Part shown: in pieces, positions 1-64,000 of the stretch
How positions within the stretch are numbered: the stretch's first letter is position 1
Layout of the letters: every line of letters starts with the position of its first letter
The notes under the pieces: model-generated
What the model saw: the letters and a program-made list of their open reading frames with translations, nothing else
The model's database searches: none
Told to the model about the DNA's origin: nothing
Made by a program: the position numbers and the translations under genes
Origin: Candidatus Taylorbacteria bacterium RIFCSPHIGHO2_12_FULL_45_16
Lineage (GTDB): Bacteria > Patescibacteriota > Minisyncoccia > Phycocordibacterales > PALSA-1337
DNA length: 64,000 nucleotides
Assembly: GCA_001821055.1 (NCBI GenBank)
Contig: MHRT01000001.1
Location: 27,868-91,867, forward strand
Direction of reading: 5' to 3'

Positions 1-372
1 TTTGATGATTATCAAAAAACCCATCCCAATTTTAAAGAAGTTTCCGTGCCGGTCGTTCCAAATCAACTTGACGATGTGCATACGCCAGATAAAGCGCCAA
101 GAATATCATTCATCTCTCCGTTGGCCGGCTCAACAATCAAGTCTCACGATATGCTATTGATCAGACTCCAAGCGACAACTTCATACCCACCGCAAAAAAC
201 TGAAGTCTATCTCAATGGAAAATATGTCTTGACTTCGGAAAAAAATCCTTTGAATATATCTTTCTTTCCTGCCGATGTCGGCGGTCTCATTGAAAACAAT
301 ACAATTTCAGTTACCTTATATGACAGTGTATTCAACAAAACAACCGCCTCGACGACTTTTTCGGTACTATAA
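1..372 (+). CDS. Hypothetical protein, probable C-terminal part of a gene starting upstream of the window
   Basis: The reading frame is open from base 1 to the stop at 372, and the track ORF at 46-372 begins at an internal GTG. I recognise no family motif. Confidence 0.35.
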   Translation, partial: FDDYQKTHPNFKEVSVPVVPNQLDDVHTPDKAPRISFISPLAGSTIKSHDMLLIRLQATTSYPPQKTEVYLNGKYVLTSEKNPLNISFFPADVGGLIENNTISVTLYDSVFNKTTASTTFSVL

Positions 373-436
373 CGTCTGGTTTTGTTAAAAACCCTTTTTA
401 TGTTTCCTGTGGAAAATGTGTTTGCGTGCCCTAAGG

Positions 437-697
437 TTACCTTATATCAGAAATGATCTCGTTGTTTTGTTTCAAATTTATCTCTTGAAGTATTGTTTGT
501 TTTTTTATGAAAATCTGCGATCTCGCCGTCTGTGAAATACCGTTAATAACAACATTTCTACCGGAAAAAGAGATCGTGTCCACAGGGATGACTATTCCGA
601 TATGTTTTTGTATGGTTTCGGACACAATCGACCGAATAAATATTTGTTTGGAATATTTACCTTTTATTTTTTTGAAAAATTGGCTTATGTTCAACAT
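437..697 (-). CDS. Small hypothetical protein downstream of dnaN, possibly DUF721/DciA-like
   Basis: This 86-aa ORF lies immediately 3' of dnaN on the same strand, a position often held by small DUF721 proteins. The assignment rests on context only. Confidence 0.25.
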   Translation of the reverse strand: MLNISQFFKKIKGKYSKQIFIRSIVSETIQKHIGIVIPVDTISFSGRNVVINGISQTARSQIFIKKQTILQEINLKQNNEIISDIR

Positions 698-707
698 GAA
701 TAAAAGA

Positions 708-1814
708 TTACCGGTTCATTGGCATCACCAAATACAAGAAGTTTTGCTCGCCTGATACTGGTTTTATGACAACCGGCTTGTTGAGTCCGTTAAATTGAAG
801 TGTAACACTGTCTGTGTTTATAGATTGAAATCCATCAATGAGGTATTTGTAGTTGAAATTGATTTCCATAGCCTCACCTGTTAGGGCAGCATCAATATGT
901 GTTTGGTTTTCGCCAATATCGCTGTTTTTGGTTTGTATTTCTAGTAGTTTGGTCCGTGGCTCAATCTTCATGTGAACCTGATTAAATTTGTCGGAAAAAA
1001 TATTTGATATTTTGAGGGCGTTTAGAATATCTTGTTTAAGAGCAACAACTTCTGTAGTGAATGATTTTGGGATAATTTGTCTGTAATCTGGAAAAACCCC
1101 GTCGATTATCCTCGAAACAATGTATATGCCATTGTTTTCAAATGAGATGAGATTTTTGTTGGCGCAAACTTTCATCGAAGAGGTGAGGTACCCAAGGACT
1201 CTTATAATATCAGGTATGTTTTTGAATGGGATAAGAATATCATTTAATTTGTTGGTTGTTGGGGTTTTTATCTTCTTTTCAGATAATCTAAATGAGTCTG
1301 TGGCAACAAATGTTAGGTTTTCATTGTCTTTATATATATACACACTAGAAAGTTCGGGTTTTACATTGGATATTGAAGCACTATAAAAAACAGCAGTGAG
1401 ACCTTGGGTAAAATCTTCAGGGGAAATTTGATATTCTTGGCAGTCTTTAAGTTTTGGAATACTAGGAAAATCTTCTACTGGAACAGTCTTAATAACACCT
1501 TTTGATTTGTTTGTTTTTATATGTAGATTTCCAGAAATAAATTCTATAACCACTGATTGGTTTTGATCTTGTGTTTGGGATATAAATAAGGAAAGTGTTT
1601 TAGCTGGAACAGCAAACGTCCCAATTACATCAGATTTTGCTGGAACAAAAATTTCCACCCCAATATCCAAATTTGTTGCTCTAAGGATAACCCCATTTTT
1701 AACCACATCAAATAATATACAAGATAATACTGGAAGTGTTTGGTGTTTATTTGCTACCTTTTCAAGTAAAACAATTACTTCTTTTATTTTTTTAAACCCC
1801 AATTCTATTTTCAT
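708..1814 (-). CDS. dnaN: DNA polymerase III beta subunit (sliding clamp)
   Basis: The 368-aa product has a three-domain clamp-like length and composition. It sits directly downstream of dnaA on the same strand, the canonical dnaA-dnaN arrangement. Confidence 0.85.
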   Translation of the reverse strand: MKIELGFKKIKEVIVLLEKVANKHQTLPVLSCILFDVVKNGVILRATNLDIGVEIFVPAKSDVIGTFAVPAKTLSLFISQTQDQNQSVVIEFISGNLHIKTNKSKGVIKTVPVEDFPSIPKLKDCQEYQISPEDFTQGLTAVFYSASISNVKPELSSVYIYKDNENLTFVATDSFRLSEKKIKTPTTNKLNDILIPFKNIPDIIRVLGYLTSSMKVCANKNLISFENNGIYIVSRIIDGVFPDYRQIIPKSFTTEVVALKQDILNALKISNIFSDKFNQVHMKIEPRTKLLEIQTKNSDIGENQTHIDAALTGEAMEINFNYKYLIDGFQSINTDSVTLQFNGLNKPVVIKPVSGEQNFLYLVMPMNR

Positions 1815-2013
1815 AATGAATAATTTTATTTTTTAAACCCAAACAAATTTATTATTAAACCTGTTGATATGTTGAAATCTGTCTTTAAACCACACCCACA
1901 ACTGTTTTTTACTGGTTTTGTTTTCTAATAAGTTTGTGATTGTATTTTACTAACAAACTTACCAACAAATAAACCAATAGTTGTATACAAATTATTCACA
2001 TAGTTATCCACGC

Positions 2014-3360
2014 CTATAACATAGTTCTTACTTGGGTTATCTCTTGCGACAGTAATTGGTTAGTTTTTATTTCTTCACGCATTTTTTCGTATGAGTGAAT
2101 AACTGTCGTGTGGTCTCTTCCACCCAACTTTTCCCCAATTGACGGAAAAGAAATACCAAAATCTTCCCTTAATATATACATAACTACTTGACGAGGTCTC
2201 ACTACCTCCTTGCGTCTAGTTTTGTTGTATATACTTTCTTCGTCTATATTATAAAACTCAGAAACTATTTTCACCACATCCTTAACCGACACCATCTTTT
2301 TTGGTTTTAAGTTGTTTTTGAGAATATTGCGAATCTCGTTGAGGTTCAACTCTTTGTTTTTTAGTTGTATTTGGCAGGCAATAATATTGATTATACCCTC
2401 AATTTCACGGATATTGTCGTTGATTGATGTCGCGATACACTCAACCACCTCATCAGAAAGAGTTATTTTGTGTGGCCGGCACTTACTACGCACAATCATC
2501 ACTCGAGATTCTTGGTCGGGTTCCGGAATATCAACAATCATTCCCATGGAGAATCGGCCACGCAGGCGGTCTTCAAGGCCGGGGATGGTGTTGGGATGTT
2601 TATCTCCAGAAAAGACCAATTGGCGAGCAGTGTCATAGAATGTATTGAAGAAATGGAAAAGTTCCTCTTGAAACTTTTCTTTGTTCGCGAAAAATTGGAT
2701 ATCATCCATGATAATGACGTCATATTTACGGTATTTGTCTTTAAAAGCTTGAACCTTTCCCTCTTGAATAGCGGAAAACAATTCTGAACCAAAACGCTCA
2801 GATGTTAAATAAAATATTTTTTTATCGGGATGAAGCTTTTTTATCTCATTTCCCACAGCTTGAATTATGTGTGTTTTGCCACGACCAGTTTGTCCATAAA
2901 TGAAGAGAGGGTTGTATACTTGGCCCGGACTCTTTACAACCATTTGTGAAGCGGCGTGAGCCAACTCATTAAAAGGTCCCACCACAAGGCTCTCAAAAGT
3001 GTATCTAGGATTTAAGTTGTCTTCCTTGTTGATGTAGAAATCCTGTAACGGCATGGCGATAGTCGGAGCCTGAGACTGTTCTTTTCGTGTATTTTGGCCA
3101 CTTTTACCATCTTCTCGCACAATGACATATTCAAGCGCTCGTACATGCTCATTCATCTGCCTTAAAATGCGTAAAATTGAACTGTGGAACTTTTTTTGGA
3201 GCCATTCGTGGGTAAATGAGTTGGGAACACCGAGGTATATGGTACCTTCATCTTCACGCAGAATGCGGATATCTTTGAACCAGGTAGAAAAATTTGCTTG
3301 GGATACCGCACTTTCAATTTCTATTAGGGCAGTTTGCCACATTTTGCTGTGATCGTTCAT
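2014..3360 (-). CDS. dnaA: Chromosomal replication initiator DnaA
   Basis: The product carries a Walker A GQTGRGKTHI and the VDDIQF box. Its C-terminal DNA-binding domain (EKLGGRDHTTVIHSYEKM) matches the DnaA signature, and the length is 448 aa. Confidence 0.95.
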   Translation of the reverse strand: MNDHSKMWQTALIEIESAVSQANFSTWFKDIRILREDEGTIYLGVPNSFTHEWLQKKFHSSILRILRQMNEHVRALEYVIVREDGKSGQNTRKEQSQAPTIAMPLQDFYINKEDNLNPRYTFESLVVGPFNELAHAASQMVVKSPGQVYNPLFIYGQTGRGKTHIIQAVGNEIKKLHPDKKIFYLTSERFGSELFSAIQEGKVQAFKDKYRKYDVIIMDDIQFFANKEKFQEELFHFFNTFYDTARQLVFSGDKHPNTIPGLEDRLRGRFSMGMIVDIPEPDQESRVMIVRSKCRPHKITLSDEVVECIATSINDNIREIEGIINIIACQIQLKNKELNLNEIRNILKNNLKPKKMVSVKDVVKIVSEFYNIDEESIYNKTRRKEVVRPRQVVMYILREDFGISFPSIGEKLGGRDHTTVIHSYEKMREEIKTNQLLSQEITQVRTML

Positions 3361-3524
3361 TGATAGTAATTAGGTACCAGTAAGTATATACCTGTTTATA
3401 ATTTTGCAAACTTGTGGAGAGTAAAAAAATATGGTGATAAGGTGTGGATAAAGTATAAATACAAAAAACACACAACACCTCCTGACTTGATAGCAGAACT
3501 AGAATATGTAATAGTATATTAATC
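3361..3524. promoter_or_regulatory. oriC-like AT-rich region with DnaA boxes between dnaA and rpmH
   Basis: A perfect DnaA box TGTGGATAA lies at 3443-3451, with near-boxes at CTTGTGGAGAG and GGTGATAAG. The leader is AT-rich and sits between the divergent dnaA and rpmH genes. A further TTATCCAC lies at 2004-2011 in the dnaA-dnaN spacer. Confidence 0.6.
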
Positions 3525-3659
3525 ATGTCATTCACATACAAACCAAATAAACGCAAGCGCGCCAAGTCGCACGGATTTCGTGTTCGAATGAAAACAACCG
3601 CTGGACGAAAAACACTTGCGCGCCGTCGCTCAAAAGGCCGCAAGCGTGTTGCTGTCTAA
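3525..3659 (+). CDS. rpmH: 50S ribosomal protein L34
   Basis: The translation [44 protein letters not shown] (44 aa) is a classic L34. It is missing from the ORF track because it is shorter than 60 aa. Confidence 0.95.
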
Positions 3660-3672
3660 TTATAATTTCAAT

Positions 3673-4008
3673 ATGCTCTCTCGCTCCCGAAGACTTTCCA
3701 CGGAACAACTAGACTCTGTCATGAAAAAAGGAAAAATATCCCACTCTTCCCTTTTTTTGATGAGGGTATTTAGCGGACAGACAGATACACGGATAGCGGC
3801 CATTGCCCCAAAGAAGACAATCAAAATGTCTACAACTCGCAACGCCGTTCGTCGAAAAGTTTATAACGCAACCAAAACACTTATAAGAGAAATAATTCCC
3901 GGTACACACATCGCACTGTTCGCCAAACAGGCGACGACAAACGCAAAACTGGTCGATATAGAAAACAACATTAAAACTCTCTTTGTGAAAGCTGGGCTTT
4001 TAGGGTAA
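3673..4008 (+). CDS. rnpA: Ribonuclease P protein component
   Basis: This small basic protein follows rpmH, the canonical rpmH-rnpA-yidC order. I placed the start at the first ATG after the rpmH stop, because the track start at 3616 overlaps rpmH. Confidence 0.85.
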   Translation: MLSRSRRLSTEQLDSVMKKGKISHSSLFLMRVFSGQTDTRIAAIAPKKTIKMSTTRNAVRRKVYNATKTLIREIIPGTHIALFAKQATTNAKLVDIENNIKTLFVKAGLLG

Positions 4009-4060
4009 TATTGTCTCTATATTCTTACTCGCCGAGGGTTTTTAATTTACGATTGAACTC

Positions 4061-4825
4061 ATGTATCACACATTCATATTTTTGCCTCTATATAACGGTC
4101 TTGTTGGAATAATGGACATATTTCCATGGACAGATGTTGGTGTTGCGGTCATTATTTTCACAATTATCGTAAAATTGATTCTATTTCCTCTTTCGAAATC
4201 TTCAATTCTGACACAGGTCAGAATGAAAGAAATTGAGCCCGAGGCCAACAAAATAAAGACAGAATACGCCAATGATCGTCAGACTCAAACACTCAAGATT
4301 ATGGCCCTTTACAAAGCCAAAGGCGTCAAGCCATTTTCCGGTATTTTACTGCTTATTATTCAACTCCCCATACTTCTAGCTCTCATTTCAGTGTTTTATA
4401 AAGTTATTCCTTCTATAAATCCAGATTTTTTATACAACTTTATTTCAATGCCCGACATAACAAACAAAATACAGTTTCTTGGTCTCATTGATTTGACCGA
4501 AAAAAGCCTGATTTTGGCTCTTATCACTGGTGTAGCGCAGTTTTTTCAACTTCACTACTCTCTTGCCTCTCAAAAACCAGCAATCATTGCCGGCACCTCA
4601 AACACGAAAGGACTTATGAATCCCGACATGATGGCTTCAATGACCAAACAAATGAAGTTTTTCTTGCCAATACTCGCTTTTGCTTCGGTTTATTGGATCA
4701 TTCCAGCACAGTTTCCTCAAGCGGCTTCAATCATTGCTATTTACTGGACAGTTAGCACTCTTTTTACTCTAGGTCAGGAGTTGTATATTAGAAAGAGGTT
4801 TGTCGCGCGTTTAATTGTTAATTGA
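4061..4825 (+). CDS. yidC: Membrane protein insertase YidC/Oxa1 (short form)
   Basis: The 254-aa multi-TM protein carries the conserved Oxa1 core (KLILFPLS...QVRMKEIEPE...ALYKAKGVKPFSG). It sits downstream of rnpA. Confidence 0.85.
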   Translation: MYHTFIFLPLYNGLVGIMDIFPWTDVGVAVIIFTIIVKLILFPLSKSSILTQVRMKEIEPEANKIKTEYANDRQTQTLKIMALYKAKGVKPFSGILLLIIQLPILLALISVFYKVIPSINPDFLYNFISMPDITNKIQFLGLIDLTEKSLILALITGVAQFFQLHYSLASQKPAIIAGTSNTKGLMNPDMMASMTKQMKFFLPILAFASVYWIIPAQFPQAASIIAIYWTVSTLFTLGQELYIRKRFVARLIVN

Positions 4826-6151
4826 AACCAGATCCAGCGACCATAAAGACAGGTCGTTTTTGTTCATAAAGATAAGAAAACTATCTTTTTCGTCCAAACC
4901 GAGATTGAAAGCGTCAATCACACGGTCTGAGGTATCCACAATTGAAGAGACAAGATCAATTTCTCCGGTAATGGCGTTTATTCCCCAAATTTTGTCAACA
5001 AATGAAACTCTGCCAACGTACCAATCGTCCGGGTATGTGCCAGCAATGGGTTGTGAGGGTGCGGCGCAATAGACCATTTCTTTGTAGAAGTTGCCCCAGA
5101 CGCATTTGTCAGCCAAGGTGCGGACGATGGCATCAATCCCCTTCCCTTCGGAAATATTGAAAATACTGGAAATAATATTATTGGCATTGCCGGCCATTGA
5201 TAAAAATACACGCTTGGCGTCGGTGCTTACTTTTGTGCTTAATCCCGGTAGGGGACCAAGTATTTTTTTCCAAATGCCAGTTTTTGGGTCAATAAAATAT
5301 AGAAAACCACTCGAATCGGCGGCGCCTTTTGTAGTAATGGCAATCACATTTTCTGACGGCCACTCAACATTAACTTGGGTTATGGGCGTGGAAAATATTT
5401 TGACCACACTGGACCCGTCAAATTTGGCTGTATAGCCCGAGCCAGCACCGTTTTCGTTTATAAGAAAGAATATACGATCTCTCTTTGGTGAACTTGCGTA
5501 AGCGATAATATTTTCCGGTAAACTCTTGCCTTTTAGTTCGTATGGTGTGAGAGTGGCACCAGTTGTTTGGGAGACCGGTGATGTAGTGCTCGTGGCAATT
5601 TTTGGCACGATTCGGGCCTTTAGCTCAGCGTACACACCACCCGAGGTTCCACCTCGGTCAAAACCATCACCATCATCAAGTCCGAAGGCGATAAATCCAG
5701 TCAGATTCTTGTTCCAGGAGCTTTCGTACAATTTCGGCACGACCGTGTTTGATAACGTTACTATATCCAAGGTATTTCCACGCGCTTCATACACATTTCC
5801 TCTACCTCTATCAACCCAGCGGATAGCCGTTGTCGTGCTGGCTGGCTTGGCATTTACCGCCCCGGTAGTACTGGCGCCATATCCACCCGCCGGAGTATTG
5901 CTCAAAAGTCGTAGGGTAGGAATTTTGAGCTGTGTGCCAGGAGTTGCCGAGGTGGAACCTCGGTTATCACCCGGGACAGTTCCCTCTGTCCCCGTCACAA
6001 GACCTCCCCCAGGCCTATTGATTGGAACGAAGCCAGATTGAGGTGTCTCTGGTTCAAGTACAACATCAGTTCCTACACGCATGAAAAAATACCAGTAAGC
6101 CACGCCGGCTATAATGAGGAGGATGAAGAGTGTGAGGAGGAGTTTTTTCAT
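4811..6151 (-). CDS. Secreted or membrane-anchored hypothetical protein, first gene of the envelope cluster
   Basis: The product has an N-terminal TM/signal (MKKLLLTLFILLIIAGVAYWYF) and is Gly/Thr-rich. It contains two copies of the 17-nt palindrome, encoding NRGSTSA and DRGGTSG. Confidence 0.6.
   Translation of the reverse strand: MKKLLLTLFILLIIAGVAYWYFFMRVGTDVVLEPETPQSGFVPINRPGGGLVTGTEGTVPGDNRGSTSATPGTQLKIPTLRLLSNTPAGGYGASTTGAVNAKPASTTTAIRWVDRGRGNVYEARGNTLDIVTLSNTVVPKLYESSWNKNLTGFIAFGLDDGDGFDRGGTSGGVYAELKARIVPKIATSTTSPVSQTTGATLTPYELKGKSLPENIIAYASSPKRDRIFFLINENGAGSGYTAKFDGSSVVKIFSTPITQVNVEWPSENVIAITTKGAADSSGFLYFIDPKTGIWKKILGPLPGLSTKVSTDAKRVFLSMAGNANNIISSIFNISEGKGIDAIVRTLADKCVWGNFYKEMVYCAAPSQPIAGTYPDDWYVGRVSFVDKIWGINAITGEIDLVSSIVDTSDRVIDAFNLGLDEKDSFLIFMNKNDLSLWSLDLVSINN
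5641..5657. repeat. 17-nt palindromic repeat CCGAGGTTCCACCTCGG, copy 1
   Basis: Exact palindrome (7-bp stem, 3-nt centre), located inside the 4811..6151 CDS. Confidence 0.9.
5947..5963. repeat. 17-nt palindromic repeat CCGAGGTGGAACCTCGG, copy 2
   Basis: Exact copy in the opposite orientation to copy 1, in the same CDS about 290 nt away. Confidence 0.9.
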
Positions 6152-7446
6152 TTGTTATTTTCCCGGACTGAAAACTTTGCATTTATTAAATCTCGACTAT
6201 TTTTTAGTCTTTTTTGCAGATCTTTTTGTAACTCTGGGTCTTTGACATTACCCATCATTTGTTCTGCTGTACCAATATATTTGGCGAGCCTTGATTCAAG
6301 CTCTTTTTTTTCAAAAACCTCGCCGCTTCCCAAGAATACTGCGCTACTACCCACATAGGCAGTATTTTTTGAAAAAAGTCCAAATGTTGTATTTCCGACA
6401 ATTGTATCACTTCTATTTAGCTCAAGAACAGATTCGTAATAATTTGCCTGATCATTAATACCACCGTGATTATAAATTTCTTCCAATTGGTTTATTTTTG
6501 TTAGTTGACTATTTCCATCATCTCTTATTTTGTTTATTACTTCTTTTTGTTTATCAAACACCATATTTATTCCGGATAGATTTTTTGTAGTATCGTTATT
6601 TTCGAGATCAATAAAAGTTTGTTTTGATTGGGCCGCCAGAGACAATTTTGTTGCATTAACTACCAAGTTAGCTTTTTCCTTTGCAATTTCATAATCTTTA
6701 TTTTTTATTTCTGCAACTAATTCGTCAAATTCAGGGTCACCAATCTTATAATTATGTAATTGGGCCAGTAATGCATCTTGTTGTTTTTTTAAATCAGAGA
6801 CAATGGCCTGAGTTTGTTTTTGTTTTTCTGCTATACCTTGAATTTTAACCTGGTATTTTTCTAACTCAGCTGTAAGCTCATTAAAGAAACTACCAATATC
6901 TCCACTCTTACACCCAGGATCACCGATCGATATATCTGGATTATCTGCACATTGTATGATTATCGGCTCAACCAGATTTGTAGGTATAGCCACCAACCTC
7001 GGATCAATAGTCTTCAAAATTAGATATGAACACAAGACTAGTAACAAGCCGGAAATGGCATTTTGTAATTTTTTCAACCCGTCTTTTTTTCCAAGGAATG
7101 AATCAGAACTCATGTACTCAAATCCTCCCCAAACGATCATGAAGACCGCGGCCACGGCGGCCAAGGCAATCAATAAGTTGAACATATACTGGACATATCC
7201 TTGGAAATCAATTTCTCTGATTTGTGATTCAGAGCAAGTAACCGCGGGGATTTTGTTACCGTTTCCGTCTACGGTTTCTGGACTTTCTATACATGGCAAG
7301 GCTTCAAGAAGGGTGTATTTGTCAGGTGTTTGTGCTTGTGCCAGTGAGACATTTATCAAAAGAAATGACATGAATAGTGCGCACACGATAAAGACAAATA
7401 ACCCCCCTATTTTTTTTGTATGTGATGTAGAATTCATAAATAACAT
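6148..7446 (-). CDS. TrbC/VirB2-like pilin-domain protein with a C-terminal coiled-coil extension
   Basis: A signal peptide is followed by a Cys pair and then two hydrophobic helices (FNLLIALAAVAAVFMIVWGGF and ISGLLLVLCSYLIL), which is the conjugative-pilin topology. The C-terminal half is a long coiled coil. Confidence 0.45.
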   Translation of the reverse strand: MLFMNSTSHTKKIGGLFVFIVCALFMSFLLINVSLAQAQTPDKYTLLEALPCIESPETVDGNGNKIPAVTCSESQIREIDFQGYVQYMFNLLIALAAVAAVFMIVWGGFEYMSSDSFLGKKDGLKKLQNAISGLLLVLCSYLILKTIDPRLVAIPTNLVEPIIIQCADNPDISIGDPGCKSGDIGSFFNELTAELEKYQVKIQGIAEKQKQTQAIVSDLKKQQDALLAQLHNYKIGDPEFDELVAEIKNKDYEIAKEKANLVVNATKLSLAAQSKQTFIDLENNDTTKNLSGINMVFDKQKEVINKIRDDGNSQLTKINQLEEIYNHGGINDQANYYESVLELNRSDTIVGNTTFGLFSKNTAYVGSSAVFLGSGEVFEKKELESRLAKYIGTAEQMMGNVKDPELQKDLQKRLKNSRDLINAKFSVRENNK

Positions 7447-7452
7447 AAAAAA

Positions 7453-8544
7453 TTAGAACGTTGCAGTTTCATCTATTGAAGCTGTCTTGTTGGAAAATAT
7501 CGCAGAAAAACCAGCCGTTGAACCCTGGAGTATTTTATCAGTATTTTTGATGTTCAGCTGTATATTGGAGGATCCAGACGAACCTTCTGGCGCGCGCAAG
7601 ATGACTGATCTGTTTGATGATAATTCTGCCCGACTAAGATTGTTGATTGCCCATGCCCACGACAAATCATTATTACCAAGCGAATTGCCCACCCCACTGA
7701 AACCAAAAGGTACGGCCAACACGGTAACTTCTTTTTGTGTACCTATTCGGATTGATCCTTGTAGTGCGATATTAAACAACTTCCCGTACAACGGATCATC
7801 CACGTAAAAAGTTATGTATGGATTGCCGACGCTGACTTCGGAATACACTTGGGCGCTGGAACTATCATCGCGTGGCCAGATGGTCACGCTGATATCATAA
7901 GGCCGAGGCACAATGTCTCCTACTAGAGTGATGGATTGTTTGCCGTATCCACTCTGATTTTCTACGACACGGCTATTCTTTTTCCATTCATAAATAAGAG
8001 TTTTGGGGTCATATTCTACGCCAGAGACATTGGCTAGATGAGGAATGGCGATGATTTTGATCGAATTTTGATATACCGGGGCTACTTTACCTTTGAAAAA
8101 AGGCGGGACGTATCCATCGGTTTCCAATATAAGATCAATAGATCCGGAACCAAGTACCAGAGAGGACCCTACCATTCTGCCCTCCGGAGTGGTCGCCACG
8201 ACTTCCAAGGTTATTTTTTTGCCTATGGCAGGCGCGGTTATTTCAATAGTCGTGGCACCCACGGCATTTTGGGTGACTTTTCCGTTGACTGTCCAAGATA
8301 TTTTGGCGCTATTGATGTCAATGCTATAACTGCGGGCGGTAACTGTAATTTTCTGATTTGGGACTGGATTGTTGGTTGAGGCGGAGAGCTCCAGACCACT
8401 ACTGGATATGGGTATTTGGGCGAAGGCTGTTAGAGTAAACCCTCCTCCGCCAAGGCTACGGAGGGCAAGGAGACAAAAAGCAAAGATAAACAAAAAGCAA
8501 AGAAGATTAGAAAGTCTAAAAATCATAAAGAAACGAGATTTCAT
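7453..8544 (-). CDS. Secreted hypothetical protein (beta-rich)
   Basis: The product has a signal peptide and a Thr/Ser/Val-rich composition. It lies in the envelope cluster. Confidence 0.55.
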   Translation of the reverse strand: MKSRFFMIFRLSNLLCFLFIFAFCLLALRSLGGGGFTLTAFAQIPISSSGLELSASTNNPVPNQKITVTARSYSIDINSAKISWTVNGKVTQNAVGATTIEITAPAIGKKITLEVVATTPEGRMVGSSLVLGSGSIDLILETDGYVPPFFKGKVAPVYQNSIKIIAIPHLANVSGVEYDPKTLIYEWKKNSRVVENQSGYGKQSITLVGDIVPRPYDISVTIWPRDDSSSAQVYSEVSVGNPYITFYVDDPLYGKLFNIALQGSIRIGTQKEVTVLAVPFGFSGVGNSLGNNDLSWAWAINNLSRAELSSNRSVILRAPEGSSGSSNIQLNIKNTDKILQGSTAGFSAIFSNKTASIDETATF

Positions 8545-8608
8545 TAACTTTATTTTACCATGATAAAATTCTCGCGTCTCTTGGCTGATTCGGGGATAAA
8601 GAAATAGA

Positions 8609-9085
8609 TTAACGTGTCAAACCGCCACTTGACGCGCGTATACCGTCCTTGTTTATCCTAGAATTACCTATTTGTGTCTGAGATGAAGTTGATTGGCGTA
8701 TGCCATCTCTGTAAAGTGGTTGTCGAATTGTGTTACCCAACATCATTTCTCGTTCTTGTCTTGCTTGTTCGGCGGCCTCTTCTTTCTTTACATCACTATG
8801 AATATACCAGACATCAACAACCCAAAAAGGTGCTATTCCGCCGGTGATCGCATCGCCAAGAGCCAGTCCAAGCAGTGAAGCAATCCTTTTTGGTTTTGTA
8901 ATAATTGGAATCTTAAACAAAGAAAAAAGCCCGATCAAGGCAGGTCCGGTAACAACTTCCATGGCCTCACTTATAGCAATACCTATTCCAGTTAAATCAA
9001 TGAGAATTTGCACAATGTCAACTATTATTGCAAATCCATACAAAACAACCCAACGCATACTACTCTTTTTTTTAGTCTGCTCCAT
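8609..9085 (-). CDS. Small membrane protein
   Basis: The product has two to three hydrophobic helices. It lies in the envelope cluster. Confidence 0.5.
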   Translation of the reverse strand: MEQTKKKSSMRWVVLYGFAIIVDIVQILIDLTGIGIAISEAMEVVTGPALIGLFSLFKIPIITKPKRIASLLGLALGDAITGGIAPFWVVDVWYIHSDVKKEEAAEQARQEREMMLGNTIRQPLYRDGIRQSTSSQTQIGNSRINKDGIRASSGGLTR

Positions 9086-9103
9086 GGATATATTATAACT
9101 AAA

Positions 9104-10948
9104 CTACCCTGCCGCTTCTAACTGTTTCTTTGCATCTTGAATAGCCAGCACTTGAGCAGGGTTTGTCGTGATAATCTGATCCTCGGTATACGATCCGTGT
9201 ATCTTGATGGCCACGTGCTTCAATCCCACGAAGAATATTCCCTCTCCCACGTCAGACTCCAACAAGAGATATTTTTCCTCATCCGTCAGGTTAAATGTTT
9301 TTTGGATATGATCGATCACGCTTGGGGATTGTTTCAAAAGGATTTGTATTGAAGAGTTTGTCACTATCGGCAGGCCATAAGGCGAGTTCAAAAAGTCGTC
9401 AACATCTTGGGTGATTGTGGCCAAGCCGAGGAAATATTTGCGACCGCGCTTTGCCAAACCGAAGAGGAACGAAGCCGTGTCTTCTGATTTCATCATCCAC
9501 CACGCCTCATCTATGACCAACAAACGCTTCTTGAGGTTCTTGCGGATGGCATTCCAGATATAGTGAGTGACTATATACATGGCCACCGGTTTGAGCTCGT
9601 CTTCCATGTCGCGGAGTGAAAAAACCACGAATTTTTTATTTATATCCACATTTGAAGGACGATTGATGAAACCAGCCCAGGTTCCTTTGGTGTATTTACT
9701 CAAGCGCTGAACCAGTGAATCCCCCCCCTCCATTCCGGCCAGAACCAGTTCAAAATCGGACAGAAGTGGCGGTTCAACAGTCCGGAAATCCGATTCGGGA
9801 GTGATATCTTTCAAAGCGTAGGTTTCACTGATGGCCCGATCAACGATGGCATCTTCTTCTTGGGTAAGACCACCCAACATAATTCGGAAAAGACCGACCA
9901 AGTTGATGATATTTGATCGAAGGACGTCAGCAGCTGATTCGTCTTCACGGGCGATCGGCAAGTCAAATGGATTTATATGGTGTTCGGAATTGAGTGAGAT
10001 ATTGAAATATTTCCCTCCCGTGGCTTCGGCCATATACTCGTATTCTTTTTCTGGATCGATAACGATTACATCAGTGTCAAACATCAGCGTGCGCAGAATT
10101 TCCAGCTTGGTGGCATAAGATTTTCCGGCGCCGGCAGTGGCAAAAGTGACCGAATTGTAGTTTTCCAACGAAAATCTATCAAAAAGTACCAGGGACGAAT
10201 TGTGACGATTTATGCCGTACAAGATTCCTTTATCTGAAGTAAGGTCAAATGAGACGAATGGGAAAAGTGATGAAAGGGGCGAAGAGTTGAGCTTGGAATG
10301 CACCCCGAGCTGATCATCGGCGATGGGGATGACGGATTTGAAGCCTTGTTCTTGCTGAAACAGCGCGGGTTTAACGTAAATAAGTTTTGATTCAAGGATT
10401 GATTTGATTTCAGATTCCAACTTATCAAGCTCACCTTCCGAGTCGGCAAACAAAGTGATATAAACACCGACATCAAAAAGGTGTTCCTGCGCCTGCATCA
10501 GTTGATCACGGAGCTGTTCCAGATCTTGATAAGCCGTATCCAATGCCGGATCACGGACCAGCCCCTTGTCTTCCCTGCGAGAAATCTGGCTTTGGACTTC
10601 GGCGACTTTCTTTTGGAAATGGCGGAGGATTTTTGCCGTTTCGACGGGATGTATGAATATTGAAATATTAAAAATCTTGTCTAGATTGATGATAGGGGCA
10701 AACCAGCTTTCGTCAAGGAAGCGTGGATATGAGATTACAAAGAGAGTTCGGCCTATTTTTTCTCCCAAATTGAGATCCTTTGGGCTAATTTTTAGAGCTG
10801 ACGGAGAAATAACATCTTTCAATTCCAAAACGCCGGCTTGATAGATCTCTTCAGGTAAAATAGAAACAATCGGTGATTGCTCATCTTTTCGTCCAAATAA
10901 TTTGTTTAAGAATGACATGTTGATTTTGTGTTGGTTCTGCGTATTCAT
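9104..10948 (-). CDS. VirB4/TrbE/TraC-like conjugation ATPase, C-terminal ATPase part (split gene)
   Basis: The product has a Walker A TAGAGKSY and a Walker B LLVIDEAWWMM. I placed the start at the ATG at 10946-10948 (MNTQ...). The track start, a GTG at 10984, falls inside a hairpin. Confidence 0.8.
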   Translation of the reverse strand: MNTQNQHKINMSFLNKLFGRKDEQSPIVSILPEEIYQAGVLELKDVISPSALKISPKDLNLGEKIGRTLFVISYPRFLDESWFAPIINLDKIFNISIFIHPVETAKILRHFQKKVAEVQSQISRREDKGLVRDPALDTAYQDLEQLRDQLMQAQEHLFDVGVYITLFADSEGELDKLESEIKSILESKLIYVKPALFQQEQGFKSVIPIADDQLGVHSKLNSSPLSSLFPFVSFDLTSDKGILYGINRHNSSLVLFDRFSLENYNSVTFATAGAGKSYATKLEILRTLMFDTDVIVIDPEKEYEYMAEATGGKYFNISLNSEHHINPFDLPIAREDESAADVLRSNIINLVGLFRIMLGGLTQEEDAIVDRAISETYALKDITPESDFRTVEPPLLSDFELVLAGMEGGDSLVQRLSKYTKGTWAGFINRPSNVDINKKFVVFSLRDMEDELKPVAMYIVTHYIWNAIRKNLKKRLLVIDEAWWMMKSEDTASFLFGLAKRGRKYFLGLATITQDVDDFLNSPYGLPIVTNSSIQILLKQSPSVIDHIQKTFNLTDEEKYLLLESDVGEGIFFVGLKHVAIKIHGSYTEDQIITTNPAQVLAIQDAKKQLEAAG

Positions 10949-10954
10949 GTTGTC

Positions 10955-11026
10955 ATTCCGGCGAAGGCCGGAATCCAGAATCACAAACTAAGTGTTAGTA
11001 ATTCTGGACCCCTGCCTTCGCAGGGG
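10955..11026. repeat. 72-nt element of three consecutive hairpins at the VirB4 split site
   Basis: The three hairpins are ATTCCGGC-GAAG-GCCGGAAT, CCAGAAT-N19-ATTCTGG and CCCCTGC-CTTC-GCAGGGG. The element contains the in-frame TGA at 11033-35 and a TAG. Confidence 0.7.
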
Positions 11027-11032
11027 TGACAA

Positions 11033-11671
11033 TCAGGTGATCTGTATCGGTTTCTCCGTTTCTCCTGGATTGAAGAGTTTGTAGAACAATTCTACCACTT
11101 CTTCGGTACCAAGTTCCGCCGCTCGAACCCCACAACGCACCAAACCTTGCTCTACAACAGCCACCCTTTGCTCGAGTTGGCTTCTGTACTCTTGGAATTG
11201 CGTGTCGGCCGTAGCAGTTTTGTCTGTGGCGCTCTTTTTGCCTCCAAACATGCTAGAAAGTGGATTTTTACCGCCGATGATTGGCGGATCGTATGGTATA
11301 ACCACAAAGAAACTTTTGGACATGATGTTGGTGCTTTCGACGAATGTTTTGATGAATTCTATGTATTCGCGAACCTGTATTTTCATGAGCTCGGTGGTTT
11401 GTTCTTTGTACCTATCCTCAAGAAGGGCGATATATGGTCTGATATCAAGTTTTTTTGATTGGACGAAGATTTGTATGGAAAAATCAAGCGAGTTCACGAA
11501 ATTCTGGAATTGCATCAAAATGGAACTTTGTTCATCTTGGGATTTGAGGGCGAAGTTGAGGGAAGATGCCAAAATGATGGCACGCATGCCTCCGTTTTTC
11601 AAAATGATTACGCCGTCGCGGATTTCTTGAATAGGAATGAAGTCTTGAGTTGTTGATTGTTTTGGAGCCAT
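11033..11671 (-). CDS. VirB4-like N-terminal domain (split gene, N-terminal part)
   Basis: The N-terminus DFIPIQEIRDGVIILKNGGMRAIILASSLNFALKSQDEQ follows the VirB4 N-domain pattern. This ORF is in the same frame as the downstream ATPase ORF, separated from it by two stop codons. Confidence 0.65.
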   Translation of the reverse strand: MAPKQSTTQDFIPIQEIRDGVIILKNGGMRAIILASSLNFALKSQDEQSSILMQFQNFVNSLDFSIQIFVQSKKLDIRPYIALLEDRYKEQTTELMKIQVREYIEFIKTFVESTNIMSKSFFVVIPYDPPIIGGKNPLSSMFGGKKSATDKTATADTQFQEYRSQLEQRVAVVEQGLVRCGVRAAELGTEEVVELFYKLFNPGETEKPIQIT

Positions 11672-12108
11672 TATTTTTGGTTTTTATTTGAATACATGCT
11701 CTCTTTTATATCCAGACTCCATGTCAGGTCCTTCAGTTTGCTGTCGGAAATTTTCGGCACCATGACGGAAGCGTAATTTTCGGCGTCTTTGACGGCCGTG
11801 GCGGTATTTTGCGGGCTTTGTTTTTCGGCTTTTCTCCAGATGTAAAGTTTACCACCAAGATAGTATTTGAAAGCTGATTCAACGACATGAACAAATGGTT
11901 TGTTATTTACTTTGTAGAAAGCAAAAGCGGCGGATACGGCCATGATGAGGATAATAGGCACGATGGCGAGGGTTATGCTGTTCAGGAACACATACACCAT
12001 GAAAGAAAGTCCTCCTCCGCCAGCAAGATAAATGAACTGCTTCAAGGTAAGCGGTCCGAATATTTTGTCTTCAACCTCAATGAATTGGGGAACCTGGAAT
12101 CGCATCAC
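11671..12108 (-). CDS. PrgI/VirB3-like small membrane protein
   Basis: The N-terminus FQVPQFIEVEDKIFGPLTLKQFIY is followed by two TM helices, the PrgI-family pattern. It overlaps the start of the VirB4 N-terminal ORF. Confidence 0.55.
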   Translation of the reverse strand: MMRFQVPQFIEVEDKIFGPLTLKQFIYLAGGGGLSFMVYVFLNSITLAIVPIILIMAVSAAFAFYKVNNKPFVHVVESAFKYYLGGKLYIWRKAEKQSPQNTATAVKDAENYASVMVPKISDSKLKDLTWSLDIKESMYSNKNQK

Positions 12109-12285
12109 TGGATATTATAGCGACAAGTGAGGATTTATGAAAGCGAGCAACCCGCGAGCAAATGTAGCTGCGAGCGGAGCCGTCCTCGGATGAGGGCTTT
12201 CATAAGATCTGAATGCAGTTGCTATATGAGCGAAGCGATTATAGCGTACTTTTGACTTAAACGAGGATAGGTCCAGCTCAAATAT

Positions 12286-13110
12286 TTACTTGATCGCTTC
12301 CCTATATGGATCATTACCCATAGCTTTTGGTGTTGGTGTACCACTAGTTCCCCCTGCCACTTTTGGAGCTTGAACGGTGACTTTTTGCGCTGACTGCCCG
12401 CTCGCATTGCCTAACAAGTAATCTACCAGTGGCTCTGTGTGGTTCTCGGGTGTCCCCCCGGAAGTTGTTTTCGCCACCGCAATTTTCGGCACTTGTGGAG
12501 CTACCACGGCTTCAGGCATCTGTGCTGATCTTCCATCTGTCGGTAGATTTGCCGGTGGATTTGCCCTAGATGGTGTAACTCTTGCCGGAGGGATCCCCGC
12601 CTGAGTCGGAACACTTGCTGGTGGATTTTCCAACCCCGCCAGTATTTCCCCTCTATCCGCCGCGGTCACCCTATTATTTTCCGTTTCCGGAACCTCTTTT
12701 TCAACACTAAAGCCGCCGAGACGTTCTAGAGAAGAGAGGGTGGAAATTTGGTTTTCTTCAGGCCTAGATTCTGGAACAGTGGTTTGAATACCATCCTCGG
12801 TTTCCCGAAGGTATTCTTTTATAGAATCAAAGACCTCATGATTTACCTCTTGGGAAATGGTTAGCGCAGCTTTACCAGAAATATTAAGCCGTTTAGAAAT
12901 TTGGTCAACAAAATCAGAAGATTTATGAAGTCCAAGTAAAACCAATCCTATTTCATCAACAAGCTCGCCCAGCTGATCGATCATGAGACCATATTTTTTT
13001 CCTACAATCTCGATTTTCTCGTGGATTTCAGGCGAAGTCACTGCCTGTTGAACATTAACAGGTAATTTATCGAACTGTGCTTTTATTTCTTCTGAAGTAA
13101 ATTGCCTCAT
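12286..13110 (-). CDS. Hypothetical Pro/Thr-rich protein
   Basis: This 274-aa ORF has a low-complexity Pro-rich C-terminal half. It lies in the envelope cluster. Confidence 0.45.
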   Translation of the reverse strand: MRQFTSEEIKAQFDKLPVNVQQAVTSPEIHEKIEIVGKKYGLMIDQLGELVDEIGLVLLGLHKSSDFVDQISKRLNISGKAALTISQEVNHEVFDSIKEYLRETEDGIQTTVPESRPEENQISTLSSLERLGGFSVEKEVPETENNRVTAADRGEILAGLENPPASVPTQAGIPPARVTPSRANPPANLPTDGRSAQMPEAVVAPQVPKIAVAKTTSGGTPENHTEPLVDYLLGNASGQSAQKVTVQAPKVAGGTSGTPTPKAMGNDPYREAIK

Positions 13111-13155
13111 GTTGTTTTTGATGCGTCTTTATCTTCCTTTGGTTTATCCTCAGCA

Positions 13156-15021
13156 TCATCCTTGCTTGCTTCGGCCAATTCTTTTGCCAATTTTTTCATA
13201 TTCTTTATCTTTCTTTTTTCCAGAACCACGTTTGATTGCAGCATCCAGGTCTGCTATCTTTCTTCGTAATTGTTCGAGTTCAGCTTTTTCTGCGTCAGTT
13301 ACAGTAGCCCCTCCTTCAGCCTCACGTCTAAGCAGATATTTATAGTTGTTTGAATTCAAAATCCCGTCTTTTTCATCTCTATTCTTTTGGAGATCCGCCT
13401 CATCTTTCAAACTGAACGCAGTTTCGGTATTAGCGCGATCTTTCATAAGAAGGGTCATTATTGATCTACGCGGTAAGTTCTCGCGGAATTTTGTAGCATA
13501 ATCTTTTGCTTGAGCACTCGCAACTTCCCTCTCTGCTTCAGTCGCATAATCACTGTTATTTATGGATTCAATTCGTTTATGCTGACCCCCAATATCCTTC
13601 TTCCTCTGCTTCAATACTGCATCATAACTTCCTTTTTTGTCACCAAATCCAGCTCCGCTAACATTTGAAAGTCCTTTTGAAACTGCCAAGCCGAGGTTTG
13701 GGTTATTCCCATAAAATCTTCGAGCTGCTGAACTTTCGTTAATACGATTTGCGGCCATTCCAAGAGTATTCCTTCCGCCCCAACTACCCACCTTCTTCCA
13801 TAACACATCAGCACCCATCTTTTTGCCATCAAGTAGACCACCTGTACTCGCTCCAAGTTTGATTGCCGCCACGAGGGGGACATTGAGCATGAAGATAATG
13901 AGAACGGCATTGATGGCGAATGAAACGAATTCCGTTGGCATGATTCCAGTCGTGCCTGTTCCTTGCCATAAGGTGCCGTAGGCTCCGGTATTGAATAAAC
14001 TACTGCCGGTTATTATTTTGAGCGCAACATACATCAATAATAAGTATGCCGGCATGAAGGTGAGTTGGGCGATTAATATTTTCCAGTATTCTTTTGAATA
14101 TTCCTGCAATTGCGGGACAACCGCCGCCGCACACCAAACAGGCGAAAAGGCGAGCAGTAAGAGGAGAAGAACTAAACGTACAACGAAAGCCAAGGCGGCA
14201 AAGAGGAAACTCAAACCAGCTGTTACCATTATGACAACGCCAGTGATGCCGATGAGCACGATCCGAAATGGCGTCATTCCAGTTGAACTTTCATTGCCAG
14301 TAAGGTTTAGGTTGTCAGGATGAAAAGCTGTTTGTATTTGCAGTGATTGCATGAAAATTGCTGATAGCCCACCATCTTTGAACAAAGTATTTACTATGGT
14401 TGGCAATGTACCAGCCTGAGCAAGTGTGCCTGTTGCACCTTGTTTTCCTTGAATTATGGCACCAATATCCGGTTGCCCAGGAGTGATCGCTTTATATAGC
14501 TGCAGTGAAACAACATTCGAAGTGTCGATCAAAAGCGCGGTTATAAAAAAGCTAAAGTTGATCAATACACCGGCGATGACGATGTTTTTTATGACACCAC
14601 TTAGCTTTGCGTCTTGACCTAAAATCATACGGATGGACGCGTATAAAAGAGCAAATATGATGAACATGCCGGTAATATCGCGGATGGCCTTCCAAACAGT
14701 ATATATGGCGGGAGTACTATCAACGAAATCTTTGATATGCATTGTCAGATTGATCGAGACATTGAGGAGTGTACCGGTAAGCGCCACGAACCACGAGGCT
14801 ATTGATAAAATTATGTTGACAATGAATGCCGCGGCTTGAGCAAAAAAGTCCCAGATACTGCTGATCCCAAATAGTTCTATCGCATGTGTCGTTTGCGTCG
14901 AAGCAACCACGATGACCAGCATAACAATGGTGAAATGACTTATGTATTTCCAAGTAAAAATACGAGATATTATCAGCGGTATATCAATCAATCTGATTTT
15001 TTTAATATATGATTTCAACAT
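13156..15021 (-). CDS. Polytopic membrane protein, possibly VirB6/TrbL-like
   Basis: The 621-aa product has many TM helices and a Lys/Arg-rich C-terminal tail. It lies next to the VirB4 and VirB3-like genes. Confidence 0.4.
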   Translation of the reverse strand: MLKSYIKKIRLIDIPLIISRIFTWKYISHFTIVMLVIVVASTQTTHAIELFGISSIWDFFAQAAAFIVNIILSIASWFVALTGTLLNVSINLTMHIKDFVDSTPAIYTVWKAIRDITGMFIIFALLYASIRMILGQDAKLSGVIKNIVIAGVLINFSFFITALLIDTSNVVSLQLYKAITPGQPDIGAIIQGKQGATGTLAQAGTLPTIVNTLFKDGGLSAIFMQSLQIQTAFHPDNLNLTGNESSTGMTPFRIVLIGITGVVIMVTAGLSFLFAALAFVVRLVLLLLLLAFSPVWCAAAVVPQLQEYSKEYWKILIAQLTFMPAYLLLMYVALKIITGSSLFNTGAYGTLWQGTGTTGIMPTEFVSFAINAVLIIFMLNVPLVAAIKLGASTGGLLDGKKMGADVLWKKVGSWGGRNTLGMAANRINESSAARRFYGNNPNLGLAVSKGLSNVSGAGFGDKKGSYDAVLKQRKKDIGGQHKRIESINNSDYATEAEREVASAQAKDYATKFRENLPRRSIMTLLMKDRANTETAFSLKDEADLQKNRDEKDGILNSNNYKYLLRREAEGGATVTDAEKAELEQLRRKIADLDAAIKRGSGKKKDKEYEKIGKRIGRSKQG

Positions 15022-15029
15022 GTGATTTG

Positions 15030-16784
15030 TCAGTATGAACTCAAGAGATTATTTTTGAAGGTTTCGGGCTGGATGATTAGGTTGGGGAATTGGTTGCACC
15101 TATTCTGGAAGATCTGGGCGTCTCTGTTCAGATCCTTGACGGTTTCTTCGATTGACTGGGATCTTTGTTCTATATTGTTTGAATCCTCGAGAACGGATTG
15201 GGTAGTTTGGGTTGTATTATTGACCGCCATTTCCAAACGTGAGAAGCCGGCAGTAATGTCGCTACCAGTTAGTCCTGGAATATATGAATTGGTAGTTCCT
15301 GAAGTCGAGTTCTTATACATATTCAGTTGGTTTTGTGTGGAAATTTTCTTTTCTGTTGTTGAAGCAATAAGCGGATCTATATTCCTAGTAATCACGAGAC
15401 TTATACCTTGGGTCATTTTTTCTCCGTATGATCGGCGGACGGTATCAAAGTTTTGTAGCTGATTTATCTTGTTGACGAAACATACACTGGCAGTCAGATA
15501 TCTGTTTTTTGTGTCATTGAGAAGTGCCAATGAACGGTTATACGCGGTGATGTTGTTCTCTGCAATAGTAATCACGGAATTTGAGGTACTCAACGAACGA
15601 TCCCGCGCCGAAACCACCTCAAAACTATTTTGATTGTATGATTCATCGTACAATTGGGTTAGGTATGACTGGGAATTTCCACCGACACCCGATCCTCGAT
15701 TGCTCAAGGCTGCCAGTCCTTGGGTCAACATCTGATTTACCAAGGCCCCGGTGATCGCATCAATGCTGTCGCTGATGGTTTTGACGCTGACTAGTTTTTC
15801 TCGGCCGGTATCCGCCTGATTGAATAACGTGCTGGCGATGACTGACCCGGGAGTTTGAACTTCACAACTTTCGTACTTTACTTTGTTGTCCTTGTCCACG
15901 GTCTTTTTTATACTTGTACCTTTGCCGAGAGCCGTGTAGCCTGTAGCACCGGTGCCGGTTTGCTGAAGATTTCTGATATCCGATGTGTTAAGGCCGAACT
16001 TTGGGCCAAGTTCATCTTCGGTGGCCGAAAGATAACCACTTGTCACATCTGTACATTTTGGCCAAGAAAGGAATCCCTGCCCGCGGTTGAGGTCGCTGTT
16101 GACGGAGTCTTGTTTTTCGGCAATCCGACTCTGAAGATCGGAATTCGCCAACAAATATGCCCCGATTGGATTGTTTTGCGGTTCAATCGTATAGGCCAAA
16201 AAGCCTTCCCAGCCACCTTGAGAGAAATCGCCGTTTATAAAATTGCCCAAAGTAGCACCGTCCGCGTCACCATACAGATTGATCCCGCTGTTTTGTCCCG
16301 CAGTCGCGATGGCATTTTGCGTATTGCCAATGACTCTGCTTAAGGTACATTCGTATCGTTTGTTATACGAGCTTGATTGATTCAAAGCGATATTCAGGCG
16401 AATATCGAAGCTGAACGGCGAACAAAGTTGTGACAACGCGCCTGTTTTATCTATAAGTTCGCCGGTAATCTGATCAGCGACATCAAGGAAAAATCCTTCG
16501 GGATTGGTCAGAAAAGCCGGACTACCTTGAAAACCGGTATTTATCCAATTCACAATACTGGCAGTCATGCGTTGGATGATCTGATTGGTGATGAGGACTG
16601 CTAGACGATTACCGACAAATTCTTTCCAGTTGTCCATGATGCAGTAAAAATCGAATAGTGCACAGGTATTTGGAACGGCCAGTGCCTGGGCTTTTTTGTT
16701 TGGAATAAAACCAAGTGGTGACACTAGGATGGCGATGAGTATGGTGAGTGTGATTATACGAATGCGGATGGAGTGAATATTCAT
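15030..16784 (-). CDS. Secreted hypothetical protein
   Basis: The 584-aa product has a signal peptide (ILIAILVSPLGFIPNKKAQA) and is Asn/Ser/Thr-rich. Confidence 0.55.
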   Translation of the reverse strand: MNIHSIRIRIITLTILIAILVSPLGFIPNKKAQALAVPNTCALFDFYCIMDNWKEFVGNRLAVLITNQIIQRMTASIVNWINTGFQGSPAFLTNPEGFFLDVADQITGELIDKTGALSQLCSPFSFDIRLNIALNQSSSYNKRYECTLSRVIGNTQNAIATAGQNSGINLYGDADGATLGNFINGDFSQGGWEGFLAYTIEPQNNPIGAYLLANSDLQSRIAEKQDSVNSDLNRGQGFLSWPKCTDVTSGYLSATEDELGPKFGLNTSDIRNLQQTGTGATGYTALGKGTSIKKTVDKDNKVKYESCEVQTPGSVIASTLFNQADTGREKLVSVKTISDSIDAITGALVNQMLTQGLAALSNRGSGVGGNSQSYLTQLYDESYNQNSFEVVSARDRSLSTSNSVITIAENNITAYNRSLALLNDTKNRYLTASVCFVNKINQLQNFDTVRRSYGEKMTQGISLVITRNIDPLIASTTEKKISTQNQLNMYKNSTSGTTNSYIPGLTGSDITAGFSRLEMAVNNTTQTTQSVLEDSNNIEQRSQSIEETVKDLNRDAQIFQNRCNQFPNLIIQPETFKNNLLSSY

Positions 16785-16785
16785 G

Positions 16786-17676
16786 TTATTTGATTATAGA
16801 AAAAACTATGGCTGGCTCTTGAGATGAAAATTGCATGTCTTGCTGTGCGAATACAAATTTTAGATCTAGGAGTGCACTTCTTAGCCGACCAACGGATTGC
16901 TCGTAGAGTGCCATTGCAACCATTCCTTGAATTGGGTCGCTAAATACTTTACTCATTCCATTGGAAACGAATGACATAGCACTGACAGCATTGATCAATT
17001 CAACATGATGCGGGGCTAGGTTTTTGGGAGTTCTAGTAGCAAGCAATTGCGCTAACAATGTGTCATATGAGACTGTGACATCTTCTATTTTTTTGGCGGC
17101 GAATTTGTCATTCTGTTCGAGCGCTTGATTTGCGATTGAGGCGGCGTCTTCTCGTGGCGTATATGTCAAAATTAACCTGCCAATGTTGTTTGCATAGGCT
17201 CGCTCGGCCGATGCGTCTGTTTCTGTCGACAATACTATTTCACGAACATCATATGAACGTGGCAATGGCGCCGCCGATACGACATTTTCTGTGGTTTGGT
17301 CAATAAGCGCTTTTATTGCTTCGGGATTTTCGGATAGATTGTTCTGCTTGAGAAATAAATACTGTTCAAAAAATTTCTTGCCGAACTGGCCGGTGACGGT
17401 TTCCGGTTCAACCGGTTCATTGGAAGTCACGGCGGTGATATCCGATGATTTGTTCTCGTTGATTTTTTGGGTCAAAAATTGTTCTTTCCAATCATTGGAA
17501 TTCGTCTCGGAAACTAGCTCTGTGGGCGTAGCACTGACCACCCCGTTCGGAGCGTTATTTATGGCCGTGTTATTCCACAATGAATCGCCGTACGCGGCAT
17601 ATCCAGCGACTCCAACTCCCAGAATACATATTATGAAAATGATAGCCGTCTGTTTGTGCCGGTAAGATAGGGACAT
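16786..17676 (-). CDS. Membrane-anchored hypothetical protein
   Basis: The product has an N-terminal TM helix. It is the last gene of the cluster. Confidence 0.5.
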   Translation of the reverse strand: MSLSYRHKQTAIIFIICILGVGVAGYAAYGDSLWNNTAINNAPNGVVSATPTELVSETNSNDWKEQFLTQKINENKSSDITAVTSNEPVEPETVTGQFGKKFFEQYLFLKQNNLSENPEAIKALIDQTTENVVSAAPLPRSYDVREIVLSTETDASAERAYANNIGRLILTYTPREDAASIANQALEQNDKFAAKKIEDVTVSYDTLLAQLLATRTPKNLAPHHVELINAVSAMSFVSNGMSKVFSDPIQGMVAMALYEQSVGRLRSALLDLKFVFAQQDMQFSSQEPAIVFSIIK

Positions 17677-17812
17677 ACGACATAATTATATAGTAGAAAT
17701 GCTTTATACGCTGTGTTTTCTGTGGACAGTGGCTCTTGACGCAGGTTGAGCTTTTTATATTCAGGTCTGTGGATACTACGCATATAAAATACATGTTAGT
17801 ATTAGTATCAAT

Positions 17813-18145
17813 ATGAAAAAACAAACTTTAGTTATTATATTGGTCGCTACATTTTTACTTGCTTCCTTGACTAATACTTATGCCGCTGCCCCTCTTCCTT
17901 TTGGTGGAGTGGTTACCATGATTCAGCCATGCAATACTGGTTTGTTAGTGTATGTTCTGACGCCACTGACGGGAGTTGTGCCGTTTATGTGGCTTACAGG
18001 TGAGTTGCCATTTTTGTCTTACATACCCCCACATCCAGGCCAATGGTTGCTAGGATTGACTGCCGCCGTCCCAGTCCCTTGTGTTCTAGGGACTGTCCCT
18101 TATGGTGCAGGGTTACCTATTCTCATGCATGGCTCAAGTCTGTAA
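17813..18145 (+). CDS. Small secreted hydrophobic protein
   Basis: The 110-aa product has a signal peptide (MKKQTLVIILVATFLLASLTNTYAAAP) and a Pro/Gly/Leu-rich body. Confidence 0.4.
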   Translation: MKKQTLVIILVATFLLASLTNTYAAAPLPFGGVVTMIQPCNTGLLVYVLTPLTGVVPFMWLTGELPFLSYIPPHPGQWLLGLTAAVPVPCVLGTVPYGAGLPILMHGSSL

Positions 18146-18168
18146 TTTCCATAATTACACAGCTTTTT

Positions 18169-19098
18169 CTAGTTTAATGAATTGTATCCGGCAATCTCAA
18201 GCCACTGTTCCACTTTCAGATCCTCTGCTCTTATTTTTGGATCCAGTCCCAGTTTTTTCCAGATAGCTTCAATCCCCATTTGACCAAAAATCACTTCCAA
18301 ATTTCGGGCCAAGAACTTTCTTTTGTGAGCGAAACTGGTTTTCACTAGTCTGAAAAATCTAGGAATATCAAGGTCTTTTGAGACATCGGGGAAATTTTTC
18401 GCGCGGAAAAGGTTGTCTGAAATATTCTCAATTGAAAGAATTGCCGAATCGACTGTGGGTGGTGGAGTGAATGCTCCCGGCGGAACCTCGGCAATTATTT
18501 TCGGTGTCCCAAAAGCTTTTACTGATATGGATAGTACACTTTCTTTATCATCTCTAGCAACGATCCTTTGAGCAACCTCTTTTTGGACCAATAGAACCAT
18601 TCGATTTGGTCTCGGTTCATATTCGAGAAACTTTTCTAAAATTGCTCCAGTGATGTAATAAGGAATATTGGCGACGAGTGCATATTTGGATGATTCCAAA
18701 ATTAAGCAATTTAATGATCCCGAGTGTGAAGGTTTAATGATTGAATCATTTGATGATTCAGGATTTTCAGATGAACTATTTTCGGATAATTGATCGGATT
18801 TGATTTTAGTTTTTAATATATTCGGATCCAACACATCCCCTTCAATGATTTTTAATGTTCCACTTTTTATTTCATTGAAAAAATCTTGCTCCAACATACC
18901 GACGGCTCGAGAATCTTTTTCAATTGCTATGACATTTGCTCCGGCATCCAATAATGCGCGCGTCAAAACTCCAGTGCCGGGTCCAATTTCAAGTACTGAC
19001 TCCCCTTTTTGTATGTGCGCGGCCAAAATAATCTGCCTCAACACATGCGTAGAGTTCAAAAAATGTTGCCCCAGAGATTTTTTTGCGAATAATTTCAT
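18169..19098 (-). CDS. rsmA: 16S rRNA (adenine1518/1519-N6)-dimethyltransferase
   Basis: The product carries the SAM motif VLEIGPGTGVLT and a KsgA-type N-terminus. It contains a low-complexity SENSSSENPESSNDS insert. Confidence 0.85.
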   Translation of the reverse strand: MKLFAKKSLGQHFLNSTHVLRQIILAAHIQKGESVLEIGPGTGVLTRALLDAGANVIAIEKDSRAVGMLEQDFFNEIKSGTLKIIEGDVLDPNILKTKIKSDQLSENSSSENPESSNDSIIKPSHSGSLNCLILESSKYALVANIPYYITGAILEKFLEYEPRPNRMVLLVQKEVAQRIVARDDKESVLSISVKAFGTPKIIAEVPPGAFTPPPTVDSAILSIENISDNLFRAKNFPDVSKDLDIPRFFRLVKTSFAHKRKFLARNLEVIFGQMGIEAIWKKLGLDPKIRAEDLKVEQWLEIAGYNSLN

Positions 19099-19144
19099 TA
19101 ATTATAGTAGTTGATTTATGAGATAGCACAAGTAGCCTACATCC

Positions 19145-21109
19145 CTAAAAATCAATAAATAACGCTTTTGCTCCAGTTGGTTTTTCCGGAGGAGCTTGTT
19201 CTTCTATCAAATCTTGTCCAATGTCAGAGATAAATTCCGAAGGGGTATTTACTCTTTGCGCCCCATAGACTGTGCGAATCAGGGTATGACTCAAATGTAC
19301 CTTGTTTCGAGCGCGCGTCAATGCCACGTAGAATAGGCGTCGCTCTTCCTCGGCCTCCGCTGAGCTAATTCCAGCATCATCAAGGTGTTTGAAAGGAAAG
19401 AGGTCCTGCTCCAATCCGGCGATGAAAACTTGGTCAAATTCAAGGCCTTTTGAGGCGTGGACAGTCATGAGTTTTACTGCATCCCGATCCTTTACCAGAT
19501 CGTCCTGGTCGCTGGCAAGCGCGGCATTTTCAAGAAATTTCTCGATGCCAGGGAAAACAAAGTCCGACCTTAAGGTCGGACTTTGTTTTTCCTCATCATA
19601 CTGCGCCGCGACGGTCACCAATTCCCTGATGTTAAGCAGGCGTTCTTCATCCTCCGCGTCGCCACTCATAAGTAATTGTTCCATTCCAGTTTCTTTGATG
19701 ACGAATTTTACCACTTCTGATGGTTTCTTTTGCCGGATTTCCAGTTGGATATCATCAAGGAGTTTCCAAAAACCATCAATTTTGATTTTCATGGTCGGCG
19801 GCAGCAGTTCCGGTCTTTCAGACATGATCTTGGCAACCGTCGCTTTGCCTATTCCACGTGCTGGTACATTGATGATTCGGCCGACATCACCCCAAGATTC
19901 CCTGTTCAAAGCTGCGCGAATATACGACAGAACATCCTTGATCTCTTTCCGCTCGAAGAATCTCACGCCGACTAGTTGATAGGGGATGTTTTTCTTAATG
20001 AATGCTTCTTCAATGGCCCGTGATTGAAAATTCGCGCGATATAGGACCGCGATATTCCGTGGCGGTATCCCTTTTTCAATCAAATCACGCGCAGTGTCGG
20101 CGATATTTCGCGCCTCATCAAGTTCCGTATACGAAGCATTAAGTCCAATTTTTTCCCCATCAATGTTGTCAGTGTACAGTGTTTTCTTTTTTCGCAACAA
20201 ATTCTTCTCGATTACGCTATTTGCCGCGGCCAGGATGGTTTTTGTCGAACGATAATTTTTTTCCAGAGCAATGATGGCTGTTTCGGGATAATCTTTCTCA
20301 AAATTCAAGATATTCTCGATTGTTGCCCCGCGCCAACTGTAAATATTCTGATCCACGTCGCCGACCACGCAAATATTTTTGTGCGTTCCGGCCAATAATT
20401 TTGTGATTACATACTGAACCTTATTTGTATCCTGATATTCGTCTACGTGGATATATTTCCAGATGTTTTGATAATGTTTTCGAAGGGGTTCATTTTTGGC
20501 AAGCAGTGCGACAGTTTCTGAGAGGAGGTCATCAAAATCCAAAGCCTTTTCTTTTGTCAAAATTATCTCATATTTTTCCCAAATTTGAGCTGCCAATTCC
20601 TCCATGTAACTTTTTGTCGCATCAAAATACTCGAGTCGACTGATATTATCTCCCTTGGCTCGCGAAATCATGTTGAGTATTGTTCCAGGATCGAATTGTT
20701 TTGGGTCAATGGAACACTCTTGCATGGCTTGTTTTATCGCTCGACGAGAGTCGGAACGGTCGAAAATAGTGAAATGTTTGGTCAGGCCAAGTATAGCCGC
20801 GTTTTCTCGAATAATATGCACACCCAAAGCGTGAAAGGTACTCACAAAAGGACGCTCTCGTATTGAGATAGGTAGATTCAGACTCACGTCTTCGGTGAGC
20901 AGGTTCTCGATTCGGTCCCGCATTTCTTTTGCCGCTTTGTTGGTGAAGGTTATAGCCAAAATATTGGATGGGGATACGCCTTTTCTGATCAAATTGAGAA
21001 TACGATAAGTAATAACCTTGGTTTTTCCCGATCCTGCCCCAGCGACGATCAAAACTGGTCCTTCTAGGGTATTGACTGCCTGTTGCTGAGCTTTGTTGAG
21101 GGTTGTCAT
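19145..21109 (-). CDS. uvrD: ATP-dependent DNA helicase UvrD/PcrA family
   Basis: The product carries the Q-motif, a Walker A AGAGSGKT, and helicase motifs conserved through to the C-terminus. Confidence 0.9.
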   Translation of the reverse strand: MTTLNKAQQQAVNTLEGPVLIVAGAGSGKTKVITYRILNLIRKGVSPSNILAITFTNKAAKEMRDRIENLLTEDVSLNLPISIRERPFVSTFHALGVHIIRENAAILGLTKHFTIFDRSDSRRAIKQAMQECSIDPKQFDPGTILNMISRAKGDNISRLEYFDATKSYMEELAAQIWEKYEIILTKEKALDFDDLLSETVALLAKNEPLRKHYQNIWKYIHVDEYQDTNKVQYVITKLLAGTHKNICVVGDVDQNIYSWRGATIENILNFEKDYPETAIIALEKNYRSTKTILAAANSVIEKNLLRKKKTLYTDNIDGEKIGLNASYTELDEARNIADTARDLIEKGIPPRNIAVLYRANFQSRAIEEAFIKKNIPYQLVGVRFFERKEIKDVLSYIRAALNRESWGDVGRIINVPARGIGKATVAKIMSERPELLPPTMKIKIDGFWKLLDDIQLEIRQKKPSEVVKFVIKETGMEQLLMSGDAEDEERLLNIRELVTVAAQYDEEKQSPTLRSDFVFPGIEKFLENAALASDQDDLVKDRDAVKLMTVHASKGLEFDQVFIAGLEQDLFPFKHLDDAGISSAEAEEERRLFYVALTRARNKVHLSHTLIRTVYGAQRVNTPSEFISDIGQDLIEEQAPPEKPTGAKALFIDF

Positions 21110-21407
21110 TTGGTTAGTGTATCAGAAAAACTCAAGATGGACCCATAATTGTTACAAATTTATCCTTAGTCAGTTTAATTATTGGTTTGAATATTCATAC
21201 TTTTTGTCACATTACTTGACATTAGAGCAAGTTTTGTGACTGTGTATATCTGTTATTGACAATGCTTCTCTACCTGCTACTCTGGATAAGTACCCTAACT
21301 GGTATATGTGCTAATGTGGCTTTACAGAGCCACTTATGCTTTATAACTGGGGGCACCGCGCGAAGGACAGACTGCCATGGTTGACTTGCAGAAGTGAGAT
21401 ATATGTT

Positions 21408-22472
21408 ATGCAATTTCCGTCCCTATCAACAACAAAATACTCAACTGCTTCCAAGCGTCTCGTTATTTGGACAGCGGCTTTTCTGTTATTTGTGATTGGA
21501 ATATTGATGTATTCAAAGACCGCTCACGCCGGTCTTATTTCGTACATGCAAACTATGTTTGGCGGTGGTCGTGTTTCCGCCAAGGTCATCCAAAACCAAA
21601 TCTACTCCGATTCGCGAAATTTGGCGCTCCTTCATTCGGCGGTTAGCTATGATCCAAATCCGGAAAAGCCATCAGGAGTTTCTCCCGTCGTGGGTAATAC
21701 ACTTGTGGCCGATGCTGTCTTATCTGAAGCCGTTGAAGATACGACAAGCACTCAAATTAGTTCGTATACAGTGCGTGATGGAGATACGATTTCGGGCATC
21801 GCAAAGATGTTTGGTGTTTCTGTCAATACAGTCATGTGGGCCAACAATATAAGTCGCGCATCAGCTCTTCGTGTCGGTCAGGACTTGATAATTCTGCCGG
21901 TCACCGGGATAAATTATACCCTTCAAAAAGGAGACACGATCAAAGGTATCGCGTTGAAATACAAGGCTGATGTTGATGAAATACTTCGATATAATGATCT
22001 TTCTTTAAATTCCACTCTCATTGTCGGACAAAACATCATTATTCCCGACGCAGAATTACAAATAGTTGTTCCAACTAAAGGCGTAGTTAAGAATAATCCC
22101 GCGCACAACACAAACGGTCCCGATTACGGAAATTACTATATTCGTCCGGTTCAGGGCGGCGTAAAAACCCAAGGACTTCATGGATATAATGGCATAGACA
22201 TCGCAAGTCCTGTCGGTACGCCGATATATGCTTCAGCCGCCGGAAAAGTTCTTGTCAGCATAAGCGGTGGTTGGAATGGCGGGTACGGGAATTTGGTTAT
22301 CATCTCGCATGACAATGGAACCCAAACTTTGTATAGCCATCTCTCCAAAAATCTTGTTAAGGTCGGTCAATATGTGGAACAAAATCAAAGGATTGCCTTT
22401 ATGGGAGCGACCGGCAAAGTAACTGGACCACATCTGCATTTTGAGATTCGCGGAGCGAAAAATCCATTCTGA
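21408..22472 (+). CDS. LysM-domain M23 metallopeptidase
   Basis: The product has an N-terminal TM, two LysM repeats (YTVRDGDTISGIA and YTLQKGDTIKGIA) and a C-terminal M23 motif GPHLHFEIR. I placed the start at the internal ATG at 21408. Confidence 0.8.
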   Translation: MQFPSLSTTKYSTASKRLVIWTAAFLLFVIGILMYSKTAHAGLISYMQTMFGGGRVSAKVIQNQIYSDSRNLALLHSAVSYDPNPEKPSGVSPVVGNTLVADAVLSEAVEDTTSTQISSYTVRDGDTISGIAKMFGVSVNTVMWANNISRASALRVGQDLIILPVTGINYTLQKGDTIKGIALKYKADVDEILRYNDLSLNSTLIVGQNIIIPDAELQIVVPTKGVVKNNPAHNTNGPDYGNYYIRPVQGGVKTQGLHGYNGIDIASPVGTPIYASAAGKVLVSISGGWNGGYGNLVIISHDNGTQTLYSHLSKNLVKVGQYVEQNQRIAFMGATGKVTGPHLHFEIRGAKNPF

Positions 22473-22496
22473 ACAAGCGAAAAATAGATCCACCTC

Positions 22497-24026
22497 TCAG
22501 ATATTTTCACGGTATTGAAGTGCTTCGAGCACGAATTCTTTTTCAACGCAATCTTTGCCAGCCAAATCGGCGATAGTTTGAGCGACTTTGATGACTCGAT
22601 GGAACGCTCTGCCAGACAGGCTTAATTTCTCAGCTGATATTCTAAGGATATTTCGGGCGGATTCATCAATTTGCACATATTTTTCAATATCTTCGGCACC
22701 CATTTCACTGTTGTAGTATATATGCCTGTCATGCGCGTGAAAGCGGTTTACTTGGCGCGTTCGGGCCGAAATAATTCGGGAGCGAATCGTCTCCGACCGC
22801 TCCGCCTCGTAATGAGAAGCCGCCAAACGATTATAATCAATTTTTGCCACAGAAATCCAAATGTCAATGCGGTCCATTATTGGTTTTGAAAGGCGTTGCC
22901 TATAGCAAGCTATGACTCTCTCCGAACAGGTGCATCCGGCGTCTTTGCCGAGCCCGCATGGGCACGGATTCATGGAGGCTATCAGCATGCATTGTGCTGG
23001 GAATGTGAGCGTGCCGCGTGCGCGAGATATGGTGATGATCCTATCTTCAAGCGGTTGTCTGAGAGCTTCCAATACATCCCGATCAAATTCGGGCAACTCA
23101 TCCAAATACAACACGCCACGGTGAGCCAGTGTTATTTCCCCTGGTTTTGGAAAACTGCCACCCCCGATGATTGATGGATATGAAGCGGTATGATGCGGCG
23201 CGCGAAACGGAGGATGTGTTATGAGTTCTGATCCGAGCATTCGAGCGGCTGAATGTATACCAGTGACTTCTACGGCTTGTTCGTATGAGAGTCTTGGAAG
23301 TATTGAACGCGCACTTTTGGCCAGCATTGTTTTTCCGGTACCCGGAGGTCCGCACATAATAATATTATGCGCTCCTGCCATCGCTATTTCGAGACCTCGT
23401 TTGGCAGTCTCATTGCCACGTATGTGTGCCATGTCCGGCTCATATGTTTGAGTTTCTTCATTTTCCGGTATGACCGCGTGAATTAATGGCTTGAGATGCT
23501 TCGCGTGCACGCAATGATCTATGATGTCACGCATAGAAGAGATGGCATACAATGTCATATCTTGCACCAGTGAAGCCTCGGTACTGTTGTCTCTTGGTAT
23601 AAACGCCGTGGTGAATCCATGCTTTTTCGCTTGACACAAAATGGGCAGAATGCCGCTGACTTTGCGCACACTTCCGTCAAGTGATAATTCTCCCAGGAAC
23701 AGTTTTCTCTCGGCGTCAAGTTCTAGATGTTCGGCGGCCGAGACATAGGCCAACGCCATGGCCAAATCGAACGAAGGTCCCTCTTTGCGCATATCGGCCG
23801 GGGCCAAAGATATAGTTACTTTTTGATTTTTTTGTTTTGGCGATATATACCCACTATTTTTTATCGCGGCCGATATCCGGTCCTTGGCTTCATCAATGGC
23901 ACGATCGCCAAGTCCGACGATGGAAAATGAATGAAGACCATTGGAGATGTCTATCTCAATGGTTATGATTTCCATGCGCAAGCCGATAAGTTGAGCGCTA
24001 TAAGTTTTTGTTATCGCCATACCCAA
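22497..24026 (-). CDS. comM: YifB/ComM family Mg-chelatase-like AAA+ ATPase
   Basis: The product carries a Walker A GPPGTGKTMLA, a Lon-like N-domain and a ChlI-like core. It is 509 aa. Confidence 0.85.
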   Translation of the reverse strand: MGMAITKTYSAQLIGLRMEIITIEIDISNGLHSFSIVGLGDRAIDEAKDRISAAIKNSGYISPKQKNQKVTISLAPADMRKEGPSFDLAMALAYVSAAEHLELDAERKLFLGELSLDGSVRKVSGILPILCQAKKHGFTTAFIPRDNSTEASLVQDMTLYAISSMRDIIDHCVHAKHLKPLIHAVIPENEETQTYEPDMAHIRGNETAKRGLEIAMAGAHNIIMCGPPGTGKTMLAKSARSILPRLSYEQAVEVTGIHSAARMLGSELITHPPFRAPHHTASYPSIIGGGSFPKPGEITLAHRGVLYLDELPEFDRDVLEALRQPLEDRIITISRARGTLTFPAQCMLIASMNPCPCGLGKDAGCTCSERVIACYRQRLSKPIMDRIDIWISVAKIDYNRLAASHYEAERSETIRSRIISARTRQVNRFHAHDRHIYYNSEMGAEDIEKYVQIDESARNILRISAEKLSLSGRAFHRVIKVAQTIADLAGKDCVEKEFVLEALQYRENI

Positions 24027-24135
24027 ACAATATCAGAGAGCGATAAAGAAACGCTGAAGAAGCGATAAAGTTTTGCTGGAGTTGTCTTTTCAGGTCCAAT
24101 TTACACGAATATTTTCAAGCGTGATGGTAAATAAA

Positions 24136-24507
24136 TTAAGGATGCGTGTGTTTGATTGAGATTCTAGCTGAAGGATTGGCCAGAAGGCGGTCTTCCTCAA
24201 TCGGTTTTCCGCAAATTTCACATATGCCGTACGTCCCTTTTTCTATGCGTTCAAGAGCCGCGGAGACTTCCGTTAGCTGTTTCTCGAGCTGGTCGACAAT
24301 ACCCGTGTTGTCTTCCAGCTCCTCAAGCTTATCTGCCACCTCATTTTCGTCGGCTGCGTCTATCTCCATACTGCCAGTCGTGGCTTCCCAACCGCCGGCG
24401 CTTGATGGGTCACGGTGACCGATACCTCCCAGCTGACTTTCCAGGTCGGTTTTTTCCGAGAGCAGTTTCTTTTTTGCCTGTTCGATCATTTTTATATTCA
24501 TGGGCAT
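24136..24507 (-). CDS. DksA/TraR family C4-type zinc-finger protein
   Basis: The product has a coiled coil followed by a CEICGKPIEEDRL...C zinc finger. Confidence 0.75.
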   Translation of the reverse strand: MPMNIKMIEQAKKKLLSEKTDLESQLGGIGHRDPSSAGGWEATTGSMEIDAADENEVADKLEELEDNTGIVDQLEKQLTEVSAALERIEKGTYGICEICGKPIEEDRLLANPSARISIKHTHP

Positions 24508-24510
24508 ATC

Positions 24511-26001
24511 CTATCTTATAAAAGATTGTTTTTCAAGCTTGTTTAGTATTTCAATCAGGGTTGATTCTTTTTTGGTAAAAACCAGATGGGTATTGTCTAT
24601 GAATGAATACAGGAACAAAATCTCTCCAGTATCGGCGCGGAAAGCACGCACATCTTTGTTTTTGATGATGCGGTCCTCAAATCTTCCTCTGATAGTCAGG
24701 TATTGTCTAAGCGGCTCAACGATCTCCACAGTTGAAGACCCTGTGGTATTTGTTGATGTGGCGAGTATCAAGATGCTGGTGTTTGTGGCCGTCGCCGTGC
24801 CTGCTAACGGCAATATAGAATCAATGCCGATGAGCATATTGTTAGTTGTTGTCGAAATCGGAGTTGGGTTGTTGGATATGCCGACTATCGTGTCAGAGTA
24901 CAAGTATTGTCTAAGGTCATCGGCCATCACTCTTTCCCATTGCAACATGCCGGCAAAAGCATTCTGGAAGAAATTTGTCGTACCCACAATAAAAATATTC
25001 TTATTGTTATTTATATCGTTGTATACTCCGAACATCCAACTCTCAGCCAGTGATCGAGACAAAATATCAGGAGCGTTGATTTCAAATGTTTTGATTATGT
25101 CGGGCGCTGAAACGCGGCTGAGGGATCCAGTCGCGTCTTTTTTGGTGATGATGAATTCAATGATCGTGTCTGGTGTTCGTATTCCACTGATTTCATTCAA
25201 GATATGTCGACGAATTGACATCGGATTTTGGTTGTCTATCGTTATAACGATTTGGTCTACAGATGGAATGAAACCAGGGGTCGCTTTTTGCGGTTGAACG
25301 GCCGGAATTATCGGGGCCAAGGCGCTATTGCTGTAGAGATAATATGCGCCATACGCTCCGCCAACAAGTAACAGCAGACCAACAATGGTCATCGTGATTT
25401 TTCTTCCAATATGACTCGGGACCTCGTCGCTGATTATTTCGCTTCCCTGTTGTTTTTGACTTTCGGCTATGGCAATGGAAGCAGTTGATATTTTTTTGTG
25501 TGACATTACTTCGGCAACGTCACTTTCGTAAGTGCGTACGGGTTTGGCTATATTTTGAGGTGTGGCTTCCGGTATTTGTCTGTTTTGTTGAGGGATTTCA
25601 GGGACTTTGGCAAATTGGGTGGGTTGTGCTTCTGGTTTTTGAGTGGGAATTGGGATGAGACTGGGAGTTTGTTTTGCAGAAAAGTCTTTTGGCGCGGCGA
25701 CATTGGCTGTCTCTGGTTTCACAAACCCCCGATATTGCTGAACGCCGGCGACTTGTGTGGCCGGAGCAAAAGGGCTTGGATCAAATGTGCCGATTTTCTG
25801 GTCCAGCAGTTCAGTTTTCGGTTGCGGTGCCGGTGATTTTTGCGGTGCCGGTGTTTGTTTGATGAAATCTTCGCTTGATATGGGAGAAATACTGTCTTCT
25901 GAAATGTCAAAAATATGTTCGGCTGAATTTCCGCTACCATTACCGACCGCTGGTTCGTCGGGCGGTTTGGAATTATTTGGTTGAAGATCTTGTAGATCCA
26001 T
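24511..26001 (-). CDS. Hypothetical membrane protein with a Pro-rich N-terminal region
   Basis: The 496-aa product has a Pro/Gln-rich N-terminal part and one TM segment (TMTIVGLLLLVGGAYGAYYLY). Confidence 0.5.
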   Translation of the reverse strand: MDLQDLQPNNSKPPDEPAVGNGSGNSAEHIFDISEDSISPISSEDFIKQTPAPQKSPAPQPKTELLDQKIGTFDPSPFAPATQVAGVQQYRGFVKPETANVAAPKDFSAKQTPSLIPIPTQKPEAQPTQFAKVPEIPQQNRQIPEATPQNIAKPVRTYESDVAEVMSHKKISTASIAIAESQKQQGSEIISDEVPSHIGRKITMTIVGLLLLVGGAYGAYYLYSNSALAPIIPAVQPQKATPGFIPSVDQIVITIDNQNPMSIRRHILNEISGIRTPDTIIEFIITKKDATGSLSRVSAPDIIKTFEINAPDILSRSLAESWMFGVYNDINNNKNIFIVGTTNFFQNAFAGMLQWERVMADDLRQYLYSDTIVGISNNPTPISTTTNNMLIGIDSILPLAGTATATNTSILILATSTNTTGSSTVEIVEPLRQYLTIRGRFEDRIIKNKDVRAFRADTGEILFLYSFIDNTHLVFTKKESTLIEILNKLEKQSFIR

Positions 26002-26020
26002 CGTCTAACATTATAGCTTA

Positions 26021-28225
26021 CTAGTACCTCTTCTTGAAGTCCTTTCTATGTCCGTGATCACCCATTGGCTTGGGCATTTCTTCCTTCTTGGTGAAGAAAT
26101 CAGGATTTGCGGACTTGATTGAAAGATTTAAACGACCCTTGTCATCAACTTCTTTGACCATAACAGGGACTTTGTCGCCTTCTTTGAGGTAAGTTTCTAC
26201 GCGTTCAACTCGGAATGGTGCGATTTCGGAGACATGGACTAGGCCTTCGGCATTCGGACCGATCTTCACAAAAGCGCCAAAGTCCATGAGGCGCACAACC
26301 TCCCCGTCGTATTTTTCTCCTGGCATGTATTCGCGTGTCATATTGAAGATAATTTCTCTGGCTTTAGCGGCGGTCTCGTTTTTACCGGTAATGAATATTG
26401 AACCGTCATCTTCAATGGTGATGTCATCCACATGAGTCACATCGCGAATTTCGTTTATAGTCTTGCCACCGGTACCGATGACTAGGCCGATTTGTTCGGG
26501 TTTGATCTTCATTACGAAGATTTCCGGAGCATTTGGTGAAATCTTTTCGCGCGGAGCTGGAATTTCTTTTTCTATGACATCCAAAATCTTGAAACGGGCG
26601 ACTTTCGCTTTTTCAAATGCCTCAACCAGTATTCCGAGTGGAATCCCTCCAACTTTTACATCCATCTGAACCGCTGTAATACCTTGTCGTGTCCCGGCAA
26701 CCTTGAAGTCCATGTCGCCATGATGGTCTTCAGGTCCTTGTATATCGGTCAAAACTTTATAATCGTAATTTTCAACTGCCCCCTTCCTTGCTTCCTTGCT
26801 TCCTTGCTTCCTTGCTTTTTCTTTCATCATCAAGCCAGAGGCAATCCCAGCCACCGGCGCTTTGATCGGAACGCCACCGTCCATGAGCGCCAGTGTTGAA
26901 CCGCAAACCGAACCCATGGAGGTGGAGCCGTTTGAAGCCATGGCTTCAGAAACGAGGCGGATTGTATATGGGAATTTGTCTTTGTCAGGGATGACCGCGG
27001 TCAACGCTTTTTCCGCCAGAGCGCCGTGGCCGATCATTCGGCGGTTGGTACTGCCGACGCGGCCGGTTTCACCGGTTGAGAATGGTGGGAAATTGTAATG
27101 GTGCATAAAACGCTTTTTTTCTTGGACAATCAGACCATCAATTACTTGCGCGTCGCCAGGACTGCCGAGCGTGAGAGCGGAAAGAATATGCGTGCCGCCG
27201 CGATAAAATATGCCTGATCCATGGAGAATAGGCGAAATTCCCCCAGCCTTGGCGAATAGCGGACGAACTTCATCCATACCGCGTCCATCCGCGCGTTTGT
27301 CGTTCCTGATCGCCTCGTCATGAAGCAAATCATTGACCGCTTCCTCAAATATTTCTTGTGCCATGCCGATATTTCCCTCTGGCATTTTCTCTGTGAACAA
27401 TTTGGTCCACACACCTTTGATTTCGTCAATTCTTTCATGGCCAGGTTGGTTGCCTATGACATACTGCTTTAGCCGAGGTTCCACCTCGGTATCAAAGAGT
27501 TCCTGCGTTCCAGGAGTCGGCTCAGGCAATGTCACCATCACCTTAGGTTTACCGATTTCAGAAATAATTTTATCCTGCCAGACCTGGACCTTCTCGATTT
27601 CTGTTGACGCGCGAGTCAGAGCTTCATTCATAATCGTCTCATCAACTTCTTTGCTAGCCACTTCTATCATATTTATCATGTTATCTTTGCCGCAGGCTAC
27701 CATTTCCATGACGACACCCGCCTCTTCGCGAGCTTTGAAGTCCGGATTGATTAGCCAATCTCCGTTTTTGCCGACGCGCACTGCGGAAACAGGTCCATTC
27801 CACGGGATATCAGAGACGCCCAAAGCAAGCGAAGCGGCGATGACGGAAACCACGTCGGGGTCGTCTTGGTCTATTGAAAGTGTTGTTATAATAACCTGCA
27901 CCTCATTGCGGATTTTTTGGTTGAATAATGGGCGAATAGTACGATCGACGATCCTTCCAGATAGAATTGCTTCTGTTGATGGCCGGCCCTCTCTGCGGAT
28001 GAATCGCGAACCGAGGATTTTACCGGTGGCGTAAAACCTTTCTTCATAATCAACGGTCAATGGGAAGAAGTCTCCATCTTTCAAATCGCCCATCACGGCA
28101 GTGGCTAGGACGGTGGTATTACCATAGCGAAGCATGACCGAGCCGTTGGCCTGATCTGCAAGGTCGTTGAACTCTGCGGTCAATGTCTTGCCGCCGACTT
28201 CAAGCGAGTATTCTTTTTTGTTCAT
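26021..28225 (-). CDS. pnp: Polynucleotide phosphorylase
   Basis: The 734-aa product has two RNase PH domains, a KH domain and a C-terminal S1 domain. It contains an in-frame (CCTTGCTT)x3 repeat and one copy of the 17-nt palindrome. Confidence 0.95.
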   Translation of the reverse strand: MNKKEYSLEVGGKTLTAEFNDLADQANGSVMLRYGNTTVLATAVMGDLKDGDFFPLTVDYEERFYATGKILGSRFIRREGRPSTEAILSGRIVDRTIRPLFNQKIRNEVQVIITTLSIDQDDPDVVSVIAASLALGVSDIPWNGPVSAVRVGKNGDWLINPDFKAREEAGVVMEMVACGKDNMINMIEVASKEVDETIMNEALTRASTEIEKVQVWQDKIISEIGKPKVMVTLPEPTPGTQELFDTEVEPRLKQYVIGNQPGHERIDEIKGVWTKLFTEKMPEGNIGMAQEIFEEAVNDLLHDEAIRNDKRADGRGMDEVRPLFAKAGGISPILHGSGIFYRGGTHILSALTLGSPGDAQVIDGLIVQEKKRFMHHYNFPPFSTGETGRVGSTNRRMIGHGALAEKALTAVIPDKDKFPYTIRLVSEAMASNGSTSMGSVCGSTLALMDGGVPIKAPVAGIASGLMMKEKARKQGSKEARKGAVENYDYKVLTDIQGPEDHHGDMDFKVAGTRQGITAVQMDVKVGGIPLGILVEAFEKAKVARFKILDVIEKEIPAPREKISPNAPEIFVMKIKPEQIGLVIGTGGKTINEIRDVTHVDDITIEDDGSIFITGKNETAAKAREIIFNMTREYMPGEKYDGEVVRLMDFGAFVKIGPNAEGLVHVSEIAPFRVERVETYLKEGDKVPVMVKEVDDKGRLNLSIKSANPDFFTKKEEMPKPMGDHGHRKDFKKRY
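26789..26815. repeat. Tandem 8-mer (CCTTGCTT) x3 inside pnp
   Basis: Three exact 8-nt units (24 nt) preserve the frame. They encode KEKARKQGSKEARKG, a likely insertion relative to other PNPases. Confidence 0.7.
27473..27489. repeat. 17-nt palindromic repeat, copy 3 (inside pnp)
   Basis: Exact CCGAGGTTCCACCTCGG. It encodes TEVEPR in the pnp frame. Confidence 0.9.
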
Positions 28226-28234
28226 AGTGTTTGT

Positions 28235-28251
28235 CCAAGGTTCGACCTCGG
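28235..28251. repeat. Degenerate copy of the 17-nt palindrome in the pnp 5' leader
   Basis: CCAAGGTTCGACCTCGG differs from the consensus at two positions. It lies 10 nt upstream of the pnp start codon. Confidence 0.5.
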
Positions 28252-28273
28252 AATTCGCCCCAAGATTTCAGCT

Positions 28274-28939
28274 TTGAATGAATCGCGCAACAGCGAGTGC
28301 CTTGCGGCGTTTCAAATCTGCCTATCCGGGGGCGAGTTAACTTGTAAAGTGCTGGGTGGACAGCGGAGGTACTGTAGCATGGTTTTTTGGGTTTTTCCAC
28401 TGGTTGCTTATATATTAATATTCAGGTATAAATCAAACAAATCTGAATTTTTTACAATGAATGCTGAAATTATCATCCCAACAGTTATTTTAAGTGCTGA
28501 CCGGTCGATGGTCTATAGACCGCCAATACGGATTCCAGAATGGGCTGTCGCTTGGGTATTTCCAGAGCTTCAACAAGTTGCTAGGCCAAAACTTGATCTT
28601 GGAAGGGTCACTTGTTTTTCTGAGTATTTTGTTGAAAAGGAAATTGTTCCCGGCTTTGAATTTTTCGAGCATCTCAAAAAGATGTCACTAATCAGTCGGT
28701 GCCTCAATTTTCCTGACGGCGTGTCAATTGCGGCTTATGAGTATTGTTGGTATGAGTTCAAAGCTAAAAGAGTTTTTCTCTGGCAATCGGTTGTTCACGA
28801 TGGCCACCAGAATCTCTTTGTGCCGTGGGTTCAGAATATTCGAGGTCAGATGCCGATTATCTACTGGCATTTGCTCGAACGTTTTTTCAGTCCTGGCTAC
28901 AACATCAATGTGAAAAATAGTTTGGGCCTTCTGGTTTGA
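28274..28939 (+). CDS. Hypothetical protein
   Basis: This 221-aa ORF has no recognisable motif. The true start may be an internal Met near 28457. Confidence 0.4.
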   Translation: MNESRNSECLAAFQICLSGGELTCKVLGGQRRYCSMVFWVFPLVAYILIFRYKSNKSEFFTMNAEIIIPTVILSADRSMVYRPPIRIPEWAVAWVFPELQQVARPKLDLGRVTCFSEYFVEKEIVPGFEFFEHLKKMSLISRCLNFPDGVSIAAYEYCWYEFKAKRVFLWQSVVHDGHQNLFVPWVQNIRGQMPIIYWHLLERFFSPGYNINVKNSLGLLV

Positions 28940-29151
28940 ATCTGTCGCTTGCACCCCGCGCTCCTTTGCAAAAACAGAGGCGCGCGGTTTTTATTTTACC
29001 CTCTTCAACGCCTTGATCACCTCATCGATAGGAACTCCACCTTTTCGGATCTTCGTAAAATCAATCACTGTTTTCCATTTACCCATTATTTTGCGATCGA
29101 TACTGACAACTTTTTTGTTATTCAAGTTTTTATTCATCTATAAATGTAAAA

Positions 29152-29988
29152 TTAAGATCGTTTCCCATTCAGTTTTTTATTCTCTACGTTCTTCAAATAA
29201 TTCCCCTTCGAAACCACCGATCTTCCTAGTCTTTCCTCAAGCTTCTTCCGTGCTCCACCGGCAATGTCACCGCCTGCTTTGGCGTCAGATTTCAATTTAG
29301 GTAGACCCTTTGAGTCTTCGGTGCGATGAATCTCTGTGGTTGCGCGTTCACCGAGCATGTTGAATATGAGTTCAAAATCATCCATGTGGTCGCGGAGATT
29401 TTCTCGTTCCAACCCCTTCAATTCTTTGTATTCTCTTGGAGTAACGCCGAATGTTGCCTTGGAAATTTCGGCAGTCAAGATTTCGTAGTCTTTTGCCTCT
29501 TGTGCGCCGCGGTTCTTCCGTTCGTTTGTTAATTCTTCACGGATAACTATGCCTCGCATGCGCTTTTCTATCCAAGAGTCGCTGTAGCCTTTTGATACAT
29601 ATAAGGCGCGGGTGCGTTTGGTTGCCAATTCAGGGTCTTCAATATCTTGGATACGTTCGTAGCCGACTCTTGCTAGCCAACGTTTGATCGATTCTACCTT
29701 GGGAGATGGTATGGATTGAACAATACGAAACATGGCTTAGGTATTGGCGCAGTCAGTTTCTCGCATTTTACCGTCGGGAGCTTCAAGTTTCAACTGTCTA
29801 CAAATTGTAGACAGTTCAATTCCATCTTCCAATTTAACCCTTGTTTTCATTGCATTCCAATAAACACGCGGGTTTTCACTTTCTGTAAGAGATTTGATTA
29901 TGTCGACAATAGAAAACCACCATTCGTCGTTGTGAATGATTCTACGTATCCCAATCCCCCTAAATAATACAATCTTGGTATTTTCCAT
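29152..29988 (-). pseudogene. dinD: DinD / Bro-N domain DNA-damage-inducible protein homolog interrupted by an in-frame TAA
   Basis: The N-terminal ORF (29737-29988) resembles a Bro-N domain. The C-terminal ORF (29152-29733) is DinD-like. Both are in the same frame and are separated only by a TAA at 29734-29736. Confidence 0.6.
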
Positions 29989-30065
29989 CCCCCAATTGTA
30001 TCACCCAAAAAATTCTTGGGAACTTCCGTGACACTATTTTTTATTTCGCAATGCTATGTTTTATG

Positions 30066-30094
30066 AAAAATACGGACCGAGCGCCCGTATTTTT
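30066..30094. terminator. Bidirectional intrinsic terminator-like hairpin
   Basis: The sequence AAAAATACGG-ACCGAGCGC-CCGTATTTTT has an A-run on one side and a T-run on the other. Confidence 0.5.
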
Positions 30095-30124
30095 CAGTTG
30101 TTAACAAGTTGTAAACACCTTCTC

Positions 30125-30646
30125 CTACCTCCTCCCTCCCGTCCTCAGCAAATATTTGCTCGAACTCTCATCCAAATCCATAAAATGGTCCGCGACCTCG
30201 ATGAGTTTTGCTGAAGTAGATTTGCCGAATGAAGCCACCTCTACCTGACAGCCCTGATTCATCTGCAGATATTCAACAAGTGGGCAAAAATCGCCGTCGC
30301 CGGTAATGAGGATGACCGAATCTAGTTTTGGCGACAATTTGACTGCGTCAATAGCTAGCCCAACATCCCAGTCGGCCTTTTTGGCTCCGGAACTGAAGAT
30401 CTGCAGGTCTTTGACTTTGGTTTCAATACCCATTTTGGTGAGTGCGTCGAAAAAGGCGTTTTCTTCGCCAGATTCGGTGGCGATGACATAGGCGACGGCG
30501 CGGACGAGCTTGCGGCCATCCATGGCGTCTTTGACGATTGCCCCAAAATTGACTTTGGAGTGATAGAGGTTTTTGGCGCTATGATAGAGATTTTGCGCGT
30601 CAATGAAAATGCCGACGCGTTGTTCTTTGTGTTTGATTATTGACAT
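30125..30646 (-). CDS. NYN-domain (LabA/DUF88-like) predicted RNase
   Basis: The product carries the NYN pattern GIFIDAQNLYHS...ITGDGDFCPLVEYLQ. Confidence 0.8.
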   Translation of the reverse strand: MSIIKHKEQRVGIFIDAQNLYHSAKNLYHSKVNFGAIVKDAMDGRKLVRAVAYVIATESGEENAFFDALTKMGIETKVKDLQIFSSGAKKADWDVGLAIDAVKLSPKLDSVILITGDGDFCPLVEYLQMNQGCQVEVASFGKSTSAKLIEVADHFMDLDESSSKYLLRTGGRR

Positions 30647-30853
30647 GAAAATAGATGAGAAATGTAAAATTGACCTATTAGACGAATCTGCTGATTCGAA
30701 AGCGCAAAGTTACATTTAAAATAGATTAAGCAACGTATTAAAAGATTGTTAATGGAAAGAACTATACACAAGTGTACACGCTAAAGAAGACATTGAAAAG
30801 TCCATATCGCATAAACTGAAAATGCAACTCAACTTTGCACTTCACACTTTTAA

Positions 30854-31120
30854 CTATTTCTTGAGGTCCAACTTCTTGATGATACTAGAATAACGACGAG
30901 GGTGGTTTTTCTTCAAATAAACGAGGTGAGTCTGGCGATCGGCGACCATACCGAGAAGTCCGCGGCGGGAATGGTTGTCTTTCTTGTGCTTCTTGAGATG
31001 GTCGCTCAGTTCGGTAATCCTTTTGGAAAGCAAAGCGACCTGAACCTCGGCAGAGCCGGTGTCCTTGGCGTGAACCGCTGTTTCCTTGATGATTTTGATT
31101 TTTTGTCGCGTAGTTAACAT
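30854..31120 (-). CDS. rpsO: 30S ribosomal protein S15
   Basis: The product reads MLTTRQKIKIIKE...GSAEVQVALLSKRITELSDHLKKHKKDNHSRRGLL. I placed the start at the internal Met, because the track ORF extends upstream. Confidence 0.9.
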   Translation of the reverse strand: MLTTRQKIKIIKETAVHAKDTGSAEVQVALLSKRITELSDHLKKHKKDNHSRRGLLGMVADRQTHLVYLKKNHPRRYSSIIKKLDLKK

Positions 31121-31451
31121 CGTTGGAACATCATAGCATGAATAGGGAGAGGGCGCAAGGCGATTAAAAATGTCGTTTAACATAAAGAATTCAGCCCGAC
31201 CAGTGTCCCCATAAGGTTCACAGGCCGGGCTTTTTCATGAAGTATTGATTGAAATTTTGTACTTATCCAGACTCAATCGACTGACTCAATCCAAGTGGCT
31301 TCAAGGATTGCTTTTTTAGGGTTCTAAAGCTTTTGGGCTTTTGAATTATTAATACTTTTATTTTAAGCTATATTTTTCATATACATCGCGAAAAATATGC
31401 AGAATCTCTCGTAAGTGATTCCCTTTCACTTCTCCATGCTACAATGTACCC

Positions 31452-32405
31452 ATGTCGTACAATATCCGAGACCTCAAACAGCAGTTTTTGGAATATATCG
31501 AGATCGAACGCGGCCGGTCGGTAAAAACAGTGCGAAACTATGATTTTTTCCTTTCCAAATTCCTCAATTTTTCCAAGATCAAGATGCCCGAAGACATCAC
31601 TACCGATAAAGTCCGCGAGTTTCGTCTGTGGTTAAATCGTCAGCCTGGTTTCAAGAGCCCCACTGGCATCCAGACACTCAAAAAGAATACTCAAAATTAT
31701 CATCTGATTGCCCTGCGCCTATTTTTGAAATATCTAGGCAAGCGCCAAATCAAATCCTTACCTCCGGACATGATTGAGCTTGCCAAAGTCGGTCAGCGAC
31801 AGATCGATGTCATAACAGCCGAAGAACTGAAACGATTGTTGAATGCTCCTGATGGTGATGACCTTGCTTCTTTGCGAGATCGCGCCATGTTGGAAACACT
31901 TTTTTCAACAGGATTACGTGTAGCCGAACTCTGTTCCCTATCTCGAGATATTGATTTCAATGCCGATGAATTCTCCGTTCGTGGCAAAGGCGATAAAGTT
32001 CGAGTGGTCTTTCTTTCACTTGAGGCAAAAAAAGCCCTCAAGAAATATTTGGAAAAGCGCACTGATATGGGCGAGGCTCTTTTCGTAGAGATTAGTGAAC
32101 GCGTGAAGAAGGCAAATCCCAAGAATAAAAAAAGTGACCTGGATGTCGGCGATACCCCTCTCACCACTCGTTCTGTTGAACGTATTGTCAAGAAATATGC
32201 CATCAAGGCCGGGATTTCCAAGAAAGTTACTCCCCACACTATTCGTCATTGCTATGCTACCGACCTTCTAGGTAGTGGTGCCGATATTCGCTCAGTTCAG
32301 ATGCTCCTAGGGCATGCTAATATCAATACGACGCAGATTTATACTCATTTGACGGATACTCAACTAAAGAAAGTCCACCAGCAGTTTCATGGGAAGAGGA
32401 GGTAG
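31452..32405 (+). CDS. Tyrosine recombinase XerC/XerD family
   Basis: The product has an N-terminal SAM-like core-binding domain. Its C-terminal catalytic motifs are HTIRHCYATDLL and LLGHANINTTQIYTHL, with the catalytic Tyr. Confidence 0.85.
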   Translation: MSYNIRDLKQQFLEYIEIERGRSVKTVRNYDFFLSKFLNFSKIKMPEDITTDKVREFRLWLNRQPGFKSPTGIQTLKKNTQNYHLIALRLFLKYLGKRQIKSLPPDMIELAKVGQRQIDVITAEELKRLLNAPDGDDLASLRDRAMLETLFSTGLRVAELCSLSRDIDFNADEFSVRGKGDKVRVVFLSLEAKKALKKYLEKRTDMGEALFVEISERVKKANPKNKKSDLDVGDTPLTTRSVERIVKKYAIKAGISKKVTPHTIRHCYATDLLGSGADIRSVQMLLGHANINTTQIYTHLTDTQLKKVHQQFHGKRR

Positions 32406-32481
32406 TTTTTTGAGCTGGAACCTTGGCGTTTGGAAATTTTTCCCTCTTCCCTTATTTCCCTCTTTCCTTCATACTATCCCC

Positions 32482-33297
32482 ATGCGCCTCATCTCCTGGA
32501 ATGTCAACGGCATCCGTGCAGTCATCAAGAAAGATGAATTTTTGCCATTCATCAAAAAATATCAGCCCGATATTCTCTGTTTGCAAGAAACCAAGGCTGA
32601 GCAAGGTCAAGCCGTGATTGATCTACCTGAATATGAAGAATATTGGAACTCGGCCGTAAAAAATGGCTACTCTGGTACGGCTATTTTCACAAAGATAAAA
32701 CCAATGACGGTAATTAATGGTCTTCCGGACAAAATTTGCGCCAAATTTGGTCTGGCGGCCGATGAATATGGAGACCCACGTACCGAAGGCAGGGTGATTG
32801 CCGCGGAATTCGCTGATTTCTATGTAGTCACTGTCTACACTCCCAATGCCAAAGAGGATTTGAGTCGAATTCCCCTTCGCCATAAACGATGGGATCCTGC
32901 ATTCCTGGCCTATTGCAAGGAACTTGAGTCAAATAGTTCTATAGGCTCACCACATGGCAAGCCCGTTATTTTTTGCGGCGATCTCAATGTGGCCCATACG
33001 CCTGATGACCTCGCTCGACCCAAAGAAAATGAAGGTCTCAAGGGATTTACTAGAGAGGAACGAGAAGGTTTTGATAATATGGTTGACGCCGGTTTCATCG
33101 ACACTTTCAGGATGTTCAAAAAAGGCAATGGTTTCTATACCTGGTGGTCAAATTGGTCCAATGCTCGTGGGCGTAATATTGGCTGGAGGATTGATTACAT
33201 TCTCGTTTCAAAAACCTTGAAAGATAAGATCAAAAAAGCAGAAATTTTGGATGAAGTGATGGGTTCGGATCATTGTCCAGTGATGGTTGAGTTGTAA
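32482..33297 (+). CDS. xth: Exodeoxyribonuclease III (AP endonuclease)
   Basis: The product begins MRLISWNVNGIRA, runs through LCLQETK, and ends at the C-terminal SDHCPV motif. I placed the start at the internal ATG at 32482. Confidence 0.9.
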   Translation: MRLISWNVNGIRAVIKKDEFLPFIKKYQPDILCLQETKAEQGQAVIDLPEYEEYWNSAVKNGYSGTAIFTKIKPMTVINGLPDKICAKFGLAADEYGDPRTEGRVIAAEFADFYVVTVYTPNAKEDLSRIPLRHKRWDPAFLAYCKELESNSSIGSPHGKPVIFCGDLNVAHTPDDLARPKENEGLKGFTREEREGFDNMVDAGFIDTFRMFKKGNGFYTWWSNWSNARGRNIGWRIDYILVSKTLKDKIKKAEILDEVMGSDHCPVMVEL

Positions 33298-33397
33298 TTT
33301 TTCAATTATGTCGCTATCTCATTCTTACCTTGTAGTTTTTTGAAATCTAGTTGTCTAAATCCCAAACTCTGTCGCGTTACTCCAATCCATCTAGAAA

Positions 33398-33423
33398 CTA
33401 CCCAAAATCATTGGGTAGTTTTA
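33398..33423 (+). terminator. Intrinsic terminator of xth
   Basis: The hairpin CTACCCA-AAATCAT-TGGGTAG is followed by TTTT. Confidence 0.65.
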
Positions 33424-34009
33424 CGTTGTGGTTGAGCCGTAATATGTAAAATTCGGGAAAATCTGGTGTAAAGAAAAGCCGCGTTAAGCAGCAATTTCAG
33501 ATGGAAAAAGTGTCAACGCGGCTACTAGTGAAGTCGCGAAGAATGAAAGAGCTTGGGTCCACAGACCCGGCAGATTCAAATGGTGAATCTGGTGCGTCCT
33601 GATGATTCCTAAGTTGACGGTGTGCACTGTATCTTAAAGAAAGTGCTCTCCCAAAGGAGGCGTAATTGTGTTTGAGACAAGTACACCGTCATATTCCTAG
33701 CAACTATTGGCCGCAAAAATTTCTTCGCGCTTCTAAGTGTGAAGCCTACCCTGAGTTTTAAGGATCAAATGTTTGTTTTGATCGCAGGAAAATGATACTA
33801 AAACTTATTCTGATATTCCCATTACACAAACTCCCCAGAAATTTTTCGTATCATTTTTCTGCGATCACCTCGGATAACAAACGAGTCTACAAATATTGTA
33901 TGTCCTTTATAAGTTTCTGTAAAGGACATAATTGTGGATAACCAGGTCTTTGAGAAATACATATAGGACAAGGTATTTTGCCGGACTAAATGTCCTTCAA
34001 CACTCTGTT
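33424..34009. other. ORF-free, hairpin-dense 590-bp region (candidate structured ncRNA or element remnant)
   Basis: The region has no ORF longer than 60 aa. It carries a 9-bp hairpin at 33477-33523, a 20-bp inverted repeat at 33779-33798 and 33848-33867 (one G-U wobble), and a 10-bp hairpin at 33900-33929. Confidence 0.4.
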
Positions 34010-35524
34010 TTACTGCACAAAATGTTTCTTTCTAATCTCTTTGAGATTTTCCTCATCAACCTCTTCTCTCTTCTCTCTTCCTTTTTCTGCCAACTTGATG
34101 AGTTCATTTTCAGGTAATGTAAAAAGCTTCCTGGATTTTTCTTCCAAATATTTTATGGTATTTAACTTTGGGTTATCAAGCACTTCTTCCATGAGGGCAT
34201 TCAGAATTAACCCAACCTTCGGTCCGGCCGAGATTTCACCTATCTCCATGATTCTCTTGCCATCAATCTTTAACATACCTACCGAGACTGGATCTCGGAG
34301 AGCCTCTTCAACCATAGATTTGTACTTACGGAGTCGGTATGGGTCGGCCTTAGGCCTTCCAGTACCTATTCGGTCACAAATACGAACGTTCATCAGGTCC
34401 CAGATGTTATCTTTGCCTACATTCACAATCATTCGTCTAACAGCTGAAAGTGTAATCATCTCAGTATCCGCAAAAAACATATGCCAACGTACAAGTTTAG
34501 TCACTTTTTCTGTTATTTCACGTGAAAATTTCATTCTTTGAAGTATTTTACGTGTTTCACGTGAACCAACTATCTCATGCCCATAGAAAGTAGGCTGTTT
34601 TGTTTCTTGTGAAACACCCTTAGTTTGGGGTTTAGATATGTCATGAAATAGGGCAGAAAGCCTTATTTCTAGGCCCCAATTGCTGTCTGCGGCGTGCTGT
34701 AGAGAGCGCAAAAGGTGTTCCCAGACCGTGAAAACATGGGCTTGGTTCTGTTGTACTCCAATTCCGGACTCTAATTCAGGTATGAAATATTTTAATAAAC
34801 CAGTTTCTTGAAGGAGTTCAATTCCAAGTTTCGGAGCAGGAGACATGATTATTTTCACGAGTTCTTCGCGGATTCGCTCAATGGAGATTTCCTTTATAGT
34901 CTGGCTAAGCGATTTTATAGCTGAAAATGTGTCCTTTTCGATTGTGAAACCAAGTTCAACCGCGAATCGGACGGCTCTGATCATCCGTAGAGCATCTTCA
35001 TTAAATCGGTCTTGGGCTCTTCCAACAGTTCTGATAGTTTTGTCCTTTATGTCCGCAAAACCACTATACAGGTCAATTATGTCCTTTATAGCTCCATTCG
35101 AAAGAGACACTGCCACGGCGTTGACCGTGAAATCTCGACGCTGGAGGTCGTTCTCTATCCTGTCGCTGAACTTTACCTTGTCTGGATGACGACGGTCAGA
35201 GTAATTCGACTCGAGACGATATGGTGTCACCTCGACATTCCGCAGAGTCAGGTCTTCCGTGACTTCATTGATCACGACGACGGTTCCGAAGACATTTTCA
35301 TAGACGGTTTTCACGAAAAGTCCCTGGATTTGCTCCGGTGTGGCGTTGGTGGTCACGTCCCAGTCCTTTGGAATTCTCCCTAGAAACAGATCACGGACAC
35401 ACCCGCCCACCAAAAATGCCTGAAAACCCGCTTTTTCCAATGTCTCGACAATGGCGACAATCTCCCCGGGAATGGGGCTATTTTTTACGATTTTAGTAGG
35501 CATTGCAGAGGTATTGTAGTACAA
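34010..35524 (-). CDS. cca: CCA-adding tRNA nucleotidyltransferase / poly(A) polymerase family with HD domain
   Basis: The product has a Pol-beta NTase head (GGCVRDLFLGRIPKDWDVTT) and a C-terminal HD domain. Confidence 0.85.
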   Translation of the reverse strand: MYYNTSAMPTKIVKNSPIPGEIVAIVETLEKAGFQAFLVGGCVRDLFLGRIPKDWDVTTNATPEQIQGLFVKTVYENVFGTVVVINEVTEDLTLRNVEVTPYRLESNYSDRRHPDKVKFSDRIENDLQRRDFTVNAVAVSLSNGAIKDIIDLYSGFADIKDKTIRTVGRAQDRFNEDALRMIRAVRFAVELGFTIEKDTFSAIKSLSQTIKEISIERIREELVKIIMSPAPKLGIELLQETGLLKYFIPELESGIGVQQNQAHVFTVWEHLLRSLQHAADSNWGLEIRLSALFHDISKPQTKGVSQETKQPTFYGHEIVGSRETRKILQRMKFSREITEKVTKLVRWHMFFADTEMITLSAVRRMIVNVGKDNIWDLMNVRICDRIGTGRPKADPYRLRKYKSMVEEALRDPVSVGMLKIDGKRIMEIGEISAGPKVGLILNALMEEVLDNPKLNTIKYLEEKSRKLFTLPENELIKLAEKGREKREEVDEENLKEIRKKHFVQ

Positions 35525-35585
35525 CTTGGGATTTTCCGCTAACTAAGCTAGTATGTAGAAGTTACGCTCGCACAAAATAATATAC

Positions 35586-35661
35586 GCGCCCGTGGCTCAA
35601 AGGATAGAGCACTTGGCTTCGGACCAAGGGGTTGGGGGTTCGAGTCCCTCCGGGCGCACCA
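35586..35661 (+). tRNA. tRNA-Arg (anticodon TCG)
   Basis: Cloverleaf with acceptor GCGCCCG/CGGGCGC, a T-arm containing GGTTCGAGTCC, anticodon loop CUUCGGA, and an encoded CCA. Confidence 0.85.
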
Positions 35662-36011
35662 TTCCACCAGTAGTTCTTTGAATGAGATACGATACCCACG
35701 CCGGATTACCTCACGGAGTCGTCCAAGATTCATGTGCATCACACCCTTTTGTCCAGCTACTGTAGACAATGTTCTTTGGGTAGCAATCGATTTGACCGGT
35801 ATCATTCCTGAATGATCTATATCAGGTCTGCAATTCTGATGTCAAACGTAATATAAATTCGATTGTATTAGGTGTTTCATATATGCTTATGAAGCGCTTG
35901 AGATGTCGTATTACGAAAAAAGTTCTGCCAGTAATGTTGATATTTTTGTAAATTATTAGAATGTACGCTATACTCTCGCTTACAGTAACTTTGTGCTTGA
36001 TTTTGTACTTC

Positions 36012-36040
36012 ACACTTAGCACTTAGCACTTAGCATTTTG
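36012..36040. repeat. Tandem repeat (CACTTAGCA-like x3) upstream of tRNA-Gly
   Basis: The sequence reads cacacttagcacttagcacttagcattttgcac. A related gcacttcacactt motif lies 3' of rpsO near 30837. Confidence 0.6.
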
Positions 36041-36052
36041 CACTTTTCATCG

Positions 36053-36125
36053 CGGGTATAGTTTAGTGGTAGAATGCGTCCTTGCCAAGGACGAGATGGG
36101 AGTTCGATTCTCCCTACCCGCACCA
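36053..36125 (+). tRNA. tRNA-Gly (anticodon GCC)
   Basis: Cloverleaf with acceptor GCGGGTA/TACCCGC, anticodon loop UUGCCAA, a T-arm containing GGTTCGATTCC... (read as GAGTTCGATTCTC), and an encoded CCA. Confidence 0.85.
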
Positions 36126-36314
36126 AGAAATGGGGACAAGTCTGTGTATAAGGGGTATAAAAGACAGAAAAAATGGCTTAGAATCGTGAAATTTGAGTCT
36201 TATATATTCACAGATTTAGTTAATCCTTATTTATAGGGCTATTCTAGCGGACTAAGTTTAAAAGTCAGGACAAATGTGTTGAGATTTGAAATTTAAGGAG
36301 GGATTAATATTCCG

Positions 36315-36755
36315 ATGGTAATTCATACGCGGACAAAAGGGAATATAGGAGAAAACGTCGCCTGCACCTTCCTTGAAAGGAAGGGTTTCATTATCCTTGA
36401 TCGAAATTATTCAAGAAAATGGGGAGAGCTAGACATTATTGGTCAAAAGGACGATGTCATTCACTTTTTTGAGGTAAAAAGTGTTACGGATAATTTTTCC
36501 AGCAATTCTAGTGGTCCAGCAGTTATCGGAGCCATTTCCAGGGAAATTTCCGACATAAAGATTACAAGCGTACACAAACCAGAAGAGAATGTTCATGGCC
36601 TGAAAATTAGGCATATTCGCAGGATGGTGGAAACTTATTTGGCTGAAGAAAAGTATGGACTAGACGTAGAATTCCAATTTCATATACTTTCCGTCTACAT
36701 GAACGAGAAAACCCGCCGAGCTCGGGTAAAATGGCTCAAAAACGTGATTTTGTAG
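36315..36755 (+). CDS. yraN: YraN/UPF0102 family predicted endonuclease (extended)
   Basis: The product follows the GENVACTFLERKGFIILDRNYSRKWGELDIIGQKDDVIHFFEVK pattern of PD-(D/E)xK YraN. An AAGGAGG ribosome-binding site lies upstream. Confidence 0.7.
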   Translation: MVIHTRTKGNIGENVACTFLERKGFIILDRNYSRKWGELDIIGQKDDVIHFFEVKSVTDNFSSNSSGPAVIGAISREISDIKITSVHKPEENVHGLKIRHIRRMVETYLAEEKYGLDVEFQFHILSVYMNEKTRRARVKWLKNVIL

Positions 36756-36790
36756 AAGGTATGTGCTAGGATAGGTCAATCACGAGATAG

Positions 36791-36863
36791 CGGAGCGTGG
36801 TGTAACGGCTAACATTTCTGTTTTGGGAACAGAAGACTCCGGGTTCGAATCCCGGCGCTCCGA
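36791..36863 (+). tRNA. tRNA-Pro (anticodon TGG)
   Basis: Cloverleaf with acceptor CGGAGCG/CGCTCCG, anticodon loop UUUGGGA, and a T-arm CCGGGTTCGAATCCCGG. The CCA is not encoded. Confidence 0.85.
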
Positions 36864-36944
36864 CAAGTGGTGAATTATGAATGTGTTAGTATAAGTATTG
36901 ACCTATGATCAATGAACTGAGAATAATCCCTAATCCATAAAGTA

Positions 36945-37379
36945 ATGTTCAGATCCATCTTTAATTTCTTCGATAAGTTTGAGGATCACATACGTGGTCG
37001 TTTGAGTCGTTCCCCAATCTTCTATACAATTATTGGTGGTGTGGCAATCGTGCTGTTTTGGCGCGGAGTTTGGCACACGGCTGATTTGTTGCAGGCCAAA
37101 GGTGGAGTACTCGGTTTCCTTTTTTATGAGCCGATCAATCTGCTTATTGTCGTTGGAATTCTTCTGGCCACAGGACTTTTCGTTTCTTACTTTATCGGCG
37201 ACACGATATTGATTAGTGGTTTGCGTAAGGAGAAAAAACTTCATGAAAAAACCACCAAAGAGATCAAGGAAGAAGAAGCGACTCTCAATGACATAAAAAA
37301 AGTGGTCAAAGAACTCAAGCATGAGGTTGATGAGATCAAGGATGTGGTCGAAGAAGACCACAAAGTTCATCACGGGTAG
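36945..37379 (+). CDS. Small membrane protein with a C-terminal charged coiled coil
   Basis: The product has two TM helices followed by a KE-rich helix. I treat the opposite-strand ORF at 36930..37400 as a shadow. Confidence 0.5.
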   Translation: MFRSIFNFFDKFEDHIRGRLSRSPIFYTIIGGVAIVLFWRGVWHTADLLQAKGGVLGFLFYEPINLLIVVGILLATGLFVSYFIGDTILISGLRKEKKLHEKTTKEIKEEEATLNDIKKVVKELKHEVDEIKDVVEEDHKVHHG

Positions 37380-37430
37380 GGGAAGTAGAAAACTGTACAA
37401 AATGCATTTGAGAATATATACTTTGTTCGT

Positions 37431-38105
37431 ATGTATTCAAAAGATCTGAAAATCAAGGGCAAGCTCCTTCGTGAACAGGGTTATTCCTACGCCTATATTT
37501 CAGGGCGATTAAAAGTCGCAAAGAGCACCCTTAGTATATGGCTGAAAGATGTAAGATTCTTCCCGAATTCCGTCACGAAAAATAGTATAATTAATTCTCA
37601 AAAACAAGTTGTCCTTACTCGCAGAGCTGACAAGGCTAGATCCATTGAGGAGGCTGAAAGATACGCTGGGGATTCAGTGGGAAAATTATCTAGCCGAGAT
37701 GTTTTCCTATTGGGGATAGGAATATATATCGGCGAAGGTAGTAAGGCATTTAACACTACTCGAATTGTGAATTCAGATCCGCGGATCATCAAATTTTCTC
37801 TTGCATGGCTTAAAAAATGTTTTGGTGTCAAAGCTGACAATATACGCATACGTTTGCATGTATATCCGGATACGAATTCGGAGAAAGCCGTCGCGTATTG
37901 GATGAAAGAGCTTGATGTGAGTAAAAAAGTATTTCAAACATCGTATGTAGATCGTCGTCTGAATAAAAAGAAAAGCCGGGCTGGAGTGTTGCCATACGGG
38001 ACTGCTCATATGACAGTAGTAAGCAACGGAAATAAAAATTTTGGAGTCTTGTTACATCGAAAGATTCTTGCTACGATTGACCGTATTCTCACGATGCGGG
38101 ATTAA
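37431..38105 (+). CDS. HTH-domain protein with a LAGLIDADG-like motif (homing-endonuclease-like)
   Basis: The product has an N-terminal HTH (LREQGYSYAYISGRLKVAKSTLSIWL) and an internal FLLGIGIYIGEGS segment resembling a single LAGLIDADG motif. Its stop codon overlaps the 5' end of tRNA-Gly(TCC). Confidence 0.35.
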   Translation: MYSKDLKIKGKLLREQGYSYAYISGRLKVAKSTLSIWLKDVRFFPNSVTKNSIINSQKQVVLTRRADKARSIEEAERYAGDSVGKLSSRDVFLLGIGIYIGEGSKAFNTTRIVNSDPRIIKFSLAWLKKCFGVKADNIRIRLHVYPDTNSEKAVAYWMKELDVSKKVFQTSYVDRRLNKKKSRAGVLPYGTAHMTVVSNGNKNFGVLLHRKILATIDRILTMRD

Positions 38106-38166
38106 TTTAGTGGCAGAATAACACACTTCCAATGTGTAGACGCGAGTTCGATTCTCGCATCCCGCA
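38096..38166 (+). tRNA. tRNA-Gly (anticodon TCC)
   Basis: Cloverleaf with acceptor GCGGGAT/ATCCCGC, anticodon loop CUUCCAA, and a T-arm CGAGTTCGATTCTCG. The CCA is not encoded. Confidence 0.8.
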
Positions 38167-38256
38167 CAAATGATCTAAGGCGATGCCGATGAATAAGAAT
38201 GACAATAAAAACAGCCCCCAATTTCTTGAGGACGTGGCGCCAGGAATTCATTTCGG

Positions 38257-38574
38257 CTATGGAGCCGTGAATAGCTCGGCTGGTTCGACGATGTGTTCTG
38301 CGCCGCCCATGATCATACTAGGAACATAGATAGTGACCTGGCGCCGACTCGAAACTTTTTTGATTAGGCCTGGCGCATACATTTTCAGATCGTCTTTTTT
38401 TTGGATAAGGCCAAGGTTATCCCACGCGACCCACTTCCCGATTTTTTGGCGCAAAGACAAGAGTGTCAGTTCCTGAAATGAACGCCACACAAAGTGGCTC
38501 TTACTTTTACGTTTTTTTATTTTCATAGATGTCCACCTAGAAAGGATACTATTACCAAATTTGTGAATAGTCAA
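38257..38574 (-). CDS. Hypothetical protein (possible gene remnant)
   Basis: This 105-aa ORF has no clear family. It may be a fragment. Confidence 0.25.
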   Translation of the reverse strand: MTIHKFGNSILSRWTSMKIKKRKSKSHFVWRSFQELTLLSLRQKIGKWVAWDNLGLIQKKDDLKMYAPGLIKKVSSRRQVTIYVPSMIMGGAEHIVEPAELFTAP

Positions 38575-38591
38575 TTGCGTGCTCGAGAAAT

Positions 38592-38990
38592 ATGACCCTA
38601 TGTCGATCCGGCGGTCTACTCTATTTGGTGTTTCACCAAAATAGCCTTACAATGTCTTACGTCAGCCAGTCCGAGACGCGGATGGGTCACAAATTAGTCA
38701 TTAAAAATAAAAAATCATGCCAATTCAATTTAACAAATCTCTATCAAGAAGCTTCGGGAACCGGCATTTTCTTCTATGCCGTGGCAGTGATTAGTTCAGC
38801 AAATGGATATATTAGCACAAACGATATTTTCCTCGGCGACCGCATCGTTCCACAGAATATTCGCATCACAAATGGGGAAGCGGCAGTGAATTATGCCACG
38901 CGCAAATATAACGATCCGATGACTGCTGATCCGTCCGTTGGAGTAACGAAGTATTTGAAGATGGTGAATGGGGAGTTGGTGGAGGGGTAG
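38592..38990 (+). CDS. Hypothetical protein
   Basis: This 132-aa ORF has an uncertain start. Confidence 0.3.
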   Translation: MTLCRSGGLLYLVFHQNSLTMSYVSQSETRMGHKLVIKNKKSCQFNLTNLYQEASGTGIFFYAVAVISSANGYISTNDIFLGDRIVPQNIRITNGEAAVNYATRKYNDPMTADPSVGVTKYLKMVNGELVEG

Positions 38991-38995
38991 GTATT

Positions 38996-39793
38996 CTACT
39001 TTCCTTCAGATGACTGTTCCCACATATACCAAAACCAAGTTCGGTAGCTCTCGGCTAGATTTTTGCTTCGAATTACGAAAATTACGATATTTTTGTCAGT
39101 TTTACCGAGAGTGACTCCTGTATAAGTAACTACAAAATCACCAAAAATATGAAGAGCTGAATTGGTCGAATATTTTTTTGGCAGAAAACGATACTTGAGG
39201 TCTCCTGGGAAGTGATTGGGAAAATTTGGCATTTCTGATTTTATTTCATTGTCAAAAAGCTGAATGAATTTTATTTTTTTCCTGTTTGCTTCCTTAAAAA
39301 AAGCCGTTCTTCCCGCATCAAGATTGGGATCAAACCAAGATCCCTTCGCGCCTATGAAGTAACTGTCTTGGCCCACACGCAACACATCTCTCCAAATATT
39401 CCTCTGACCTTCTAGACCTCTATAAATGTACGCTTCCTCCGGAGCAATGCTTGCTTGGAATTTCTTTTTCAATAAAGGAAGGATGCTTCTCAAATTTTCC
39501 TGTTTTTCCGCGAGGAGCTCCGTCAGCTTGTCAGGGTCTACGGCGTTATAGGTATTTTCTCCTTTGGAAAAAATCTGGAAACAAAGACCCTTGTTGATCA
39601 ATCGTTGCATCACATCATAAGCGTTTCGGCGGTGAATATTGGCGTTCACGGCTATAGCACTGATGGAAGATTCACCACTTTCGATAAGAGATTCATATAT
39701 CCGCGCTTCATTTGGGCTTAAACCAAGCTCTTCAAGTATTTTTTGATTCATAAATTGTGGTGGTAATAGACACCCTATGGTGGTATTGGCCAC
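38996..39793 (-). CDS. TrmB-family transcriptional regulator
   Basis: The product has an N-terminal winged HTH (LGLSPNEARIYESLIESGESSISAIA) and a TrmB-like C-terminal domain. Confidence 0.7.
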   Translation of the reverse strand: MANTTIGCLLPPQFMNQKILEELGLSPNEARIYESLIESGESSISAIAVNANIHRRNAYDVMQRLINKGLCFQIFSKGENTYNAVDPDKLTELLAEKQENLRSILPLLKKKFQASIAPEEAYIYRGLEGQRNIWRDVLRVGQDSYFIGAKGSWFDPNLDAGRTAFFKEANRKKIKFIQLFDNEIKSEMPNFPNHFPGDLKYRFLPKKYSTNSALHIFGDFVVTYTGVTLGKTDKNIVIFVIRSKNLAESYRTWFWYMWEQSSEGK

Positions 39794-39850
39794 TCATAGA
39801 CCATAATATAACATACCTGTCGGACAGTCAACCAATTAAAACCAAATATT

Positions 39851-40516
39851 ATGAAAACTTCAGCATGTCTCTTAACGGCTATGTTTCTAGGTGCAATCGG
39901 TATTCAATCAGCCGAAAAGCCTGATGACTCATTGGCCTTCCAGCTTCGAATTCCAATCCATCTCCAGTTTACCGGTCTTCACACGAACAGTCTGGGAAGC
40001 TTCGGAATAGCGGCTTGGACCATCTTTTCTGACGTCACCGAAGAGGACAATAACACTGCAAACTTCAACGTTATCGGGTCTCTCTGGCAATACGGTGAAA
40101 GGGGAAGTTGGCTGGAAGTAATGGGTGGATACAAACGAACTGAAGATGGCTTCAATGACCCAGCTCTGGATATTCGCTTGTTTGATAGGACCGTTCCCAA
40201 AGTTAACATCGCTGCCGAGATCGCCTATTTTCCTCGTGAAGAGAGGAGGAGGCTCTATACTTGGCTGGCGATGGATATACCCATTTCATTGAGGAAGTAT
40301 CAGGCACGAATCGGGCTCGAATCGGAGAACATCGTCTCCTGTTCTGGAAGGAGGGATTCTTTGGGTATTGGGCCTAGACTTGTTCTGCCTCTACCGTTTG
40401 TAAGCAAAATCTCACCCGCACTGTCATCCTCACTGACGACAACTTATCAGTATCGCAATGACCGAGATTTTGTGAGGTGTTATCTCGGTTTGACTTACAA
40501 GTTTGGGAAAAAGTGA
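39851..40516 (+). CDS. Secreted beta-rich protein with an OMP-like C-terminus
   Basis: The product has a signal peptide (MKTSACLLTAMFLGAIGIQSA) and alternating hydrophobic beta-like segments. The C-terminus LGLTYKFGKK has an aromatic residue near the end. Confidence 0.45.
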   Translation: MKTSACLLTAMFLGAIGIQSAEKPDDSLAFQLRIPIHLQFTGLHTNSLGSFGIAAWTIFSDVTEEDNNTANFNVIGSLWQYGERGSWLEVMGGYKRTEDGFNDPALDIRLFDRTVPKVNIAAEIAYFPREERRRLYTWLAMDIPISLRKYQARIGLESENIVSCSGRRDSLGIGPRLVLPLPFVSKISPALSSSLTTTYQYRNDRDFVRCYLGLTYKFGKK

Positions 40517-40667
40517 AGTGCTGTTCCAAAGGTTTTTCTCAACCAGTTGCTGACTTCACGTCAGCAACTGGCTTTTCTTTTACCACAATGCCATTTTTTA
40601 GCCTTACTTCTAGGCGTGTATTGCTGTTGACTCTGTATTTCACATATGATACACTTTTGTCATAATT

Positions 40668-41279
40668 ATGAAAAACAAGAATAACCTTATCGAACAGCTA
40701 AAACCCTTACCCCATTTTACTAAAGATGTTGTGTACCAGCTTGGCAAGCATCTAGGGCTTGAGGATTCTACGGTTGACACCTACATTAGCCGCTTCTTGA
40801 AGCGCAAAGAAATTTATCGTCTAAAAAATGGGCTCTATGTTTCATCTGATTTTTTCGATAAGAATAAGAATGATATTTCTTATTCATTTTACCTTGCCAA
40901 TATTCTTCGCAGGCCATCATACGTTAGTTCGTGGACGGCGCTCCAGTATTACAATCTTACTACTGAAGCAATCTACGGAGTCACTTCGGTGACGCAGAAA
41001 GTTAAAAGAGACTACCAGACAAAGGCCGGCAGTTTTGTTTATCAGTCGATCGATAAAAAGTTTTTTTCTAATTTTTCTCTAGTAAACGGGAAATTTAAAT
41101 TTTTCATCGCCTCGCCCTCAAAAGCATTGTTTGATTTGCTATACTTTAAGACCAATGAGTTCCGTGGTGTTTCGATCGGAAACGTTGAGGATATGATAAA
41201 AGAGTTGAGGATAGATTTTGAAGAGATGGAAGAGGAAGAGCAGACGAAATTTTATTCAATGGTCAACAAACTAAAATGA
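40668..41279 (+). CDS. AbiEi-like antitoxin/transcriptional regulator
   Basis: The 203-aa product has an AbiEi_4-like N-terminal domain. Its stop overlaps the start of the downstream AbiEii-like gene (ATGA). Confidence 0.6.
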   Translation: MKNKNNLIEQLKPLPHFTKDVVYQLGKHLGLEDSTVDTYISRFLKRKEIYRLKNGLYVSSDFFDKNKNDISYSFYLANILRRPSYVSSWTALQYYNLTTEAIYGVTSVTQKVKRDYQTKAGSFVYQSIDKKFFSNFSLVNGKFKFFIASPSKALFDLLYFKTNEFRGVSIGNVEDMIKELRIDFEEMEEEEQTKFYSMVNKLK

Positions 41280-42553
41280 GTGAACAGATTAAAACAATTC
41301 TAAAAAGAAAACTTGATGATCTTGCCTCTTATGGTGAGATTGATGTAGAAACACGTCGTAACGCGCTTAAAGAGGATTTGCAGTTCTACGTCCTCAATTT
41401 TATTTATCATCATCCTGAATACAATAAATGGATTATGTATGGAGGCTCCGCACTCCGTATCATTCATGGTCTTGATCGAATGTCGGTTGATCTAGACTTT
41501 GAAATTTCACATTCTATAACGGAGAAATTCTTGGAAGAGGTGAAGAAAGAGATTGAAGACTATTTCAAAAACACTTATGGCGCAGGAACGGATTTCCTTA
41601 CAATTAAAATAACCACGGGCAGGGGATTACTTCTCAAATTCCATGTCGGTGATGAGTTAAGCTCTGGGCACCCGTCGAAACAGGTTCATGTAAAGATAGA
41701 CCTCAATCACTTTGTGGCACCGAAGACTGTGACGGAACGTAGACCAATAAACCAGGACCAGCTTTCTTTTGTAATTCTGACCTATAACATGTCAGCCCTC
41801 ATGGCTAGCAAACTGGCTGCTATTTTCCTCCGAGGAACTCGCGGTATCGGCTCTGCTACATATGAAGAAAAAGGGCGTGATATATATGATCTTCTTTGGT
41901 ACATGAACAAAAAGATTGTGCCTGATCTGGGCTATCTCGTAGCTAAGGAGATTGATGTAAAAGACCCACGCATGATCTTCGATAGGCTTACGCTTCAGAT
42001 GAACAAAGTTAGTGATGATAATCTTAAGCAGGACCTATCACCTCTGTTTGTAAATCGAGGCTTTATTGAAAGATGGCTCAAAAATTGGCGTGAGAGTTAC
42101 TTGCGACTTCTTGATGACTACAAAATTCGGACTGTAGTGGGTTTAGAAAGGATTGTAATTCATCAGGATGAGCCAAGTACAACCGCCATCACTTTTGAAT
42201 ATTTCTACAAAACTAAAGATGATAAGTTGTTTAGGGTTATGTACAAAATTGAAGACTATTTGGTTGCATTTAGTGATGATGTTTTACCCGTTGAACCTGA
42301 TAGAAACATTGAAGAGAAGATAGGGTTTGTCACCAGTATTATAGGCGGTAAGCGAGATAGGTTAAATCGGTTTGCAACTCTGTTTTATCAGAAAACTGAA
42401 AAGTATTTCAAGAAAACAAACAAAATCGTGCTTGGCGATAATCTTGTTACTAAAGTAATCCGAATGACCGCCGACGGTTTAAATCAGAAAGAACAGATTC
42501 TCCTCAATAAGTCCACCCTATTATCCTGTGAACTCGATGACTTGTTGAAATAG
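41276..42553 (+). CDS. AbiEii/AbiGii-family nucleotidyltransferase toxin (DUF1814) with a C-terminal extension
   Basis: The product carries the NTase motif YGGSALRIIHGLDRMSVDLDFEI. At 425 aa it is about 120 aa longer than a typical AbiEii. Confidence 0.65.
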   Translation: MSEQIKTILKRKLDDLASYGEIDVETRRNALKEDLQFYVLNFIYHHPEYNKWIMYGGSALRIIHGLDRMSVDLDFEISHSITEKFLEEVKKEIEDYFKNTYGAGTDFLTIKITTGRGLLLKFHVGDELSSGHPSKQVHVKIDLNHFVAPKTVTERRPINQDQLSFVILTYNMSALMASKLAAIFLRGTRGIGSATYEEKGRDIYDLLWYMNKKIVPDLGYLVAKEIDVKDPRMIFDRLTLQMNKVSDDNLKQDLSPLFVNRGFIERWLKNWRESYLRLLDDYKIRTVVGLERIVIHQDEPSTTAITFEYFYKTKDDKLFRVMYKIEDYLVAFSDDVLPVEPDRNIEEKIGFVTSIIGGKRDRLNRFATLFYQKTEKYFKKTNKIVLGDNLVTKVIRMTADGLNQKEQILLNKSTLLSCELDDLLK

Positions 42554-42558
42554 CAAAA

Positions 42559-42583
42559 AACCGCCCTTAAGGCGGTCTTTGCG
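42559..42583. terminator. Bidirectional terminator hairpin between abiEii and hup
   Basis: The sequence AAAAAACCGCCC-TTAA-GGCGGTCTTTG reads as a hairpin with a T-run on the minus strand. Confidence 0.6.
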
Positions 42584-42612
42584 TTTCGGTGAGAAACCGA
42601 AGAGAAATAGAG

Positions 42613-42885
42613 CTATTTTACGGCGTCCTTGAGTGCCTTTGCGGCGCGGAACTTTGGAACCTTCATGGCTGGAACCTTGATGGCTTCGCCAGTGCGAGGG
42701 TTGCGAGCGTCGCGAGCTGCGCGTTGTTTGACTGAGAAGATACCGAGGCCGGCGATAGAGACCTCTTCGCCCTTCTTGAGAGAGTCAACGATGCTATTGA
42801 TAGCTGTCTCAACTGCTTGCTCGGCCTGAACCTTGGTTCCTCCGAGAACTCCGTGAACTGCATCTACAATTCCTGCTTTATTCAT
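42613..42885 (-). CDS. hup: DNA-binding protein HU
   Basis: The 90-aa product carries the HU pattern MNKAGIVDAV...GLGIFSVKQRAARDARNPRTGEAIKVPAMKVPKFRAAKALKDAV. Confidence 0.95.
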   Translation of the reverse strand: MNKAGIVDAVHGVLGGTKVQAEQAVETAINSIVDSLKKGEEVSIAGLGIFSVKQRAARDARNPRTGEAIKVPAMKVPKFRAAKALKDAVK

Positions 42886-43061
42886 TGTTGTATATATTAA
42901 TTAATAATCGCTTGTAAGTGGTCTCGGCCCGCCGCTGCCTCGATGGGCGGAGCGGATCGAGTCTATAACCATGGCCCTAATTATATAGTAAGCCGTATTT
43001 TGAGCAATAGGGTGGGAAAAGTTGACAAGATGTTGATAAATATTGCTCTGTACTTACCTGG

Positions 43062-44591
43062 TTATCTCGCAAACTCTATCGTCCTCGTCTCCCGTATAAC
43101 ATTCACCTTGATCTCGCCAGGATACTTGAGATCCTTTTCAATCTTCATGGCAATCTCTCTTGCCATATTTTTGGCAGTTAGATCATCAACTTCCTCGGGC
43201 TTCACGAATATGCGTATCTCGCGTCCGGCTTGGAGAGCGTAGGACTTCTCGATGCCAGGGAATGAGTTGGCCAGAGCCTCAAGGTCGCCGAGACGCTTGA
43301 TGTAGTTTTCAATATTATCGCGTCTGGCACCGGGACGAGCACCGGAAATGGCGTCCGCGGTCTGGACGATGCGAGATTCAATGGTCTCGTAAGGGTATTC
43401 TTCATGATGAGCTTGCATGGCCTTGATGACTTCTTCTGGAGCGCCAAATTTTTGCAAGATGCGGCGACCAATCTCGACATGAGTGCCGGCGACTTCGTGG
43501 TCAAGAGCTTTGCCTATATCGTGAAGGAGAGCACCAGCCTTGGCGACTTGAACATTGGCACCGAGCTCTTCGGCAATCATCCCGGCTATATGAGCCATTT
43601 CCATGGAATGTTGGAGAACATTCTGGCCATAGCTGGTGCGGAAATGGAGGCGACCGAGAATGAGTAGAATGCGTGGATCCAATCCGAGCACGCCACATTC
43701 ATACGCGGCGGCCTCACCTTTTTCTTTGATGGTTTTGTTTATATCCTGTTTTGCCTTTTCAACCAAAGATTCTATCTTTACCGGCTGGATGCGGCCGTCT
43801 TTGATGAGTTCACGCAAAGCGATGGCGGCAGTATGACGGCGCACTGGATCAAATGAAGAAATGGTGATGGCGCCTGGAGTATCGTCAACCATGACTTCAA
43901 CGCCGGTGACGCGTTCAAAAGCTTTGATATTGCGACCTTCCTTGCCGATAATTTTCCCCTTGACATCATCGCTTGGAATTTCAACCATAGTGGACATGAT
44001 ATCCTGCGTAACGGATGACGCCAGGCGCTGAATAGAAATGGCGAGAATATCTTGCGCTTTCTTATTGAGCATGTCTTCGCCTTGAGTGTCGAGTTTATTC
44101 ATACGAACGAGCAAATCTTCTTCGCTGCGCTTTTCCACGATCTTCATGAGTTGGTCTTTGGCATCGTTGGCAGAGAGCTGAGCGATTTTTTCAAGTGCGG
44201 CTAGGCGATCAAGCTCGAGTTTGTCGGCTTTCTCGCGGATAGTCTTGATTTCAGCTACGCGGATCTTGATCATCTCGACTTCTTTGTCGATGTCAGTTTG
44301 GCGCTTGTCGAGTAGGTCCTCTTTTTTGATGAGGCGATCCTCGATTTGATGTATTTTTTCTTCTTTCTCTTTAATCTCTACTCGCGCGTCGTTGAGGGTT
44401 TTGGTGGCTTTGACTTCAGCGTCCGCGGTAATCTTCTTGGCCTCTTCTTTGGCGGCAAGAAGCATTTCCTTGATTTCAAGCTCCATGGATCCCTTTTTGC
44501 CAAGAGAGATGATCAGTCGCAGATAGTAACCAACAGCCACTCCGACGACTCCGGCGACGGATAGAAAGAGGGCAACTAATTTTAATGACAT
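43062..44591 (-). CDS. rny: Ribonuclease Y
   Basis: The product has an N-terminal TM, a coiled coil, a KH domain and an HD domain (LLHDIGKALDHE). It is 509 aa. Confidence 0.9.
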   Translation of the reverse strand: MSLKLVALFLSVAGVVGVAVGYYLRLIISLGKKGSMELEIKEMLLAAKEEAKKITADAEVKATKTLNDARVEIKEKEEKIHQIEDRLIKKEDLLDKRQTDIDKEVEMIKIRVAEIKTIREKADKLELDRLAALEKIAQLSANDAKDQLMKIVEKRSEEDLLVRMNKLDTQGEDMLNKKAQDILAISIQRLASSVTQDIMSTMVEIPSDDVKGKIIGKEGRNIKAFERVTGVEVMVDDTPGAITISSFDPVRRHTAAIALRELIKDGRIQPVKIESLVEKAKQDINKTIKEKGEAAAYECGVLGLDPRILLILGRLHFRTSYGQNVLQHSMEMAHIAGMIAEELGANVQVAKAGALLHDIGKALDHEVAGTHVEIGRRILQKFGAPEEVIKAMQAHHEEYPYETIESRIVQTADAISGARPGARRDNIENYIKRLGDLEALANSFPGIEKSYALQAGREIRIFVKPEEVDDLTAKNMAREIAMKIEKDLKYPGEIKVNVIRETRTIEFAR

Positions 44592-44863
44592 ATGCGGTGT
44601 GGATCCGCCTTTGACGAGAACTATGGTGAGATTAACGTATGAGCTTGTGCCCGAAAGTTTGCGGGGTATGATGTTGTAACTCGATTCAATAGGGTGTTCA
44701 TAAGTTGTTTTTTCACTAGAATTCCTTAAAAAGCGGTGTTAATTTAAAAATTGGTAACGATTGTATGATATAACTTATTTGGACGGAGCGCAAGTTGACT
44801 TGTCATTTTGCTTTTACTAGATATAAAAAAGGCACCATATCGTGAGATATGACACCAGTGATT

Positions 44864-45493
44864 TCAAAGTCGCTTGCCGATCATGAATATTGAACCAATC
44901 AAAAGAAAAAGGATGATTGCACTTGGCTCCGGTACGACTTGGATAAGGTAGAGTTGATCTGTCCGGAATCTCTCCGTATTTACCAAGATAAAGTCCTGAA
45001 TAGTCCCTCCTGGTGCATCTGCTATCTCAAGCGGGTTAAGAGCATCGAGGCCCCAAGAGTAGAGTCCAGTTTGTGGAGCGGCAAAATTGGGTAATATGAA
45101 TTGAAAGTTTCGACTTTCTCCTTCTGGTACCGAATACCAATCCGATGTATCGCTCGGATATGACACTGGTGAAATTAGATAGCCTTCAGCCGGAGATGTT
45201 ACATGGTAATTACCATTCAGGAGTATGGTGGTGTGGCTATATAAGCCGTCGAAAATGTTGTAGTCTTTTCGAACAAATACGTCCATGTCCGTAGCCGTCA
45301 GGCTTATTATTATCGAGAAGCTTCCGTACTTACTGGGATTATTAACCGTTCCAGTGTAATCTGCTCGTAGATTGACCAGATCGAGCTCGAACGCCTGCGT
45401 CAGATTTGAGGCAGTGAGAAAGAGAACGAGGGTAATGCCGACCAGACCAACAGCGAAACTGCCAACCGAATGTCGAATTGCAATGTTCTTCAT
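44864..45493 (-). CDS. PEP-CTERM sorting-domain secreted protein
   Basis: The product has an N-terminal signal. Its C-terminus VPEPSAIILFLLIGSIFMIGKRL (PEP, TM helix, basic tail) is the PEP-CTERM signature. Confidence 0.65.
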   Translation of the reverse strand: MKNIAIRHSVGSFAVGLVGITLVLFLTASNLTQAFELDLVNLRADYTGTVNNPSKYGSFSIIISLTATDMDVFVRKDYNIFDGLYSHTTILLNGNYHVTSPAEGYLISPVSYPSDTSDWYSVPEGESRNFQFILPNFAAPQTGLYSWGLDALNPLEIADAPGGTIQDFILVNTERFRTDQLYLIQVVPEPSAIILFLLIGSIFMIGKRL

Positions 45494-45629
45494 AGTTTAT
45501 TTTCTCCCTTTGTTTTTTGGGAGACCTTTTTGTTTCTGTAAATCATCCTACAGAAGATTTTATATTTGTCAAGATTATGCTTTCATGCTATAGTGCTTGA
45601 GCAATTATTTTCAATAAAAATATAAAACC

Positions 45630-46211
45630 ATGTTAATCCCAACCGTTATCGAAAAATCATCGTTTGGCGAACGCGCGTATGACATCTACTCACGCCTCCT
45701 CAAAGAAAATATTATTTTCCTGGGCGGTCCCATCGACGACCACATGGCCAACCTGATCATTGCCCAGCTGCTTTTCCTGCAATCCGAAGATCCAAAGAAG
45801 GAAGTTCAGCTCTACATAAACTCGCCTGGCGGTTCAGTGACCTCAACTTTAGCCATTATTGATACGATGAATCATGTCAAGAATGATATCTCCACTGTTT
45901 GTGTGGGTATCGCCGCTTCTGGTGCGGCCCTGATTCTTTCGGCTGGGACAAAAGGCAAGCGCGTAGCTCTGCCTAACGCCGAAGTTATGATTCATCAGCC
46001 GCTTGGTGGCGCCGAAGGACAGGCTTCGGATATAGAGATCAGCGCCAAGCACATCATCAAGACCCGCGCGACCATCAACAAAATTCTCGCCAAGAATACT
46101 GGCCAGTCACTGTCGAAGATTGATAAAGATGTTGATCGGGATTTCTTCATGGATGCCGAAGAAGCCAAGAAATATGGAATTATTGATCAGGTGGTCAATG
46201 GGAAGAAGTAA
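45630..46211 (+). CDS. clpP: ATP-dependent Clp protease proteolytic subunit
   Basis: The product carries a Ser-His-Asp triad context (GIAASGAAL and MIHQPLGG). It is 193 aa. Confidence 0.95.
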
Positions 46212-46271
46212 TTAATGATTAAAACCCAATGATGCAATGATCAGATTCGGGCCGATTGGCCGCATTGATAA

Positions 46272-46990
46272 TTGGAAACTTATAACATGCGTCTCTACCG
46301 CTTCTACATAAGCGAAATTATTGGCTCACGGAAAGAGATTATTATTCATTCAGATGAATTGGCGAATCAGATTTTGCACGTGTTTCGAATGAAAGTGGGG
46401 GAGAGCGTCATTCTGTTTGATGGTTCTGGTTTTGATTATGAATGTGTCATTGCCAGCTTCGGTCAAACTGACCAAAAATTAGTCACTTTCAATGTCGGGA
46501 GAAAAACGCTAAGCAGATTCATGCCTGCGTGTGAGGTTACTTTATGCGCGGCGGTGGTAAAAAAAATACTTTTGAATGGATTGTGGAAAAAGCCACGGAA
46601 CTTGGCGTGACGAAAATAATCCCGATCATGGCCGAGCGTAGCGAGAAAAAGAATTTAAATGAAGAACGATTGAAGAAAATTGCGGTGGAGGCTAGTGAGC
46701 AGTCAGGACGGGGGACTGTGCCGGAGATTGAGGTAATCATCAGTCTGGAAGAAGCTGTTCAGCGGCTTCCCCGAGGTTCCACCTCGGTGGCATTCCATAC
46801 CGAAGGTAAGCCATTACCCCTGCCTATCCGAGGTGGAACCTCGGTACTCTTCATCGGTCCGGAGGGCGGCTGGTCGCCGAAAGAAATCGAGATGTTTCAC
46901 GCCAATAAAATTCCCATATTTACATTCGGAAAACAAGTTTTGCGGTCTGAGACTGCCGTAGTCGTTACCCTTGCGAAGATATTACTGTAA
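46272..46990 (+). CDS. rsmE: 16S rRNA (uracil1498-N3)-methyltransferase RsmE, split by a -1 frameshift at an A8 tract
   Basis: ORF1 (46272-46610, PUA-like N-domain) and ORF2 (46544-46990, SPOUT domain with ATELGV and GPEGG) are in frames 0 and -1. The joined product aligns to the full RsmE pattern across the A8 tract at 46559-46566. Confidence 0.8.
46771..46787. repeat. 17-nt palindromic repeat, copy 4 (inside rsmE)
   Basis: Exact CCGAGGTTCCACCTCGG. It encodes PRGSTS. Confidence 0.9.
46828..46844. repeat. 17-nt palindromic repeat, copy 5 (inside rsmE, inverse orientation)
   Basis: Exact CCGAGGTGGAACCTCGG, 40 nt downstream of copy 4. It encodes IRGGTS. Confidence 0.9.
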
Positions 46991-47082
46991 GTCGCGTGCC
47001 AATTTCAGTTAGCGTGGGATTTCATGAGGTTTTTGATTAAATTGTTTATTTTTGGTAAAGTTCAATCAAATAAAGATGTTTT

Positions 47083-48159
47083 TTATTTGTTCGACTCAAG
47101 AAAAACAAACACCTTCTCATTGGTCAGCACCGTTTCCGCATAGACAGCCGCACGCTCACGGTCGGCGTCTTTATAATGTTCAACGATGCGATTTACTTCC
47201 TCTTCAATTTCCTGAACTTCAGGTTTGATATTTTCTTTCTTGGCGATCTCATTCAGGATCAATTGCAGCTTGGCTTTCTTTTCAGCATGAGGTCTCCACT
47301 CGGCACGAAGTTCCTCAATGGTTTTCTTGGCGTGCTTCATGTAGTCCTCCAGCTTCACGCCCATCCGTTCGATGTCAGCGGAGAATTGCGACTGGGTCCG
47401 GTTGAGTTCGCTTTCGATCATCACATCAGGCAATTCGATCTTAGTTGCTTCGACCAGAGCATCGGCGATCCGGACGCGAGTTTTTTCTATGGCCTGATCG
47501 CGTTTCTGTCCGGCAATCATGTCCGACAACTTATTCTTGAAATCAGATACATCGGTAAAATCTCCCAAACCCTTGACGAATTCATCTGTAAGTCCCGGCA
47601 TCGCAGCTTCAATAGCTTTGTCATGTTCCTCCGGCGTCATCTTGTCATGATTATGTCCTTCGTGAGACGCATGCTGTTTGCGAACGCGCAAGACTGCTTC
47701 ATCAATATCTTTTTCAGAAACCTTCAAATCTTTCGGATCGGCTTTCTCGGCTTCTTTTTCGGCAATTTTCTTGTAATCAGGCAAAACAATTTCAGGTACT
47801 ACTGAAGTCGTCGCCGTAAATTCCAATGGATTATCTTTGGCTAGCTTGGTAACACGGATCTCTGGCTTACCTATGGCGTCAATTTTTTCAGTAATTAAAA
47901 TATCAATGTATGCTTTTGACAGCGCCAACTCAGCCATCTCTTCCAAGATTGCCATATCTCCAACTTTGGCCACGAGAATGTTTTCTGGAACCCTGCCTTT
48001 GCGAAATCCGTCTAACGTGATTGATTCATTAATGTGATTTATTGCTTCGGCGCGATATTTTCCCCATTCAGCTGCGGCAACCGAACCGGTGATCTCCACA
48101 CGGGATTTGTCGAGCTTTTTAGCGATGGCTGAGTCGTATGATTTGGTTGTTTCAATCAT
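47083..48159 (-). CDS. tig: Trigger factor (short)
   Basis: The product follows the N-terminal pattern MIETTKS...ITLDGFRKGRVPENILVAKVG, then a PPIase-like domain and a C-domain. I placed the start at the internal Met. Confidence 0.85.
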   Translation of the reverse strand: MIETTKSYDSAIAKKLDKSRVEITGSVAAAEWGKYRAEAINHINESITLDGFRKGRVPENILVAKVGDMAILEEMAELALSKAYIDILITEKIDAIGKPEIRVTKLAKDNPLEFTATTSVVPEIVLPDYKKIAEKEAEKADPKDLKVSEKDIDEAVLRVRKQHASHEGHNHDKMTPEEHDKAIEAAMPGLTDEFVKGLGDFTDVSDFKNKLSDMIAGQKRDQAIEKTRVRIADALVEATKIELPDVMIESELNRTQSQFSADIERMGVKLEDYMKHAKKTIEELRAEWRPHAEKKAKLQLILNEIAKKENIKPEVQEIEEEVNRIVEHYKDADRERAAVYAETVLTNEKVFVFLESNK

Positions 48160-48246
48160 GAAAATGAGTCTACACGGAAAGTTGGTCTGAAGCAAGAAAA
48201 ACTCCCGGCAAGGGAGCTTTCTTTGTCTGAAAATTTGAATTATCGC

Positions 48247-48591
48247 CTAAAAATTTTGATCATCCAGGCCTTGGGTTGAAGCTTCGAGGTCAGCTTCAAG
48301 GGATGTTATATCGTCATTTGTGCTTGTGACTGATTTGATGGTTGTTGTTTCGGTGATTGTTGTGGTCTCGGTGGTCTCGTTCGCCATGGTCGAATCGGCT
48401 GGGACTTGTTGTTCATCGATCTTTGAAGCAAAGAGATACAAAGCACCAATGACGAGTATGAGGACAATAATCAATATGGCGACAATCAGCCCGGTATTTT
48501 TGTGTTGAGGTAGATTGTTTGTTTGGACAGTAGTCGAAGACGGTGTTGGTGCTACGGGCGACAATGGTTGTTGTGGTGTGAGTGGATCCAT
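48247..48591 (-). CDS. Small membrane protein (Thr-rich C-terminus)
   Basis: This 114-aa product has a single TM segment (GLIVAILIIVLILVIGALYLF). Confidence 0.4.
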   Translation of the reverse strand: MDPLTPQQPLSPVAPTPSSTTVQTNNLPQHKNTGLIVAILIIVLILVIGALYLFASKIDEQQVPADSTMANETTETTTITETTTIKSVTSTNDDITSLEADLEASTQGLDDQNF

Positions 48592-48609
48592 GGTTGTTGT
48601 TTATTAATA

Positions 48610-49431
48610 TTAATTATTTATGGTGTTTGTAGTAGTCGCATTGCCTACACCCAAGGCTTTGGCCACGGCCCGGACCACATCAACTAGGGCTTTGTGGGCA
48701 TCTTTGATGGCAATGATGGCGACATTGCCGAATTCACGAGGTTTGATGAGGTCAATAGCGGTGGCGGCCGCGGCACTGTCGGTTGATTCTACGGGTGTAT
48801 AGGATTCCAGTTTTCTGACTGCATTTCCGGCGACGATTATTTTTTCATCAGCGATAATCAGAAGTCTCTTGGCTTCTATCATATTTTTGCCTTCGGAAGT
48901 GGATTTCTCAATACGAGAGTTGATGCGCTCACGGATCTGTTTCAAGTTATGAAGCGAAACATTGAGCTGTTTGATAATCGCTTCTTTGCGGACTTTAAAT
49001 ATGTCTAAGCGCATATCTTTACGGATTTCCCGGCGTTCCATAGTGCTGGAAGCCTCTCTGATGTTCTCCCGAGTTTCCTTGAGAATATCGCTGACATCTT
49101 CACGACGATCATCGCGAATGTCCTTGCGGACCTCGAGAATTTTTGGCTTGGTGGAAGAAGCGATCTTGTTTTCGAGGAGCTTCTTGTTCTTAAGTTCCAG
49201 CTCCTTTCTAGCGTTTTCGCCGTTGACGCGGAGCTGTTCGCGAAGAGCTGCCGGATTTGACATGCCGGGCTTTGGAATTGGAAGAGGTGTTTTGAGGCGA
49301 GTGTCAACGTTTGCCGAAGTCGACGAATCGACTGTCGTATCGCTAGCTCCTTCTTCGGCGCGCACGATTGCTGGCAGAACGGCGATGATGGCCAGAAGAA
49401 CAATGGCATATAAGTAGTAGTGTTTTTTCAT
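48610..49431 (-). CDS. Secreted coiled-coil protein
   Basis: The product has a signal peptide and is Arg/Glu/Lys-rich and helical. Confidence 0.5.
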   Translation of the reverse strand: MKKHYYLYAIVLLAIIAVLPAIVRAEEGASDTTVDSSTSANVDTRLKTPLPIPKPGMSNPAALREQLRVNGENARKELELKNKKLLENKIASSTKPKILEVRKDIRDDRREDVSDILKETRENIREASSTMERREIRKDMRLDIFKVRKEAIIKQLNVSLHNLKQIRERINSRIEKSTSEGKNMIEAKRLLIIADEKIIVAGNAVRKLESYTPVESTDSAAAATAIDLIKPREFGNVAIIAIKDAHKALVDVVRAVAKALGVGNATTTNTINN

Positions 49432-49543
49432 GGTTATGTTTTTATTGGTAAACAGCCGTGATTGCTCACGATAGTATGAATTATATCATGCTTTTGTATG
49501 TCGTGGAACTAGTCAAAAATTATTTTTGGTATAAACTTATGGC

Positions 49544-50059
49544 ATGAATAACGAAATTCTACAGACAATCAGCTCGATTTTCGCTCTGATAGGCGTACCA
49601 GCTACGATAGCGGGCTTTATTTACGTAGGCCGCAAGCTACAAGTCCTCGATACTCTCGCCGAGGACATGGGGAAGGTGAAGCACAACCTCAAAGTCGTCA
49701 CGGATTACCTTACTCGTTATCATCTTCGATTTGATCCCGGCAATCTCAAGGCATTGAGCCCTATCAGTCTGACTGACCAAGGCAATGATTTCATTAAAGA
49801 GCTTGGATTCGATGAGGTATTTGAACAAAACAAAAATGATTTCTTCAATTTCATTGATTCCGAGAACCCAAAATTCAAGTATGATGTTGAGTTGTCAGCG
49901 ATAAAATCGGTATTTTCTCTGGCTGACAGGGATTATATGAGTTTCCTAAAGATTTATCTCTACAACAACCCGAGTCGCACCATCAACGATACAGCACCGA
50001 CGCTGGGAATTTATGTGAGGGACAAGTATCTGGCGGAACATTCGGAGATCAAGGAATAA
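49544..50059 (+). CDS. Hypothetical membrane-anchored protein
   Basis: This 171-aa product has an N-terminal TM helix. Confidence 0.45.
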   Translation: MNNEILQTISSIFALIGVPATIAGFIYVGRKLQVLDTLAEDMGKVKHNLKVVTDYLTRYHLRFDPGNLKALSPISLTDQGNDFIKELGFDEVFEQNKNDFFNFIDSENPKFKYDVELSAIKSVFSLADRDYMSFLKIYLYNNPSRTINDTAPTLGIYVRDKYLAEHSEIKE

Positions 50060-50123
50060 AAAAGTCCCACCATACTTGATTCGGGTGGGTTTGGGGAGTT
50101 GGGGAGAATATGACTGTAGCGAC

Positions 50124-50984
50124 CTACAGTTTTCCCGGCCTTTTCCAATTCTCCTCTGCGAAGTAGCCAACAAACAAAGGGTGATGGAAACTGGAACGAT
50201 TGACCCACAGAAGGAAGGGCTTGTCGATTACCAACGGTGGATCAGATGGTGTGCAACACAGCAGACGTATTCCCATAGAGGCTGCACTTTCGACCTTGGC
50301 TCCGAGCTCGTTCATCCTGAACTTGGTTTGCTGAAGAGCTTGCTCGATGACCCATGGTCCAGCGGAGCTTGTCAGTTTCATACCTTCCATCCAGGAAATA
50401 TCAATTTCCCTGTTGTAATCAATCATCGGGAAGATCGCTCCATCGAATTCCATAGCCGGCTTCATTTCAGTTGAGATGACACCTATCAGCTCCAGCAAGT
50501 CGAACCCAACTGGTGGTTCGCTGAGGATGGTCATTGACACGATGTCTCCATTCTTCGCCTTGACTGAAAGTATGGGGTTATTGGAATGCTTTGACCTGAA
50601 GAAAGAAACACCAGCCTCCAGATAGACAGCAGGGTACATCCTGTTCCTGATGCTAGTAATCCTTCCCGGCTTAATCCACTCGAGAAAAAGCTTGAAGACG
50701 CTAGCGACACCGAAACTTTTGGAGCTCTTCTTGAACTCCTCCAGTTTGATCTGAAAGCCCCGCTCCTCCAAGAATTCATTGATAGTCGAGACGCTTTCCG
50801 ATGCTACTGACTCGATTTCTGGAAGAGCACAGATCTCGCCTCTAGCTCTCATGTAGTATTCCCGGATGAATCTTCTTTGGTCTTTGGTTTGTGGCTGCCA
50901 ATCATCAGAACTGGCACTAGCCATGCTTTCTGCGGCAATGAGACAACCACCGATCGGAGGCAGACATACTGTCATAGTTTTCAT
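50124..50984 (-). CDS. Serpin-like protein, N-terminally short (286 aa)
   Basis: The product carries a hinge/reactive-loop-like segment NELGAKVESAASMGIR and the C-terminal serpin signature VIDKPFLLWVNR...PLFVGYF. It also has an s3A/s4C-like segment VSMTILSEP...LLELIG. Confidence 0.5.
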   Translation of the reverse strand: MKTMTVCLPPIGGCLIAAESMASASSDDWQPQTKDQRRFIREYYMRARGEICALPEIESVASESVSTINEFLEERGFQIKLEEFKKSSKSFGVASVFKLFLEWIKPGRITSIRNRMYPAVYLEAGVSFFRSKHSNNPILSVKAKNGDIVSMTILSEPPVGFDLLELIGVISTEMKPAMEFDGAIFPMIDYNREIDISWMEGMKLTSSAGPWVIEQALQQTKFRMNELGAKVESAASMGIRLLCCTPSDPPLVIDKPFLLWVNRSSFHHPLFVGYFAEENWKRPGKL

Positions 50985-51119
50985 TTCAGTTTCCTATTCT
51001 GTTGCAAAAGTTCACTGCTACACATGCAGTTTTATCATAAGTAGATACATTAGTCAACAAAAACAAAAAAGCCGACCAACTTGGCCGACTTTTTCGCGTG
51101 TTTTTAATTTTTCCAATCA

Positions 51120-53117
51120 CTACACCAAGAACGCCACGATCAACAGCGCCACGATGTTCAAAATCTTGATCATCGGATTGATAGCCGGACCGGCAGTGTC
51201 TTTGTACGGATCGCCGACGGTGTCGCCTGTAACGGCAGCCTTGTGGGCATCGGAGCCTTTGCCGCCATGGGCGCCACCTTCAATATGTTTTTTGGCATTG
51301 TCCCAGGCGCCACCACCTGATGTCATAGAGATGGCCACGAAGAGACCTGTGACTATTGAGCCGACTAAGAGACCGCCGAGAGCAACTGGACCAAGGATGA
51401 AACCAACCAGGATAGGAGCGAGAACAGGGATGAGGGCTGGGATGATCATTTCTTTAATTGCAGCTGAAGTCACGATATCTACACAGCGGGCATAATCAGG
51501 CTTGGCGGTTCCTTGCATGATACCTTTGATCTCACGGAATTGGCGACGGACTTCCTCAACGACTTTGCCAGCGGCCTTGCCAACAGCTTCCATGGAGAGA
51601 GCGGCAAAGTAATATGGCAGAAGTCCGCCAATGAACAGGCCGACAATAATCAATGGGTCGCTCAAATCAAAAGCCATGTCCGGAACGAGATGCGTATATT
51701 CCGCGAAAAGAACGAGAGCGGCCAAGCCGGCGGATCCGATGGCATAGCCCTTGGTGACGGCCTTTGTTGTATTTCCTACTGCGTCTAATGGGTCGGTCAC
51801 ATCGCGGATTTCCTGTGGAAGATGTGCCATTTCAGCGATACCACCAGCGTTATCGGTGATGGGTCCATAAGCATCAATGGCCACGATAATCCCAGCCATC
51901 GAGAGCATAGACATGGCTGCAACAGCAACTCCATAAATTCCGGCGAAATAATAGGCAGCTAGGATTCCAGCCACAATAGTGAGAAGTGGCCAGGCGGTTG
52001 CCTTCATTGAAATGGCTAGACCTTGGATGATGTTGGTTCCATGTCCGGAGACTGAAGCGTTGGCGATGGATTTTACCGGAGCATATTTAGTTGAAGTGTA
52101 GTATTCGGTGATCACCACTAAAAGTGCAGTAACAATGAGACCAACAAGAGTACAACCGAAGAGGTTGGCGACACTATATGTTCCATTTTCGCCCATGATC
52201 CAAGAAGTAATAGGGTAAAAGATGATGGCAGCCAGAACGCCGGCAACTGTCAAGCCTTTGTACATGGCACCCATGATATTTGGCGTCACGCCCTCCTTTG
52301 TTTTACTCATGCGGACGAACCAGGTGCCGATAATGGAAGCGATGATGGCGATACCGCCTAGAGCCAATGGGTACATTAGTGCGCCATCAAATCCTTTGAA
52401 GAGGGAAGCGCCAAGCATCATAGTGGCAATCGTGGTGACGGCATAAGTCTCAAAAAGGTCCGCAGCCATGCCCGCGCAGTCTCCAACATTGTCTCCAACA
52501 TTGTCAGCGATGACTCCGGGATTTCTCGGATCATCTTCCGGAATGCCGGCCTCAACTTTTCCCACAAGGTCAGTGCCGACATCGGCGGCCTTGGTGAAAA
52601 TGCCTCCGCCGAGACGAGCGAAGACGGAAATGAGAGAAGCGCCAAAGGCCAGACCGACGAGTGAGGAGACGTCTTGGGTGATGGTATAGAACACAGTTAC
52701 ACCGAGAAGTGCCAGACCGACAACGAAAAGACCGGTGACAGCTCCGCCATTGAAGGCCAGTGAAAGTGCCGCGCCGAGACCTTTGCGAGCCGCTTCGGTA
52801 GTGCGGATGTTGGAACGGACAGAAACATTCATGCCGATGTAGCCGGCGAGTGCCGACAAGACGGCTCCGACGATGAATCCGACGGCAATAGTAATGCCCA
52901 GAGTCAACCAGAGAACGATGAAAAGGACCACGGCAATCAGGGTGATGGTTTTGTACTGTCTGTTCAAATAAGCTTTGGCACCGGCTTGAATAGCAGCGGC
53001 AATTTCTTTCATTTTGTCATTGCCTGTCGGCTTCTTCATGATCGAAGAGATCAAAAATGTGCCATAGCCGAGAGCGAGACCCGAGCTGATAAGGGCGAAC
53101 CAGATGTAGATGGACAT
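51120..53117 (-). CDS. hppA: Membrane-bound proton/sodium-translocating pyrophosphatase
   Basis: The 665-aa polytopic product carries V-PPase motifs ([19 protein letters not shown] and DNVGDNVGD). Confidence 0.95.
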
Positions 53118-53489
53118 GGGTGTGTGACGTTGATTTTAGTAAGGACTTCTAATATTTTTACAATGGGTCAAATATAGAGTAAAAATTGTGTTTATGCAAG
53201 GAAAGGACATTTTATGGTGCGTGTTCATTTGCTTGACGTTAGAAATCTTTTTGTGTAGGCTTGCGGTAAGGGTTATTTGCTGGATAGAGGGGGATGAAAG
53301 CTCTTGTTGCAATAGTCAAAAGTACACTGGCTTGGTAGCAACAATAAACCATTTGAGACTGTGGCGTATCCGCATTCGATTTTGGGAGCATGTTAATAAC
53401 CACGCCCTCACTTACGAAAGTTTCACGTCCTGCCGAGAAGGATCGCGGAAAACCCGATGGCGTGTCCCATAAGGAGCGCCATTTTTATT

Positions 53490-53780
53490 TTACGCCAATC
53501 TGACTTCCTTTCCGAAAACCTTGGCGATGCGATAGAGGGTAGTGAGTGTAAATGAGTGTCGGCCGCTCTCGAGGCGGGCAATAACAGACTGGGGCATGCC
53601 AGCCTTCTTGGCGAGAGTAGCTTGGCTCATCTTCTTGGCTTGGCGTGCTTCGCGGATCTGTCGGATCATGCTGTGACGTATGAGGCTTTCCTCGTGTGCT
53701 TTGCGAAAAGCTGGAGATTTCAAGTGTTTTGCTAACACTTCTTCCCACGTATATAGTTTGTGATCGCCGATAATTTTCAT
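53490..53780 (-). CDS. higA: HigA-like XRE-family HTH antitoxin
   Basis: The product carries the HTH MSQATLAKKAGMPQSVIARLESG. Its start overlaps the stop of the upstream toxin gene by 4 nt. Confidence 0.7.
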   Translation of the reverse strand: MKIIGDHKLYTWEEVLAKHLKSPAFRKAHEESLIRHSMIRQIREARQAKKMSQATLAKKAGMPQSVIARLESGRHSFTLTTLYRIAKVFGKEVRLA

Positions 53781-54094
53781 ATTATTTTTTTATTAATTTC
53801 CTTTAATAATAAGGCGTATAGTTTTTGTGCCATCTTGACTTCATTTCGGGGAGTTTTTACAGTTTTCTTTTGGAATGCAGTTAGTATATACACAGTTGAA
53901 TATTCAATACAAAACAAAACTCTGTAGGAACTTACTCGCAACTCTTTTATGGGTCCCCTGACTTCTTTTAAATATATTTGCTCAAAGTTTTCATCACTCA
54001 ATGCAGTGATCGCTTCACGAATTTTGTGACGATTTTCGTTATCTAGTGAATCAAAAAACTCTCTAGGACGTTCGAACCATGATATATTCAGCAT
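53777..54094 (-). CDS. higB: HigB/RelE-superfamily toxin
   Basis: This 105-aa RelE/ParE-fold-like protein sits upstream of the HTH antitoxin, the higBA gene order. Confidence 0.6.
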   Translation of the reverse strand: MLNISWFERPREFFDSLDNENRHKIREAITALSDENFEQIYLKEVRGPIKELRVSSYRVLFCIEYSTVYILTAFQKKTVKTPRNEVKMAQKLYALLLKEINKKII

Positions 54095-54312
54095 TTTTGT
54101 TGCCGGTGATATTCATGACAAGATATGCAGGTATCTTCCTTTGGCGCCTAGGAGTGAGTATAGCAAAATTGCTATATCTGTCAAGGTTCATTTTTCGCTA
54201 TCCAACGAGCTGGGCTTATTTGTCACAAAACTTGACAAAATGAGTTACAATGTGCTATAATACTTAACTCATAGTCATCCTCGGTTCCTCAAGCCGGCAG
54301 AAAGGCTGACAT

Positions 54313-54753
54313 ATGAAAAGAGTACTTGTAGTAGTACTGCTCGTTGCAATAATGAACGTCACCGCAAACTGCGCCCCAGCTAGCAAGGCGCCTTCGGTAA
54401 ACCGGCTGATCGCCGCTCTGATCGAAGTGGAATCGCATGGAAACGACCAAGCGATCGGTGACAAACATATGAAGGAAAAGGCGTATGGGGCACTGCAAAT
54501 CCGCAAGCCCTGCGTTCTAGATGTGAATCAGCGCCTCGGTACCAAGCACCGTCCGGAAGACATGCTCGGTAACCGCTCCCTGTCAGTGAAAGTCTGTCGT
54601 ACATACCTTGAACGGTATGCGAACAGAAAAGCACTGGGGAGAGAGCCAACGTTAGAAGACTTGGCTCGCATATGGAATGGAGGACCTATGGGCTGGAGGA
54701 AGCAAAGTACCCTCGGCTATTGGTCCAAAGTAGAGAAGGCTCTGGAAAGATAG
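54313..54753 (+). CDS. Lytic transglycosylase (SLT domain), secreted
   Basis: The product has a signal peptide, then the active-site context LIEVESHGN and YGALQI (GLMQ-like). Confidence 0.65.
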   Translation: MKRVLVVVLLVAIMNVTANCAPASKAPSVNRLIAALIEVESHGNDQAIGDKHMKEKAYGALQIRKPCVLDVNQRLGTKHRPEDMLGNRSLSVKVCRTYLERYANRKALGREPTLEDLARIWNGGPMGWRKQSTLGYWSKVEKALER

Positions 54754-54848
54754 AGCAAACTAGCATCCCGTTAATAGTCGCGCCGCCACCGAGTATCCTC
54801 GGGGCGGCGCTTTCACTTTTTTCAAAGAAGCGTTATAGTTTAGATATC

Positions 54849-55070
54849 ATGACGGACCTGAATAGACAATTTCTTTTGTTTCTGGGGAAAAATATTCGCC
54901 GGCTTCGCGAACACAGAAATATTTCGCAGGAGGAATTCGGTGAGATCGTAGGAGTGCACAGGACATATGTCGGTATGATTGAAAGAGGAGAGAAAAACAT
55001 CACTATTTTCAGTTTGAGAAAATTTGCCGAGGCGCTCGGCGTAAGAGTCAAGGACTTGATTGATTTCTAG
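54849..55070 (+). CDS. XRE-family HTH transcriptional regulator
   Basis: The product carries the HTH ISQEEFGEIVGVHRTYVGMIERGEKN. I placed the start at the internal ATG at 54849. Confidence 0.65.
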   Translation: MTDLNRQFLLFLGKNIRRLREHRNISQEEFGEIVGVHRTYVGMIERGEKNITIFSLRKFAEALGVRVKDLIDF

Positions 55071-55210
55071 CGTTACTGGCGCTACTTATAGTTATCCACA
55101 GGTCAAGTTTGTGCAACCCTTGACTCTTTTTCGTAATTGGCTATGATATCCATAGATAGCGCTAACTATAGTATTCATAACGAATATGAGGCGCTAATGG
55201 AGAACTTCCT

Positions 55211-55342
55211 ATGCCTGAAGGTAATTGTGACGGTGATGGTCAGAAAATAGTGAAGCTGAAGCTTCGTGGAGATGATTCGGATGACGAGCCACAGATTTGG
55301 CTATTCAAGACCGAACCTAAAGTGCCGCCTGACCGCAGATGA
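55211..55342 (+). CDS. Small acidic ORF (43 aa), speculative
   Basis: A GGAG sits 8 nt upstream of the ATG. The translation is MPEGNCDGDGQKIVKLKLRGDDSDDEPQIWLFKTEPKVPPDRR. Confidence 0.2.
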   Translation: MPEGNCDGDGQKIVKLKLRGDDSDDEPQIWLFKTEPKVPPDRR

Positions 55343-55423
55343 TTTGCCTCAATGAGGTAGAGTCGCTGGGTATTTGATTCCCAGGGTTCGTTATAATAGC
55401 AACAACAATAGTTCCTTGATCTT

Positions 55424-55540
55424 ATGAAGATTACGGAGAATGGTTCTGGCGGTCACGGAAACGGCAATGCTGGTTCTGGTGGTCAATCCGGAGGTCACGG
55501 TGGCTCCTCGGGTGGAGGTAGCGGCATCCGTGGCAAGTAA
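55424..55540 (+). CDS. Gly/His/Ser/Asn-rich 38-aa peptide gene (candidate small secreted or modified peptide)
   Basis: The translation is MKITENGSGGHGNGNAGSGGQSGGHGGSSGGGSGIRGK. It is followed by the hairpin GGAGGAG-TCTCAGG-CTCCTCC and a T-rich tract before the next ORF. Confidence 0.35.
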   Translation: MKITENGSGGHGNGNAGSGGQSGGHGGSSGGGSGIRGK

Positions 55541-55580
55541 CAATCAAGGAGGAGTCTCAGGCTCCTCCCCCTTTAATTTT

Positions 55581-55934
55581 ATGAAGACAAAAATTACCAA
55601 AAATAAATATCCGCTGGTAAAAGTTGTTTGGCGCGATTCAAACATATACCGTCTGCAAGATTCGGTCGAATATGCTTTGGATAATTACGCCATTGAAATC
55701 ATCACTACTGTTGGTTTTCTTATTGGTTATCAGGACAAGAATCCTATACTTGTCAGGGATCTTTTGAATAAAAATATTGATCAGAGATGTTCTGTGGTCA
55801 TACCTGTAGAAAATATAGTGAATTTGGTGAAAGTAAAAATGGCAGGTGGTGGAGACGCTTACAATGATGATGGTTTAGCATGGTTACCAAAAACTGAGGC
55901 GAAGATATCTCCCAAACAAAAATCCCAAAGCTAG
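55581..55934 (+). CDS. Hypothetical protein downstream of the Gly-rich peptide
   Basis: This 117-aa product begins MKTKITKNKYPLVKVVWRDSNIYRL. I recognise no family. Confidence 0.4.
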   Translation: MKTKITKNKYPLVKVVWRDSNIYRLQDSVEYALDNYAIEIITTVGFLIGYQDKNPILVRDLLNKNIDQRCSVVIPVENIVNLVKVKMAGGGDAYNDDGLAWLPKTEAKISPKQKSQS

Positions 55935-55974
55935 CTTTGGGATTTTTGTAGCTTTGGTCGGCTGGAGTGTTAGA

Positions 55975-57249
55975 TTATTCAGTAGTTTTTTCTTTATTTT
56001 CTTTCGCAGAAGTTTCCTTCACCTCTTCTTTCGATGCTTGAACCTTCTCGACTTTTTCGTCCGTCTCAGCGTTTTTTGTTTCAACTGATTCGGCGGCTAC
56101 TTCCTCTTCATTTTCCTCACCTTCATCATCCCCTTCATCTCCGGCGGACTTGATGTCTATCTTCCAGCCGGTGAGTTTGGCAGCGAGACGGACATTCTGA
56201 CCACCCTTGCCGATGGCCAGAGACTGCTCATCTTCGGTAACCGTGACGATGGCACGGTGAGCTTTCTCGTCCAATTCAATGGAAATAACCTCGGCAGGTG
56301 AGAGAGCTTCTTCAATAAAGAGGGCGGGATCCTCATTCCATTCAATAATGTCAATCTTTTCTCCTGACAATTCGCTGGTGACAGTGGAGACACGGACGCC
56401 GCGCTGACCGACCATGGAGCCAATGGGGTCAATGTGTGGATCATGGGAGACAACGGCAATCTTTGAGCGAGAACCGGCCTCGCGGGCAATGCCCTTGATT
56501 TCGACTGTACCAGAAGCGATCTCTGGAGCTTCAGTTTCAAAAAGTTTTGCCAGGAATTTTGGATGAGCTCGGGAAAGTTTGAGGACGATGCCCTTCGGAG
56601 TTTCCTCGACGGCATAGAGATATGCGCGAATGCGGTCGCCCGTCTTCCAACGCTCACTCGGGATTTGTTCTTCATAGGCAATCATTCCGACCGCGCGACC
56701 CATATTGATGTGAACGATGCCACGCTCGACGCGTTCCACGGTGCCGGCGACAATCTCGCCTTCCTTGGCGCCGTATTCACTCATGACTGAGACTTTCTCG
56801 GCCTCGCGGATCTTCTGAATGATGATCTGCTTGGCGGTCTGGGCGGCAATGCGACCGAAGTCAGCCTTCATCTCCAGAGGGAAGACGAGCTCTTCTCCGA
56901 TCTCTGCGTTCTTTTTGATCTTCTTGGCGTCTTCGATGAGCATGTGCTGTTCCGGATTGAAGCGAATCTTGATGTCATCAACATTGGCTTCCTTGAGATC
57001 GATCTCCTCTTCCTCGTCACCCTCCATGATGACTTGGTTGCGGTCAACAACGACTTTCACCTGCCAGAATTCCACTCCGCCGGTGTTCTGATCGAATGAG
57101 GCGCGGACAATCTGCCCCTTCTTGCCGTACTCTTTCTTGTAGGCGGTGGCCAGGGACATGGCGATAGCTTCGAGAGTCTTTTCGCGCGGAATGCCACGTT
57201 CTTCCTCGAGCTGCTGGACGACTGAATTTATTACTTTAAGGTCAAACAT
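55975..57249 (-). CDS. nusA: Transcription termination/antitermination factor NusA
   Basis: The product has an N-terminal domain, an S1 domain and two KH domains, plus an acidic/Lys-rich C-terminal tail. Confidence 0.9.
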   Translation of the reverse strand: MFDLKVINSVVQQLEEERGIPREKTLEAIAMSLATAYKKEYGKKGQIVRASFDQNTGGVEFWQVKVVVDRNQVIMEGDEEEEIDLKEANVDDIKIRFNPEQHMLIEDAKKIKKNAEIGEELVFPLEMKADFGRIAAQTAKQIIIQKIREAEKVSVMSEYGAKEGEIVAGTVERVERGIVHINMGRAVGMIAYEEQIPSERWKTGDRIRAYLYAVEETPKGIVLKLSRAHPKFLAKLFETEAPEIASGTVEIKGIAREAGSRSKIAVVSHDPHIDPIGSMVGQRGVRVSTVTSELSGEKIDIIEWNEDPALFIEEALSPAEVISIELDEKAHRAIVTVTEDEQSLAIGKGGQNVRLAAKLTGWKIDIKSAGDEGDDEGEENEEEVAAESVETKNAETDEKVEKVQASKEEVKETSAKENKEKTTE

Positions 57250-57431
57250 ATATTTAGTTGTTATTGATTTGTTATTAAGTTTTGAAAAAAGTCCGCCGGT
57301 CTGGCGAACTAGTCATGGGGGAAGTGTAGCACGGTTTGGTGGTAGGCGCAAGACTAATTGGTTTCTACAATCTTGTCCCTCACCCACCATTGCTTTATCG
57401 GGAGCATACCTCTATAATCGAACCCAATATC

Positions 57432-57680
57432 ATGCCCACATTATTTGGAGAACAGCTGAAAAAAGAGAGAAAGAAAAAAGGTCTGACTGCTGGAGGGCTT
57501 TCCGTATTGTGGGGAGTTTCTCGTAGCTACATTACCTTGATCGAGACAGGCAAACGTCTGCCGGGGAAAAAACATATTTCTAAAATCGCGATTGCTTTGG
57601 GATTGAAGACTGGCATGGTTCTAAATTGGTATTTTGAGCACATCAGTCACAGCATACAAAGTCATTCAGACAACTCCTAA
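57432..57680 (+). CDS. XRE-family HTH regulator
   Basis: The product carries the HTH LTAGGLSVLWGVSRSYITLIETGKRLP. Confidence 0.6.
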   Translation: MPTLFGEQLKKERKKKGLTAGGLSVLWGVSRSYITLIETGKRLPGKKHISKIAIALGLKTGMVLNWYFEHISHSIQSHSDNS

Positions 57681-57798
57681 CCCAAAGATAATATAGCTGT
57701 GTGGCATGCCAAATCTATATTCTGACCTGTAGATGACAATCTCCAGTTATAGTCATACGACTATGGCTCCGCTCGCATGATCGTGGGTTATCCACACA

Positions 57799-57836
57799 TT
57801 GTAATGTTACAAATCTGTTACATTTGAGATATACTA
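57799..57836 (+). promoter_or_regulatory. Palindromic operator-like site overlapping a candidate sigma70-like promoter
   Basis: The sequence TTGTAA-TG-TTACAA is a 14-nt palindrome, with a direct TGTTACA repeat. A candidate -35 TTACAA and -10 TATACT (18-nt spacer) lie upstream of the secreted-protein gene. Confidence 0.4.
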
Positions 57837-57933
57837 TCATCGGATTAGAAGCGCTTCTCGGTTATTTCCGGAATGAGCGGGTCGACTGCCACAGAGCATG
57901 TCGATTTCCATAACGACAGAACATCGAAATATC

Positions 57934-59004
57934 ATGAAAAAGGTCCGCGAAATTATTGCGGTGCTCTGTCTGAGCGCCGTTCTATCATTCATTCCTTCTG
58001 CTGTATTTGGACAGGAGGCCATCGATGTAATGGTGAGGGTATATCAGGCCGCCGCCGTAGACACATCAGAGCCCCCATTCATCATATGGCGAGATGGAGT
58101 TATCTGCGAACTGGCCACCTTTGGCTACCCGAGCACAAATGCCGCACGAGCTGCAAGTCCGAGCAATCGCGAAATATCACCAGTTTTCCAGGTGAGCGAC
58201 ATGTGCGTACCCTCAACCAATTTTTTCGATCGGGGGGTTTTCAATCCTCTGCCACCGAATCAAACACGCCGAGGAAATCGGCCATACAGTTTGCTGATAT
58301 TGACGGGCATCAACGGCAAGGTTTCCCAAAGCCGTGTCTCGTACGAAGTTATATGTGGAATCACAAACTATAACAACTCCGCATCATTAGCTGGTCTGCC
58401 CTATAGCGTAAGTCGAGCAGGCAAAGACGTTGGCGGAGTTCTCAAGACCACAGGCCCGGGAACCGATCTTGTGGACACTTTCATATTCATTGGGGCTAGA
58501 TTTGGGGCGACAGTGAATGTGCCAGAAGAATTGGCCATCCTCAACAATGCGATCGCGGGATTGCCGGGCGGATATATGCCAGTGACTGTCGTCTACAAGT
58601 ACGTCTTGTTTACAGGCTCGACCATAAGTCGGAGTTTCAGTCTAAGAGTGTATCCGGATGGAATGATACCTCGGGCGTACAATAAACTGTGGATTTTTCC
58701 TACACCAAGATCAGACAGTTTTTTCGTGTCCTTGGTAGGACCAGCCAATTCATCTCCGATGACTTTGTTATCAAACAGTGTTCTCGGGACATGGAACGCT
58801 ATGGGAACGGCGTCAGAGGGTAGTTCGTTCGTGATGAGGACTGATGTTGGTTCTGGATTCTTCAGTTTCAGAGTCGATGCCTCTGGGGCACGTTCTGTTG
58901 ACAGTGGAATCATCCCTCTTAAGACTGTAATCTTTCCAATTACTGTAAGAGGAGTTCTTCCAGCGGCGAATGGGGGTCTCGAGATCGATCAGGATTCCCA
59001 ATAA
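57934..59004 (+). CDS. Secreted hypothetical protein
   Basis: The product has a signal peptide (MKKVREIIAVLCLSAVLSFIPSAVFGQ) and a beta-rich body. It is 356 aa. Confidence 0.55.
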   Translation: MKKVREIIAVLCLSAVLSFIPSAVFGQEAIDVMVRVYQAAAVDTSEPPFIIWRDGVICELATFGYPSTNAARAASPSNREISPVFQVSDMCVPSTNFFDRGVFNPLPPNQTRRGNRPYSLLILTGINGKVSQSRVSYEVICGITNYNNSASLAGLPYSVSRAGKDVGGVLKTTGPGTDLVDTFIFIGARFGATVNVPEELAILNNAIAGLPGGYMPVTVVYKYVLFTGSTISRSFSLRVYPDGMIPRAYNKLWIFPTPRSDSFFVSLVGPANSSPMTLLSNSVLGTWNAMGTASEGSSFVMRTDVGSGFFSFRVDASGARSVDSGIIPLKTVIFPITVRGVLPAANGGLEIDQDSQ

Positions 59005-59289
59005 TGAATGACGACAACCTTTGACGCAAGGGATTGGCGTGGGGAAGACACTCATTTCCCACGTCATTTTTTATTCTTATACGATTTATGACATACAATA
59101 CGGGTTGTTTTCAACTACTTCCTCCATAATGTGTTATAATTGTAACATCAGTTCCTTCTCTTCAAAGTTACGTAACGCTTCTCCAGTAGGTCATCTCAAA
59201 GATTTTTCCGGTTTATGCAGGAACATCGTTTTTGACTTCTTTTTATCTCACTATCATCATTATGGATACAATTCAAAACAAATTAAAAT

Positions 59290-60243
59290 ATGTTCAACAT
59301 GAAATCATCTTATAAAAATATATGCACGTACATATTCATTATTATAGTCGGAATGTTTTTTCTGCCTGCGAACGGATTTACCCAAAGTATCGCCCTGGAT
59401 ACTGACTTGGGACAAGATGTCGTAGCATCAAGCTCTTTACCTAAGAGCGACCCTGGTTTGGAGATACTTCAAGATGTTGTTAATTTGATTTCGAACATTT
59501 TTCCTTCTTCTGATCCTTCCACTGAGCTTGATCAGGATGTTATCACTGGGACTTCAACTTCGAGTACTTCCACGCCGCCGACTTCAACCTCTACGCCACC
59601 TTCTGATCCATCAACTGATGATGATCAGGATAGCCCTGCTGATGTCGAAGAAAGTGTTCCAGGACCTCTTCCTTCTTCTGATCCTTCCACTGAGCTTGAT
59701 CAGGATGTTATCACTGGAACTTCAACTTCGAGTACTTCCACGCCGCCGACCTCCACATCGACACCGCCCTCTGATCCTTCAGGAGATGGTGACCAAGATG
59801 GTACACTTCCAGATCAACCTGAATCTGAGACCGTAATAACCCAGGACAACAATAGCGGGGGAGTTTCGAGTGGCTCGAGTGGTTCACGTGGTAGTGTCGT
59901 TTTCAATGGAGGATTGGTCAATCAGAATCTCGGGTCAGTTCAAAATGTTCCTATTCAGTCTATTGTCGTGACGGGAAATGCTCCACAAAATGTGCCCTTG
60001 CTAGGAGAAGAAGTTGGCTCATCTGATCTAGCCGCCGTTGGCGAAGCCCCTCCACTTTTTGACGTGAGCTCACAGCCGGTTCTGGCAGAACAACAGAACC
60101 TTCTGCCGTGGATTGTTTTTTTACTCATTCTGTTTGGTCTTATGATAGTACTGATCCGGTATCTTGTACGACGGAAGAGGGCAGAGGCGGAAGCAGTCTC
60201 AATCGCCGAGAGAAGCCTGAATGGAGTTAAAAAGAAACCATAA
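59290..60243 (+). CDS. Secreted Ser/Thr/Pro-rich repeat protein with a C-terminal membrane anchor
   Basis: The product has a signal peptide and two near-identical ~56-aa repeats (SSDPSTELDQDVITGTSTSSTSTPPTSTSTPPSDPS). It ends with a C-terminal TM and RRKR. Confidence 0.55.
   Translation: MFNMKSSYKNICTYIFIIIVGMFFLPANGFTQSIALDTDLGQDVVASSSLPKSDPGLEILQDVVNLISNIFPSSDPSTELDQDVITGTSTSSTSTPPTSTSTPPSDPSTDDDQDSPADVEESVPGPLPSSDPSTELDQDVITGTSTSSTSTPPTSTSTPPSDPSGDGDQDGTLPDQPESETVITQDNNSGGVSSGSSGSRGSVVFNGGLVNQNLGSVQNVPIQSIVVTGNAPQNVPLLGEEVGSSDLAAVGEAPPLFDVSSQPVLAEQQNLLPWIVFLLILFGLMIVLIRYLVRRKRAEAEAVSIAERSLNGVKKKP
59503..59780. repeat. Two ~110-nt near-identical direct repeats 168 nt apart within the 59290..60243 CDS
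   Basis: The copies are at 59503-59612 and 59671-59780, with about 95% identity. Confidence 0.8.
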
Positions 60244-61180
60244 ACAGGAACTGGACGTATTATATTATTGTATGAAAATTTTCCACACAGTTGCATTCAT
60301 AGGTTGTTTCATCTTATTATCGGGGATATTTTCCGGGCAACTTGTCGTCAGCGCGCAAACGGAATCTGGACAAAAAAATATTTTTCCGGCGGTTCCTCCA
60401 GAAGCATTGGCTCCTCTCGGGACATTGTTGGCAGAATCCTCACTTTTTGATGTAAATTCGGAATCTGCCGGGGTCCGTGCCGACACCAATAATGCTGGAT
60501 TGATAACGCGAGTTGCTCCCGGGGAACTTCTGCCGGTCTCAGTCAAGCTATCAAATTTTGGTGGAGGTACACGAGTTGATGTATTACTAAGATATGGAAT
60601 TTTTTCCGATGAAGAGAAGGAGATCTATGTAGCTACGGAGACGGTAGCAGTCGAAACGACGGCAAGTTTTGTCAAGAACTTGCAAATACCCATCGATACA
60701 GCTCCGGGAACATATGTTGCCAAGACATCAATCATATATCAAGGACAGCTAGTTCCCGCGGCAACGCAGTTCTCTTTTGAGGTGGAACGAAAGATATTTG
60801 GTATCTTCCAAAGTGATTTCTGGAAATATGGAATCGTCATTCTGGTTATAGTCGTGGTTCTGTGGTGGTTGAGTCGAACTATATCCAGACATCGTCGAAC
60901 ATTGCGTACGACACCTTTTGATTATTCAAATGTTCCGCACGCCACGCGCACGTTCTACGAGATTATCAGTGACACTATTATGCAGATGCGCGACCGCGTC
61001 GGCGATAGTGCTCTCATTATTGCCTCAAATATAGATGGATTGAAGATTGAGAATGAAACAGGCAAGGTACTCTCGGTGACCGGCCGTCCCGGAAAAATCG
61101 TTGCTGATTTGGTCTCGGAATACGAGAAATTGCTCGGTAAAAAAGTAAGCTTCTCCTTTCGAAAAGAGAAGACTGATTAA
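60221..61180 (+). CDS. Secreted or membrane hypothetical protein
   Basis: The product has an N-terminal hydrophobic segment and a C-terminal TM (YGIVILVIVVVLWWL). The start may be an internal Met near 60272. Confidence 0.45.
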   Translation: MELKRNHKQELDVLYYCMKIFHTVAFIGCFILLSGIFSGQLVVSAQTESGQKNIFPAVPPEALAPLGTLLAESSLFDVNSESAGVRADTNNAGLITRVAPGELLPVSVKLSNFGGGTRVDVLLRYGIFSDEEKEIYVATETVAVETTASFVKNLQIPIDTAPGTYVAKTSIIYQGQLVPAATQFSFEVERKIFGIFQSDFWKYGIVILVIVVVLWWLSRTISRHRRTLRTTPFDYSNVPHATRTFYEIISDTIMQMRDRVGDSALIIASNIDGLKIENETGKVLSVTGRPGKIVADLVSEYEKLLGKKVSFSFRKEKTD

Positions 61181-61201
61181 TAAGACATTATTATAATTCA
61201 T

Positions 61202-61597
61202 ATGAATACACAAAAAACAGTACTGATCGTAGAAGATGAAAAGAGCCTCCGTGAGGCTATAGTAGATATTCTTCATCTTCACAATTATCGCACTCTCGAA
61301 GCCAAAAACGGCAAAGAGGGGGTGGAGATCGCTCTTAGAGAGCATCCGGATATGATCCTGCTCGATCTGATCATGCCCGAAATGGACGGCATGGCCGTAC
61401 TCAAGAAAATCCGCGAGGATACTTGGGGTGCTCACGTTTTTGTCATCATACTCACCAACGTTAGCGCCACGAATGAACAGTTGGTTAACGACATGGTGAC
61501 TCACAAGCCACTCAACTATCTCATCAAGTCGGACTGGAAACTCCATGACGTGGTTGAGAAAATGGAACAAATATTTAAAGCACAAAACACCACATGA
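61202..61597 (+). CDS. Single-domain response regulator (CheY-like receiver)
   Basis: The product reads LIVEDE...LLDLIMPEMDG...K, a REC domain, and is 131 aa. Confidence 0.8.
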   Translation: MNTQKTVLIVEDEKSLREAIVDILHLHNYRTLEAKNGKEGVEIALREHPDMILLDLIMPEMDGMAVLKKIREDTWGAHVFVIILTNVSATNEQLVNDMVTHKPLNYLIKSDWKLHDVVEKMEQIFKAQNTT

Positions 61598-62283
61598 TGG
61601 GCAATCGCCACTCTGCCAAAGTCGGGAGGTGGCACATTAATCAAGATAATAATACGTATATGAAAAAGAATTTAATAAAAAAACAGAAAATAATTGATCC
61701 CAAAAAACTCGCCGAAGAGTATATGTCGACCCTGATTGACATTGTTGAAGTTGCCCGAGAATCATTTCTGATTCTCGACTCAAAACTCCGTGTAATCATA
61801 GCTAATCCGACGTTCTATAAAGTATTTCGAGTTGTCAAAAAAGAAACAGTGCACAAATTCGTGTACCAACTCGGGAACGGTCAGTGGAATATTCCGGTGC
61901 TCAAAAGTCTGCTGGAAGATATCTTGCCCAAGAAAAAAGTGGTAAAAAATTTCGAAGTGACCCATCGATTTGAAACCATCGGTGAAAAGTCCATGCTTCT
62001 CAACGCGCGCCAGATAGACTCGGTTCAGCTCATCATTTTGGCTATAGAAGATATAACCCGTCGCAAGGAACTGGAAATGGAGTTATTTAATCAAAACAAA
62101 AGACTTGAAATTACAATAACTGATCGTACTGTAGAGCTGACCAATCGGATCAAAGATCTGGAAGTGTTGAACAGAAGCATGGTTGGTCGCGAGCTCCGCA
62201 TGGTCGAACTCAAAAAAGAACTCGAAATAGCTAGAAGACAACACAGGAATGGTAACGGTAACAAGCGACACAAAAATGGCTAA
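61594..62283 (+). CDS. PAS-domain protein with a C-terminal coiled coil
   Basis: The product has a PAS-like fold signature (FLILDSKLRVIIANPTFYKVF) followed by a coiled coil. The start may be the ATG near 61660. Confidence 0.55.
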   Translation: MMGNRHSAKVGRWHINQDNNTYMKKNLIKKQKIIDPKKLAEEYMSTLIDIVEVARESFLILDSKLRVIIANPTFYKVFRVVKKETVHKFVYQLGNGQWNIPVLKSLLEDILPKKKVVKNFEVTHRFETIGEKSMLLNARQIDSVQLIILAIEDITRRKELEMELFNQNKRLEITITDRTVELTNRIKDLEVLNRSMVGRELRMVELKKELEIARRQHRNGNGNKRHKNG

Positions 62284-63847
62284 AAAATTGTCGGTCATGG
62301 ATGATAAGGTTTTGTATCATTTGCTTTTTGATAATATGGTGGATGGTTTGGCCTATTGCAAGATGTTTTTTGACGCAGAAGGGCGACCGGTTGATTTTGT
62401 ATACCTGAAGATAAACAAAAATTTTGAAAAATTAACCGGGCTAAAAAAAGCCACAGGCAAAAAAGCCACCGAGATCATTTCTGGCATCAAACTATCCAAT
62501 CCAGAACTTTTTGAGATTTATGGTAGAGTATCTCTGACGGGAAAATCTGAAAGATTTGAAATATACATCAAACCGCTTATGCGGTGGTTTTCTATTTCAG
62601 TCTTCAGTCCTAGAAGAAAATTTTTCGCGGCAGTCTTTCAAAACATCACGGATCGTAAGGAAGTAGAAAAAAATTTGATGAATGCCAAGATTGCGGCTCA
62701 AAATGTGCTAGAAGATTTGAGCATCGAAAAAGCAAAATTGGAGATGGCGCAGGCCAAGGAAGAGGCTATTTTGCTGTCAATCGGTGATGGACTCGTGGCT
62801 ACCGATGAACATGGGTATGTTATCCTTTTCAACAAAACAGCTGAAAAACTTCTAGGCATAAAAAATAAGGACGCCATGGGGACAATTTTTTCCCAAATTC
62901 TTCGCATAGAGAATGAAAAGGGCGTTGTTATGGAGGTCGACAAACATCCTGTATCAATGGCCCTCTCGCGTAATGTTTCCACTCATATTCCAATTGTCTC
63001 CGACTCATATTATATGTCGAAAAATGTGGGTAGATTCCCTGTGGCGATCATGGCTACGCCAGTCGTTCTTGACGGCAAAGTTATTGGAACCATAGAAGTT
63101 TTCCGGGATATCACGCGGGAAAAGGAGATAGATCGGGCTAAAAGCGAATTTGTCTCTCTGGCATCACATCAGTTGCGTACGCCACTTACCGCAATCAGCT
63201 GGTATACGGAAATGATCTTACGAGGGGATGTTGGCACGGTTGTCCCTACCCAGAGGAAATATTTGGAAGAAATATATAAAGGAAATCAGCGGATGATTGA
63301 TCTCGTCAATACTCTCTTGGATGTTTCGCGTATTGAGCTAGGTACTTTCAATTCTGATCCGAAGCCTATTGATATCTTTGCTCTTGCGAGTAGCGTGCTG
63401 AATGAACAAAAACAGCGGATTAAACAGAAAAAACTAACACTGATTCCTACTTTTGCCTCGAATATTTCCACATTTTTGACAGATCCGAAACTACTCCGCA
63501 TTGTATTCCAAAATCTGTTGAGCAATGCGATAGAGTATACGCCTTCGGGAGGCACTGTCGGTTTTACAATTTCGTCTGATACCAAGGATACCATAGATGT
63601 GCAGGTTTCCGACACGGGCTACGGCATACCAAAAGATCAGCAAAATAAAATATTCACGAAATTTTTTCGGGCCGATAACGTAAGAAACAAGGATACCGGT
63701 GGAACCGGTCTTGGTTTGTACATTGTAAAATCGATTGTCGAAAATTTCGGCGGGAAAATATGGTTTGAGTCCGAAGAAAATAAAGGCACCTTATTCCATG
63801 CCCATCTCCCGGCGACTGTTTTGGAAAAGAAACTAGTTGCCGTTTAG
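62249..63847 (+). CDS. PAS-domain sensor histidine kinase
   Basis: The product has two PAS-like regions, an H-box HQLRTPLTAI, and G-boxes DTGYGIP and GGTGLGLYIVK. Confidence 0.85.
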   Translation: MVTVTSDTKMAKKLSVMDDKVLYHLLFDNMVDGLAYCKMFFDAEGRPVDFVYLKINKNFEKLTGLKKATGKKATEIISGIKLSNPELFEIYGRVSLTGKSERFEIYIKPLMRWFSISVFSPRRKFFAAVFQNITDRKEVEKNLMNAKIAAQNVLEDLSIEKAKLEMAQAKEEAILLSIGDGLVATDEHGYVILFNKTAEKLLGIKNKDAMGTIFSQILRIENEKGVVMEVDKHPVSMALSRNVSTHIPIVSDSYYMSKNVGRFPVAIMATPVVLDGKVIGTIEVFRDITREKEIDRAKSEFVSLASHQLRTPLTAISWYTEMILRGDVGTVVPTQRKYLEEIYKGNQRMIDLVNTLLDVSRIELGTFNSDPKPIDIFALASSVLNEQKQRIKQKKLTLIPTFASNISTFLTDPKLLRIVFQNLLSNAIEYTPSGGTVGFTISSDTKDTIDVQVSDTGYGIPKDQQNKIFTKFFRADNVRNKDTGGTGLGLYIVKSIVENFGGKIWFESEENKGTLFHAHLPATVLEKKLVAV

Positions 63848-63889
63848 TCACGTTCGCGTGCCCCATTTACGTTAACAGTATATATTTAT

Positions 63890-64000
63890 ATGATTACTAA
63901 ATCTCCCTCATTCAAAAAAATAGCCATCGAAGTCATAGAAGATGATTTGTCCCTCCGGGCCGTGCTTCGCGATAAATTCGTTCTTGAGGGCTGGAATGTT
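63890..64000 (+). CDS. Response regulator (partial, continues beyond the window)
   Basis: The product begins with a receiver-domain-like KIAIEVIEDDLSLRAVL. Confidence 0.5.
   Translation, partial: MITKSPSFKKIAIEVIEDDLSLRAVLRDKFVLEGWNV

Follow-up and report, generated by a model that had tools for sequence, protein, structure and literature searches.

What does the gene-free interval between xth and cca encode, if it encodes anything? This spacer (33298-34009; 712 bp), bounded by the xth stop at 33297 and the cca stop codon at 34010, is the widest inter-ORF gap of the window, that is, of the whole 64-kb stretch of DNA that was analysed. Positions 33424-34009 had been described as free of ORFs, and the ORFs lying fully within them reach at most 49 aa; two longer ORFs on the plus strand, at 33932-34117 (61 aa) and 33990-34541 (183 aa), begin at the right-hand edge and extend into cca in antisense orientation. 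The segment 33430-33780 folds better than 100 of 100 dinucleotide shuffles on both strands (z = -4.0 on the plus strand and -4.5 on the minus strand). The original prediction offered two readings, a structured non-coding RNA (ncRNA) or the decayed ends of an inserted element. From the sequence comparisons, the spacer is in all likelihood an autonomous gene for a structured ncRNA of an undescribed family, with a predicted transcript that starts from a DnaA-box promoter.

Four features had been noted as one structured region: a 9-bp hairpin, a 20-bp inverted repeat, a 10-bp hairpin and a perfect DnaA box. All four are real and are parts of a single predicted minus-strand transcription unit (Table 1), but their roles differ, as they comprise one RNA helix, one terminator and two promoter DNA elements. 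The 9-bp hairpin, recovered by a repeat search, is the stem of a minus-strand intrinsic terminator, and a terminator-like site was also reported by an independent scan. The inverted repeat is longer than described (28 nt with 89% complementarity, 33779-33806 / 33840-33867), and among the four it is the only predicted internal helix of the RNA. The 10-bp hairpin has a perfect stem of 11 bp (33899-33909 / 33920-33930), formed by two copies of the motif TGTCCTTTA that overlap the -35 hexamer and fill the promoter spacer; in the alignment, many relatives have the direct repeat TGTCCTTTACATGTCTTTTAT in place of this palindrome. The DnaA box is indeed perfect, and lies one base to the left of 33934-33942, where it had been placed. 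The hairpin and the box are thus promoter DNA elements outside the predicted transcript. Using an independent promoter scan, a near-consensus sigma-70 promoter (TTTACA-17-TACAAT, 33923-33895; 10 of 12 matches) was found on the minus strand. The inferred transcript start falls in a conserved YAGA(U/A/C)C, and the predicted transcript has a minimum free energy (MFE) of -132.6 kcal/mol. The predicted RNAs of relatives are 227-447 nt long, with the exception of L033, for which the 129-nt call looks premature.

Table 1. Features of the predicted transcription unit between xth and cca (window coordinates)
Feature	Position	Strand	Remarks
Perfect DnaA box	33933-33941	minus	TTATCCACA on the minus strand (TGTGGATAA on the plus strand); 9 nt upstream of the -35 hexamer
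-35 region	33918-33928	minus	TGTCC-TTTACA; hexamer TTTACA 33923-33918
-10 hexamer	33895-33900	minus	TACAAT; promoter scan and relatives
Promoter-embedded 11-bp palindrome	33899-33930		ATGTCCTTTA / TAAAGGACAT; 10-bp hairpin of the original prediction
Predicted transcript	33470-33888	minus	about 416-420 nt; start 7 nt after the -10 hexamer, end in the U-run past the terminator
5' domain	33771-33882	minus	outer stem, CCGAGG and long helix; alignment A3
5' outer stem	33882-33876 with 33777-33771	minus	GUUUGUU / AACAAAC
Conserved CCGAGG	33873-33868	minus	in the 5' domain
Long 5' helix	33867-33848 with 33798-33779	minus	20-bp inverted repeat of the original prediction; covaries in relatives
Pyrimidine motif 1	33755-33769	minus	UUUGAUCCUUAAAAC; single-stranded; degenerate version of the family motif [A/U]UGUUCUUU(A/C)A
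GGGUAGG and hairpin H2	33729-33751	minus	conserved GGGUAGG, then short hairpin GCUUC...GAAGC; alignment and MFE
Central multi-branched domain	33535-33729	minus	closed by CGCGAAGAA / UUCUUCGCG, 33729-33721 with 33543-33535; repeats, MFE and alignment
Central-domain hairpins	33592-33571 and 33568-33555	minus	
Motif 2	33553-33541	minus	AGCUCUUUCAUUC; within the central domain
Central-domain core	33595-33714	minus	120 nt, 25 modelled base pairs, 6 helices
Intrinsic terminator	33470-33523	minus	stem AGCCGCGUU...AACGCGGCU, 33523-33515 with 33485-33477, then UUUCUUU

The unit is conserved across a clade. It occupies the same position in about 190 related sequences of the candidate phyla radiation (CPR; Paceibacteria), adjoins cca in about 69 of 80 species-representative related genomes, and its promoter end was found again in 67 of 72 syntenic gaps; 117 distinct metagenomic modules also lie nearly all beside cca and/or xth. 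The spacer DNA is 70-74% identical to that of relatives, where the flanking cca protein is only 79-82% identical. Promoters were parsed in 64 of 66 relatives. Among these 64, the DnaA box is perfect in 56, TTTACA is present in 50 and TAnnnT in 63 (with a promoter spacer of 16-18 nt), and an equivalent terminator follows in 53, in most of them with a conserved CCGC...GCGG stem. With respect to cca and xth, the unit is inverted in 44 loci and oriented as in the window in 22; since it is inverted in two thirds of the genome loci, it must be an independent gene, and it remains beside cca where xth is missing. A decaying spacer had been expected to have no Rfam match, no conservation in relatives and no transcription. 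There is indeed no Rfam match, but the strong conservation contradicts the second expectation, so the spacer is not a decaying one.

In three independent helix sets, the predicted helices are maintained by compensatory substitutions. In the central core (RNAalifold), 18 of 25 pairs show compensatory changes and 89.4% of cells are paired, compared with 74% after shuffling and 32-49% with slid partners; none of 500 shuffles was as high, a control that related sequences without any structure can also exceed. The count rises to 22 of 25 pairs in alignment A2, which was fitted to the model, while A1, A3 and A4 were made by MAFFT only. In the 5' domain (alignment A3), 92.8% of cells are paired (79% shuffled; 35-50% with slid partners), and 13 of 20 pairs are compensatory. 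Short-type relatives reach 93% paired, with compensatory changes in 15 of 30 pairs. The concern about the shuffles and A2 is lessened, though not removed, by the slid-partner controls and the MAFFT-only alignments. Moreover, G-U pairs are frequent on the minus strand and would be A-C mismatches on the opposite one, so the predicted pairing agrees with the orientation of the promoter and terminator.

The predicted RNA would consist of four parts: a 5' hairpin domain with CCGAGG, an exposed pyrimidine motif of GUUCUUU type, the GGGUAGG-hairpin and a multi-branched central domain. In the window, motif 1 is degenerate (GAUCCUU); in the family, 53 RNAs contain 65 copies of G[U/C/A]UCUUU, where about 6 would be expected. 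GGUAGG is invariant across 14 long-type relatives, and hairpin H2 stands outside the column-based pairing scores, as this palindromic hairpin is misaligned. In some long-type relatives, motif 1 could alternatively pair with the 5' strand of the helix that closes the central domain; neither the window nor the short-type RNAs allow this pairing. With a covariance model of the core (R1), the window reaches 107.8 bits (E = 4e-25), and 24 relatives were matched. The modelled core is confined to the sub-lineage of the window (present in 24 of the 80 genome loci and in 5 of the 100 from metagenomes), and therefore the middle of the RNA is evolutionarily plastic.

Could the RNA belong to a known family? 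The Rfam scan proposed in the original prediction was run with Rfam 15, at gathering score on the window and on 15 relatives, and with E values of up to 10 on the spacer and two divergent homologues; it returned only tRNAs and scattered chance matches. The latter include a CRISPR-DR17-like 24-mer within cca and eukaryotic miRNA, snoRNA and lncRNA models. The family is absent from Rfam and undescribed, and the exclusion of tmRNA, RNase P RNA and SRP RNA, which had been made by eye, stands after Rfam, ARAGORN and motif searches. tmRNA combines a tRNA-like domain (an acceptor stem ending in CCA and a T-arm) with a tag reading frame; ARAGORN found none in the window, no Rfam model matched, and none of 53 homologues has the T-arm and acceptor motifs. 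SRP RNA is marked by the domain IV hairpin, which has a GNRA-type tetraloop and both symmetric and asymmetric conserved loops. It was rejected as neither RF00169 nor RF01854 matched the window or relatives, and by eye the domain IV motif is absent. In 6S RNA the 5' and 3' ends pair into a long rod with a large central bubble. In the spacer RNAs the end duplex is no better than in shuffled sequences (median -11.6 and -10.5 kcal/mol, respectively), the consensus structure is multi-domain with local helices, unlike the 6S rod, and no Rfam 6S model matched.

The best surviving alternative, itself very improbable, is that one of these RNAs or an Ms1-like RNA has diverged so far that the standard models miss it. 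The spacer RNA has traits typical of a housekeeping RNA (single copy, a very strong predicted promoter and presence in essentially every relative), and CPR RNase P RNAs often score below Rfam thresholds (PMC8172020). Like those diverged RNAs, the spacer RNA comes from a CPR genome, falls below standard thresholds and is in the range of 300-400 nt; however, they still retain many conserved RNase P features (PMC8172020), while the universal P4 strands CR-I (GAGGAAAGUCC, at most 1 mismatch) and CR-V (ACAGAAnnCGGCUUA, at most 2 mismatches) were found in 0 of 53 homologues. Neither RNase P model, RF00010 or RF00011, was matched at gathering score or with E values up to 10; with 4227 families searched, this E limit is more stringent than the 5-bit cut-off of PMC8172020. 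RNase P RNA was rejected on these grounds. Against the alternative as a whole, the three homologues searched at E up to 10 share no recurrent sub-threshold family, and the RNA has a different middle third in different sub-lineages, which would be unusual for a catalytic core.

It is very improbable that the selected object is the DNA itself, as an additional DnaA-binding locus of datA/DARS-like or origin-like type, in which the TGTCCTTTA repeats resemble iterons and any transcription would be incidental. The invariant DnaA box, the duplicated TGTCCTTTA motif specific to the locus, the GUUCUUU-like motif repeated along the unit and the shift of gene orientation and cumulative G-C skew at 31-36 kb of the window would all fit such a locus, and an oriC was considered because of the box, the repeated motif and this shift. 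An oriC has several DnaA boxes beside an AT-rich unwinding element, usually near dnaA or dnaN. However, the spacer holds a single box, whereas dnaA (2014-3360) and dnaN (708-1814), 30 kb away, have their own DnaA boxes and an AT-rich spacer. An oriC at the xth-cca spacer was rejected for this reason and for the strand-specific covariation. The compensatory changes, with G-U pairs on one strand only, are left unexplained by a function at the DNA level, as are the -35 and -10 elements conserved at a spacing of 16-18 nt and the conserved terminator at the far end.

That the unit is an mRNA for a tiny protein or a leader peptide (such as one starting with M-F-F at [A/U]UGUUCUUU), or a dual-function RNA, is highly improbable. 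No ORF is conserved among the homologues, in which the longest sense ORF has a median length of 38 codons and lies at no conserved position. In most homologues the conserved motif starts with AUG or UUG followed by UUC UUU; however, this "start" is AAG or UAG in several of them, no Shine-Dalgarno sequence precedes the motif by inspection, and the ORF that begins there is anywhere between 4 and 61 codons long (11 in the window) without a conserved stop position. Some short-type relatives have ORFs of 38-61 codons from the motif with weak peptide similarity, which we would expect from in-frame nucleotide conservation alone. A riboswitch or cis-regulatory leader was also rejected, as the terminator of the RNA faces the 3' end of the convergent gene, or the 3' end of cca when the unit is inverted, and no ORF follows. 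The unit thus has what marks a stand-alone bacterial ncRNA gene, namely a predicted promoter and terminator of its own, three sets of covarying helices and an absence of conserved ORFs; together with the clade-wide conservation, this supports the first reading of the original prediction.

A cis extension of a neighbour (a long structured 3' UTR of cca or xth), a decaying spacer or a mobile-element remnant is scarcely credible: the RNA in the window is co-directional with cca, with no obvious cca terminator in the intervening 67 nt, and the earlier suggestion of an element pointed the same way, but the unit has its own predicted promoter, flips between the same two neighbours (an orientation pattern by which the genome sequences already contradict this reading), is single-copy per locus and syntenic in the related sequences without flanking terminal inverted repeats or target duplications, and is conserved where the synonymous sites of the neighbours are presumably saturated. 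A MITE or IS remnant was rejected because of the single copy per locus, the fixed synteny and the fact that the sole long inverted repeat is the internal covarying helix; the decayed ends of an inserted element likewise do not fit a locus under purifying and compensatory selection.

The reading preferred here, an autonomous ncRNA gene, would work as follows. A minus-strand sigma-70 promoter, preceded by a helically phased DnaA box, would drive an RNA of about 420 nt to the intrinsic terminator. The phasing is suggested by the distance between the box and the -35 hexamer, which is bimodal in the parsed relatives (8-11 nt in 37 loci and 17-19 nt in 25). In the independent set of 117 metagenomic modules, scanned at permitted distances of 7-18 nt, it is 8-10 nt (108 modules) or 16/18 nt (9 modules), and never 11-15 nt. 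The two classes would differ by about one helical turn. The promoter module GTCCTTTAC occurs 66 times within modules and 13 times elsewhere in 1.32 Mb. By our own calculation (9-mer, both strands, 64 kb), the window contains 4 perfect DnaA boxes against about 0.5 expected, and the identical 9-mer is also found upstream of dnaA, which fits its being the DnaA site of this organism. From the perfect consensus box, its invariance and the helical phasing, the promoter is probably regulated by DnaA. On balance we favour the view that DnaA bound at about -49 (about -59 with the extra helical turn) modulates RNA polymerase, so that the RNA level would mirror the state of the initiator. As the box is placed upstream of the -35 hexamer, clear of the promoter itself, DnaA would more likely activate than repress. 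In addition, the two TGTCCTTTA copies in the promoter are probably recognised by a second factor.

More tentatively, the RNA may act in trans, in a regulatory or protein-binding role, through its conserved single-stranded pyrimidine motifs and conserved loop. Taken jointly, these parts could describe a replication-status RNA of Paceibacteria, DnaA-gated and abundant, which sequesters a pyrimidine-binding protein or pairs with purine-rich ribosome-binding sites; we regard this full picture as doubtful. The repeated exposed G(U/C)UCUUU motifs would capture a protein that binds single-stranded pyrimidines, or alternatively pair with purine-rich ribosome-binding sites, and at least one phage lineage would have copied the promoter module to drive a structural gene. 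If true, such a signal would tie global translation or RNA metabolism to the replication of the chromosome in these minimal cells. When motif 1 was matched against 66 translation-initiation regions in the window, the strongest duplex had -11.5 kcal/mol, no better than with shuffled motifs. The cold-shock protein CspB of B. subtilis was reported to prefer GTCTTTG/T (PMC1904285); as the G(U/C)UCUUU motifs resemble this preference, a cold-shock-domain protein is one candidate partner.

Several known systems resemble the unit in part. The 6S and mycobacterial Ms1 RNAs share with it a strong housekeeping-type promoter, a single copy, poor sequence conservation and a length of about 200-400 nt, and like them the spacer RNA is probably abundant. 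However, it has no central-bubble rod or paired ends, its 3' end is a terminator hairpin, and no 6S or Ms1 model of Rfam matched. DnaA-controlled promoters include those of dnaA, nrdAB and mioC in E. coli and of sda in B. subtilis. In these, too, a sigma-70 promoter adjoins a DnaA box with the consensus 9-mer, and sda is likewise a small stand-alone gene that could report replication-initiation status. In the spacer unit, by contrast, the product would be a structured RNA instead of a protein, the one box lies upstream of the -35 hexamer, and its position follows a strict one-helical-turn rule across about 180 promoters. The orphan RNAs OLE, ROOL, GOLLD and the raiA motif are, like the spacer RNA, stand-alone, several hundred nt long, multi-domain with covarying structure, restricted to one lineage and free of ORFs, with functions that cannot be deduced from sequence (on raiA, PMC10861870). 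The spacer RNA has no sequence or structure match to them in Rfam 15, is found in Paceibacteria, and differs in its fixed site beside cca, its invariant promoter-phased DnaA box and a central domain swapped between sub-lineages. The Caulobacter ncRNA CcnA is, according to PMC8959179, coupled to the cell cycle and tied to the regulators CtrA and GcrA. Its synthesis is thus also wired to a master cell-cycle or replication regulator, with a proposed feedback on gene expression; compared with CcnA, the spacer RNA has no homology, only a DnaA box as recognisable site and no targets found. In the literature searched, we found no described ncRNA of CPR or Parcubacteria and no DnaA-box-driven sRNA.

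CPR bacteria make up a large share of bacterial diversity, and a clade-wide RNA of several hundred nt with a defined promoter, terminator and partial structure is directly testable in them. The invariant, phased DnaA box suggests a direct link from the replication initiator to an RNA effector, an arrangement that did not appear in the literature searched. As a specific tag, the module GTCCTTTAC could be of use in binning contigs of Paceibacteria and in linking phages that carry it to their hosts. This case also shows that an empty Rfam result is no reason to dismiss gene-free spacers in compact CPR genomes. As for the flanking genes, an exact look-up of the xth protein gave no match, and that of the cca protein retrieved identical contigs in three ENA metagenome assemblies.

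The largest inter-ORF gap of the 64-kb window is the 712-bp spacer between xth and the minus-strand cca gene. Comparison with related loci shows a predicted autonomous unit here, running from promoter to terminator on the minus strand and encoding a structured RNA of about 420 nt (~33888 to 33470). The original prediction had proposed a structured non-coding RNA or a decayed inserted element, in an interval (33424-34009) free of ORFs longer than 60 aa. ORFs in that interval reach at most 49 aa, and all the listed repeats were found in the spacer. The 20-bp inverted repeat is present, but its true length is 28 nt with 89% complementarity; likewise the perfect DnaA box exists, one base away from the predicted coordinates. 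Folding of 33430-33780 beats every shuffle on both strands (z -4.0 and -4.5).

The comparison set contains 80 related loci from species-representative genomes, all Patescibacteria/CPR (labelled Ca. Taylorbacteria, Zambryskibacteria, Kaiserbacteria, Nomurabacteria, Paceibacterota and Parcubacteria), with cca identity of 56–82%; three ENA metagenome assemblies also contain contigs with an identical cca protein. About 70 of the 80 loci share the convergent cca-xth arrangement of the window, with a gap that is always at least 279 bp, mostly 330–790 bp. Identity to the closest relatives is 70–74% over 33391-33942 (blastn), and the right-hand 90 bp (33855-33942) are present in 67 of 72 syntenic gaps (iterated nhmmer). 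In 22 relatives these 90 bp sit next to cca, which is the window's arrangement, and in 44 they sit next to xth in opposite orientation. Flanked by the same two genes, the gap content is thus inverted as a whole, which points to an autonomous gene. The inserted-element reading fails because the unit is single-copy and syntenic.

On the minus strand, the conserved 90 bp read GTTATCCACA, a short gap, TGTCC-TTTACA, 16–17 nt, TAnAAT, about 6 nt and YAGA(U/A/C)C. A sigma-70 promoter could be parsed in 64 of 66 relatives, with TTTACA as the -35 hexamer in 50 of the 64 and a spacer of 17 nt (34), 16 nt (27) or 18 nt (3). A promoter scan of the window independently gives TTTACA-17-TACAAT at 33923-33895 (10/12 matches). 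With 66 copies inside these modules vs 13 elsewhere in 1.32 Mb, GTCCTTTAC is nearly confined to them and hence no general property of promoters. A second copy is mostly present, either inverted (the palindrome of the window, predicted as a 10-bp hairpin) or direct and within the spacer (TGTCTTTTAT).

Of the 64 parsed relatives, 56 have a perfect DnaA box; the distance from the box end to the -35 hexamer is 8–11 nt in 37 loci and 17–19 nt in 25. In an independent scan of metagenome contigs with the pattern GTTATCCACA-N(3-14)-GTCCTTTACA, the distance is 8, 9 or 10 nt in 108 of 117 distinct modules, 16/18 nt in nine, and never 11–15 nt. The jump is one helical turn, so the box stays on the same DNA face, a pattern that would be expected if the bound protein must contact RNA polymerase or a partner. 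The same 9-mer with an adjoining near-box lies upstream of dnaA in the window, which makes TTATCCACA plausibly the DnaA site of this organism. The dnaA-dnaN spacer holds two inverted near-boxes followed by AT-rich DNA, and the dnaA-dnaN region is likely oriC; the RNA locus was rejected as a canonical origin, since the canonical one is 30 kb off, at these boxes and AT-rich DNA.

At the other end, 53 of 64 relatives close the unit with a G+C-rich hairpin and a run of at least four U behind it; the counterpart in the window is the predicted 9-bp hairpin as seen from the minus strand (33523-33477), with UUUCUUU after it. The predicted RNAs of relatives are 227–447 nt long in all but one, a 129-nt call in locus L033 that looks like a premature terminator call.

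Covariation supports the RNA structure, with shuffle controls that ignore phylogeny. In the central core (14 MAFFT-aligned sequences), 18 of 25 pairs show compensatory changes (RNAalifold), and 89.4% of cells are paired vs 73.7% in shuffled alignments (0 of 500 as high) and 32–49% with slid partners. A covariance model of the core scores the window at 108 bits and found 24 relatives, 11 of them outside the seed; in the resulting 25-sequence alignment, which is fitted to the model, 22 of 25 pairs have compensatory change. For the 5' domain, which includes the inverted repeat, the values are 92.8% vs 78.9% shuffled and 35–50% slid, with 13 of 20 pairs compensatory. The 17 short-type relatives, whose middle domain differs, reach 93% vs 84% and 36–52%, and 15 of their 30 pairs are compensatory, located in the 5' hairpin, a long-range helix and the terminator. 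Many pairs in the covarying helices are G-U, so only the minus strand fits.

Besides the promoter module, the family-constant parts are the 5' YAGA(U/A/C)C, a 5' hairpin with CCGAGG or CCGAUAAACCC, an exposed [A/U]UGUUCUUU(A/C)A motif, a G+C hairpin (GGGUAGGC... or GGGAC..GGCC..GUCCC), a GAAG/CUUC-type closing helix and a terminator whose CCGC/GCGG stem is conserved. The middle domain is variable, and a core of the window's type is confined to the closest sub-lineage (cca at least ~65% identical; 24 of 80 genome loci and 5 of 100 metagenome loci). G[U/C/A]UCUUU has 65 copies in 53 RNAs (about 6 expected, 4 on the antisense strand), in two positional clusters. This pyrimidine motif resembles GTCTTTG/T, the ssDNA preference reported for B. 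subtilis CspB (PMC1904285), which is a lead and not a result.

The known RNA classes tested do not account for the unit. In the proposed Rfam scan no family matched, whether at gathering score or, for three homologues, with E up to 10, and none recurs. The P4 strands of RNase P RNA are absent from 53 of 53 homologues, a relevant check, as RNase P RNAs of CPR bacteria are known to be missed at Rfam thresholds (PMC8172020). No tmRNA was found, and its motifs are absent in 53 of 53 homologues, consistent with the original prediction, which matched neither RNA. 6S RNA was rejected because the ends show no 6S-like pairing, and a small-protein mRNA because no ORF is conserved; what looks like an M-F-F start reads AAG or UAG in several members, and ORFs from there run for 4–61 codons. 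Nothing follows the terminator, so the unit is not a leader.

As a working model, DnaA bound at about -49 or -59 would tune the promoter, a second factor may read the TGTCCTTTA repeats, and the RNA could act in trans via its conserved unpaired motifs; a search for its targets in the window found none. In the literature we found no description of a CPR or Parcubacteria ncRNA of this kind, or of a DnaA-box-driven structured RNA. We rate the RNA as a new family among the orphan structured bacterial ncRNAs, and its DnaA-phased promoter as unusual.

Coordinates and annotations of the features discussed (window positions unless a locus is named)
Feature	Position	Strand	Annotation
dnaN	708-1814	minus	
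dnaA	2014-3360	minus	
Probable oriC region	708-3460		
Near-boxes, dnaA-dnaN spacer	~2012-1992		inverted pair
9-mer upstream of dnaA	3451-3443		with near-box, 3451-3434
xth	ORF end 33297		Pfam Exo_endo_phos
xth-cca spacer	33298-34009		
9-bp hairpin	33477-85 / 33515-23		
Central core	33714-33595	minus	
5' domain	33882-33771	minus	
Inverted repeat	33779-33806 / 33840-33867		
11-bp perfect palindrome	33899-909 / 33920-930		
DnaA box	33933-33941		perfect
cca	ORF end 34010	minus	Pfam PolyA_pol/HD
xerC-like neighbour			Pfam Phage_integrase
Phage promoter module	L084:8601-8663	minus	
Phage promoter module	L203:184-250		
Phage promoter module	L204:1451-1520		
Phage promoter module	L205:1993-2060		

The same promoter module occurs in a phage lineage (one metagenome contig and three IMG/VR contigs) as GTTATCCACA, then TTTGTCCTTTACA, TGTCTTTTAT and TACAAT. 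It directly follows the terminase large-subunit gene, and 7 nt separate it from the ATG of an ORF of 575 aa, which looks leaderless and matches nothing in Pfam or PHROG; possibly the module marks a Paceibacteria phage borrowing the host promoter. Locus L194 (3066-3640) carries two modules in tandem, about 500 nt apart, the first followed by a short RNA body of differing sequence with its own terminator, perhaps a paralogue of the RNA gene that arose by duplication.

Perfect TTATCCACA boxes beyond the RNA promoter number 66 in about 0.66 Mb around cca in the 80 loci, vs about 5 expected by chance. The second-largest gap of the window (54754-55439) holds a 73-aa HTH_3 (XRE-type) ORF (54849-55070; Pfam E 2.6e-16) with a perfect box just downstream (55092-55100), and another perfect box at 57788 is ahead of a gene starting at 57898.

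About 100 nt past the xth stop, an 11-bp perfect hairpin (33395-33421; AAACTACCCAA / TTGGGTAGTTT) followed by TTTTAC on the plus strand probably terminates xth and, read on the minus strand, may be a back-up terminator for the RNA; a sub-threshold Rfam STnc30 match (33327-33429) corresponds to this hairpin. A 22-nt direct repeat (77% identity) has one copy across the xth stop codon (33284-33305) and the other 145 nt downstream, just past the RNA terminator (33429-33450), which may be chance or a small duplication. The xth proteins adjoining the RNA in the 80 loci form two classes of identity to the window protein (~60–85% and ~38–46%) in one and the same syntenic place, suggesting that a distant homologue has replaced the exonuclease III gene. 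Within the cca coding sequence, a sub-threshold Rfam CRISPR-DR17 match (34028-34051; 32 bits, gathering score 42) is taken as chance, being a single copy with no array. The minus-strand 85-aa ORF of public assemblies at 35548-35805 has no Pfam match, overlaps a plus-strand tRNA-Arg (35586-35661) and is probably a spurious gene call.

What the first reader, a model, noticed from the sequence alone, without database searches (positions are those of the whole stretch)
46272..46990. rsmE split by a -1 frameshift at an A8 run, either a programmed slip or a homopolymer error
The PUA and SPOUT halves of RsmE lie in frames 0 and -1. They join seamlessly (…AAVVKK|NTFEWIVEKATELGV…) when the reader slips back 1 nt within GTA-AAA-AAA-A (46559-46566).

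This sequence is a canonical X-XXY-YYZ slippery heptamer (A-AAA-AAA). The gene is otherwise intact.
Basis: seen in the sequence. Interest (0 to 1): 0.5.

Follow-up and report, generated by a model that had tools for sequence, protein, structure and literature searches.

The report
Broken rsmE gene at A8 run
In one groundwater Candidatus Taylorbacteria population, the 16S rRNA methyltransferase gene rsmE carries a genuine one-base deletion inside a run of eight A's; this is most likely an ordinary recent frameshift mutation that can at best be partly bypassed by polymerase or ribosome slippage, not an evolved programmed frameshift and not an assembly error.

Summary
rsmE is split into frame 0 (46287-46565) and frame -1 (46565-46990) at an A8 run (46559-46566), and the joined 234-aa protein is a full-length RsmE.

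The window matches a Candidatus Taylorbacteria MAG. The same A8 and split occur in independent assemblies: 22-24 contigs, five NCBI protein records, MEGAHIT contigs, a strain with SNPs and a protein-level read assembly. Sequencing or assembly error is therefore unlikely.

The shift is not conserved. All 16 orthologous loci read in frame as GTN-AAR-AAR-GAY (VKKD). One has GTAAAAAAAGAT, which becomes the observed sequence on loss of its G. Another intact ortholog has an in-frame A9 (VKKN).

I found no significant downstream structure and no Rfam match. The organism barely uses Shine-Dalgarno sequences. An upstream hairpin is marginal and also forms in intact orthologs.

Best reading: a lineage-specific one-base deletion giving a young pseudogene or a leaky allele. 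Full-length RsmE (D94N) would arise only through unprogrammed RNA-polymerase stuttering (A8 to A9) or a -1 ribosomal slip on A-AAA-AAA. Selected recoding is not excluded (about 10%). Interest is low.

The parts
46287..46565 (+). rsmE 5' part in frame 0: PUA-like domain plus the first about 12 residues of the SPOUT domain, ending ...CAAVVKK
   Evidence: Deposited as a separate 107-aa hypothetical protein (P0124, A3C79_03135).
46559..46566 (+). A8 run. A-AAA-AAA (46559-46565) is the slippery heptamer in frame 0. This is the site of the one-base deficit relative to in-frame orthologs.
46566..46610 (+). Out-of-frame tail of the frame-0 product (ILLNGLWKKPRNLA) and its stop codon TGA at 46608-46610. 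It has no similarity to RsmE.
46565..46990 (+). rsmE 3' part in frame -1: the rest of the SPOUT methyltransferase domain (NTFEW...GPEGGWS...LRSETA...), stop TAA at 46988-46990.
   Evidence: Deposited as hypothetical proteins of 120-148 aa (P0031, P0121-P0123).
46519..46557 (+). Possible RNA hairpin just 5' of the A run (-15.5 kcal/mol, z -2.08). Similar hairpins form in intact orthologs, so it is probably incidental to the coding sequence.
45630..46211 (+). clpP, the conserved upstream neighbour (synteny clpP-rsmE-tig).
47083..48195 (-). tig (trigger factor), the conserved downstream neighbour.

Best explanation
This is a genuine, lineage-specific one-base deletion in rsmE, fixed in one near-clonal Candidatus Taylorbacteria population.

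The ancestral sequence at this site was either GTA-AAA-AAA-GAT (VKKD, as in ortholog L005), which lost the G of the Asp codon, or an in-frame A9 (VKKN, as in ortholog L025), which contracted by one A through replication slippage. Either route gives the observed GTAAAAAAAAT.

Standard decoding yields a 107-aa PUA fragment that stops at TGA 46608-46610. That fragment lacks all the SAM-binding and catalytic parts, so the allele is a loss-of-function or strongly hypomorphic allele.

A8 / A-AAA-AAA is intrinsically slippery. A minority of full-length 234-aa RsmE (with Asn in place of the usual Asp94) is therefore expected in two ways: RNA polymerase adds an extra A (an A9 mRNA), or two tRNA-Lys slip -1 on the ribosome. 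This leakiness is adventitious, not an evolved programme.

Shown here: the DNA state, its reproducibility, its absence from orthologs and the lack of stimulators. Inferred: the mutational route, that slippage occurs in this organism and its level, and that loss is tolerated because RsmE is dispensable elsewhere.
For: The A8 and split are identical in the MAG contig (L001), two MEGAHIT contigs (L002; L003 with SNPs) and a protein-level read assembly (P0123). The C-terminal fragment is on 24 contigs read (listed in 32 blocks) and in five NCBI protein records. The N-terminal fragment is on 22 contigs.

No intact protein more than 75% identical exists among 5.8 billion proteins.

All 16 orthologous loci read in frame as GTN-AAR-AAR-GAY. 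L005 has GTAAAAAAAGAT. L025 has an in-frame GTAAAAAAAAAC. Asp occupies this position in 103 of 106 homologue sequences that matched the motif, and the Asn here is what the shifted reading produces.

No significant downstream structure was found (z -1.65, -0.46, -0.99) and there was no Rfam hit. SD-like motifs precede only 3 of 40 genes against a 9% background. The upstream hairpin is not specific to this lineage. rsmE is the only split gene found in the 64 kb.

Literature: poly-A runs gave 10% (7 A), 40% (9 A) and 63% (11 A) frameshifting in E. coli reporters, and conservation of the site across genera is the criterion for calling a shift programmed (PMC3711429). An A8 created by a one-base deletion in apoB yields about a tenth full-length product (PMC1088944). 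Single indels in poly-A tracts of otherwise intact genes are common in reduced genomes and can be bypassed by transcriptional slippage (PMC3017870). An rsmE deletion is viable in M. smegmatis (bioRxiv 10.1101/2020.01.15.907279).
Against: The gene shows no other lesion. It keeps all 71 columns that are invariant among 26 sequences, including GPEGGW and LR.ETA downstream of the shift.

A relative-rate test against the closest intact homologue shows no significant acceleration (17 vs 11 changes, p = 0.34). This fits a very recent mutation, but it fits continued purifying selection on a recoded gene equally well.

The allele appears fixed, with no A9 or intact variant in any assembly. An intact homologue carries Asn at this position, so D94N need not inactivate.

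Reads, RNA and protein were not available, so minority A9 alleles and the actual slippage level are unknown.
Confidence: 0.7

Rival explanations
1. Selected (programmed) recoding. rsmE in this lineage is normally expressed through transcriptional realignment at A8 or -1 ribosomal frameshifting on A-AAA-AAA. This would set a low RsmE level and/or produce a PUA-only protein alongside the full-length enzyme.
For: There is a perfect X-XXY-YYZ heptamer in the correct frame and an A8 run. The gene is otherwise intact with all invariant residues kept. The allele is fixed in every assembly. There is no significant rate acceleration. A marginal hairpin lies directly 5' of the run (z -2.08). A8 runs are thought to be used productively in some IS elements (PMC1088944).
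Against: The shift is absent from all 16 orthologous loci, including the closest (75% identity), and is known only from one near-clonal population. It therefore fails the conservation criterion of PMC3711429. There is no significant 3' stimulator and no Rfam element. An SD-type stimulator is implausible in an almost SD-less organism. The hairpin also forms in intact orthologs. The shift destroys a near-invariant Asp codon. The search returned no report of recoding in rsmE.
Confidence: 0.1
2. Sequencing or assembly artefact: the real genome has A9 (or A7-G-A) and the gene is intact.
For: Homopolymers are classic indel-error sites. Raw reads could not be inspected. Many of the public assemblies may re-use the same site's libraries.
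Against: The same A8 appears in the deposited MAG contig, two k141 MEGAHIT contigs (one a different strain with 4 SNPs in 3.3 kb), Logan and JGI contigs, five NCBI protein records and a read-level protein assembly. No intact version is present among 5.8 billion proteins. Five other 8-base homopolymer runs (T8 x4, C8 x1 on the + strand) lie inside uninterrupted minus-strand ORFs, and no other gene in the window is split. From general knowledge, consensus errors at 8-nt runs are rare in short-read data.
Confidence: 0.04
3. Phase-variable contingency locus: the A tract toggles between A8 (OFF) and A9 (ON) by replication slippage, switching m3U1498 methylation on and off.
For: The homopolymer lies inside an ORF. 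An ortholog has an in-frame A9 at the same site. Loss of RsmE gives low-level aminoglycoside resistance in M. smegmatis, so an OFF state could be advantageous.
Against: All sequences recovered have A8, and the N- and C-terminal fragments are identical on 22-24 contigs. No ON allele is present in any database searched. An 8-nt tract is short for efficient switching, and the gene class is atypical (PMC3711429, names surface-protein and restriction-modification methyltransferase genes as examples).
Confidence: 0.04
4. Functional split gene: the two ORFs are translated separately (ORF2 from ATG 46544, preceded by GAGGT) and assemble into an active enzyme.
For: ATG 46544 has a GAGGT six bases upstream, and the ORFs overlap by 67 nt.
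Against: The break lies inside the SPOUT domain, which begins at residue 82, not between domains. ORF2 would lack the first strand and ORF1 would carry a 14-residue nonsense tail. SD-like motifs are not used by this organism (3 of 40 genes). The GAGGT/ATG arise from the Glu-Val and Leu-Cys codons of the normal frame, and no homologue is split this way.
Confidence: 0.02

Closest known systems
Single indels in poly(A) tracts of otherwise intact genes in reduced bacterial genomes (Buchnera, Blochmannia), partly rescued by transcriptional slippage (Tamas et al. 2008, as cited in PMC3017870)
   Same: A one-base indel inside a sense-strand A run of a housekeeping gene that is otherwise intact. The host is a small-genome bacterium (inferred for a CPR member). 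There is no detectable rate acceleration, and the same ambiguity between a recent pseudogene and slippage rescue applies.
   Different: The tract here is A8, shorter than the 9-12 nt tracts usual there. The genome is 44% GC, not extremely AT-rich. The shift is not shared between species. No RNA data are available.
E. coli dnaX -1 programmed ribosomal frameshift (A-AAA-AAG with an upstream SD and a downstream hairpin)
   Same: A lysine-codon X-XXY-YYZ heptamer and the -1 direction.
   Different: No conserved site, no 3' hairpin at 5-9 nt and no usable SD stimulator. Here the shift would be needed to make the only functional product, not a second shorter one (PMC3711429).
Programmed transcriptional realignment at A/T runs (Thermus thermophilus dnaX A9, Shigella mxiE, IS630/IS3 transposases with A8-A9)
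   Same: A run of 8 or more A's, where an extra A in the mRNA fuses two ORFs (PMC1088944).
   Different: Those sites are conserved among homologues or element copies. This one is unique to one population, and orthologs are in frame.
Human apoB one-base deletion leaving an A8 run, with about 10% full-length product by transcriptional slippage
   Same: A mutation-created A8, with the frame restored by insertion of one A. It is a clear case of non-programmed rescue (PMC1088944).
   Different: Eukaryotic polymerase and a disease allele. It is cited only as a quantitative analogy.

Membership tests
RsmE 16S rRNA (uracil1498-N3)-methyltransferase (TIGR00046; Pfam PF20260 + PF04452) | N-terminal PUA-like domain followed by a C-terminal SPOUT methyltransferase domain | tested here: met
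   The fused 234-aa protein matches PUA_4 at 29-56 (30.3 bits) and Methyltrans_RNA at 82-232 (150.8 bits), and TIGR00046 at 157 bits over 7-232. It aligns to solved RsmE structures 5vm8, 4e8b and 1vhy.
RsmE 16S rRNA (uracil1498-N3)-methyltransferase (TIGR00046; Pfam PF20260 + PF04452) | Conserved family motifs in the C-terminal half of the SPOUT domain (GPEGGW..., LR.ETA; their SAM-binding role is general knowledge of the fold) retained | tested here: met
   All 71 columns invariant among 26 sequences are kept, including G191-E193-G194-G195-W196 and R220-E222-T223-A224.
RsmE 16S rRNA (uracil1498-N3)-methyltransferase (TIGR00046; Pfam PF20260 + PF04452) | One uninterrupted open reading frame | tested here: not met
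   There is a -1 frame change at 46559-46566. Frame 0 stops at 46608-46610.
RsmE 16S rRNA (uracil1498-N3)-methyltransferase (TIGR00046; Pfam PF20260 + PF04452) | Orthologous position (synteny with close relatives) | tested here: met
   The order clpP-rsmE-tig is seen in the window and in L022, L023 and L025; clpP-rsmE is seen in L019, L020, L021 and L024.
RsmE 16S rRNA (uracil1498-N3)-methyltransferase (TIGR00046; Pfam PF20260 + PF04452) | m3U1498 methylation activity | not testable with these tools
   This needs rRNA modification mapping in an uncultured organism.
Programmed -1 ribosomal frameshift | X-XXY-YYZ slippery heptamer in the 0 frame at the ORF junction | tested here: met
   A-AAA-AAA at 46559-46565, with frame-0 codons AAA (46560) and AAA (46563).
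Programmed -1 ribosomal frameshift | Shift site conserved among homologues from several genera (criterion of PMC3711429) | tested here: not met
   All 16 orthologous loci are in frame. The shift occurs only in one near-clonal population.
Programmed -1 ribosomal frameshift | Downstream stimulatory hairpin or pseudoknot 5-9 nt after the heptamer | tested here: not met
   Folds of 46566-46665, 46567-46626 and 46500-46700 gave z -1.65, -0.99 and -0.46. The only local hairpin starts well beyond the 5-9 nt spacing, and there was no Rfam match. Pseudoknots were not modelled.
Programmed -1 ribosomal frameshift | Upstream SD-like stimulator | tested here: inconclusive
   GGTGGT abuts the run, but the organism shows SD-like motifs before only 3 of 40 genes against a 9% background. 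The 16S 3' end is not in the window.
Programmed transcriptional realignment | Homopolymeric A/T run of about 8-9 or more at the junction | tested here: met
   A8. This is the lower limit of lengths reported as productive (PMC1088944).
Programmed transcriptional realignment | Run and frame arrangement conserved among homologues | tested here: not met
   Orthologs have AAG-interrupted runs or an in-frame A7-G or A9.
Programmed transcriptional realignment | Heterogeneous A-run length in transcripts | not testable with these tools
   No RNA data are available.
Phase-variable homopolymer contingency locus | Tract-length polymorphism among strains or samples | tested here: not met
   A8 is present in all four DNA copies (window, L001-L003), and the split fragments are identical on 22-24 contigs. 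No in-frame allele is in the protein database. Within-sample reads were not seen.
Adventitious slippage rescue of a poly(A) frameshift (Buchnera/Blochmannia type) | A single indel inside a sense-strand A run of an otherwise intact gene | tested here: met
Adventitious slippage rescue of a poly(A) frameshift (Buchnera/Blochmannia type) | Full-length product actually made through slippage | not testable with these tools
   This needs transcript sequencing and proteomics. It is inferred only from reporter data in other systems.

The most novel reading that the evidence does not exclude
rsmE of this CPR bacterium is a maintained recoded gene. The A8 tract, perhaps helped by the nascent-RNA hairpin directly upstream, makes RNA polymerase or the ribosome shift frame at a set rate. 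The cell would then deliberately make a little full-length RsmE (and possibly a stand-alone PUA protein). This would be the first recoded rRNA-modification enzyme and a case of recoding in an SD-less, leaderless-type translation system.
Probability: 0.1. Interest if true: 0.5.

Novelty: new member of a known kind. Interest (0 to 1): 0.2.

Why it matters
The main value is for annotation. The two 'hypothetical proteins' in the deposited Taylorbacteria MAGs (A3C79_03135 and A3C79_03140, and their counterparts) are the two halves of a frameshifted rsmE.

The case suggests that this population has lost or strongly reduced m3U1498 methylation of 16S rRNA. That change is viable elsewhere and is linked to low-level aminoglycoside resistance in mycobacteria.

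It is also a clean natural example of how a Lys-Lys-Asp/Asn codon run becomes a mutational hot spot: A7-G, A9 and A8 states are all seen among orthologs. If the frameshift turned out to be maintained by selection, it would extend slippage rescue of housekeeping genes from insect endosymbionts to free-living-community CPR bacteria. Nothing here demonstrates that.

Tried and rejected
- **Protein-seeded scans.** I scanned GTDB species genomes and JGI metagenome contigs for further frameshift-bearing relatives. They returned 10 and 5 loci, all in frame or too distant, and none from the same species.
- **Search with the 107-aa frame-0 product.** It found only itself, so no diverged lineage carries the same truncated product.
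- **Relative-rate test and private substitutions.** The test gave 17 vs 11 changes (p = 0.34). This sequence has 7 private deviations at near-invariant columns against a median of 2. The excess is mild and not decisive, so it cannot date the mutation.
- **RNA structure.** Downstream folds and Rfam gave nothing significant. The upstream hairpin looked promising (z -2.08), but comparable hairpins form in intact orthologs.
- **Internal SD plus ATG (a split-gene or SD-stimulator idea).** I rejected this because the organism almost never has SD-like motifs.
- **Other broken genes as a sign of a poor assembly.** Candidate ORF pairs turned out to be distinct genes: dnaA plus an unrelated ORF, SLT plus HTH, and Gp49 plus HTH.
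- **Literature.** The search returned no report of rsmE recoding.

Full report
**What is in the sequence**

The window reads GGTGGT-AAAAAAAA-TAC at 46553-46569. The A run is exactly eight bases, 46559-46566. It is the only A8 on the + strand, and nothing in the 64 kb is longer than 8.

ORF1 runs from TTG 46272 or ATG 46287 to TGA 46608-46610, with codons GTA (46557), AAA (46560), AAA (46563), ATA (46566). ORF2 (46544-46990) has codons AAA (46559), AAA (46562), AAT (46565), ACT (46568), which is the -1 frame.

Joining frame 0 up to 46565 with frame -1 from 46565 gives a 234-aa protein...CAAVVKK|NTFEWIVEKATELGV.... This protein matches Pfam PUA_4 and the RNA-methyltransferase SPOUT domain (E 3e-44). 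It matches TIGR00046 (RsmE) over residues 7-232 in one piece. It aligns without a gap at the junction to 25 homologues and to solved RsmE structures.

One correction applies: the break lies about 12 residues inside the SPOUT domain (domain start 82, break after 93), not at the domain boundary.

**Where the window comes from and whether the A8 is real**

The window is identical over 6.4 kb to contig MHRO01000006.1 of GCA_001822595.1, a Candidatus Taylorbacteria MAG.

- The C-terminal piece is deposited as hypothetical proteins in five NCBI records (OHA24952.1, OHA17287.1, OHA29770.1, OHA32714.1, OHA43791.1). It is also in JGI, ENA and Logan assemblies, on 24 contigs read, with 32 index blocks listed.
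- The 107-aa frame-0 product, including its nonsense tail, is on 22 contigs, all identical.
- Two MEGAHIT contigs from ENA carry the same A8. One of them (L003) is a different strain, with 4 SNPs in 3.3 kb.
- A protein assembled directly from reads of SRR3990167 begins MRGGGKKNTFEW, which is the -1 frame read through the run.
- No intact protein closer than 75% identity exists among 5.8 billion sequences.
- Five other 8-base runs (four T8 and one C8 on the + strand) lie inside uninterrupted minus-strand ORFs, and I found no other split gene in the window.

A sequencing or assembly artefact is therefore unlikely, although I could not inspect reads.

**Comparison with orthologs**

Synteny (clpP-rsmE-tig) identifies true orthologs. 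In 16 orthologous loci the site reads in frame as GTN-AAR-AAR-GAY, Val-Lys-Lys-Asp. Most interrupt the run with AAG.

Two loci are informative. L005 has GTA-AAA-AAA-GAT, and deleting its G gives exactly the window's GTAAAAAAAAT. L025, an intact gene 54% identical, has GTA-AAA-AAA-AAC: an in-frame A9 encoding Val-Lys-Lys-Asn, the same residues the shifted reading gives here.

The lesion is thus one base missing from a Lys-Lys-Asp/Asn codon run. It arose either by loss of the G or by contraction from A9 to A8. Asp is present in 103 of 106 homologue sequences that matched the motif. Acidic residues also occupy this position in distant solved RsmE structures.

**Tests for programming**

- *Conservation.* There is none. 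The shift occurs only in one near-clonal population, which fails the criterion used to call programmed shifts (PMC3711429).
- *3' stimulator.* Folds of the downstream 60, 100 and 201 nt are not unusual (z -0.99, -1.65, -0.46), and Rfam finds nothing.
- *5' elements.* A hairpin at 46519-46557 abuts the run (-15.5 kcal/mol, z -2.08). However, intact orthologs form comparable hairpins from the same codons, for example L019 at -17.7 kcal/mol.
- *SD motifs.* SD-like motifs precede only 3 of 40 genes, below the 9% background. Neither an SD stimulator nor SD-driven re-initiation at ATG 46544 is credible.
- *Literature.* The search returned no report of recoding in rsmE.

**Tests for decay**

The gene has no second lesion and keeps every invariant residue. 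A relative-rate test against the closest intact homologue is not significant (17 vs 11, p = 0.34). This sequence has the most private changes at near-invariant columns (7 against a median of 2), which is only suggestive.

By my own rough estimate, a neutral 700-bp gene would pick up another disabling change within a few per cent of neutral divergence. The population differs by only about 0.1%. These data therefore cannot separate a young pseudogene from a constrained, recoded gene.

**Most likely mechanism**

Standard decoding gives a 107-aa PUA fragment with a 14-residue nonsense tail and no catalytic domain.

A8 / A-AAA-AAA is intrinsically slippery. RNA polymerase can add one A, so that an A9 mRNA reads GUA-AAA-AAA-AAU-ACU. 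Alternatively, the P- and A-site tRNA-Lys can both re-pair one base back. Either event gives the same full-length protein, with Asn94.

Reporter data in E. coli gave 10% for 7 A and 40% for 9 A (PMC3711429). An A8 created by a deletion in apoB yields about a tenth full-length product (PMC1088944). Transcription insertions rise exponentially with run length (PMC5574713). A minority of functional RsmE is thus plausible, but this is inferred, not shown.

The same ambiguity is described for single poly-A indels in Blochmannia and Buchnera genes (PMC3017870). Loss of RsmE is tolerated in M. smegmatis and slightly raises aminoglycoside tolerance. Fixation of a null or hypomorphic allele is therefore unsurprising.

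**Verdict**

This is a real, lineage-specific frameshift mutation at a homopolymer. It is a known kind of event in a new gene and lineage. It is probably a recent loss-of-function or leaky allele (confidence about 0.7).

| Alternative | Probability |
|---|---|
| Selected recoding | about 0.1 |
| Artefact | about 0.04 |
| Phase variation | about 0.04 |
| Functional split gene | about 0.02 |

Interest is low (0.2).

Noticed in passing
window 5641-5657, 5947-5963, 27473-27489, 28235-28251, 46771-46787, 46828-46844; L019 1497-1513 and 1548-1564: A 17-nt perfect palindrome, CCGAGGT-NNN-ACCTCGG (central TCC or GGA), occurs 6 times in the window against 0.09 expected. Most copies lie inside ORFs, in variable protein loops: rsmE, the PNPase linker and a 446-aa hypothetical protein. 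In rsmE and the hypothetical protein it is read as RGSTS/RGGTS, and copies often come in pairs with opposite central triplets. The closest rsmE ortholog (75% aa identity) has both copies at the homologous positions with the triplets flipped, while the flanks have diverged with indels. Strain L003 carries a compensatory double change (T46777G + A46781C) that preserves the palindrome. This looks like a conserved or mobile intragenic hairpin element, loosely reminiscent of Rickettsia palindromic elements or REP sequences (resemblance from memory only). Its function is unknown.
   Followed up: partly
window-wide: start regions of 40 long ORFs, e.g. 16784, 17676, 19098, 26001 (minus strand): SD-like motifs precede only 3 of 40 genes, below the 9% background. 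Many starts are instead preceded by TATAAT-like boxes 6-10 nt upstream, which suggests widespread leaderless or very short-leader mRNAs in this Taylorbacteria genome.
   Followed up: partly
P0123 (protein-level assembly from SRR3990167), equivalent to window 46544-46990: This read-derived version of ORF2 differs from the window at three residues, including GPEGGW to GPECGW in an invariant motif. It could be read noise, or a subpopulation accumulating damaging changes. The latter would favour the pseudogene reading.
   Followed up: no
window 2014-3360 (-): Full-length dnaA is present (DnaA_N, Bac_DnaA and Bac_DnaA_C domains), so the window probably lies near the chromosomal replication origin.
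   Followed up: no
window 53490-54094 (-): A Gp49/HigB-like toxin gene (53777-54094) overlaps by 4 nt an HTH_3 antitoxin-like gene (53490-53780). This is a likely toxin-antitoxin pair.
   Followed up: no
window 44864-45493 (-): A 209-aa protein with no Pfam match has a C-terminus (VPEPSAIILFLLIGSIFMIGKRL) that resembles a PEP-CTERM sorting signal (the resemblance is from memory and was not tested).
   Followed up: no
window 50124-50984 (-): A 286-aa ORF matches only the C-terminal about 70 positions of the serpin profile, at the gathering threshold (27.1 bits). It may be a divergent or truncated serpin.
   Followed up: no
window 46212-46286: There is a 75-nt spacer between clpP and rsmE. In several orthologs rsmE starts within 0-2 nt of the clpP stop codon (L020, L021, L022). 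Translational coupling to clpP may therefore have been lost in this lineage.
   Followed up: no

Follow-up and report, generated by a model that had tools for sequence, protein, structure and literature searches.

What does a 38-codon, glycine-rich open reading frame do between hppA and nusA in the genome of Candidatus Taylorbacteria bacterium RIFCSPHIGHO2_12_FULL_45_16: does it encode a functional peptide, or is it the leader of an attenuator? The stretch of DNA analysed (64,000 nucleotides, hereinafter referred to as the window; positions counted from its first letter) contains a patch at 53490-55934 bounded by hppA (51120-53117, minus strand) and nusA (55975-57249, minus strand). Every item listed for this patch by an earlier reading made from the sequence alone (hereinafter the sequence-only reading) was found, with gene content and coordinates correct. 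The features were as follows:

53490-53780, minus strand: HigA-like HTH antitoxin, 96 aa (Pfam HTH_3, E 2.6e-16)
53777-54094, minus strand: HigB/Gp49-family toxin, 105 aa (Pfam Gp49, PF05973, E 6.8e-15)
54313-54753, plus strand: SLT-like lytic transglycosylase, 146 aa, predicted to be secreted (Pfam SLT, phrog_600)
54849-55070, plus strand: XRE-family HTH regulator, 73 aa (Pfam HTH_3, E 2.6e-16; PADLOC Control_protein, E 1.4e-20)
55079-55174, plus strand: promoter with two flanking operator-like boxes, GCGCTAMYTATAGT (promoter scan, 10/12 matches)
55211-55342, plus strand: sORF1, a second conserved micropeptide, 43 aa (in-frame conservation, SD-like GGAG upstream)
55345-55389, plus strand: two-helix RNA element (RNAalifold, 16 pairs, 6 with compensatory changes)
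55424-55540, plus strand: sORF2, the glycine-rich micropeptide gene, 38 aa (codon analysis, cross-phylum family)
55548-55578, plus strand: intrinsic terminator of sORF2, with a 9-bp stem and 3-nt loop (55548-55568) followed by CCCCTTTAATTTT (terminator scan)
55581-55934, plus strand: 117-aa protein, predicted phage-type small beta-barrel (no Pfam match)

The product of sORF2 is exactly MKITENGSGGHGNGNAGSGGQSGGHGGSSGGGSGIRGK. It contains 17 Gly and only 2 His, of which one is invariant in the family described below; an earlier description as Gly/His-rich was right for glycine and overstated for histidine. Across eight lineages, whose 117-aa proteins are 64-79% identical, the variable columns of sORF2 numbered 10, 10, and 39 at codon positions 1, 2, and 3 (39 of 40 third positions), 28 codon columns showed synonymous variation only, and indels were in frame. 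Among 32 distinct DNA versions of the core, 13 first, 13 second, and all 33 third positions were variable. Invariant Gly residues were mostly encoded by all four codons and one invariant Ser by six, and the family mean pS was 0.72 (saturated) against a pN of 0.17. On this comparative evidence, sORF2 is a real protein-coding gene, with strong purifying selection on its frame in every relative. The attention that the sequence-only reading had drawn to this small ORF was justified, and conservation at the nucleotide level only, which it had set against a peptide, was decisively contradicted by the kept frame and saturated synonymous sites. SD-like motifs preceded the ORF in most non-CPR loci, and the window lineage had no clear SD for sORF2.

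Two other interpretations of the region were rejected. Fusion of sORF2 to the 117-aa gene through a frameshift was suggested by a long frame (164 aa in the window, and P0001, P0005, P0006), which is a by-product of stop-free GGN repeats; this upstream-open frame is broken, or lies in another frame, in L004 and L006. A known non-coding RNA was ruled out by empty Rfam scans, at E <= 1 over 53000-56100 (the RNA element included) and at the gathering threshold on six other loci.

The peptides of the family are 33-45 aa long, with a short variable N-terminus followed by an almost invariant core of 32 residues (G-x-GGHG-x-GN[AG]GSGGQSGG-x-GGS[ST]GGG[ST]G-x-RG-x-stop), and the window peptide agrees with a 32-sequence alignment at every invariant position. 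Most members extend N-terminally from the core by 1-12 aa, some by almost nothing, and the stop codon lies one residue past RG in every ORF from both DNA-pattern scans. The scan of GTDB found five species genomes from five taxa (Saccharibacteria, Moraniibacteriota, Parcubacteria, a Gammaproteobacteria MAG, and Mucilaginibacter of the Bacteroidota), and 25 metagenome contigs with a GC content of 0.32-0.65 also carried the family. The family DNA pattern had no match in 2.9 million viral contigs; a tblastn search of phage and plasmid collections was likewise empty, a null result made uninformative by the BLAST low-complexity filter. No match was found in Pfam, PHROGs, NCBIfam, or PADLOC for sORF1, sORF2, or the 117-aa protein of the window, and the sORF2 peptide matched no Pfam family even at E <= 0.1. 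A PDB sequence search with the peptide gave a chance match only (E 0.45), and none of ten correctly delimited peptides was present by exact look-up in a collection of 15 billion proteins. Full-text literature searches with peptide strings returned no paper with the sequence, only an unrelated one on zebrafish FUS, and a keyword search found no description of the family. Judged by sequence, the family is previously unannotated and sporadically distributed across phyla, from candidate-phyla bacteria to Proteobacteria and Bacteroidota.

Gene callers were seen to skip the peptide or to pick the wrong frame, producing overlapping ORFs and spurious N-terminal extensions of the downstream gene; it is therefore absent from curated family libraries.

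The hairpin after sORF2 had been described as a 7-bp stem with a T-rich tract. Both elements are present, and the stem is 9 bp long with a 3-nt loop. Its local fold (-17.1 kcal/mol, z = -2.4; equalled by 4 of 200 shuffles) and its detection by the terminator scan bore out the proposed role as a terminator, and the stem is kept with compensatory changes in seven lineages. A stem-loop of -13 to -39 kcal/mol follows the stop codon in nearly all 32 family members, in most cases then with a T-run; the family layout, defined as a 33-45-aa ORF with an intrinsic terminator within about 40 nt, was found in the window in both respects. The hairpin is the Rho-independent terminator of sORF2. The gene for the 117-aa protein begins about 12 nt past the stem without a promoter of its own, so this terminator is probably leaky.

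This arrangement, a short ORF whose hairpin and T-tract are followed 12 nt on by another gene, also fits a leader-peptide attenuator, as the sequence-only reading had considered, in which translation of the Gly-codon-rich sORF2 would control read-through into the 117-aa gene, and the stem's 5' arm might in principle base-pair with a CTCCTC stretch within sORF2. However, this sole candidate antiterminator pairing is not conserved, because its Ser codons vary between lineages, and 55500-55585, folded at minimum free energy, retains the terminator. Since synonymous sites are saturated, it is the amino-acid sequence, not the RNA, that is under selection. In other phyla, moreover, the peptide with its own terminator adjoins unrelated, divergent, or convergent genes, and a gene of glycine metabolism never lies downstream. 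The attenuator reading is largely refuted, and we give it hardly any probability.

The genes around sORF2 were compared with those of related lineages. The toxin gene comes first and overlaps the HTH antitoxin gene by 4 nt; the overlap and the Pfam matches of both genes agree with the toxin-antitoxin pair recognized earlier, and by gene order and Pfam match HigBA is predicted to be a type II pair. A promoter-like site for the toxin gene was detected at 54184-54157 (TTGACA-16-TATACT, 11/12 matches in the promoter scan). The GC content of HigBA is 0.36-0.38, against about 0.5 in the flanks, and the pair was not found at the corresponding position in the relatives L002 and L006. HigBA is a low-GC insertion, and the other genes are collinear in relatives; the term mini-island, used for the whole patch before, holds for HigBA alone and not for the remaining genes. 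The order SLT-XRE-sORF1-sORF2-117aa was found in L002 and L006, with the SLT homologue at the equivalent position and the genes adjoining hppA and/or nusA, and L001 and L004 retain XRE-sORF1-sORF2-117aa without the SLT gene. The SLT match is marginal (22.7 bits in Pfam against a gathering score of 21.3; phrog_600, E 8e-4), and the protein has a hydrophobic N-terminus and the sequence EVES (catalytic E-S motif). Its gene is preceded by a consensus promoter (54232-54261, 12/12 positions in the promoter scan) and followed by a strong terminator (about 54780-54810, -28.1 kcal/mol, z = -6.2).

The true start of the XRE gene is 54849, giving 73 aa, and an XRE gene lies upstream of the peptide module in all related loci of sufficient length (in L001 by ORF translation). 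The promoter that follows has its -35 element at 55120-55125 and its -10 element at 55142-55147. The boxes at 55079-55094 and 55159-55174 are the sole matches with 0-1 mismatches in the 64-kb window; the downstream box is kept in 7/7 aligned relatives, and the upstream box in the window, L002, L004, L006, and L010. Their ACTTATAGT core resembles published C-boxes. We infer that the XRE protein binds these boxes and regulates the module.

Downstream of the promoter, sORF1 is 25-27 aa long in relatives, with the motif MPEGxC[DE]GD[GD]Q...PPDRR-stop. It is in frame in 7/7 related lineages covering the region, with in-frame length differences and 8, 10, and 22 variable columns at codon positions 1, 2, and 3, and it was seen only in the Parcubacteria lineage of the window. 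The RNA element begins 3 nt past the sORF1 stop codon. In the alignment, 99.1% of its cells were paired, which none of 500 shuffles matched, and slid controls reached 36-55%.

The 117-aa protein has a core at residues 10-88 and a disordered C-terminal tail, and its gene is followed by a terminator at about 55916-55949. An AF2 model built from an 85-sequence alignment suggests a phage-type Sm/SH3-like small beta-barrel; a model from six sequences, with a pLDDT of 48, was discarded. Homologous glycine-rich small ORFs beside homologues of this protein, proposed as a check by the sequence-only reading, were found in other genomes, the two genes being adjacent in 8/8 lineages. Beyond the Parcubacteria lineage, the peptide was not found next to sORF1 or the barrel protein. 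On an unrelated 540-kb contig (L053), the gene for a relative with 32% identity to the 117-aa protein likewise follows an SD, a 34-aa Gly-rich ORF, and a terminator. The similarity of that ORF to the family is not above composition (equalled by 157 of 2000 composition-matched shuffles), and it was rejected as a family homologue.

Outside the window lineage, a peptidase gene adjoins the peptide gene in 17 of 23 lineages, encoding M16 (10), ClpP-like (4), C39-like (1), trypsin-like (Trypsin_2; 1), and YgjP-like (1) enzymes. The M16 genes lie directly downstream of the peptide, and their products contain HxxEH in 10/10 checked and are 32-40% identical to the L015 enzyme; the ClpP-like genes are divergent or convergent neighbours. 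Six lineages had no adjacent peptidase, three of them on short contigs. No M16 or ClpP-like gene was found in the 64 kb of the window (tblastn), where the neighbours are the XRE regulator and the barrel protein. This recurrent adjacency suggests a partnership of peptide and protease that has not been described before. Vertical inheritance within CPR could account in part for the cases linked to M16.

The peptide is presumably cytoplasmic, because it is hydrophilic and mildly basic, without a signal peptide or hydrophobic segment, and the system as a whole appears intracellular because the partner peptidases start without a hydrophobic N-terminal segment (read from translations). Most likely, the peptide stays inside the cell and is acted on by its partner. 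The N-terminal extension showed no pattern with the type of partner peptidase, and this, together with the near-absent extensions, makes classical leader removal unlikely. M16 enzymes hold small peptides inside a chamber, and AlbE/AlbF are leader peptidases of a ribosomal peptide (PMC12731061).

We consider it probable, with reasonable though not high confidence, that sORF2 is a translated, self-contained micropeptide gene of a new family that acts via the adjacently encoded protein, likely as a peptidase substrate. As gene adjacency suggests, the peptide would most likely work through the product of the adjoining gene. It may be a substrate of a cytoplasmic peptidase, which would process it into a product or clear it so as to limit its level, and this would be the simplest common role because the partner peptidases come from five unrelated families. 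In the window lineage, the predicted barrel protein would take the position of the peptidase and bind the peptide instead. There, sORF1, the RNA element, sORF2, the terminator, and the 117-aa gene may share a single promoter controlled by the neighbouring XRE regulator, and a leaky terminator would yield much peptide and little partner protein.

The ten lineages in which the peptide gene lies directly upstream of an M16 gene with the HxxEH motif would also suit a peptide serving its partner as cofactor, adaptor, or gate, for example a flexible glycine-rich element supplied in trans; the glycine-rich loop on which substrate handling by eukaryotic M16B processing peptidases depends is missing from prokaryotic M16B enzymes (PMC12731061). 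We regard this as very unlikely, however: one near-invariant peptide would hardly regulate metallo-, serine-, and cysteine-type peptidases of unrelated folds, and the window lineage has no peptidase. An adjoining peptidase in 17/23 lineages is also far above any plausible background, and argues against coincidental neighbours of a stand-alone protective or stress (hydrophilin-like, KGG-like) or metal-binding micropeptide. That account would draw on the hydrophilic glycine-rich composition, the peptide's own promoter and terminator, the six lineages without an adjacent peptidase, and a GGH string which resembles an ATCUN Cu/Ni-binding tripeptide. But no Pfam KGG match was found, the sole invariant His does not stand third from a free N-terminus, and P0015 is without any His. 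The metal-binding idea of the sequence-only reading lacks its defining features, there being no Cys and one invariant His, and we find the stand-alone account very doubtful.

An antidote that works by degradation could come from any protease family, so the five unrelated families would equally be explained if the pair were a protease-gated toxin or defence-type two-gene module, the peptide harming a conserved target and the adjacent peptidase neutralizing it. In the window lineage, the role of the peptidase would fall to the barrel protein and the XRE repressor, and loss or inhibition of the partner would free the peptide. Extreme conservation with patchy cross-phylum spread is typical of horizontally moving genes with conserved targets, and the surroundings are often of mobile or defence type: HigBA and a C-protein-like regulator in the window, MutH, a methylase, and a UvrD/PDDEXK protein at other loci, and elsewhere a methylase-like ORF, an HTH_17 (excisionase-type) gene, and a YgjP-like peptidase. 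On the other hand, the hydrophobic or amphipathic segment usual in small toxins is missing from the peptide, the terminator splits peptide and partner into separate transcription units in place of a tight operon, no PADLOC model matches, the viral contigs gave no pattern matches, and the M16 gene in CPR genomes resembles an ordinary chromosomal gene. This module is possible but unlikely.

The sequence-only reading had noted a microcin-type composition, and export as a microcin- or bacteriocin-type peptide would accord with a small Gly/Ser-rich ribosomal peptide, with [YF]GG preceding the core in several members, and with a C39-like peptidase downstream in one lineage. Against it, no leader of normal length, Cys, heterocyclase or other maturation gene, ABC exporter, or immunity gene was found in the window or at other loci, the partner peptidases have no hydrophobic N-terminal segment, and no NCBIfam bacteriocin model matches; we judge it exceedingly improbable. 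More speculatively, the micropeptide and its neighbour may form a new two-gene system in which the flexible peptide acts on a universally conserved machine, its dose set by the protease or the barrel. The ribosome/release-factor pathway would be a candidate target because class I release factors and ArfB have an SG-x-GGQ loop to which the invariant GSGGQ bears a resemblance. We hold this to be decidedly unlikely; if true, it would be a protease-gated micropeptide switch for stress response, defence, or addiction.

Annotation has missed a protein of 33-45 aa that CPR, Proteobacteria, and Bacteroidota share and in which more than 20 residues are invariant, and glycine-rich "low-complexity" ORFs deserve codon-level comparison before dismissal. 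The pairing with five unrelated peptidase families offers a hypothesis of peptide-protease partnership that can be tested at the bench, practically so because some carriers, such as Mucilaginibacter, are cultivable. The minimal genomes of CPR gain a conserved module between core genes, consisting of a regulator, two micropeptides, a structured RNA, and a barrel protein.

Among known systems, attenuators of the trpL/hisL type share with sORF2 the sequence of short ORF, hairpin, T-tract, and next gene. In contrast to these, sORF2 is conserved as amino acids across phyla regardless of the downstream gene, and has no conserved antiterminator or link to glycine metabolism. The KGG-repeat stress proteins (YciG, YmdF, GsiB; PF10685) are likewise small, hydrophilic, glycine-rich, and basic, with GG-x-SGG-like strings; the present family differs in that its 32-residue core occurs once and is not a repeat, that no Pfam family matches it at E <= 0.1, and that it is associated with peptidase genes. 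Gly-rich ribosomal peptides include the microcin B17 precursor McbA, Gly-rich class II microcins, and plant shepherins. Glycine likewise makes up roughly 45-60% of these small peptides, which also contain Ser, Asn, Gln, and His, but the family lacks Cys in its core, a leader of about 15-26 aa cleaved at a double-Gly-type site, and McbBCD-type, exporter, or immunity genes at its loci.

In RiPP-style operons (pqqA...pqqF; sboA with AlbE/AlbF), a tiny peptide gene with a stem-loop terminator similarly stands upstream of an M16 enzyme with HxxEH, and in the case of pqqA a leaky terminator hairpin follows the precursor gene. The size of the peptide would also suit the M16 chamber (PMC12731061). Unlike RiPP loci, those of the family have no adjacent modifying enzyme (radical SAM, cyclodehydratase) and no recognizable division into leader and core, the partner scores lie far below the cutoffs of NCBIfam PqqF and YfmH, and the partner may be any of five peptidase families or, in the window, a non-peptidase barrel.

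The XRE locus resembles restriction-modification controller (C) proteins in its PADLOC Control_protein match (E 1.4e-20) and in the two boxes bracketing the promoter. It differs in that restriction endonuclease and methyltransferase genes are not adjacent in the window, where the neighbours are the SLT-like gene, two sORFs, and the barrel protein; the presumed regulated genes are two micropeptides and the barrel protein, and the boxes are about 80 bp apart. For the putative barrel itself, the candidates for the closest known systems are small beta-barrels of the Sm/Hfq/YaeO(Rof) type and phrog_25889.

The region 53000-56600 of the window was read again and its ORFs were listed, with Pfam used for protein matches. 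The gene inventory of the sequence-only reading was borne out, and the sequence of the 38-aa ORF was identical to that quoted there. The features referred to below are as follows.

51120-53117, hppA, flanking gene
53490-53780, minus strand, HTH antitoxin (HTH_3, E 2.6e-16)
53777-54094, minus strand, Gp49/HigB-family toxin (PF05973, E 6.8e-15)
54313-54753, plus strand, SLT-like protein of 146 aa (Pfam SLT, 22.7 bits against a cutoff of 21.3)
54849 (correct start), plus strand, XRE protein of 73 aa
55079-55094 and 55159-55174, operator-like boxes GCGCTAMYTATAGT, flanking the module promoter
55120 (-35) and 55142 (-10), module promoter, between both boxes
55211-55342, plus strand, sORF1, 43-aa ORF
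55345-55389, RNA element of two helices
55424-55540, plus strand, sORF2, 38-aa glycine-rich ORF (the peptide)
55548-55568, hairpin
55581-55934, plus strand, 117-aa ORF, no Pfam match
55975-57249, nusA, flanking gene

The genes between hppA and nusA had been described as a mini-island, which held for HigBA and failed for the other genes. The toxin gene precedes the antitoxin gene with a 4-nt overlap, and the GC content of this stretch was 0.36-0.38, compared with about 0.5. HigBA was missing from the corresponding position in the related loci L002 and L006, and just a Gp49-like gene was found there in L004. In contrast, the order SLT-XRE-sORF1-sORF2-117-aa gene was kept in L002 and L006, adjoining hppA and/or nusA; the SLT gene was missing in L001 and L004. 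Only HigBA thus behaves like an insertion, and the remaining genes are phage-like parts forming a lineage-conserved module. The N-terminus of the SLT-like protein is hydrophobic, and an EVES motif is present in its sequence. Two near-consensus sigma-70 promoters lie back to back at 54157-54261, one for the SLT-like gene (TTGACA-18-TATAAT, 12/12 matches, with TG) and one for higBA on the opposite strand (TTGACA-16-TATACT, 11/12 matches). Between hppA and the HigA-like gene, about 370 nt (53118-53489) contained no annotated gene and gave no Rfam match; the hppA-SLT spacing is 199 nt in L002, a locus without HigBA.

A search of a 5.8-billion-protein set returned eight homologues of the 117-aa protein (64-99% identity), one of them labelled Candidatus Parcubacteria, and on the contigs of these homologues the same small ORF was found in frame just 5' of the 117-aa gene in every lineage. 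In a codon alignment of eight lineages, third positions were variable in 39 of 40 columns, compared with 10 each for first and second positions; in 28 codon columns the variation was synonymous only, and all length differences in sORF2 were whole codons. Conservation at the nucleotide level only was therefore not what was found: the frame is kept and third positions vary. As judged from these codon patterns, sORF2 is protein-coding. Gene callers had called wrong frames here, giving the 117-aa gene false N-terminal extensions of 40-60 aa (collected proteins P0001, P0005 and P0006) or producing spurious overlapping ORFs of 40-48 aa; the calls affected are window 55440-55934, L005 77-223 and L010 1016-1138. 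The GGN repeats contain no stops in any of the three forward frames.

The hairpin past sORF2 was found where it had been reported, with a stem of 9 bp rather than 7 bp and a 3-nt loop. The free-energy calculation agreed with its reading as a terminator (local fold -17.1 kcal/mol, z = -2.4), the terminator scan flagged it, and its stem covaries. With about 12 nt between the stem and its start, and lacking its own promoter, the 117-aa gene would be expressed by read-through, and the terminator is therefore probably leaky. A leader-peptide attenuator, which had also been proposed for this ORF and its hairpin, does not fit, since the codon comparison revealed selection on the amino-acid sequence rather than the RNA, the sole possible antiterminator pairing falls in variable Ser codons, and the minimum-free-energy fold retains the terminator. 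Elsewhere, moreover, the peptide gene and terminator precede unrelated or convergent genes.

To look for the peptide elsewhere, one genome per GTDB species was scanned with a degenerate DNA pattern for GNAGSGGQSGGxGGSSGGG, and metagenomes with a looser one; one stringent pattern was used in each scan. The GTDB scan detected the peptide in MAGs of Saccharibacteria, Moraniibacteriota, Parcubacteria, Gammaproteobacteria (on a 454-kb contig) and Mucilaginibacter, and the metagenome scan in 25 contigs with GC contents of 0.32-0.65. No match was found in 2.9 million viral contigs scanned with the DNA pattern. Eight further members, all over-extended N-terminally, came from searching the protein collection with a profile. 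Among 32 distinct nucleotide versions, third positions of the core were variable in 33 of 33 columns (first and second positions in 13 each), over 20 residues were invariant, one invariant serine used six codons, and mean pS was 0.72 (saturated) against a pN of 0.17. Every ORF from both DNA-pattern scans stops one residue past RG. An SD-like motif was present 5' of the peptide in most non-CPR loci, and a GC-rich stem-loop (-13 to -39 kcal/mol), usually with a T-run next to it, past the stop codon in almost all loci. The family was unmatched in Pfam, NCBIfam, PHROGs, PADLOC, Rfam and PDB, a full-text literature search did not find the peptide sequence, and ten correctly delimited members were all absent from a 15-billion-protein collection. 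We regard it as almost certain that the gene is real and belongs to a new family that crosses phyla, and that the hairpin serves as a terminator.

The invariant GSGGQ of the peptide resembles the GGQ loop of release factors, a possible lead. The suggestion of a microcin-type peptide found no support, as leader, Cys, and maturation, export or immunity genes were lacking; against that of a metal-binding peptide stand the single invariant His and a family member without any His. In the related loci L024, L037, L038 and L043, dispersed direct repeats of about 33-103 nt (67-90% identity) were observed downstream of the peptide gene (L037 386-934; L024 8108-8547), with no matching Rfam family.

Upstream in the module, the XRE protein matched restriction-modification controller proteins (PADLOC, E 1.4e-20), and no restriction-modification genes were found near its gene. 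The two boxes are the only close matches within the window; every aligned relative keeps the downstream box, and most keep the upstream one. Near 54830, in front of the XRE gene itself, there is a weaker version of the box, GCGTTATAGTT. sORF1, confined to the window's lineage, has an invariant N-terminus (MPEGxC[DE]GD[GD]Q) and C-terminus (PPDRR-stop) and a middle that varies in length in frame (25 to 43 aa overall); third-position variation dominates. It is a second conserved micropeptide. PPD is an EF-P-dependent stalling motif. The RNA element begins 3 nt past the sORF1 stop and shows compensatory changes in six pairs, with 99% of cells paired and slid controls collapsing; L001 carries a 28-nt insertion within the helix 1 loop, and Rfam gave no match. 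Given the PPD motif and the structured RNA 3 nt past the stop, sORF1 could also act as a regulatory upstream ORF.

Neighbouring genes were counted in 23 lineages other than the window's. An M16 peptidase gene begins 0-100 nt past the terminator in 10 of them (L014, L015, L017, L019/35/42, L022, L030, L036, L041, L047 and L048); HxxEH was present in every M16 partner checked, and identity to the L015 enzyme was only 32-40%. A ClpP-fold protease is the neighbour in four (divergent in L018/32, L025/40 and L031, convergent in L044), and a C39-like peptidase (L021), a Trypsin_2 peptidase (L023) and a YgjP-like metallopeptidase about 480 nt upstream of the peptide (L024 group) in one lineage each. 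Six of the 23 had no peptidase, three of these on short contigs. A hydrophobic signal-like N-terminal segment was absent from the translations of all partner peptidases and from the peptide. It would otherwise be hard to explain why peptidases of five families with unrelated mechanisms lie beside a near-invariant peptide, and from this adjacency we infer that the peptide is likely their substrate. At L044 522-6528, the peptide copy is flanked by a UvrD/PDDEXK helicase-nuclease gene and the ClpP-related (prohead-protease-like) gene, beyond which come MutH and an N6/N4 methylase; the setting resembles a mobile or defence island.

No M16 or ClpP-like gene was found in the 64-kb window by tblastn; in its lineage, the gene of the 117-aa protein, a putative phage-type Sm/SH3-like small beta-barrel, always follows the peptide. 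On an unrelated 540-kb contig, the gene of a distant relative of this protein (L053, GCA_027341405.1; 32% identity) has a window-like arrangement in front of it at 4827-4931, with a strong SD, then an ORF of 34 aa rich in Gly, Ser and His (MANQPTGPHGGSSGGTSTGNNGSGGGSHGGPRGG), then a terminator; this ORF is not demonstrably homologous, as equally good scores were obtained with 157 of 2000 composition-matched shuffles. Relatives on phage contigs lack such a Gly-rich ORF. In P0017 (146 aa), the closest outgroup of the 117-aa clade, the N-terminal 48 residues (including CKGDGDDGGCDHCDGACDNDNGNQ) are rich in Gly, Asp and Cys and loosely like sORF1 (EGTCDGDGQ); they may represent an upstream sORF that was fused or read through.

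The peptide would thus be cytoplasmic and handled by its neighbour, a peptidase in most lineages and the barrel protein in the window's lineage. For handling in the cytoplasm by a neighbour-encoded protein, adjacency offers tentative grounds, a little short of an even chance; the overall explanation, which blends identity claims with mechanism, seems to us moderately probable. Among known systems, M16 enzymes hold small peptides in a chamber and cleave them, and one ribosomal peptide is processed by AlbE together with AlbF (PMC12731061).
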